Assembly: GCA_963825865.1 (NCBI GenBank)
Contig: CAWGVG010000045.1
Location: forward strand, 1 to 32,435
Direction of reading: 5' to 3'
Source of the DNA: an uncultured Nitrososphaeraceae archaeon
Lineage (GTDB): Archaea > Thermoproteota > Nitrososphaeria > Nitrososphaerales > Nitrososphaeraceae
Length of the DNA stretch: 32,435 nt
Shown here: positions 1-32,435 of the stretch, in pieces
Position numbering within the stretch: the first letter of the stretch is position 1
Layout: the number at the start of each line of letters is the position of its first letter
Translations under genes and position numbers: made by a program
Notes under the pieces: generated by a model
The model's input: the letters and a program-made list of their open reading frames with translations, nothing else
Database searches by the model: none
What the model was told of the DNA's origin: nothing

Positions 1-330
1 CGCATTGATCTAGGAGATTCATTTGAAGACAAGCAGTGGAATGAACCTCTAATTCTCAGGTTCAATGGCAAAGAGTATAGGGTTTTCATACGAGTTAACA
101 AGGCGACACTGGAGATAAATTCTGACATTCAAGGGCCACATGACTTGAACATGAAGTCTAGTAGTAGCATCGAAATCGAGATTGCATTGCCTTTACCCCA
201 ACAAGGTCAGGATGATTATTATTATTTTAACCTAGAGGATAAGCTTCGGAATTACTACAGGATATACAAGATCGCCAAGTCTGGGATTGATTTTGCTCGT
301 TTAGATTGTGAGGTGGTGCTGGAGGAATGA
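1..330 (+). CDS. 5'-truncated ORF, probable C-terminal part of the GHKL-ATPase (B-type) module of a Topo VIII-like enzyme
   Basis: Frame 1 is open from base 1 to TGA 328-330 (RIDLGDSFEDKQWNEPLILRFNGKEYRVFIRVNK...IEIEIALP...). It overlaps the next ORF by ATGA. GHKL boxes are not visible and would lie upstream of the window, so the call rests on context. Confidence 0.45.
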   Translation, partial: RIDLGDSFEDKQWNEPLILRFNGKEYRVFIRVNKATLEINSDIQGPHDLNMKSSSSIEIEIALPLPQQGQDDYYYFNLEDKLRNYYRIYKIAKSGIDFARLDCEVVLEE

Positions 331-2287
331 ACAAGAAGAACCAGAGGCAAGATAGTGCTTATCATTACAAGAAAGGGGGATTCAAAGACCTCATTCAAAA
401 GCTTGCCAATAAATCAGATCTCATTGTATCAGACACGCTACAAACATTCAGAGAAGTCAGTTGCTTGTCCAAAAATTTCAAGCAGATGTCGATGGAAGAG
501 TTAAGCCAGAATCCAGAATTGATTGAAGCCGTCTTTATGGGTTTAAGAAATGGCATGCAACCACCATCTAAATTTCAATTGCCATACAATTGTTCAAAGG
601 CAGAACGATATCTTGAACTAATCGACCAGATTGAGGATTATTGTTCTGATCTTAAAAAAGGTGGCGGCATTAACAGGGAAAAAACAGTATGCAAAATCGT
701 TACGGGAATATATAAGGACGACCAAAGAGTATTTGGTTATGCTATTGAAGTTGTAGTAGCTCCATACAAAGACTACACGCTTGGAGATGGCGGCCATATA
801 GATTTCATCGGCTGTATCAATTCTACACCTTCTATAGATGGCGGCGAGTCGTATTTCCAAGGTGGACAGTATGAATGGTTTGACAACAAAGGTAATCTAA
901 AATCTGCAACAAGTGTTAGAGGAATTTTATCTAATTATGGCTTCGCCAGTTATTACTGGGAACAAAATAAATCAAAACGAAGAGTTCCATGCGTTTTTTA
1001 TATAAACTTGATATGTCCTGTTTTGGACTGGCTTGGTAGTGCTGGTAAAACCCATATTTACCTACATCCATTTGCAAGTGACATCGCAAAAGCTGTGTCT
1101 AGCGTGGCCTACAAAATGCCAACGTTTCGCGGCTATGATGATGGGACCAAAATTCGAGAAGATAGCAGTTATTACAAACCTTACGTATATACTGCAAAGG
1201 ATTACCTAGTAGACTTTCTAGAAGGTGAGGAAGAAAGCAGTCGAAGATAATCCGTCGCTGAAAGTTACAGATAGAATTACCCAGTCAACGGTATGGTATC
1301 GCATACGCCCTATAATGGTAGAGAATAACTTCCAGCCCCGTAAGACGTGGGGCATTACCAGGGAAACTCTTCAGAATGAGATTAACGAAACTTGTAGGGA
1401 ATTATGGCCTGATGAAGATATTCTACGCGAAGACCTCGGAATAATTGCATCTGCAAGGGCTACCATGTATTACAACGGTATATCGTATCCGGTTGGCATA
1501 GATAACATAAAAGATCTTGCAACAAATGGCGTTGTTGTTATTGTAATTGAAAAAGAGGGAATAGCGGACGTATTAACCAGTTTTGCTGACAAGTATGGAA
1601 TTGCGCTGGTTCACACGAAGGGACATTTTGTGGAATACTGCAAAGACCTTATAGAAGCAGTGGAAGAATCAGGCGGAAACGTCGCAACGCTGACAGATTA
1701 CGATGCAGTTGGAATTGAAATTGCAAAGGGCGCGAGAATACACATACCTAGAATTGGAGTAGATAGAGACACCGTAAGATATTTTCAAGAGCATTGCTTT
1801 CCAGATCTGACAGAAGAACAAGTTGAGGAAAGATATACACCTAAAATATCCACATATATACAATACCTAAAAACAAAACGCATAGAGTTGGACAGTATTG
1901 TTGCAGTAGTAGGTAATGAGGCTTTATGGAATTATATAATGTATAGGCTAAAGGAGCTATTTCCAGAAGGTGTAGACTACAACCGTGTCATATCGTCTAA
2001 TCCTGGAATCTTATCAGAAGTTTAATAGCTATATTGAAGAACATGTCCAGTCTCTGCTGACCGAAGAGCAGCAAAAGATAGAATCTGAGCTTGAAAACGT
2101 TGAAGGCTTTATCAATGTTGCAGATAAGCGCGAAGAGATTGACAAACGACTTGGAAAAATTGTAGAAAATGATTCTCATCTAAAAGAAATAGCTTCAAAG
2201 CTCGAAGAGATGGCCAAGAAGGTGGTTTATGATAATCCTCCTCCTGCTCCTACAAACTATGATACATGCAGGGAGAAGGGTGGCTAA
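327..2287 (+). CDS. Type IIB topoisomerase-like (Topo VIII-like) transducer + winged-helix + TOPRIM protein, in three frames (327-1250, 1225-2025, 1985-2287)
   Basis: Transducer-like INLICPVLDWLGSAGKT (cf. Topo VIB PYKSAGKE switch lysine). WHD-like TQSTVWYRIRP with a candidate catalytic Tyr. TOPRIM motifs VIEKEG, TKG, TDYDAVG (DxD) and RIELDSI. The short overlaps near 1225-1250 and 1985-2025 look like frameshifts. Confidence 0.7.
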
Positions 2288-2436
2288 AAGGGAGCAGTAT
2301 CATGCTCTGTAAATAATAGTCATTCAAAGACTGCAAATAGCATATTCTTGCATTACTCTTGCGAGTTAACAAGCGTACAACGTGATAACAATCTGAACAA
2401 TTATAATGTTGGGGGAGAATCGATAGATAAAGATAT

Positions 2437-3192
2437 TTGATTAATATCAAAAACGATTATGATACTGATGACATTCGGACTCAATTAAATTTCTCTGATG
2501 ATGATCTTCTTTATGATAAGAATAGTATCAATATTCTTTACGAGGGTATGGAGTTATTAGAAGAATTAAGGAAGCAATTTAAAAAGCACAATCCAAGAAA
2601 CATAGAAAGAAGAAATGGCATGTTAATTTTTGATTTAGTTACTAAATATTGTCAATATGCAGAAACATTAGGCGCAATAATAAACGGTTTTGAAGTATCA
2701 AACAAAAGTAAAAACCCCTCTTCAAGCATAGTATTAAGGTATTTGAAAAATTATGGAGTTGGTGAAGTCAAAGACTTTTTCAAAGAAATTTCTTCCCAAA
2801 ATTATGCGAATTTGACTGATATGCATAAACAAAAATTAATCTATGCTTTTGGCTATCACAAATCAAATAAGAACAACATGGATGAGATCATCGAACACAT
2901 CTTTAATCTCTTGAAAGAAATTGCAGGTGTATATTCCTTATTTGTAGAATCTTACAATGCTCATAAACATGGACATAGAGTGTGGTATGGATACGATTTA
3001 ACTACACAAAGAAGTAACTCTCTCCTTTACATTGAGAAAAAGAACAAGGATAACAATTACACTATGAACAAAGTGCCATTAGATGATAGTGTTAGTAACG
3101 ATTATATCATACCGTATTCAAAGGATTGTCAAAAACTTTTTGAGATGATATTAGAGAACAATAACAATATAAGAAGAAAAGGTCAAATTTGA
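2437..3192 (+). CDS. Hypothetical protein, 251 aa, possible HEPN-like fold
   Basis: Intact long ORF, apparently helical, with YNAHKHG resembling a variant of the HEPN Rx4H motif. The fold call is weak. Confidence 0.6.
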   Translation: MINIKNDYDTDDIRTQLNFSDDDLLYDKNSINILYEGMELLEELRKQFKKHNPRNIERRNGMLIFDLVTKYCQYAETLGAIINGFEVSNKSKNPSSSIVLRYLKNYGVGEVKDFFKEISSQNYANLTDMHKQKLIYAFGYHKSNKNNMDEIIEHIFNLLKEIAGVYSLFVESYNAHKHGHRVWYGYDLTTQRSNSLLYIEKKNKDNNYTMNKVPLDDSVSNDYIIPYSKDCQKLFEMILENNNNIRRKGQI

Positions 3193-3698
3193 CTATAAAT
3201 AATCGTTAATCATAACCAACCAGATAACCAACTAACCAAATTCTATTCTTCTTTTCTTTTCTGTTCTGCTCCAAATCTTCCAGCACTCTGTTCATAAAGC
3301 CTGGATACACTAGATCATTCCTAGATTGACTGGTAATACTCTTGTATCTTTGGGATATAGAGTAGGATAGTGTATTGTTTATCGCTCTCTTCAGATTGCA
3401 TGGAGATGGAATTATTATATCAAATAATTCTGCAAGTTTAATGGGCCTGATAAACTACTTACAGAATAACCTGTAGAATGGAGACGTTCAAAGACTGTTC
3501 TTTGTAGTAGTAGTAAAAGCAAAGATCCTGACTATGATTTAAAAAACTGATGTGTCGAATAACTGGAAATAATAGCCGATTGATCTTTGTCTTGTTATAC
3601 CATCTTGCTCATGAACATTATAGAGGATGCTTTTAGAAAGAATTGCAATAAATTTATCAGTGTGTGAGTGATTATATGCAATAACTGCAATAATAGGA

Positions 3699-4070
3699 AT
3701 GTACAAGGATTTTAATACACGTCTAACAAAATTGCAAGAGATTGCAAGTAAGCTCGAGAAAAGATCATCATCATCCATCTCAGATCAAAAGCATACACTG
3801 AGGAAGCTATTACAAGACTCTGATAACCTTGAGAGATTTTACAAGGATAAAGAATATAGAGAGCGCATATCTTCAGACCACTTTGAATTAGACCACCTAT
3901 ATGAGCAGGATAGAAGATTAAAGCAGAGATTGAACCTACCTGAGAACAGCACGATTAGGTTAGAGACGGTGAAGGGTTCGAATCGAAGTTATTGGCATGC
4001 CTATTTCTGGATTCCTCAATTAAAAAAGTTGAAGAAACGGTATATCGGAAAATCATTACCAATTTTATGA
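3699..4070 (+). CDS. DUF6788-like small basic protein
   Basis: C-terminal IRLETVK...YWHAYFW...KLKKRYIGK resembles the YYYAYW..KLKKKYIGK signature. The Cys knuckle is absent. Confidence 0.6.
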   Translation: MYKDFNTRLTKLQEIASKLEKRSSSSISDQKHTLRKLLQDSDNLERFYKDKEYRERISSDHFELDHLYEQDRRLKQRLNLPENSTIRLETVKGSNRSYWHAYFWIPQLKKLKKRYIGKSLPIL

Positions 4071-4083
4071 GATAACTCTCCAT

Positions 4084-4115
4084 TATCTACTATCTATCTA
4101 CACCTATCTATCTAC
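4084..4115 (+). repeat. Imperfect TATC microsatellite
   Basis: tatctactatctatctacacctatctatctac. Confidence 0.6.
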
Positions 4116-4122
4116 TGTGGTA

Positions 4123-4270
4123 TATGTAAAATAGTGCAACAAAATCGCATGATAGAGCATAGCTAACTTGCCAGCATCTTCCTGAGTTTATGTAAAATCA
4201 TGCAACAAAGTTGTATCATGGAGCGTGGTTCATTGACCATATTGTCAACGACGTATGTAAAAAATAACAA
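4123..4270 (+). repeat. Degenerate tandem repeat, period 65-66 bp (2 copies plus a partial third)
   Basis: tatgtaaaatagtgcaacaaa at 4123, tatgtaaaatcatgcaacaaa at 4189, tatgtaaaa at 4254. Copies 1 and 2 stay alignable for about 50 bp. Confidence 0.6.
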
Positions 4271-4321
4271 TCATAATAATAATATCGTAGACTCTGGTAA
4301 CGTTCACATCTGCGAGTCTAC

Positions 4322-4492
4322 CTATCTTCAGAGTATTCCGAATTAGAAAGAATATATGAACAGGATAGAAAGGTCAAAGAGAAATTAAATCTACCAGAGA
4401 ACAGCACAATAAAATATGAAAAGGTAAAGTGTTGTAAAGATTGCACGCTGGAAATCGTGCCTCCGCATGTTACTTGCAGATATTGCATATAA
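4322..4492 (+). pseudogene. Second DUF6788-like fragment, paralog of 3699-4070
   Basis: LSSEYSELERIYEQDRKVKEKLNLPENSTIKYEKVKCCKDC aligns with ISSDHFELDHLYEQDRRLKQRLNLPENSTIRLETVK. It has no start codon and the C-terminus diverges. Confidence 0.7.
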
Positions 4493-4616
4493 TCACGAAA
4501 CAAAGCTGAAGACTTTTTTGCATAAAAACATCACTGATTTTAAAGCCCGATCTTCTGAGTATAGAAAAAGAAAAATAGGATCGATGTTACTTTTGATCGG
4601 TAACATTAATTCCAGT

Positions 4617-4874
4617 TTAGGATATTTTTTCCTTACAACGGGTTAAGCCATTGTCATTGTTGTCCTTGGACACATTAGGAGACTTACATGAACGAATGGG
4701 CTCAGCATTCTCGTTACTAGTTCCGCCCTTATTTGCTAGTGCTCCTTGTTCTATCGTTGGTATGGCTATCAATCCTGCAATCAACATAACGCCTAACGCT
4801 ATAAAGATTGCAAGCATTCCTGTATTTGTTTGATTCATGAGAATATTACATAGAAGAATTTTCAAGTAACTCAT
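4617..4874 (-). CDS. Small secreted or membrane-anchored hypothetical protein (real start probably the internal MNQTNTG)
   Basis: Hydrophobic segment MLAIFIALGVMLIAGLIAIP followed by a polar tail with two Cys. Confidence 0.55.
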   Translation of the reverse strand: MSYLKILLCNILMNQTNTGMLAIFIALGVMLIAGLIAIPTIEQGALANKGGTSNENAEPIRSCKSPNVSKDNNDNGLTRCKEKIS

Positions 4875-5126
4875 TTAATCTCTCACTTCTGCTTTCTGTG
4901 CTCTATCCTCTTTGCTGTTTCCAAGGCTTGCAATATGCCTTCTGATATAGCAAACACGCTGGGCAATAGGATTGTCATAAGAGTCAATGAGTATTCCTTT
5001 CTGTCTAACTAATACCTTAGTTGACATCTGGCCAATATTCCAGACTCTATCTTGTGGAAAATATTGCAAAATCTCCATTGGTGGGTAGGTTTTGCCTTCG
5101 CTAGTTGGGGCAATAATTCCAACTCC
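4875..5126 (-). pseudogene. P-loop ATPase/helicase fragment, paralog of 29316-29840
   Basis: Extending the track ORF upstream in frame gives GVGIIAPTSEGKTYPPMEILQYFPQDRVWNIGQMSTKVLVRQ. This matches NIGISAPTSEGKTYTVLQTLQYFPSKDVKNIGSMSPKVIIRQ at about 29360-29490. Confidence 0.75.
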
Positions 5127-5152
5127 TCAGTTAGTTGATTTTCTCTGCCCTG

Positions 5153-5974
5153 TTATCGAATTATAAATATAACACCTACATTGGTAGTGACCTCTTGTTG
5201 TCCTGATATAATAGGAGTTGGTCTGGCTTCTGCTGCCTGCCAGTGATTGTTTTGCTAAGGGAATTGGAGTAGGAGGAAAAGGTGGTTGAATTGCAAACTC
5301 ATTAAGGTTAATTGACCTTACTCCTGCTACTTTCATACCAGCTGCAGAAGCAACAATATCAGCTTTTGCTCTTGCGCTTTCTATTGCTTGCTTTATGAGG
5401 TTATTTTTTGTCACTTCTAACTTTTTGTCAGATAACATAAAATCAATTCTGTCTACAGTATTTGCACCTGCTGCCTATAGCAGTATCAATCCATTTTGAT
5501 GTATTGTTTATGTTTGTGCTTTGTATTTGTATTGAGTTAGATACTGTAAATCCTATTATTGTTCTTGCACTAATATTTGCAGATTGTGAATAATTATAGT
5601 TTGGAGATATGCTAAATGATGACGTCCTAGTTTCATTATCTTTAACACCTGCTGTTTTTAATGCGTCAATAACTTTGTTCATTATTTTTGAATTTGCAGC
5701 TAATGCTTGCATTTGCTGTCTTGTTAGTTGTTTCAAGTCCTAAAGATACTGTCACTTTATCGGGTTTTACCATAGTAGTCGCAGTACCTGTGAGTGATAG
5801 AGTATTAGCATTAGTCGTAATATTTTGAGCTGGATTTAAGGTTTGTAGTTGTTGTTGTTGAGCAGATGCAGTAATAATACTTGAAAAAAACATACAAGCA
5901 AACAATCCAGAAAGTGAGAAACTCAACGCAATCAAAGTAAATTTTAGGAAACTGTAATTATTGTTTAAATGCAT
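5153..5974 (-). CDS. SIMPL (DUF541) domain secreted protein, frameshifted
   Basis: Signal/TM segment, then TLSLTGTATTMVKPDKVTVSLGLET, ALAANSKIMNKVIDALK, GFTVSNSIQI, IKQAIESARAKADIVASAAG and C-terminal PIISGQQEVTTNVGVIF, spread over several frames. Confidence 0.85.
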
Positions 5975-6834
5975 ATATGCAATATATATTGAGCAATATG
6001 AAATAAGTGTTATCATAAATTTGTTATATAGTACGATATGCGATATCAAAGTAGGCAACAACCTCCATATGCACTATATTCACTAACACAGGAAGTGAAC
6101 GAACTTACTTTAGACTATTACCTGTTGTCATCTAACGGACACAACATTTATGATGTTTTCAATCAACACCCTCCTTGAAGAATATTTCAAAGTTTCCTGG
6201 TGTATATCGTACTCACAGGCTAGAGCAAAAGAAGCTGATACATGTGGAGAATATAACACCATTGAAGTTACCGAAGCGAAGTATACCATATTGCGTTGCC
6301 AATGAGAATCGGAGCAGAATGAGATAGTTCTAATAAAAAATAGGAAGGGGTATTTTATGGGACTGAGCGCCCACAACCAGTTGGGGGTGACTCTACCGCT
6401 TTGGGGCCTGTAGCAGGAAGAATACTCATGAAAAACAACAATGCTAAAGAAGATAACAATATTGACCGATCATTATTATTATTAGATTCCGATTGTACAG
6501 AAGCAGTAAATACTTTGAGGATATTCCTCTACAAGTATACATAGGTTTAAGAAATTAAATATTTAAGACTCTATCACTATTAATATACTGGAATATATGG
6601 GCACAGCAATTTAAAGTAGAACAATAACATCTATCTCTTAACAATAAACTAAAGTTGTTGGTATAAATCCGATTTTTGTTTAACACTTTTTGCAGAACTC
6701 ATTTGTTTGTCTAAAGTATAGTCAAAAGAATCTTGTCCAGAGTAACAGATCTATTGATGCTAAAATCAGCTATGAGAGCATCTAAGAAGAATACTATCTA
6801 ATAACACATGCTCTCCTTATATATACAGCCAGTG

Positions 6835-7005
6835 CGCTTATGGATAGGACTTGCCTTAGGATTTAGAGGCACATCCTGAATTGATGACAGACTTGAGAAT
6901 TGCTACAGACTGATGAAGAGATGAGTTTATCGAAAAATGAGTATTCAATGGACTTGCTTGATAGTTTAAGGTTAGCCTTCGAATATATCGAACCATTGGA
7001 ATGAT
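6835..7005 (+). pseudogene. Probable C-terminal fragment of a terminase large subunit-like protein
   Basis: Fragmented reading HPE-LMTDLRIAT-DEEMSLSKNEYSMDLLDSLRLAFEY, like the acidic DxxD..R end of terminase RNase H domains. It is not in the ORF track. Confidence 0.4.
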
Positions 7006-7324
7006 GTTACTTTAGAAAGCAAGCAAGCCAAAGTTAAGTATCATAAAGAGATTTTCTTTCGTAATTACGCAATAGGTCTCTTCTATAACCAAAGACAAGT
7101 AAGGTCATTTTAATCGAGTTATTTAGATTACAAAAAACAACTATTTGATATGGCGTCAAATATGAGTGAATAAAAGTGGATCTCTTCTTCTCAAGCAGAT
7201 ACGAACCCCTTCTGATTTCATTTTAATATTGAAATTGACGTTATAACCGTAATTTATTTAACTTTGGTATAGATGCTTTATAATACGAGTCAAACAAGAA
7301 ATAGTATAATGAATTAGCATAATA

Positions 7325-7741
7325 TTATTGTGCGTAATATTCGTTATTGTTGTTGTCACTATTATTATTAATATGACATGAACCCATATCATGTAGTCTT
7401 GAAAATCTATTATAAATGAATCTCACTATGAGTTTTCCTCCCGGAAAATAATTAATTATTGGAGATATTATCTTCCCTCCAGATAGTATCGCTATCAATT
7501 CAAGTAGGGCCTCATATTGACTCTTTGCTTCTCCATTTGGGAAGAGAAGATGAAATGATTTGAAACGTAGAGCAGTAGAAATCTTATCAAGCAGACCTTG
7601 TTGATTAGCTATAGTTAGTGAGATAAAATCTATTTTCTCACCTTTGTCAAGGAAATCAACTACATGCATAAATCTAGTACATGGGCCGCAATTTGCATCG
7701 TATGCCAAAATATACTTTGATGACGAGGATTTAGCTTGCAT
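7325..7741 (-). CDS. DCC1-like thiol-disulfide oxidoreductase (DUF393)
   Basis: N-terminal YDANCGPC (DxxCxxC), SFHLL and a typical 138 aa length. Confidence 0.85.
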   Translation of the reverse strand: MQAKSSSSKYILAYDANCGPCTRFMHVVDFLDKGEKIDFISLTIANQQGLLDKISTALRFKSFHLLFPNGEAKSQYEALLELIAILSGGKIISPIINYFPGGKLIVRFIYNRFSRLHDMGSCHINNNSDNNNNEYYAQ

Positions 7742-7946
7742 TTGAGTGTCTTAACACCAGATAAAGAATAAAGGAGGCATGATAATGAATCATCAAAATT
7801 ATTGAGTGTCGCACATATGTACACATATGATGAGTTATAGAGGTTATATTAAACAGGCTCGGCTATTTTTGCAATCAAAAATGAAGGATGGAATCAGACT
7901 GGATAAGTCTTTTCAGAAACAAACAATAAAAATATTATATACTCAG

Positions 7947-8776
7947 CTAACGTTTTGGTCTAGTCTTTTGTTGAATGCTTGCTTTTAGTGCTTCAAGAAG
8001 GTTTTTGCTGATGTCTTCCTCATTTTCAGCTGATGCATTATGAAAAGTCTTCTTACCACTTGCTTTGGCATTTATTAGTTGTTCTAATTGCTTTGTATAC
8101 TCGTCAGAATATTCACTGATATCAAACTCTTTGCTTGTGAGGTTTTCTACCAATGTCTTTCCCAATGATAATTCTTTATTGTCAATTGGAGGTTGAGAAG
8201 AAGAAGTAGCTGCTGCTCCGGACATCTCTTCAACTTCATCTACTGGTTTTATCTCATCTATATAACGTAACTGATGCATTACAATTCCTCTTTGATATGC
8301 ACGGAGAGCAACAAGGTGTTCTCTATCTTTTAAGACAACTTTTCCTATTGCAACTTTATTGGTTTCACTAATCACTTTGGCAAATAGTGTATAAGCTTTG
8401 TCTATAACACCATTCTTCTTACTCTTTTCTGGTGCCACATAGTAGCTTTTCTCTATCAATATGGGGTCAAAATCCTTTGAGTTTATGAACTCCTTAATAT
8501 CAATACTTTGTGTAGTTTTTATTTTTATTTTTTCTAAATCCTCTTTCTCCACTACTACATAGTTGTCCTTGGATATCTGGTAACCCTTTTTTATTTCAGA
8601 CCCTGTAAATTCTTTATCCTCTACAGAACACCATTTTTTGTGTTGAATTCTATGGCCTTTGTTATCTAATTGATTAAAAGCAAAGTCCTTGCTATATCAG
8701 TAGCTGTATAGAGTCTTACTGGAATATTAACAAGCCCAAACGATATACTTCCTTTCCAAATACTTCTAGAGGTCAT
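7947..8776 (-). CDS. ku: Ku protein (prokaryotic NHEJ), one frameshift near 8695
   Basis: ATG at 8776 gives MTSRSIWKGSISFGLVNIPVRLYTAT. A shifted frame gives FNQLD...RIQHKKWC...EIKKGY, which runs into the track ORF (IDIKEF, SYYVAP, AYTLF, EYSDEY, NLLEALKAS). Confidence 0.95.
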
Positions 8777-9037
8777 TCTTAATCAAGTTTTTATTGTTGT
8801 GCTATTGATTTAATAGCTTGAAAAAAATTAACTAATGACTTTCACTATAACCATTCATGATAATAATAGGGGATCACAATTCTATTGTATTTATTTATAT
8901 TTGAATAGTTACTCTAAGCCTTCCAATATGAGGTTATGTTATCATTCCAGACAAGATTCTTTATTGGAAAGCTTGAACCACCTATATCTGACTTACACTA
9001 ACCTAGCTAGAATATACATCATTTTGGTGAAAAAGAT

Positions 9038-11853
9038 GTGGAAATCTTAGAGCAATATAACAAAAAAAGGGACTTTACAAAGACACCGGAACCAGCAGGA
9101 AGAAATACGAAGGAACGTGGCACTAAAAAAAGCAAAGAGCTTAGATTTGTGGTACAGAAACATGATGCAACAAAGCTACATTACGATTTTAGATTAGAGA
9201 CAAAAAAGGAAGGTGTATTAAAATCCTGGGCAGTACCAAAAGGTGTTTCTCTAGATCCCAAAATAAAGAGGTTAGCAGTATTAACTGAAGATCATCCTTT
9301 AGATTATTTGCTTTTTGAAGGGATAATTCCAGAAGGAAGTTATGGGGGAGGAACTGTGATTGTTTGGGATACAGGCAGTTATACTTCAGAACAAGAAATT
9401 TCTGATCAGTTCAAAAATGGTAAAATTACCTTTACTTTGTTTGGCCAGAAATTAAAAGGAAGATTTTCGTTATTAAAAACATCAAGAGAGAATCAATGGC
9501 TTTTAATTAAAGGAAATGATGAGTTTGCATCTAAAGATGATTTAACTATCACGCGACCTGAGTCAGTTCTAACCGGAAGAACTAATCAAGACTTGGAAAA
9601 TGGTAAAGGAGGTAAAGCAAAATCAAACAAGAATAAGATCGCCATTGGAGAGTCTAAAAGCAAAGACAATGATGCTAATATTAATGATGACAACTACAAA
9701 AGACAAGATAAATCTAAAATACTTTCAACAACAGAAGTCAATCTAAAAGAAAAAGGACTCGGTGTTATTGCAGAATTTCCAACAAAAATAAAGCCAATGT
9801 TAGCCACATGTGTAGAGGAGTCCTTCAATGACAAAGACTGGGTTTTTGAAGTAAAATGGGATGGAGTACGAATCTATATTCTTTTTACACAAAGCAAAAA
9901 AAATATTTGAAATAAAATCTAGAAGTGACAAAACTATTACACACCGATATCCTGAACTAACAGAGCCGCTAAAATTAGCAATAAAATGCCAAGAGTCAAT
10001 CATACTAGACGGCGAGATTGTAGTTTTAGATAAAGACGGCATGCCAAGTTTTCAAAACCATCAGAGGAGAATGAACGTAGATTATAAAGCAGATATTGAA
10101 AAGTTGTCTTGGGAAATACCTGCAACATATTACATTTTTGACATTCTTTATTTGGATGGGAAAAACTTGCAGAATTTAGACTTTCTTCAAAGAAGGAGTA
10201 TCATTTCTAAGGTTATAAATAAAAACAACAAAGTACAAATTTCAGACTTCTTTAAAGAAAGAGGTAAAGAGATCTTTGATAGTGTCAAAACGATGAATCT
10301 TGAAGGAGTAGTGGCAAAATACAAGTCTAGTAGATACTTACAAGGCACAAGATCAAGAGAATGGCTAAAAATTAAAACTATAAAAACTCAAGATTGTGTA
10401 GTAATAGGATATACAAAGGGAGAAGGAAACAGAGAAGATTTTTTTGGTTCTCTTCTCCTGGCGGTGTATTATGGTAACAAATTAAGGTTTGTTGGCCATA
10501 GTGGAAGTGGATTTGATTTTGCTCAGCTTAACGAGGTATACAATAAACTTCAACAGATGAAGATAGAAAAATGTCCTGTTGACTATATCCCGTACACTAA
10601 TCGAGATCCTGTTTGGATTGAACCTAAACTTGTAGCAGAGGTAAAGTTCAGTGACTGGACACAGGAAAAGATTATGAGAGTGCCTATATTTCTTGGATTC
10701 AGGGAAGATAAAAAGCCAGAAGAATGTGTTTTTGAAGAAGAAAAGAGCACCGAAGAATTGGTTTCAAACGGTAATGAAAAGGAGCAACCACAGAAACTAC
10801 CTACCACCTATGAAGCTTCTGAAATATCTTCATCTAACAGTCCTAATACTACTACAATGTTACCTTCTTCTTCTTCTTTTTCTAACCTTGATAAAGTATT
10901 CTGGGATAAAAGCGAAAGCCATCCACAACTGACCAAAAAAGATTTGATTGAATACTATGACAAAATTAGCGAATATCTTATGCCTTATCTTAAAGACAGG
11001 CCCTTATCTTTGAGTAGATATCCTGACGGAATAAAAGGGAAGCATTTCTATCACAAGAATTGGGATAAAGAAAAACCAGATTTTGTACAAACTGTAAAGG
11101 TATATTCCAAATCTACAGATGATATTATTAACTACATCGTGTGCAATAACAAAGATACTCTTCTTTGGCTAGCAAACCTTGGATGTATAGAGATGCATCC
11201 ATGGTATAGTAGAGTTGATGATTTTAATTCGTGTAAAAGCGATCCGATACGATGAAGAAAAATGCGGATTGAACAAACCTGATTTTATAGTCTTTGATTT
11301 GGATCCTTATATTTACTCAGGCAGGGAGGAAAAAGGAGAAAAGGAACCAGAATACAATGTCAAAGCATTTAAAGCTCCAGTTGATGTGGCTTATGACCTA
11401 AAGGATCTTTTTGATGAATTAAAGATAAGATCCTATGTAAAGACGTCTGGAAAAACAGGATTGCATATCTTTATCCCTATTGTTTTATTATATACATATG
11501 ATCAGACAAGACGATTTGCTGAAATTATTGGAAAAATACTGAGCGCAAGATATCCTAAAAAAATAACAATGGACTGGCACACTACTAAAAGAGTTGGAAA
11601 AGTTTTCTTTGACCATAATCAAAATGCAATGGGAAAAACAGTAGCATCTATCTTTTCTGCAATGCCTACTGATTCGGCTACTATATCTATGCCTGTTAGG
11701 TGGCAAAAGTTATCGAGCATATATCCAACAGATTTTACCATCTTAAATGCTAATGATTTTGTAAAAAAATCAGGTGACTCTTGGATTGAAATATTGCAAC
11801 AGAAGCAAGACATAAACAAACTGCTTGAAGATATATCAGAAATTGGTAGCTAG
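9038..11853 (+). CDS. ligD: NHEJ DNA ligase D: phosphoesterase - ATP-dependent ligase - primase/polymerase fusion, frameshifts near 9872 and 11248
   Basis: PE: [40 protein letters not shown]: EVKWDGVR (KxDG), LDGEIV, IFDIL, EGVVAK, WLKIK plus an OB domain. POL: [40 protein letters not shown]. Confidence 0.95.
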
Positions 11854-11861
11854 GTGTTGTA

Positions 11862-12141
11862 CTTGCAAACAGAATATCGATGCGGCCCTTCTGCTCCTTC
11901 ACCTTGGCATACAGCCGATCAAGATCTGCTAGATTTGAGACATCACCCTGAACACCGGTAACGTTGTTGTTGTTGTTATTTTTGCCAATCTGCATGACTG
12001 CCGTATCGAGTTCGCTTTGACGGCGGCCTGTGATAAAAACATATGCGCCCTCCTCTGAGACGAACCGCTGTGCCGTGGCAAGGCCTATGCCGCTGTCTTC
12101 CCTCCGGTTATGACTGCAACTTTTCCTTCAAGCTTTTTCAT
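11862..12141 (-). pseudogene. SDR oxidoreductase, N-terminal fragment
   Basis: [14 protein letters not shown] / [11 protein letters not shown]...[12 protein letters not shown]...[15 protein letters not shown]...RIDILFA. It is frameshifted in TGxxxGIG and truncated before NAG, next to the ligD stop. Confidence 0.85.
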
Positions 12142-12372
12142 GATTTCTTTAATCCTGTTAGTAGGTTTTAAGTTTGCAAGAGTTAGTTGAGTGGGATAGT
12201 TCTGCTCTGGTTAAGTTTGTATCTTTAATAGATATCATGTTTGTATTTGAAAAACTAAGAAGAGTAGTAAGAAAGAAGGATCAGCAAGTGTAGATAAAGA
12301 AGAGATTACTGCTACAACAACAAATCAGGTTTTTTGAAAGTTCTCGAGTTAACTTTTTCTGGAAGATATTTG

Positions 12373-12380
12373 TTTAAATA
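12373..12380 (+). promoter_or_regulatory. Putative archaeal TATA box
   Basis: tttaaata 22-29 nt upstream of ATG 12402, a spacing compatible with a leaderless transcript. Confidence 0.45.
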
Positions 12381-12401
12381 CACGACAATATTCAAAAAAA
12401 T

Positions 12402-12740
12402 ATGGCCAATTATTGTTTTACGGTTCCTATACTTCCTGGAGGATTAGAACTAATGAGAAAATGGAATGATGAAAATATCGTTAACAATAAAGAGCATGAT
12501 GCAGTTTTCAAGGCGGCAGGAATATCGCGTGAACAGGTTTGGGTCCAACATTTGCCACAGGGAGATGTCGCAGTTGCCAGTTATGAGACAGACGATCCTG
12601 AACATTCATTTAAAGTATTAGCTACGTCCAGTGAACCATGGGCTGTAAAGTTTCGTGAACATCTGAAGAAAGGACATGGTTTGGATATTGCTCAATCGGA
12701 TATGCAACTTAATGAGTTGGTAGCTAATTGGAAACAATGA
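12402..12740 (+). CDS. Hypothetical protein, 112 aa, possibly a dimeric alpha-beta barrel
   Basis: Intact ORF with globular composition (FTVPILPG...GISREQVWVQ...FREHLKKGHGLD), an upstream TATA and a T-rich downstream tract. Confidence 0.7.
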   Translation: MANYCFTVPILPGGLELMRKWNDENIVNNKEHDAVFKAAGISREQVWVQHLPQGDVAVASYETDDPEHSFKVLATSSEPWAVKFREHLKKGHGLDIAQSDMQLNELVANWKQ

Positions 12741-12788
12741 GGGTAATAATGAAAAATTTATTCTTCTTATTTTTATAGTTTCTGTACT

Positions 12789-12938
12789 TTACCTACAAAA
12801 TTTAGAAAGCAGTTTTGTAATACCAATCACATTGCTGATATCATCTCTAGCTATGGGCAGAAAATCATAGCCGAATATGATATGTTCTACTCCCATATCC
12901 TTAATTCTTTTGAGGTCATCACCTATTTCTGCACATCC
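12789..12938 (-). pseudogene. Probable C-terminal fragment of an LLM-class F420-dependent oxidoreductase
   Basis: EIGDDLKRIKDMGVEHIIFGYDF...ITKLLSKFCR*, which resembles the luciferase-like TIM barrel end. No 5' part is present. Confidence 0.55.
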
Positions 12939-12995
12939 TCTAGGTACTGGCTATGCTAGTGGAATGCATATGATTAATAAGTATAACTTGGTTTT

Positions 12996-13077
12996 TATCA
13001 GACAAATCTATTGAACCTAAAGAAAAAGGAAAACATAAAGTTGATGATGCTGTTACTATAGATAAGAAACATAGTAA
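12996..13077 (+). repeat. Dispersed repeat, inverted copy of about 21766-21859
   Basis: 13021-13077 matches the reverse complement of 21766-21822 at 54/57 nt. Both also share tatcagacaaatc just upstream. Confidence 0.85.
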
Positions 13078-13377
13078 CAAAATACAATTTAAAATATCTG
13101 GGGCATATCTTTTTTTGAAAATTAAGTTTTCTTGATAGTGGTATTTATCAAACACATTGGGATTTGGTGCAATAGCACGTAAACTAAGGTAAATAACTAT
13201 AGCTGAGAAAGGGATGTCCTTTTTCACTACTATGCATACCCTTGAAAGGAGGAATATACATCCAGTCATAATCAACAAGTTTTATCTGCAAATCCTTTGT
13301 CACGATTATGTTATCATGCTGTGCTATTTGTGATCTCCTAAACTGCTCTAACATATGCCTGAATTTTTCAGCTAAAT

Positions 13378-13713
13378 CTAATAGCTGTTTTTTATTGTAA
13401 AGATTTCTTTGAACAAGATGTTCATACCGCTGTTGGAAAGAATAAAAGCTTTTTTCTGTAGCGTAGGTGCTGCCTCTATTAATTTCTGAATTTCTTCCTC
13501 CTCAAGATATTCTGCTATGTCAAAATTTGTCTCTTTTCCAAGCCTTTCTTTTCCCACATTAACAGAGAACCAACTAACTGCTTCTGGATAACGTTCATTA
13601 TTTCCATAAACTACTTTATAATAAAATTTTAGAATACGTCTGAATTTTTCGTGTGTTGATGCTTTATAGTCCTTGTAATCCATCCATTTCAACAACGATC
13701 GTATCAACAACAA
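13378..13713 (-). pseudogene. Tyrosine recombinase/integrase, N-terminal/core fragment
   Basis: STHEKFRRILKFYYK...YPEAVSWF...YLEEEEIQKLIEAAPTLQKKAFI, which stops just before the catalytic Arg box. Confidence 0.7.
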
Positions 13714-13726
13714 CTCGCAATGTCGG

Positions 13727-13943
13727 AGTCACTAATGAGAGTATTAGGTCGCTTGCCATTAACCTCTTTACCTTGTCTGAATAATGGATTAATATTTGCT
13801 GTATATTTTGTATCAGCTACTTGCTGTGCTATCCAGGCTTTCCACGCTTCCCCGACATTCGGTTTGATTTTCTGTAGATAATTTTCCATTGATCCAACAT
13901 ATTTCTTTATCCACCTGTAAACAGCTACATGACTCGAGACAAT
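13727..13943 (-). mobile_element. IS6-like DDE transposase remnant with an internal deletion
   Basis: SHVAVYRWIKKYVGSMENYLQKIKPNVGEAW / WIAQQVADTK...LFRQGKEVNGKRPNTLISD. The HTH end and second-Asp region are present, but the first-Asp segment (WxxDE) is missing. Confidence 0.6.
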
Positions 13944-14038
13944 ATTAGTGTATTAGTAATGGCAATGACAGTAGTAGTGCTGTACTGTTTGCTCTATGGC
14001 CCAAACAGTACAACCGAATGCTGCAGTATAATTTGATT

Positions 14039-14864
14039 CTATAATAAGCAAGATGACCGCTTTCGAGAATCTCGTATGTACTCGTCGTGCCGACCGAAAC
14101 CACGGCCCCGTTTCGTTCCGCCCATTCGGCGCCCGGTCGAGCCACTGGTACATTCCCCAGAGCGCGTCGAGGCCGCGCGCGTAAGTGGAGTAGGTGTGGT
14201 AGATGACGCCATCGGAGAGTGCGAACGCGCTCATGCCCGGCGCCTCGCGGGTGTAGGTGGGGATGTCGGTGCCGGTCATGGCCGCGAAATCGCCTGAAAA
14301 GTCGAGGCGCGCTCGAATCCGGTCTTGACGGGCCTTTGAGCCGGCCTCCGAGTCGGATGTCGTGCCGAGCGTGCTGTAATTGTAGTCGATGCTGCCGGAG
14401 CGCTGCTGCTCCTCGCTGAACGAGGTGTTGAATTCATAGTTGAAATCGCTGTTCAGGGACGAGGCCCACGTGAACGTCCAGCCCATGCGGCGCTTGTAGG
14501 CCTGGAGCGCGGCGATTGGGGCGCGTGAGACCGCGATCATCGCGACGTCGTGGTGCTCAAGGTGCACGGCGAAGCCGTTAAAGCCGTCCGCGATCGCAGA
14601 GCATGCCGGGCAGCCGCCTGTGTAATCGGGGCCGAACATGAAATGATAGATGAGGAGCTGCGAGCGTCCTCTGAACAGATCGGCAAGAGACGCCATGCCC
14701 TCGTCGGTCTCGAAACGGTACTCCTTGTCAATTCGAACCCAAGGCAGTCTCTGCCGCCACTGCGCCAGTTCGTCACTACGCCGCGTCAGCGCCTTCTCGG
14801 CCTTGAGCAGCTCCAGCCGGGCCGCAAGCCACTCTTCACGTGTTCCGATCTTGTGGTCAGTCAT
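14039..14864 (-). CDS. DUF899 family (thioredoxin-like) protein, high GC; frameshift near 14092 (the track ORF reads on to 13953)
   Basis: EKALTRRSDELA, LADLFRGRSQL, YHFMFGP, GCPACS, VSRAP, DFNY, YHTYS, LDRAPNGRNE. The conserved terminal RHDEY is in the +1 frame, with a stop at 14039-14041. Confidence 0.9.
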
Positions 14865-14869
14865 TGTTT

Positions 14870-14877
14870 CTCTCCTT
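14870..14877 (-). promoter_or_regulatory. Shine-Dalgarno sequence for the DUF899 gene
   Basis: AAGGAGAG ends 5 nt before the ATG on the minus strand. Confidence 0.6.
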
Positions 14878-15439
14878 CTTGCCGCCGAAAATGTGTTCCA
14901 TAAGCTATACTTCTAATCGATGCATGATCCTTTTCTCTTTTCATATGACCATGGGACAGGAACAAATTATATAAAGTGTAAGAAAGAGATAGCGAACCAA
15001 GTTTTGAACAAAAATCTCAATTACTTTTGAAAGATTTTGAAAGTGATTGTAAGTAGCTATTTGTATATTTCTTAGAAATGTTCTCATTGCTACTTATTTT
15101 ATCTTTGTATGTCTCAACATCACTAACATACAATACCATTCTGTAAGGTCGTGCTATATGATGACTAACAATACTGAGTATAAGGAGGAGGCTAGGCTAC
15201 TCAATATTGACTCCACTAGCTCCTTATTATCTCATCCAACTGTGTGAGCTCAGCTCCTTGTTAGTAAAGTCCAGAACATGGCCAACATCAAGGTAACGAT
15301 GGTCGGTAAGTGCTACAAAACGCATATCAGATATTTGTGAACTATTAGCAAAGCCTTACTGCAGTAACGATACATGTTTCTACAGCTTGGGCATCACTAC
15401 AAAGGTATTTTTAAGATGATGGTCATAACAGTATGATAT

Positions 15440-15944
15440 ATGTTTATAAAAACCTCTTTTATAGTTAGACTTGCAGTCATATTTATTTCTACTTCTATCC
15501 TACTAGTATCTAACAATGTCCATGTGTATGCGCAATATTTTCCAGGTCAACAGATTCCTGGGCCGCCCGGTCCACCAGGACCTCCTGGCTTGAATGGTAC
15601 TCAGGGAAAGCAAGGACCACCAGGACCTGCGGGACCAACAGGACCATCTGGACCTCCTGTACACAGGGGCCACCAGGACCTCCTGGCTTGAATGGTACTC
15701 AGGGAAAGCAAGGTCCACCAGGACCTGCGGGACCAACAGGACCATCTGGACCTCCTGGTACACAGGGGCCACCAGGACCTCCTGGCTTGAATGGGTACTC
15801 AGGGAAAGCAAGGTCCACCAGGACCTCCCGGTCCACCAGGACCTGCTGGTCCTCCTGGGCTACCAGGACCTGCTGGTCCTCCTGGGCTACCAGGACCTCC
15901 TGGTCCTCCTGGGCTACCAGGACCTCCTAGAGCTCCCCGCTTGA
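15440..15944 (+). CDS. Secreted collagen-like (Gly-X-Y) protein, frameshifted
   Basis: Signal peptide ending VYA-Q, then [30 protein letters not shown] repeats. Frames shift near 15658 and 15793. Confidence 0.85.
15566..15927 (+). repeat. Tandem ~99-bp units (about 2.5 copies) followed by 27-bp units (about 3 copies)
   Basis: ttgaatgg(g)tactcagggaaagcaagg at 15590, 15688 and 15787; ggacct(g/c)ctggtcctcctgggctacca repeated from about 15839. Confidence 0.9.
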
Positions 15945-16405
15945 ACAGGTACCTCTAGGCAACACCAGCTCGATAAGGTAGCAAATGAAATAGTACTCGA
16001 ATATATCTCCCCTTATACAATTCCAACACCAAGTAAAGATGATTAGAATTTTCATCAAATCAAAAGACTATATTTGCAATCATAGCAATTGTAGTGGCGC
16101 TATCATTTGCAGCGATAGGCCCAATGATCATATGTTGTCGCCTTGGTGTTGCAATAGTGGATAAAGACGAACACGTTTCTTCCATTCATGTCAGATGATG
16201 AAACTATTGTCGTGCAAGTTGGTTAAAAGAAAAAGGATTAGAAACGACGACAGTGAAAGATAAACGTGAACCGTTTATACAATAGATTCAATTTTCAATA
16301 AGATTTTTTGATTAATCAGTATCTGCAGCCCACATTTTACTACATAAACCATAAATAGAAAACTGCTGTCTGAGGGTTAATCATGAAGGATGACTATGAC
16401 TGTTT

Positions 16406-17263
16406 GTGAACCAACAATCTTCAGCCGCTGCAGGAAGAGTAGTATCATTATGGCGATACCCAGTCAAGTCAATGATGGGAGAAGAGCTCAATTCTTCATA
16501 CGTGACTGAACGAGGACTTATAGGTGATCGCACATACGCGATAGTAGACAAGCAAACTGGCAAGGCAGCTCAGTGCAAAGAACCCTAGAAAATGGGGAAA
16601 GCTCTTTGACTTTCGATCTATATTTATAGATTCGCCACGCGATGTAAATGATATTCCACCAGTCAGGATTACTTTTCCAGATGGCAGTAACATTACATCA
16701 GACGATAAAACATAATGATGGTATCAATTCTCGTTTATCAGAGGTTTTCAATAGAGAAGTTACACTTATGAAGCTAGCGATTTTGAAAAACCAAGCTATG
16801 AGGAGTATTGGCCAGATATAGATGGTCTGGCACGAAGAGAACAGGTCACAGACGAGGCCATGCCTTCGAAGACTTTCTTTGATATTGCTGTAATACATAT
16901 ACTAACTACATCTACAATCAATCGTTTGCGTGAACTCTGTCAAGAAGGACGCTTTGAGGTTAGACGATTTAGACCTAATATAGTAGTAGAATCAGCAGCT
17001 TCTAAAAAAAGAACAAGAATGACTTCATTGAGAATTCATGGGTAGAAAAGAAGTTGATAATTGGTAAAGATTCCTGACTGAATATTACGGCACCATGCAC
17101 TAGATGTGTAATGATTACCCTACCACAAGGAGACCTTCCCCAAGATTTGGGCATCTTAACTACAGTAGCGAAATATAACCAAGTACATGCTGGTGTGTAT
17201 GCATCTGTAGAGAGTGGTGGAACAATTCATCGCGGAGACACTGTCCGAATCGAAGAAGAATAA
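16406..17263 (+). CDS. MOSC domain protein, several frameshifts
   Basis: SLWRYPVKSMMGE, GDRTYA, FFDIAVIHILTTST, RRFRPNIVV, PCTRCVMIT, GVYASV..GGTIHRGD. Confidence 0.85.
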
Positions 17264-17370
17264 AAAAATAACAAAACTAAAAGAAATAAGAAACGCTATA
17301 GTTTAGGAGGAAGTACTAACGACTAATCAAGTAATGAACAACAACAGGCATAGACATACAGTGGTTTAAC

Positions 17371-17859
17371 ATGCAACCTGGAGAAAAAACGGTACTGGAA
17401 TTTCTGCCAGAATTTGGACCAGTTATGAAGGATTTTGATGGTGATGGAATAGCAGAGACACTAAGATATGAGTATAAGGTAATAGACTTGAATCATAAAG
17501 AAGATGGCCCTAAACCCTGGGACTTGAGTAAAACTTGGTCTGAAGAAATAGACTACCATCTAAAGCAAGGACATCATATACTAAAGGCTGAAAGAGTAGG
17601 TTCAGGCATGAAAACAAAGTATCGTTTCTCACCTATTGTTACTGCTACTACTAATACTACTACCGTCCTGCTGCAACATCATAGTCTGCTGTCTATCAGG
17701 CAGCAGTTTGGTAACGTTTCAAATGAAAATGAAATTGCATTTTGTGTAAGGCTATTAAATTTAACAGGTCTTTTGATTAGTGGTTCGATTAATGCTTCCA
17801 GGAAAGCTTTCAAAGCAAGTGAGAAATTCATGTTTATATCATGGTTAATTATAAAATAA
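17371..17859 (+). CDS. Hypothetical protein, possibly OB-fold/ssDNA-binding of mobile-element origin; the 3' part is probably read-through
   Basis: Globular N-terminal ~90 aa (QPGEKTVLEF...RYEYKVID...LKAERVGSGMKTKY) followed by a Thr-rich run and an unrelated tail. Confidence 0.5.
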   Translation: MQPGEKTVLEFLPEFGPVMKDFDGDGIAETLRYEYKVIDLNHKEDGPKPWDLSKTWSEEIDYHLKQGHHILKAERVGSGMKTKYRFSPIVTATTNTTTVLLQHHSLLSIRQQFGNVSNENEIAFCVRLLNLTGLLISGSINASRKAFKASEKFMFISWLIIK

Positions 17860-18000
17860 TGGCGTAGATTATAATTATTATTATCATTATCTACTCTATG
17901 CTCATGACATTGAAACTTACAAAACCATTTTTCTAGAAATAAGGAGAATCTAAGCATGACTATGGCCATATATATAATATCATATAAAGTATAAACTAAA

Positions 18001-18959
18001 TTGAACAATTCAATCAGTTTCCTTGCGATTGCAGTATTTACTGTTATTGCTCTGATCCTTGTCATTATCGCTTTGGAAATATCCCTGCCGATTAACATCA
18101 CAACATACGGGCGGTAGCATCAGCTCAATGATACAAACAACGACAACAGTAAAGTAGTAATTCTAACTTTTGGTGATACTAAGAAAAGTCAATTTACTAC
18201 AGCCAAACCAATTTTGGATCAATACGGATTTAAGGCAAGTTTCTTCATTACATGTAGTTATGCAGGCGATCAAAAAACAAACACAGCATTTGAGTTGGAA
18301 TGATATACTTAGCATTACAAGAAGATGGACAGGACATAGAGTCCAAAGGTATGACTCCAGTAGATCTAAATAACTTGTCTCCAAATGCTTTGGATTTTGA
18401 GACTGCCGGTTCTAAACAATGCTTGGAAAATCATGGTATTAATTCACCTAATATCTTTGGAGCAAAATATGGTAACGTATGGAATAATCCAACTGTGATA
18501 GATGCAATATCCAAATATTATGGCTTTGCGGACAATGGATTTGCTCCATTGATGTTTTTGCATTGCGATGGATATGAAAAGTAGTAAGCAGACTGATTGT
18601 AGGACCTATGATGATAATGGTGAGTCTAACATATGCAAATAGATATTCTATAAGAGAAGAGAGTCATAACTCTCGGGATAAGACATATCTACACAACGAT
18701 CAAATCATATTTCAAAAGTTTGTAGAAGAAGTGAATAGTGGAATTGGATTCAACAACAAAAAAGGAATGGTGGATGCTATTCCAATAGTTGCTTATCATA
18801 CTATAGATGATAGCCAGGATCCTTTTAGCACAGATGTAAACCTGTTTGCTGCCTGAGATGAAATATCTACACGACAACGGCTTCAAAGTAATACCAATGT
18901 CTGATTTAGGATACGACGAAAGCACAAACTACATGTATATAAAAACAACAAGAGACTGA
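18001..18959 (+). CDS. Polysaccharide deacetylase (NodB/CE4-like), secreted, several frameshifts
   Basis: TM/signal segment, then KVVILTFGD, KPILDQYGFKASFFI, SWNDILALQEDGQDIES, IPIVAYH and EMKYLHDNGFKVI. Confidence 0.8.
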
Positions 18960-19056
18960 AATAAGCGTATATGTAACTTGTTAAGTTAAAGGTCACACTT
19001 TCGATCAACCAATCAATAAAGAATGGCAGTATGGGAGCATTACTTCTTTATTCATA

Positions 19057-19509
19057 TCAAACGCTTTCCTGAGGAAAAGGTGAAATTAGGGTATGCTTCT
19101 TGTTACTATTAGTTAATTCTTGCTCTTGTGCCCTTATACTATCGCCAGATACTAGCATCTTGAAGTTACCTGCTGAGTTTAGTTTTACCTGTTTTAGATC
19201 TGCAAAGGTGTTAACCATTTTACAATATAGTCCAGCCGATGCAAACCTATCATCTTCTAAATCTTGTAATGCTACGTGGCTAGTGTTTTCAAATCCAACT
19301 AGGGCCTCAATGATTTTTATAAATACGCCTTTGCCATTTGAGCCGGGCCCTACTAGCATGACAGCCTTTTCGTATTCAGCAGTTTTGTATAGACAATAGC
19401 CGATTATCTGCATTGCTAAAAATATGTCCTGTGGATGTAATACTTGACTGAAGAATCTAAGGATGTTAGGACACTTTGCACTAGGATCGTATTTGACAGG
19501 TAACTGCAC
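19057..19509 (-). pseudogene. P4/D5-family primase-helicase (SF3) internal fragment
   Basis: YDPSAKCP, EKAVMLVGPGSNGKG (Walker A), NTFAD, FKMLVSGDSI. It is truncated at both ends. Confidence 0.85.
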
Positions 19510-19730
19510 TAAAGATAACTGATCTGGACTATGTTCTGTGCTTGAATATAATACACTGTTGAGCCAACCATGGTTCCAGTATCTATAATTCTATTTATAA
19601 TATTACTAGTGGAGGTATTATAAGTGAATTCTAACTTGTATGCAGGTCTACCTGCAAGGCTGGAAGTAGTGTCATTATCAACAAGATCAAAATTTGACAA
19701 GGTTTTTTCTCTCTTAATAGTAATGTTCAA
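19509..19730 (-). pseudogene. PsbP-like (DUF1795) protein fragment
   Basis: TSSLAGRPAYKLEFTY...GTMVGSTVYYI pattern. Confidence 0.55.
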
Positions 19731-19817
19731 AGCGTCGCTTAGATTTTGAGATGAAATAGTGTATGTGCCTATAATAATGGGTTCTAGTCAAAAAAATAAG
19801 AAATGTTAGTATTATTA

Positions 19818-20317
19818 TTATTTATTGACTACTTCGATTGTTCCTTTCATTGTATAGGGGTGATATGCACAATGATACGTGAACTGTACCTGTCATGTTT
19901 GGATTAAAAGATAATTGTCCTGAACCATCCGGAGCTATATCATCACTTGATGGAAGTACGTCTGCTCCTGTATCTATAATTAACTCATGTTTTGTATCTG
20001 TGGGGTTTTGAATCTTGATGATGTTGTTGGCATTTGTAAAAGCCTTTAACGTAGGGTTATCTGCTCCATTACTACCGTTTATCCATCTGTAGACTCCAGA
20101 TGTTACTTCCTTTACAGATAATTGAATTGCATTAGTCATGTTTTTGCTTGGAGAAGTAACATTAGTAGTAGCATTCTCCTTTCCTTGTGCAACTGCTGAT
20201 GGTACCAATTGCATATAGTGGTATCCAAACAAATTAGATGTCATGCCAAACAGCAATGCTGTTGCTGATGGGACCTGAGGCCAGTACAACAACATATAGA
20301 CAAGCCATTTTCTTCAT
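19818..20317 (-). CDS. Secreted cupredoxin-like (blue copper) protein, frameshifted
   Basis: Signal peptide, NPTL and HEL. In the shifted 3' frame, FTYHCAYHPYTMKGTIEV supplies Cys/His/Met type-1 Cu ligands. Confidence 0.75.
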
Positions 20318-20612
20318 TGTGTTTTTATGATATAACTTGGCTATAAGTTTAAAAATATATATTATCATTTTCCTAAATATATTACTGATTTCTGACTAGA
20401 ATTCTGTGATTCTTGCTCTATTCAAAAATCTCACAGAGCAAACTCAAAGGCTCAAGAAAGGTTTGATGCATAGATTATTGATGCCAAATTATCAAGACAA
20501 AATAAATTGGCTAAAAAGTAAATGGAAGTAGTTTAGTTTGAAGATAAATTAATAATCTTTGTGATTAGTTTTTATAATATGGATATTTTCTTAGAAGAAT
20601 CAGATTCTAAAC

Positions 20613-20786
20613 CTCAGGCTAGAGTTGGAATTCCCTCTACTGTACAAGACGTGCTTGGGTGTGTGCAGATAGTGTTTTCGGCTTCCTGGTTTACTACGGA
20701 ATCAAATCCACTTGCAAAACCCTTATTCTGGGCCTGCAGTACGCTATCTGTATTGTCATTTTCATTTCCATCTCCTCTAGGAAATG
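20613..20786 (-). pseudogene. C-terminal fragment of a small secreted-type hypothetical protein
   Basis: DGNENDNTDSVLQAQNKGFASGFDSVVNQEAENTICTHPSTSC*, with no start visible. Confidence 0.35.
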
Positions 20787-21194
20787 ACTGATTTCTCTAT
20801 AAATGAAATGAATAATATGCAGTTGCCAGTTTTCACGCTTTTATGGGATGAAAATCACAAGGTATATCGACTGAACCACAGTTTGTTAATGATATGCACA
20901 AGACTTTAGGATTGTCCAGAATATGTCACAAATAAATTTCAAAAGGTTCTTTGGTATGCTGTTTACTGTATTTATCATTATGATAGTAATTTTGTTTTTG
21001 TTAGTTTCAATATCTCAAAAAGCAAGTATAGCTACAACTATAATTCTAGTTGTTGTACCATTAGCTATTAGATATATTATTTACAGGTTCATTCACGTTT
21101 AAAAATGAATTATGCAACTAACTGCTTATCTTTTTTTATCTGCTACTGTTACCATGGTACAGCTTTACCATCACAACAGACTCTAGCAATACTC

Positions 21195-21420
21195 ATGCCA
21201 GATAAGAGACAGGCAAAGGTTTTAGGATCTGGTTCTGGATGGGAAGTATTAGAGCTGCTCAAAGAAAGTGGTGTTGAAGGAAGTACTGCTGATGAAATTT
21301 CTGAAAGACTCGATTTGCCAAAATCTACTGTTTATAATATATTAAGTGATCTTAGCTGCTGCTCGCTATGTTGATTCCAGAAGATACAAGAAACGCATTG
21401 GAAGAACTAACAAAAATATC
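21195..21420 (+). pseudogene. Winged-helix HTH transcriptional regulator fragment
   Basis: WEVLELLKESG...TADEISERLDLPKSTVYNILSDL, then a frameshift. Confidence 0.7.
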
Positions 21421-21514
21421 ACAATCTACAATATTTTTTATTTTTTGTATCCTTATAGGTACTGCAAGCATCTTTAGATAGTAGCAATGAAGAGGATAAA
21501 GAATCCACAGGTGC

Positions 21515-21766
21515 TTATCCTTGAAATAGTGGTTCAGGCGACACTCTCTGGTACAACAATTCCTGGTAATCGAAAATCGGTTTTTCTAACCCTTCTTTTG
21601 TTGGTAAGCCGATTATGGGATTAAAGCAGTATTTTATGTCTTCCAGCTTGTGCTCTTCTATGTTCCAGATCCAGAATGGTTTGTCCTGTAATTTGTCAAA
21701 ATATTGTGTTTGTTGTTGCTGTTGGTTGCTGCTGCTTATCCTCTTCTTCAGATCTCTGAAAGTCAT
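21515..21766 (-). pseudogene. N-terminal fragment of a terminase large subunit-like ATPase
   Basis: MTFRDLKKR...KPFWIWNIEEHK...CFNPIIGLP...KPIFDYQELL (adenine-binding Q-motif-like). It is truncated before Walker A. Confidence 0.55.
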
Positions 21767-21910
21767 TACTATGTTTCTTATCTACAGTAACAGCATTATC
21801 AACTTTATGTTTTTCTTTTTCTAATTCGGGTTCGATAGAGATATAGGATTTGTCTGATACAAACTTTATCGCATCATCAACTACTGTTGCATTAGTAAGT
21901 AAATCCTTGG
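21766..21910 (-). pseudogene. C-terminal fragment of the gene preceding the terminase-like gene (possibly small subunit-like)
   Basis: DLLTNATVVDDAIKFVSDK..., running directly into the MTFRDLKKR start. Confidence 0.4.
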
Positions 21911-21949
21911 TCTATCGAGATCTACTAAAACACAATTATTTCCTGAGGA

Positions 21950-22043
21950 CGAAAGGTTAATTGCGTAACAGTTCAAGTATTTTAGATTCTTGCGTTGATA
22001 CTTCTGCTAGACTAACTCTTTTCTTTAGGTCTTTGAATGTCAT
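21950..22043 (-). pseudogene. Second terminase-like N-terminal stub
   Basis: MTFKDLKKRVS...LELLRN*PF parallels MTFRDLKKRIS...FDKLQDKPF. Confidence 0.5.
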
Positions 22044-22085
22044 TATCACTACTATTACATTAATGCTAGCTTTAGATTTTACTTA

Positions 22086-22970
22086 GAGCCTATCTCAAAA
22101 ATGGCAGATAAGCATATAGCTTGAGAAGTTCTTTCTACATGGATGTGCCCTTATAGACAAATCAATAAAGATCTTCCAGCAATTAGAAAAATTCCTGATG
22201 ATTTATGGGATGAGATCAAACTATTACTTCCGCCAGAAAAATCAGATAAAACTATAGGACGTCCGGTTATTCCATTTAGAAAAGTTCTTGATGGTATTGT
22301 ATACATTTTAAGAACTGGCTGTCAATGGAAGATGTTACCGTAAGAGTATGGTTCTGGTTCGACGTGTCATAGACGATTTCAGGAATGGACAGACTCTAAA
22401 GTATTTCAAAAATTATGGGTAAGACTATTGAAAGTTTATGATGATCTTAGAGGTATTAGATGGACTTGGCAATCACTTGATAGTATATCTGTGAAGGCGC
22501 CTTTAGGGGGATTTGACAGGTGCAAATCCTACAGACAGAGGTAAAAGTGGAACAAAGAAGCGTCATGTACTTACGGATCAAAAGGGTATTCCATTATCTG
22601 TTAGCATCACAGGTGCAAATACACATGACATGAAAGCTGCAATAGATACGCTGGACACTACGATAGTTCAAAGACCATTTTATAAACAGAATCTATGCCT
22701 TGATAAAGGATATGATTTTCCAGAAATAGAGAAAGAGAAATCACCAAAAGGAGATACATTCCGCATATACGTCATAGAGGGCGAAGAACGGATTTATAGA
22801 GATAAGATATTATTCCGCAAAGAGATGGGTTGTAGAAAGAACAAATTCTTGGCATAATAGATTCAGAAAGTTGCTAGTAAGATATGAAAAGAAATCAGAG
22901 AACTATCTTACATTAGTATTCTTAGCTTGCTGTATTATTGTCTACAGGAGGACAATTTTGGGATAGGCTC
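22086..22970 (+). mobile_element. IS5-family element (IS427/IS1031-like), 885 bp, disrupted transposase
   Basis: IRs gagcctatctcaaaa (22086-22100) and ttttgggataggctc (22956-22970), 14/15 match, with TTA on both flanks. Motifs IPDDLW, ILRTGCQW, SLDS, TDRGK, HD, LDKGYD, RWVVER. In-frame TAA at 22341 plus frameshifts. Confidence 0.95.
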
Positions 22971-23354
22971 TTAATTAATTCTTGTCTTTTGTTAATCAAA
23001 TTTGGGTCATACAATTACCTCTTTGATACGTATAGACACATGTCATCCTCAAAGGTTATTTAACTTTCGTTGAAGTACCAGTTTCTTATCTGCAGCCTAT
23101 TTTCTCTCAATTGACTTCCAGTCATACATACGTACATCATCATCTCATTTAGAAACAAACCCGCTAATCCTAGTTATCGAATACAATGTGGATGTGAGTT
23201 GCTAGGCCATTGGCGTTGCCAGTTATACTCTTGCAAGCACTAACTGGCGTTATCAAGTTTACATCTCCTTCGCAGTGGACAATTCTAGGATGATTGCCAT
23301 AATTGTTATCAAGAATGACTTGTCGGCCACGCTATTCCGTATTTGATTCTCTTA

Positions 23355-23834
23355 CTATACTTTCTGCTTTGGACTTGTCTTCTGCACTACTTCATTGTTA
23401 ATAAACTCCTCAAATGCAGGGTCGAACCACTTCTCTAGTTCAAGGCCACCTTCCCAATATTCCCTTATCTTACCCTGCTCAAAACAAGTCCTCATCATGC
23501 GTAGCCATCCAGTCCATTCATTATCGCCTACTACTTTTCTTTGGCGCATATGATATATGTGTGCAAAGCTATGCAGTAGATGATACGTAAATGCTATTTC
23601 TTCTGATACATCTGACTCAACATTGCTGACTATCTTTATTAGCTGTGGCTTTTCAATTGCAATCTTGGTAAGGTCGTGGATTTTTTCATCCATATCACTT
23701 AGAACCTTTGTTTCTATATCAGTTGAAAGTTTTTGCATTTGCTTTCTTGAAAAATAAAATGACACAACAAACGTGGCAACTATCCCAACTGCTTCTCCCA
23801 TAACAAAATAGTCAACTAATCCAAGTTCCGCCAT
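23355..23834 (-). CDS. Hypothetical protein with an N-terminal membrane anchor
   Basis: Intact 159 aa ORF with a TM helix (YFVMGEAVGIVATFVVSFYF) and a helical domain (EWTGWLRMM...WFDPAF). Confidence 0.75.
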   Translation of the reverse strand: MAELGLVDYFVMGEAVGIVATFVVSFYFSRKQMQKLSTDIETKVLSDMDEKIHDLTKIAIEKPQLIKIVSNVESDVSEEIAFTYHLLHSFAHIYHMRQRKVVGDNEWTGWLRMMRTCFEQGKIREYWEGGLELEKWFDPAFEEFINNEVVQKTSPKQKV

Positions 23835-24190
23835 TCTTGAGGGATAGCTAGTAAGTTTCTAATAAGCTGCATGATGAGTAAATGGTTCTTTTCCAATAAT
23901 AATAGCAGATTGGCTTTCAGCGGCATTCAGATATAGAGAGAGCATAAACATGAATATCCTGCACAGTCTATATTTAAATATGAACTTTAGAGTGTTATTC
24001 TTAATTTGGCAGGATTAACTACAAAACGACTTGACGGGAAAATTGCTGTGATCACTGGGGGAACCAGTGGTATAGGCCTTGCCACGGCAAAGCGGTTCGT
24101 CGAAGAGGGCGCCTATGTTTTTATCAACGGTAGAAGCCAAAGCGAAGTCGATAAGACAGTAAACCAGATCGGTAAAAATATGACAGGTGT

Positions 24191-25300
24191 CGGGGTTGTT
24201 GCCTAATTTGATATCGCATATGGTGTCACCTTTATTCCCAGTTTGTTTGCACATTGTAGTCTGTTAAGGACTTCTAGGTTCCAGCCTATTGATTTGATCA
24301 ATCCAAATCTTTTCTGATTGTTCTTTAATCTGAATGTGCAGTAAAGCTGATGATGTTTAGTTTCTTCAGCTCCAAATATTCCTTCTATCAATCCTCTATA
24401 ACGATATATTGATGCATTGAATATCTTTGCAGCCTTCTTTCTGTATTTGTTCTTCTTACTACTGCTATTCTTGTTCTTGGAGTTTTTTCTCTGCTTGATA
24501 TTTGGAAGCATGTTCATGTTAAACACTGACTGGAAGTTCTTGTTGCCATCATAACCTCTGTCACCATTGAATGTTGAACCTGCAAAGTCTAATCTATATT
24601 TCTTCAATCTGTTTAGCATTGTTCGGAGTACTGGAGAATCGTGTGTTTTCTTACTGGTAAGTCGTGTATTAAGTATTATGAGATGATCAAGTATCCCTGT
24701 GATATGCCATTTCAGATACTGTTTTACCCTTATCTTTTCGAATTTCTTACTACTATTTTTGATAAATCGTACTTCGTATCCGTACCTGTTTGTCTCTACA
24801 CCGGTGCTATCTGATGCGAGAATACCCTTCTTCCAGCCTGATTCTTTCAAACATAGATAAGCTGACCATATTAGTACACGTTCAAGATATATCAGCGGTA
24901 TCTTCTTGAATGTACGTGATATCCACGTATGATCTGGATATGGCTCGTTATTCCATGGCAAATTAAGAGAGGGTACTATATTCTGTATATCTCTGTACGT
25001 TGAACCGAAAACAACCATCAATATACAAATACAGACAAGTTTTTCCCAAGAATGAATTGGTTTCCTTCCTCTATTACTGTTCTTCTTTGAAGTAGGAGGA
25101 GGATTTTCTTTGACCAGAGAAACTATATTTTCGATAAGCATATCTCGTTCTAGGGTATGTGCTAGATGGTAACACAACCAGTAACCATCTTTCCTCTTGT
25201 GCTTGCAAGTCAATAAGAGGGTGCATACCCTTTCTAAGCTAAATCGAAAACCGTGAAATCATATTTACAGTCAATTAAAACGAATTAGGCAACAACCCCG
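24191..25300 (-). mobile_element. Insertion sequence of about 1.1 kb with an IS5-like DDE transposase
   Basis: Perfect 18-bp IRs cggggttgttgcctaatt (24191-24208) and aattaggcaacaaccccg (25283-25300). No flanking direct repeat. Confidence 0.9.
24203..25213 (-). CDS. DDE transposase (DDE_Tnp_1, IS5-like), intact, 336 aa
   Basis: [36 protein letters not shown]. The stop codon lies inside the IR. Confidence 0.9.
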
Positions 25301-25699
25301 GATGGAGGGTCGATCATTCTGACTGGTTCGGCTGGTGGATCCAAAGGATTGGGCACATTCAGTGTTTATAGCGCGACTAAGGCTCCTATAAGGTCATTCG
25401 CACGTTCCTGGGCGGTCGATCTGAAAACCGCAAGATCCGCGTCAACGCTATCAGCCCTGGCCCGATAGACACACTTGCGTTTCGCCAAAACCCCCACGAA
25501 CAAGTCGAGAAGAACCTCCCAAACGTTGTACCGCTCGGAAGGTTGGGCACCCCTGACGAAGTCGCGAAAGCTGTCTCATTTCTTGCATCAGATGACAGCA
25601 GTTATATCACTGGTATTGAACTATCCGTAGATGGAGGCATGACACAAGTCTAGACAGTATCTTTCTATCGAGCCTATTCTGAATAGTAAATGAAGATCG

Positions 25700-25899
25700 T
25701 CATGTTGCGTTACTGTCAGCATTAGAGAATTTCAGAAAAGGATTGTATGATCTCTTAATCTTAGATATCAAGATGCCAAAAATGAATGGCTTTGAACTAT
25801 ACAGAGAAATAAAAAAGATAGACGATAAAGTAAAGGTATGTTTTCTAACAGCTGGCGAAATGTACTATGGAGCATATGCAGATATATTTAATGAGGTAG
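25700..25899 (+). pseudogene. Response-regulator receiver domain fragment
   Basis: ALENFRKGLYDLLILDIKMPKMNGFEL...VCFLTA. It lacks the N-terminal acidic pocket and the C-terminal KP. Confidence 0.85.
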
Positions 25900-26358
25900 A
25901 TTCTTGGATGGGATCCATCAGTTATATATGCAAAGGATAAAGAGATAATTGACCCGAATGGACTAGAGATCTTAGAAAACACTGAGAAGCTTCGTAATGT
26001 AGCAGTCTGCACTCTATGCTCGTGTTATCCTAGGGAATATCTGGGAGAACCGCCATTGTGGTACATAAGTAAGGAATACAAAAATAGGATCATTAATGAA
26101 CCTAGAAAGTATTTAGCCGATTATGGATTGAAATTAAACGATGATGTTGAGATTAGGGTATATGATATCACTGCAGATATACATTATATGGTACTGCCCA
26201 TGAAACCGAAAGGTACGGAAAACCTTTCAGAAGAAGAATTATCCATGTTAGTAACTAGAGATAGCCTACTTGGTGTGGGAGATCCTCTTCCTCCAGATCG
26301 ACTACCTGATCTTAAGAAAGCTATCATGGAGAAGGGAAATCTCTTATCATATCCCTAA
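25900..26358 (+). pseudogene. Nitrile hydratase alpha / thiocyanate hydrolase gamma family subunit (Co-type motif), 5'-truncated
   Basis: In frame upstream of the track ORF: LEILENTEKLRNVAVCTLCSCYPREYLGEPPLWY (CTLCSC at 26008-26025). It continues EPRKYL, IRVYD, YMVLPMKP, EEELSMLVTRDSLLGV. An in-frame TAG lies at 25897-25899. Confidence 0.9.
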
Positions 26359-26525
26359 TCCCTTATAGCTCGATGTGTAATTTGAAAGGAAATTTCCTAT
26401 GTAGGTGAGTCTGCGGAACTTCCACATCCAAGTAGCTTTTAATTGCATATTTCTTCATTGTCTAGCCATAGGGAACTGTTCTAATTAAATAGTGCGTTCA
26501 TTTTGATAGTGCTCCTCTCTTTGTT

Positions 26526-27040
26526 TTATTGACTAGAAGAACTTCCACTCATTATTTGCCCGCGGATTTCGCCATTTTGGTTTTGTTGTGTATGGACATT
26601 GACATATGCTCCGCCATTCTTCATAAGATCTGCTAAATCTGATATTTGTTTACCGGCCAATGGACCTTTAAGGTCAGAAGATGTAATCTTTCCTTTTCCC
26701 ATTGATAATGGAGCTACAGGCTGTCCGTTTTCTCCTGCTTTACCTTGGTGGATATGAGCCATCATAAAGCCATTCAGATTTGTAGTAGTTAGGTCATAGT
26801 TTATCTCCTTCCCATCAGAGCTTAACTGGAATGTGCCATACCTGTTGCTTGAGTGTTTACAGCTGGTACTTCGTCTTTTCCCGTTAGTTTAGCCGTAAAA
26901 GCTTGCTGTGCATAAGCTGTTATAGGTTGTTGTGTTGTGATGATGGCCATGCTACTACCCAACAATGATGCAAATACCAAAGATGATACAATAGCAAGAA
27001 CTTTTAGTCTCGTCATTTTTGTTGTTGTGTCAGTCATCAA
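26526..27040 (-). CDS. Secreted CHRD domain protein, one frameshift near 26825-26835
   Basis: Signal peptide, FTAKLTGKDEVPAVNTQATG, MAHIHQGKAGENG and YVNVHTQQNQNGEIRGQI. Confidence 0.9.
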
Positions 27041-27269
27041 TATTCATGAGGTAAAACATATGTTTTATAACAGCAGCTTCGAGATTTCTGAAGGTTCCAT
27101 ACAGATTGGATTCCGCTCTGTAGAGTGCCGCTTGAACCTTTTTTCAATATACTGCAAGAGAAAGCAAAAGTGGTAATTAACAATAAAAAACTAGGACGTT
27201 AATGTAGCAGCAGAGCGGCAGTATATTAGTTACGTGTTGTTGTTGTAGTCGTTTTTCTTTTTAACTAAG

Positions 27270-28611
27270 CTGACTGTTTGCGTTTTTCCGAATAAAGCAT
27301 GTCTATCTCTTTTTACAAACTGGTTCAATGCATATGATAATATCAAGCTGTAAGAAAGTGATGTTTTTTTACTGTGTATGGTTCTGGTTGTACCCCTTCC
27401 TGAACGTCTTGGTCATATCCTGGGTAAGTTCAGAGATGTTTTATCGAAGTCTCAATTTGAGAATTTTCAGAGCGTGATGTTTGGGTTGATTGTATCCCAT
27501 TGTAAAGAACATGATGTGAAGAGTATAAGGGATGCTATATCTGAGACGAAGTGTCAGAGGAGCATTAATAGATTCTTTACTTCTCCATCATGGAGCTTGG
27601 ATAACATTATGAAACGTGCAGAAGACATAGTGTTCTCCAACTTGTGTTATGATGAGAACTTGGAATTTGTGGTTATTGATGATAGTATATGTAAGAAATA
27701 TGGTACACATTCAGAGATGGTATGCTACAATCACTCCACTACACTTGGCACTGTACTCAGCCATGACTATGTTACAGCTTTTTACTTATCTGGTGATATC
27801 TACATGCCTTCTTCTATAATTCTGCTATATGGTAACAAGAAAAGATGTGAGGAGAAAAGTATACCATTCAAGACAAAGGTTGAACTCTGCAACGAAATTA
27901 TAGATAAGCATAGATCAAGGGCGAAGAAGACTATAGTATTGATAGATTCATGGTATACAGTACATGAAGTAATATCATATTGCAGAAAGCACGGTTATGG
28001 CTGGATTGGAGATATGAAGTCTAACAGGGTAATTATATACGAGGGTAAAAAGATGCATGCATCTGATCTCATAGATATTCTCAGGGAAAGAGGAAGATTC
28101 ACTGACACAATCATAGACGGCGAGATTTACAACGCTGTAAAGTTAAAGGTGTACATACCATCACTAAAAGAAAATATCAACATTATAATCAATGTTAGAG
28201 CAGAAACAAAAGATATCCGTATACTGTGTACAGAACTTGAAAAAGAAGACACAGTTACAATTATCAGATATGCCTTGAAAAGGATGAAAATAGAAAACTT
28301 TTACAGGGATACAAAGCAGTTAGGATTTGGAGAGTATAGATTCAGAAAGAGCGAAGCGGCGCTTATACACGCGCACCTAGTCTTTCTGGCTTATATTCTC
28401 CTAGAAATTCTCAGGCACAGACTGCTTTCGTACAGGATAGCAAAGACAATGCCATCAATTGAGTTTGTCATAACATGGGTCAGAAAGAAAACAAAACAAC
28501 GGTTCGTTCGTTACATATGTGACAAATTCAAACAGGGAACGCCAATACGTTCACTGCTTCTTGCTACTGGTAAGATGGACACAGTTCATGTGTAAAAACG
28601 CAAACAGTCAG
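27270..28611 (+). mobile_element. IS701-like element, 1342 bp, apparently intact
   Basis: Perfect 18-bp IRs ctgactgtttgcgttttt (27270-27287) and aaaaacgcaaacagtcag (28594-28611). 5-bp TSD ctaag at 27265-27269 and 28612-28616. Confidence 0.95.
27378..28595 (+). CDS. IS701-family DDE transposase, 405 aa
   Basis: SINRFF..PSW, VIDDS..KKYG, IDSWY, KSNR, RMKIENFYRDTKQLG. Confidence 0.9.
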   Translation: MVLVVPLPERLGHILGKFRDVLSKSQFENFQSVMFGLIVSHCKEHDVKSIRDAISETKCQRSINRFFTSPSWSLDNIMKRAEDIVFSNLCYDENLEFVVIDDSICKKYGTHSEMVCYNHSTTLGTVLSHDYVTAFYLSGDIYMPSSIILLYGNKKRCEEKSIPFKTKVELCNEIIDKHRSRAKKTIVLIDSWYTVHEVISYCRKHGYGWIGDMKSNRVIIYEGKKMHASDLIDILRERGRFTDTIIDGEIYNAVKLKVYIPSLKENINIIINVRAETKDIRILCTELEKEDTVTIIRYALKRMKIENFYRDTKQLGFGEYRFRKSEAALIHAHLVFLAYILLEILRHRLLSYRIAKTMPSIEFVITWVRKKTKQRFVRYICDKFKQGTPIRSLLLATGKMDTVHV

Positions 28612-28616
28612 CTAAG

Positions 28617-29840
28617 TTAAAGAAGCACGATATCTTCAAAGATAGCAATAATAGCATAAGTTCATCTGCGGTAGCATCTAATACTACATCCAAAATAATA
28701 CTCCAAAGTGTAGTCCGGATAATAACAAATTAGACTATTATTTAATTAGCAATAGTTCATCTAAGCCGGCAAAAGTAGTTCTTTCCGACGAACAGGTTGA
28801 AAAATCAGTTCACTATCTTATCCCCTACTATAGTGAAGGTACAAGGAACAAATTTTCATTTGGATTTAGTGGTCTGGCATACAAGGAAAGTATTTCCAAA
28901 GAATCTGCAGCCAAGGTATTAGAAAATATCTGCATTGGAGCAAAGAGATCTGAAAAAGATGCTAGAATTGACACATTACACCGTACTTATATCAATGGTA
29001 AAGAGAATGGTCAGGATAGTATTACAGGTATGACCAAATTGAAAGAGGTAATTATTCATGTATCTAATTGTGATGAAAAGCAGCAGAAAATATTATTGAA
29101 CGTTTACTAAGGATTTGGCATGGAAATGAAGTTGATGAAAAAATTATGCGTGACAGCAATAATAAAAATAACAATAATGACAATAAAACGCGATCTGACT
29201 CAGATAAAGTATCTCTAGCGCGATGAATTGACATTAATTGGTATTAACAATCCTGCCGAGTATGCAATTAGTGTAATAAACAAAACTGTCGGGTCTGACT
29301 ACAGTCTAGTAAGAGTTGGTATTTTATGCTGGATGTAGGACTTGGACTTTTGATCCTATTAATATTGGGATATCTGCCCCAACGAGTGAAGGTAAAACAT
29401 ATACAGTATTGCAAACATTGCAGTACTTTCCTTCTAAAGATGTGAAAAATATTGGCTCAATGTCACCCAAAGTTATCATAAGACAAGATAGCACTTTAGT
29501 TGACGGCAATACTCTAAAACCAATTCAAGGTGACATTCGTGCACTCAAAAAGCAGATTTTTAGTGAAACAGATAAAAAACAAAAACGGAAACTAGAGAAA
29601 CAACTTGAAGATTTAAAGGACAACGCACGTCCATTAATTGATCTTAGAGACAAGATCTATGTATTTTTGGAACCACCTCATCCTGACCTATGGAAGATTA
29701 TAAAACCAATAATGTCGCATGACAGTTTCATTATAGAACACCCGTACGTGGAATCAAATACTTTACAAGGAATTCACGTAAGATCTGATCATAACCTTGG
29801 GCTTTCCAGCTTTTATCTTTTTGCACTGCGCAAGGATTAA
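28617..29840 (+). pseudogene. Mobile-element replication protein remnant: PriCT-like helical domain plus P-loop ATPase/helicase
   Basis: An ATG-less frame reads LSDEQVEK...PYYSEGTRNKFSFGFSG...SAAKVLENIC...RIDTLHRTY. After frameshifts come INIGISAPTSEGKTY (Walker A-like) and YVFLEPP (Walker B-like). It is truncated at both ends. Confidence 0.65.
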
Positions 29841-30637
29841 TCACAGGAGCCAGGATTATACTGATTCCTATATGTCACCGGATGATAATACTGAAGTGAA
29901 TGCAGAGCTGGGTAACAGTAGACGAACTGAAAAACTTTACAATAAAGTAGTAAAAAAGTGTATAAACAAAGTTATTATTATTATTGACCATCCTCTTAGC
30001 AAACCATCATCATTACCATTACTGCCACTATCTAATGAACAACAAGAGAACACGAAATATAAGTCTAAATAGCAGTCAATTTACAGACTCATACACATAA
30101 GTCCTATATTTATCAAATCAAAAATAGGTATAAGGGAGCTAAGGATCAAATAATAGCAACTCATGGTTCATTGTCATTATTGCAGACTATTTACTTCTGT
30201 GCCTAGGTGTTTGACATATTATTGTCATTTAGTTTCAACTGCCGTCGTCGGGTAAACAGTGTATAGCTGCGATTGTTGTGATAGTAGTAATAATCAAAAA
30301 CAAATTGAACCGGTAGCTCCCACCTGTTTCTATCTTATGAATTTCCTATCGTCACGAAGGTTAGAGGTTAAGACCCGTTCAAATATATTGTTGTCGATGA
30401 GAGACTTCCAGGAACCTGGGGAAAAGCAAAAGTGGAAAGACACAGGAGATGTCAATCGTTTACTCCAGAGCAAAGGATTGCAATACTGAAACAAGTCGGG
30501 CGCTACATTGCTGACCCTCCAAAGCCACACAAAGACATAACACTGAAAAATTAAGCAGATATGTTGAACCTCAGCTTCAAAAACACAATGAGGAACTAAA
30601 TCTCTCAGTTAATAATAACAATGTTCCCGAAAACGGC

Positions 30638-30973
30638 ATGACACATGGTACGATGGAAGAAGCATTACCGGAAACGGTGAAAGAAAATTCCAAGACCCAA
30701 GTAAAGCAAGATAGACATAGAGAAATACAAGACAAAGGGCTAGTATTAGTCCCTAGAGGCAAAAGACTTACAATATGTACCAAGTGTAACAAACCAGGTT
30801 ACAGGTACCAAACATACTTCCAACATTACAATGAAACACCAGTAGGAAAGGTAATACTCAAAGGTAAAGTAATAGGGGACAAGTATAGAAGGTGTTATCT
30901 CAAAAAACAAAAAGTAAAACAAGATAAAGACAATATAAAGCGTAAGGCAAATTCATTCCCATTACAAAGATAA
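30638..30973 (+). CDS. Basic hypothetical protein with a putative Zn finger
   Basis: CTKCNKPG...FQH...RRCY (CxxC..H..C), Lys-rich. Confidence 0.5.
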   Translation: MTHGTMEEALPETVKENSKTQVKQDRHREIQDKGLVLVPRGKRLTICTKCNKPGYRYQTYFQHYNETPVGKVILKGKVIGDKYRRCYLKKQKVKQDKDNIKRKANSFPLQR

Positions 30974-31238
30974 AGAGAAAAATCCCCAACAGGCATAAGC
31001 TCTGAGGAAGGAACTCCCGGTTTATCTAAGGAAAACGACACTAAAAAAGACTATAAAAAAATGTATTGGGATCTGGTCGAGAACTTAAGTAAGGATATTG
31101 TACAAAGAATTACAGAATTTTCTCAAGGCGTAGTAGGTGGTGATAAAAAGAAAGAGAAGGAACAAGAAAGAGAGAGCCGATGACACTAAAAATGACGTCT
31201 GAAGTAAATATACAATATTTATTGCCAGAATGCAAAAA

Positions 31239-31326
31239 CATGGTCCTTATTACTATGCTTACTGGGAAGATCTGAAAGCAAGAAGTTCAAGAAGAATATA
31301 TTGGCGATCATATACCAGTTACATAA
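31239..31326 (+). pseudogene. Third DUF6788-like fragment
   Basis: HGPYYYAYWED, then frameshifted KKFKK/YIGDHIP. Confidence 0.65.
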
Positions 31327-31730
31327 GATCTGCTATTATTTTTACAAAATCTTATGTAACTACGATATGTGTGTCTGCAGCTTCTTAAGCAAATCTAGGT
31401 CACTATTCATTAAGTCAGGAGCAATGGGAGGAGAGGTAGGAGAATTATTCTTTTTCTTATCATCGTCCTCATCTGTTATCTTGCCTAATAGAACATCACA
31501 GCTCTGCTTCTAAAGAAAGTAACGTCTGTTATCTTCTATATAAGGGAGAATTTTCTTTTGAATAATTGAATTATATCCCACTTACTGTACTGAAGGTCAG
31601 GCTTCAGTGAATCACCAATGCCTTTTAGAATCACATACAGCAGTAAGTTTCATTTCTGACTCCAAAAACTGTTTCTGAAAAATCAAGCAAAAATTCCTTT
31701 AACCTTTTCTTCTGTTCGTTTATATCCATG

Positions 31731-31943
31731 CTATTGTAATCCAAGTTGTAGTTCTTTTCTTGAAAGATCAAGAGTTTGATTTAACTTTGCCTTTTGTTTT
31801 TTGTTAAGCCTGTAATTTGACTTTTTTCCTGTAATTATAGGGATAATCTGTGCTAATGCATCCTCTACTTCATCAATAACTTTTGCTTTATCCATTGTAA
31901 ATGGTCGCTGTCGTTTGTTAGAGTCTGCTATGTCTGTTGCCAA
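31731..31943 (-). CDS. Small hypothetical protein
   Basis: 70 aa ORF with plausible helical composition and no recognisable motif. Confidence 0.3.
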   Translation of the reverse strand: MATDIADSNKRQRPFTMDKAKVIDEVEDALAQIIPIITGKKSNYRLNKKQKAKLNQTLDLSRKELQLGLQ

Positions 31944-32435
31944 TGTCGAGATGATAGCTAATTATCATATCTAGTATTTGTACAAAGAATCTAAGTAACA
32001 ATAACAGGTCATTAAGATCGGAAAAGGAATATACGTTTTAGCAGAATATGAGAAGATCAAACGCATTACCTATGCCATTAGGCGATAACTATTTGCTTTA
32101 TGTGACTACAGAAATAGAATCTGATCATTCAGCTTTAGTTAATAAAATGCGGAATCTAAATTTAACGTAGATCGATTCAGACTGGTTGGTTCAATTATAT
32201 CTGTCTTAGTTGAAGTTGAGAGAGGATATATCGAATCGTTGACAGCAACTTTTAACATTCTATCATAAAACTGCTCGTGTCCTTTTGCACTATCTTACAC
32301 ATTGCGGGATCCGGATCAATCGAACAGGCTATTGAAACACGTTTTCTACAATCATTCAAGCAACTGCTATTGCAGAAGCTATGGTAAAATCTCTAGCTGT
32401 AAGAAAAATTTGATATTTCTAATTAGTTGAATTTC

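Follow-up and report, generated by a model that had tools for sequence, protein, structure and literature searches.

An archaeal locus that is probably a decaying copy of a two-gene, Topo VIII-like type IIB topoisomerase

Topo VIII is a small branch of the type IIB topoisomerases that has received little study; the group is related to Spo11, the protein that initiates meiotic recombination. Described by Gadelle et al. 2014 (PMC4117785) and Takahashi et al. 2019 (PMC7671362), it has 82 listed members, only four of which are archaeal, all from Euryarchaeota, and none of the archaeal enzymes has been characterised (PMC7671362; PMC8185306). The N, G1 (DxGxG) and G2 (GxxGxG/A) boxes are kept in 93% of Topo VIII members, and an Arg at Tyr+3, often followed by Pro, is a Topo VIII feature that is absent from Topo VI and Mini-A (PMC7671362). 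Split forms of Topo VIII have already been published; there are seven cases, at two positions, five of them being split just before the long helix (PMC7671362).

The window analysed here is a stretch of 32,435 nt, positions 1–32435 of contig CAWGVG010000045.1 (C45), and its base 1 is the start of the contig. In our view, bases 1–2287 probably hold a two-gene Topo VIII-like type IIB topoisomerase of integrated mobile elements, in a copy that is decaying. Below we describe the locus and its relatives, and weigh other readings of the same evidence.

Gene layout and the two-gene form

The locus has the following features, all on the forward strand.

1–330, + strand: ORF1, the last 109 codons of a gene for a stand-alone GHKL (Bergerat-fold) ATPase subunit
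310–330, + strand: gene junction, with GAGGTG at 310–315 and ATGA at 327–330, where the ORF1 stop and the ORF2 start overlap
327–1250, + strand: ORF2, 307 aa, with H2TH (about residues 5–92), transducer (about residues 93–270) and the start of a long linker helix (residues 290–305)
1047–1049, + strand: codon of the putative switch lysine, Lys241 of ORF2, within GSAGKT
1221–1228, + strand: frame break 1 (shift from frame 3 to frame 1), within the linker helix that joins transducer and 5Y-CAP
1225–2025, + strand: ORF3, 5Y-CAP (WHD) and Toprim
1297–1299, + strand: codon of the catalytic Tyr25 of ORF3, in TQSTVWYRIRP
1549–1551, + strand: Glu codon of IEKEG in ORF3, a Toprim motif
within ORF3, + strand: HTKG motif, read from the sequence
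1696–1698 and 1702–1704, + strand: Asp codons of LTDYDAVG in ORF3, the Toprim DxD
1885–1887, + strand: Glu codon of RIELDS in ORF3, the T2BI box
1996–2021, + strand: frame break 2 (shift from frame 1 to frame 2), after the Toprim/T2BI region and before the C-terminal tail
1985–2287, + strand: ORF4, a C-terminal coiled-coil extension of 100 aa

The features on which an earlier, sequence-only reading of this DNA was built (the overlap at 327–330, GAGGTG, SAGKT, TQSTVWYR, EK, KG, DxD and ELD) are all present. The ORF1 frame has no stop between base 1 and the TGA at 328–330; the 5′ part of the gene, with the N, G1 and G2 boxes, is missing, having been truncated by the contig start, and the missing N-terminal GHKL part is absent from every other contig of the assembly. 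Nucleotides 16–297 of ORF1 match five stand-alone GHKL subunits with 36–41% identity (tblastn; E 1e-7 to 1e-12), aligning to subunit residues from about 166/199 to 254/288, which bears out the proposal that the upstream reading frame is the end of a GHKL protein. Alignment to GHKL subunits and to the N-terminal portions of fused relatives agrees with this. ORF2 begins 11 nt downstream of the GAGGTG, at the ATG at 327, and cannot be extended further upstream because its frame has a stop at 309–311 and no alternative start codon before that ATG.

A search of 1.84 billion representatives gave 172 representative clusters of ORF2 relatives at E≤1e-3; relatives of ORF3 numbered 88 in its length class, and stand-alone GHKL subunits formed 155 clusters, on contigs of up to 657,925 bases. 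The numbers for ORF2 and ORF3, together with confident fold predictions for both (see below), go far beyond chance. In relatives, ORF2, ORF3 and ORF4 correspond to one gene of about 617–683 aa, lying directly 3′ of a separate GHKL gene of about 260–345 aa. Intact pairs of this kind are found at five loci, with a 1-nt overlap at the junction in L045 (genes at 9245–10066 and 10066–12057), no gap in L046, and gaps of 2 nt in L047 and 5 nt in L031; the fifth is L032. Other relatives are fused, with open frames of 799–1018 aa. The tail encoded by ORF4 is likewise fused to the Toprim in intact relatives, being continuous with the A part in L031, L032, L020 and a paralogue on contig C6 of the same genome, and ORF4 is 69% identical to the tail of this C6 copy over 74 residues.

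In a 72-row tree, ORF2 falls within a clade of 26 rows (SH-aLRT 99) that consists of 25 rows in which the protein starts at H2TH and one short fragment; the sister group is made up of the fused forms. We conclude that the gene boundary at 327–330 is genuine and conserved, and marks a well-supported clade. The earlier reading had asked whether homologs share the split; they do, a separate GHKL gene adjoining in all five loci with intact pairs. The same reading had placed the break inside the B part, between the ATPase and a fusion of transducer and A part. A real, conserved boundary does lie there, but its position is GHKL|H2TH-transducer-A: ORF2 opens with H2TH, not with the transducer. Given the seven published cases, a split inside B is not unprecedented; however, the published splits of Topo VIII, those of P. 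alvei and D. chlororespirans among them, are described as lying at H2TH|transducer or transducer|long helix, whereas the family described here is split at GHKL|H2TH.

Predicted folds and kinship to Topo VIII

When profile A1 was compared with PDB sequences, the sole match was to Topo VI-A, on the Toprim (E 0.013), so predicted folds were needed to assign the domains. The AF2 model of ORF2 has a mean pLDDT of 90.7, and its best Foldseek matches are the Topo VI-B structures 1mx0, 1z59 and 2zbk_B (E 1e-5 to 6.5e-5). Residues 5–270 of the model superpose on residues 227–461 of 1z5a_B, that is, on H2TH and transducer (VIA; Z 11.1, rmsd 6.5, 217 residues), and GyrB transducers superpose on residues 93/96–270 with Z of about 8.5. 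K241, which is nearly invariant in an 85-row alignment of ORF2 (A2), lies within GSAGKT in the domain that superposes on the Topo VI-B and GyrB transducers, and we regard it as the putative switch lysine. The model of ORF3 (pLDDT 93.6) has Topo VI-A 1d3y as its best Foldseek match (E 8.5e-7), with residues 1–247 superposing on residues 84–366 of 1d3y_B (VIA; Z 15.2, rmsd 3.8, 218 residues). In a 66-row alignment of ORF3 (A3), there is no variation at E109, K110, D158, D160 and G163, and very little at Y25 and E221. Foldseek and VIA on the AF2 models thus recovered the transducer, WHD/5Y-CAP and Toprim folds anticipated from sequence.

Family databases gave the following matches for ORF3: NCBIfam NF003335 at E 2.2e-7, Pfam TOP6A-Spo11_Toprim at 19.1 bits against a cut-off of 24.1, Pfam DUF2399 at E 2.8e-4 and PHROG 6247, ‘DNA topoisomerase’, also at E 2.8e-4. 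Searches of Pfam, PHROGs, NCBIfam and PADLOC covered ORF1, ORF2 and the GHKL subunits; beyond HATPase_c (E 0.03), neither ORF2 nor the GHKL subunits were assigned to a family. Like Topo VI, the family has the H2TH, transducer, 5Y-CAP and Toprim folds and two kinds of subunit. However, the boundary lies elsewhere, the Topo VI B subunit comprising GHKL, H2TH and transducer, whereas the split here is at GHKL|H2TH. The N-terminal part of the Topo VI A subunit is also absent here, residue 1 of the ORF3 model aligning to residue 84 of 1d3y, 86 of 9o0g_A and 87 of 2zbk_A and 2q2e_A, and the ORF3 score against NF003335 is 30.2 bits, compared with a Topo VI equivalog cut-off of 424 bits.

The Toprim of ORF3 is also of the type found in JetD and MksG of Wadjet systems, raising the question of whether the locus encodes a topoisomerase-derived nuclease of a defence system rather than a topoisomerase, as the earlier reading had suggested as an option. 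MksG 8b7f (Z 12.9) and JetD 7til (Z 11.3) superpose on the Toprim of the ORF3 model, the DUF2399 match points the same way, the ATP-site motifs of the GHKL subunits are aberrant (see below), and one Topo VIII is reported to have done no more than linearise plasmids (PMC4117785). However, the likeness is limited to the Toprim: JetD and MksG cover only residues 73/75–244 of the model, whereas Topo VI-A covers residues 1–247. PADLOC found nothing for ORF2 or ORF3; on homologues JetD was matched on the Toprim only (E 0.002–0.004), and on ORF4 there were just three weak matches of coiled-coil type (PDC-M09A, PbeC and ZorA; E 0.0025–0.0046), none of them Wadjet. JetD and MksG stand in a JetABC context, whereas no SMC-like JetABC genes lie beside the loci examined, which instead carry a module of GHKL, H2TH and transducer with switch lysine that is that of a type II topoisomerase. 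We therefore regard a defence nuclease as very improbable.

Among described enzymes, Topo VIII gives the closest match. When a fused relative was searched against 72,556 plasmids (tblastn), the sole match was plasmid 5 of H. jeotgali, whose 906-aa gene is the one published as an archaeal Topo VIII (PMC7671362). In pairwise profile comparisons (hhalign), profile A1 matched the H. jeotgali Topo VIII with 98.5% probability (E 1.6e-15, 381 columns) and the Topo VIII of P. polymyxa pPPM1a with 96.9% (E 1.7e-10), while the host’s Top6A gave 36%, on the Toprim only, and its Top6B gave no match. Judged by these profiles, the family appears closer to published Topo VIII, a far better match, than to the host’s Topo VI.

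The active-site motif agrees with this. Y25 lines up with the Tyr in three Topo VIII references, and YRIRP in the window aligns with YKFRP (H. jeotgali), YAIRP (P. polymyxa) and YAVRP (P. amygdali); the corresponding sequence of the host’s Top6A is YATL. The motif was found in 45 of the 66 rows of A3, and 36 of these 45 have Arg at Tyr+3. Together with the profile matches, this Tyr-x-x-Arg-Pro signature supports the proposal of a Topo VIII-like type IIB enzyme. Upstream of the Tyr the sequences differ: the contexts known from Topo VIII (RxxY/FY, RxxMY and HxxY/FY), with Arg or His at Tyr-4, are not matched by the window, which reads SxxWY, with Trp preceding the Tyr, and Arg occupies Tyr-4 in just 4 of the 45 rows. 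Hence, the earlier description of an R..YY motif that had diverged to Q..VWY needs correction, since the residue that replaces the Arg is Ser, and the Gln lies one residue further upstream.

The T2BI box and the tail can be compared in the same way. RIELDSI of the window recurs in this form in 27 of 66 rows, the rest being variants of R/K-[IV]-E-[LIM]-[DN]-[SAN]-x; the Topo VIII references have RVEINAF, RVELNSM and RVELNAM, with Arg, Glu and Leu in common, and the Asp of the window recalls Mini-A. The tail of about 100 aa past the Toprim has counterparts in the Topo VIII references, to whose tails it aligns; Top6A has no sequence beyond this point. The family shares with Topo VIII the combination of a B-like with an A-like module, either on a single polypeptide or in adjacent genes split within B, the switch lysine, the Toprim Glu, DxDxxG and a C-terminal extension. 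Its T2BI box appears to be of the same broad R-[VI]-E-L-[ND]-[AS]-x type, and it seems likewise to be carried by integrated elements. It differs in T2BI detail (RVELNAM in Topo VIII, RIELDSI in the window) and in its hosts, which are Nitrososphaeraceae-like archaea, whereas the listed archaeal members of Topo VIII are all Euryarchaeota (PMC7671362, Table 1). We conclude that this is a probable new Topo VIII-like variant.

Mini-A (Takahashi et al. 2019), compared here by published motifs only, likewise has an ELD-containing T2BI box, xWELDAL against RIELDSI in the window, and the PHROG 6247 match of ORF3 is a further likeness. However, Mini-A is viral and has no B partner, whereas the B module here is fused or adjacent, and Mini-A lacks the Arg-Pro at Tyr+3 (PMC7671362) that the window has in YRIRP. 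Neither ORF3 nor the A part of the H. jeotgali Topo VIII had a match in a collection of 50,697 phage records (tblastn), and a Foldseek search of BFVD gave no match at E≤0.001, finding only primase Toprims.

Frame breaks in the window copy

Comparison with intact homologues (tblastn) confirmed both frame breaks. At break 1, the residues of P0006, P0003 and P0153 are contiguous across the shift, and none is lost. P0153 is the closest relative, with 91% identity over 181 residues (tblastn) and 92% over 67% of ORF3, and reads FLKQRKKAVEQNPSL in one frame across this position; in the window, frame 1 is closed by a TAG at 1219–1221, just before ORF3. At break 2, residues of P0006 up to 543 are in frame 1 as far as nt 1995, and residues 558–620 are in frame 2 from nt 2021. 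The surroundings are also degraded, with many cut genes and transposases around the locus, and about a dozen further fragments of the family, several with stops, elsewhere in the genome. We conclude that the window copy is probably a pseudogene that has lost its function, and that it is itself of little functional interest.

The sequence-only reading had treated the frames at about 1225 and 2000 as errors to be repaired from reads, in which case the real locus would be an intact, working two-gene Topo VIII-like unit. Consistent with this, ORF2, ORF3 and ORF4 have no internal stops, the catalytic residues of ORF2 and ORF3 are all kept, and a single extra base would account for each break. Additionally, bases 1225–1280 are not covered by read contigs at high identity (record 9 of X7 stops at 1224, with 14 differences), so that no read contig covers break 1 and an assembly error is possible there. 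Eleven public runs, each with a share of ≤0.16, were examined; no RNA run was among those listed. A 230-base contig of one of these short-read runs, X1, matches 1853–2082 with 0 differences and 0 gaps, including break 2, although X1 is possibly the sample behind the genome assembly, so that the match at break 2 may be no independent check. Long homopolymers are absent from both break sites. Frame errors are not rife in the assembly, because its canonical Top6A and Top6B, an intact pair on C14, are open over 384 and 668 codons. Other genes in the window are cut as well (SIMPL into three pieces, the LigD Prim-Pol domain into two), and stops occur in most of the remaining copies of the family, both those of this genome and those of relatives. 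With break 2 present in the X1 contig and P0153 in frame at break 1, we consider it improbable that both breaks are errors of sequencing or assembly.

Several relatives show, at the place of break 1, a clean boundary between two open reading frames, for example G474:C29 (282|413 aa), G471:C2 (402|368 aa) and C6 of the same genome (345|384 aa, with an ATGA overlap). Since such boundaries exist, and since the GTG at 1225 is a possible start for ORF3, break 1 alone need not kill the gene. One could therefore suppose a working enzyme in several pieces, with GHKL, H2TH-transducer and 5Y-CAP-Toprim as separate proteins, ORF3 starting from GTG 1225, and a tail that is dispensable or supplied by ORF4. 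Clean two-ORF arrangements at this linker occur in six loci, including C6, P0158 starts at exactly the place of GTG 1225, and the five Topo VIII split just before the long helix (PMC7671362) set a precedent. However, at least 20 of the 26 clade rows read through the junction in frame (16 with tails of >100 residues, and four more on inspection), as does P0153, which is 91–92% identical. ORF2 and ORF3 overlap by 26 nt, lacking the tidy ATGA of the real boundaries, and no relative has a boundary at break 2, where the profile matches of relatives likewise revealed no recurrent break. We give such an enzyme little credence, and retain the reading of a decaying copy.

A programmed frameshift at break 1 was also considered, P0009, P0017 and P0024 also ending out of frame nearby. 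It was rejected as the main reading, since the window would need a +1 shift whereas the second ORF of C6 is in the -1 frame, there is no slippery site, and P0153 is in frame at this position.

Proposed mechanism and mobile setting

In the intact two-gene form, gene 1 encodes the GHKL ATPase subunit of about 260–345 aa, and gene 2 a protein comprising the equivalents of ORF2, ORF3 and ORF4. If the enzyme works as its homologues Topo VI and Topo VIII do, a clamp would be built from two copies of each subunit. The GHKL domains would dimerise upon nucleotide binding, which the switch lysine of the transducer would sense, and dimerisation would drive passage of a second duplex. Such an enzyme might serve replication or segregation of the element that carries it.

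The nucleotide pocket of the family is altered yet strictly conserved. Among 23 rows of GHKL subunits from the clade, the N box is present in 22, whereas G1 reads RNSN in all 23, and G2 reads GxLGD followed by Phe (13), Tyr (9) or Gly (1). This sets the split clade apart from the G1 and G2 boxes of Topo VIII, with RNSN in place of G1 and a G2 that ends in Phe or Tyr in 22 of the 23 rows. The fused relatives L033 and L035 have GxxGxA and lack the Asp and Gly residues of G1. Because the GHKL subunits of the clade have no canonical G1 box, ATP-driven strand passage may not hold. It is conceivable, if on balance unlikely, that the clade is a separate type IIB subfamily, in which a detached GHKL subunit with RNSN and a bulky G2 end has non-canonical ATP binding or none, acting as a regulatory clamp or binding another ligand, and its Tyr/Toprim partner is a cleaving or ATP-independent relaxing enzyme. 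If so, the GHKL subunit would parallel Top6BL, the degenerate partner of Spo11. The family, as a Topo VIII-like variant, offers a natural experiment in how an ATPase module talks to a cleavage module, since the same enzyme occurs in three forms: as one fused protein, divided at GHKL|H2TH, or divided ahead of the linker helix.

The host keeps its intact canonical Top6A/Top6B pair; hence, the family is accessory. Of 200 other genomes from the same family-level group, 45 carry it, often as several decayed copies, and database relatives are labelled Nitrososphaeraceae and Ca. Nitrosopolaris. These data suggest that soil ammonia-oxidising archaea of the Nitrososphaeraceae type have a large Topo VIII-like family, and in the literature searched we found no description of it in these archaea.

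A search of the window for an integrase, a tRNA and element borders found none; transposases and cut genes lie near the locus. In other genomes of the group, copies are often near integrases: L032 and L047 have integrase genes within a few kb, and L045 has integrase fragments. Together with the patchy spread, this agrees with the idea of a distinct group borne by mobile elements. The family can also serve to mark integrated elements in these genomes, and to show how they decay. One copy of the family is itself interrupted by an integrase gene.

The break inside the B module

Because the window is the entire contig (G000:C45:1-32435), no sequence exists upstream of base 1. Four consecutive ORFs lie at its start:

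ORF1: 1-330, + strand, frame 1, 5′ end open
ORF2: 327-1250, + strand, frame 3
ORF3: 1225-2025, + strand, frame 1
ORF4: 1985-2287, + strand, frame 2

The sequence-only reading saw here a Topo VIII-like type IIB topoisomerase whose gene break falls inside the B module. The sequence does contain the ATGA overlap (327-330), GAGGTG (310-315) and every motif named in that reading. TGA at 309-311 closes the ORF2 frame, and ATG 327 is its sole start codon. ORF1 had been taken for the ATPase part; consistent with this, it resembles the final 90-100 residues, that is the C-terminal end, of stand-alone GHKL ATPase subunits (36-41% identity).

In relatives, ORF2, ORF3 and ORF4 form a single open frame, measuring from stop to stop 642 aa (locus L031), 649 aa (L032), 663 aa (L045), 656 aa (L046) and 673 aa (L047), and 617-683 aa in ten full-length matches to our family profile, A1, from a search of 200 genomes of the family. 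A separate GHKL gene of ~270-300 aa precedes each one-frame equivalent, with junctions ranging from a 1-nt overlap to a 5-nt gap. A whole-database HMMER search returned 172 ORF2 relatives at E<=1e-3; 89 rows were re-scored locally and 87 classed, two being dropped for a match span of <180 residues. The protein begins at the H2TH domain in 32 of the 87 rows and carries at least 150 GHKL residues ahead of it in 27; another 13 fall between these two classes, and 15 are N-terminally cut. In a tree of 72 rows, with the 15 cut rows left out, ORF2 of the window falls in a clade (SH-aLRT 99) of 25 split rows and one short fragment, whose sister is the fused forms. Stand-alone GHKL subunits make up 155 clusters, none with a precomputed Pfam domain and some on contigs of hundreds of kilobases. 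Given the intact pairs, the clade and these clusters, we conclude that the genes have long been separated at 327-330 and that this boundary is conserved. The proposed break inside B, and its conservation in homologues, are thus borne out: relatives have a stand-alone GHKL gene followed by an H2TH-transducer-A gene.

Pfam gave no match for ORF2 and sub-threshold Toprim matches only for ORF3. The best PDB matches of an AF2 model of ORF2 (85-row alignment; pLDDT 90.7) were Topo VI-B chains (Foldseek, E 1e-5 to 6.5e-5). Model residues 5-270 superpose on S. shibatae Topo VI-B 227-461 (VIA-align: Z 11.1, rmsd 6.5, 217 aligned), while GyrB/ParE transducers match 93/96-270 only (VIA-align, Z ~8.5). 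Given this difference in coverage, ORF2 is H2TH plus transducer and stops shortly after the long linker helix begins, within its first turns; the transducer proposed for it is recovered in the model, with an H2TH domain ahead of it. The ORF3 model (66-row alignment; pLDDT 93.6) agrees with the proposed winged-helix and Topo VIA Toprim domains: its top match is Topo VI-A (1d3y, E 8.5e-7), with model residues 1-247 corresponding to 1d3y residues 84-366 (Z 15.2, rmsd 3.8, 218 aligned), followed by Spo11, MksG and JetD, the last two on the Toprim alone. Relatives keep Tyr25, Glu109, Asp158, Asp160 and Glu221 of ORF3, and the switch lysine (K241) of ORF2, with little or no variation.

Kinship to Topo VIII

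L035, a fused relative of which 883 aa were used, matched one of 72,556 plasmids, H. jeotgali B3 plasmid 5 (E 2e-5). The matched gene, of 906 aa, is the archaeal Topo VIII reported by Gadelle et al. and Takahashi et al. (PMC4117785; PMC7671362). Profile A1 likewise matched two Topo VIII proteins far better than the host Top6A or Top6B, upholding the Topo VIII-like assignment.

Profile A1 compared with single proteins by hhalign (protein; probability; E; columns)
H. jeotgali Topo VIII; 98.5%; 1.6e-15; 381
P. polymyxa pPPM1a Topo VIII; 96.9%; 1.7e-10; 297
Host Top6A; 36%; 3.7e-4; 93, Toprim only
Host Top6B; 0.3%; 0.22; 25, not meaningful

An Arg at position +3 from the catalytic Tyr, followed by Pro, is described as absent from Topo VI and Mini-A (PMC7671362); the window has it (YRIRP), aligned with three Topo VIII references. 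Also as in Topo VIII, there is a C-terminal extension, and many relatives encode a single polypeptide in an open frame of 799-1018 aa. Other features differ. The R..YY motif, which the sequence-only reading saw as diverged to Q..VWY, is indeed altered, with Trp directly before the catalytic Tyr; however, the residue four before the Tyr is Ser, as against Arg or His in Topo VIII. Of the 45 rows in which this motif could be located, 4 have Arg at that position. At the T2BI box the window reads RIELDSI, versus RVELNAM. RNSN replaces the G1 box (D-N/D-G-x-G in host Top6B and in H. jeotgali Topo VIII) in all 23 aligned GHKL subunits, 22 of which have Phe or Tyr as the final G2-box residue; many residues of the pocket stay invariant, as do the Glu and Asn of the N box, the Glu of L032 excepted. 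That GHKL protein (L032 5092-5898, - strand), from an otherwise intact pair, has Gln for the N-box Glu (IQLIGNAWD), the sole case among the 23. Published split Topo VIII enzymes are described as breaking at H2TH|transducer or immediately ahead of the long helix (PMC7671362), whereas the split here is at GHKL|H2TH, a comparison made by text, in which the authors' domain limits may differ.

By homology, an intact unit would form an A2B2-like clamp, with the GHKL subunit bound to the second subunit at its H2TH-transducer part; the nucleotide state would be read by the switch lysine, and the gate duplex would be cut by Tyr25 and the Toprim metal site. For purified Topo VIII, three behaviours are described: ATP-dependent relaxation and decatenation, ATP-independent relaxation, or linearisation only (PMC4117785). 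By analogy, intact units here may show any one of the three, the G1 and G2 boxes being altered.

Probable decay of the window copy

Intact homologues align through the first frame break (1221-1228) without loss of residues, and the closest relative, P0153 (91-92% identical), reads FLKQRKKAVEQNPSL in one frame across it; P0153 is itself cut at another place. A second frame shift lies between ~1996 and 2021, a position at which none of the relatives matched by A1 has a boundary. The sequence-only reading expected the frames at ~1225 and ~2000 to need repair from reads. The second break, however, is reproduced in a 230-base contig of a public run, which may be from the source sample and is identical to 1853-2082 with zero differences; the first lies outside its reach. 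The canonical Top6A/Top6B pair is intact in the same assembly, so frame errors do not pervade that assembly. Further cut genes lie in the window, as do three transposase ORFs; open frames of at least 150 codons cover 39% of its contig versus 48% of the genome, and about a dozen additional fragments of the family lie elsewhere in the genome. We conclude that the window copy is most likely a dead pseudogene, with its 5′ end lost at the contig edge and two frame breaks. The first break alone might be tolerated, because several relatives have two tidy ORFs at the same linker (G474:C29, G471:C2, G493:C279, G521:C317, G468:C215 and, with an ATGA overlap, the genome's own contig C6).

Three relatives from different clade branches (P0009, P0017, P0024) also end out of frame a few residues from the first break, in the same Lys/Arg-rich linker (FLxxRxKAVE); this could reflect a mutational hot spot or recurrent splitting there. 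On C6, an H2TH-transducer ORF (345 codons) and an A-type ORF (384 codons) overlap by ATGA at 50345-52443 (- strand) with no GHKL gene upstream, a possible three-piece form or remnant. A fused-type paralogue at C6:70311-74186, with GHKL N box LKEMMDNALDH, breaks frame beyond the ATPase part and has its Toprim shortened by an inserted element (transposase-like ORFs, 72489-74186).

Elsewhere in the window, the following features were observed:

3699-4070, + strand: 123-aa ORF of a multi-copy family, matched on ten further contigs of the genome, one copy (C6:44013-44387) being ~6 kb from a C6 Topo VIII-like copy
5127-6061, - strand: SIMPL/DUF541 gene, also broken, split over three successive ORFs (profile positions 123-171, 30-106 and 1-31)
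7947-8552, - strand: Ku-like ORF adjoining the next feature
9038-11853, + strand: LigD-type end-joining module in three ORFs, with phosphoesterase, ATP ligase and Prim-Pol domains, the last split between 9861-11255 and 11215-11853
19057-20295, - strand: DUF5906 fragment (19057-19509) and a neighbouring 157-aa ORF (19822-20295) with copies on C41, C3 and C48 (57-80% identity), possibly remains of a replicative element
22513-28595: degraded stretch with many insertion sequences, including three DDE-transposase ORFs (22513-22857; 24203-25213, - strand; 27378-28595) and a nitrile hydratase alpha fragment (26056-26358)

Distribution and mobile-element context

The interest lies in the family revealed more than in the window locus. 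Within the family-level group, ORF3 has matches in 10 of the 36 other genomes searched; among 24 genomes from the order's other families, none has one. A1 matches occur in 45 of 200 other family genomes and 9 of 17 other genera sampled (10 of 18 including the window's own genome), with up to seven per genome, many with stops. These counts include unpublished genomes (G034 in both tallies, G580 in that of A1), on which nothing else here depends apart from the gene noted below at L034. Database relatives, labelled Nitrososphaeraceae or Ca. Nitrosopolaris, are nearly all annotated as hypothetical proteins; stray names among ORF3 relatives are DUF2399 and one 'DNA topoisomerase VI subunit A'. We found no report of Topo VIII or a relative in Thaumarchaeota/Nitrososphaerales in full-text searches of non-subscription literature. 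A term search of a paper on integrated elements of Thaumarchaeota returned type IA topoisomerases only and no Topo VIII (PMC6563490), and Table 1 of a 2021 review gives N. viennensis one type IIB enzyme, without a mark for an extra one (PMC8185306).

The suggestion that the enzyme is borne by mobile elements holds in part. Tyrosine-recombinase genes lie a few kb from the units of L032 (PHROG integrase, E 4e-10) and L047 (Pfam, E 6e-6), with fragments near that of L045, and the L020 copy is interrupted by an integrase gene; in the window, however, we found no integrase, tRNA or element border. A conserved ORF of ~340-380 aa, without a Pfam or PHROG match, immediately precedes the GHKL or fused gene in two genomes, at L032 (5990-7006, - strand) and L034 (2707-3840, + strand), an observation resting partly on the unpublished genome G034.

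Across the phylum, A1 matched 1 of 400 genomes sampled (G287). This sole match outside the family-level group, L042 1477-2622 (- strand), is an A-only protein of 381 aa; DFDAAG is retained, CRKEG stands in place of IEKEG, and the WY motif is missing. The protein is probably a very divergent relative or an inactive one.
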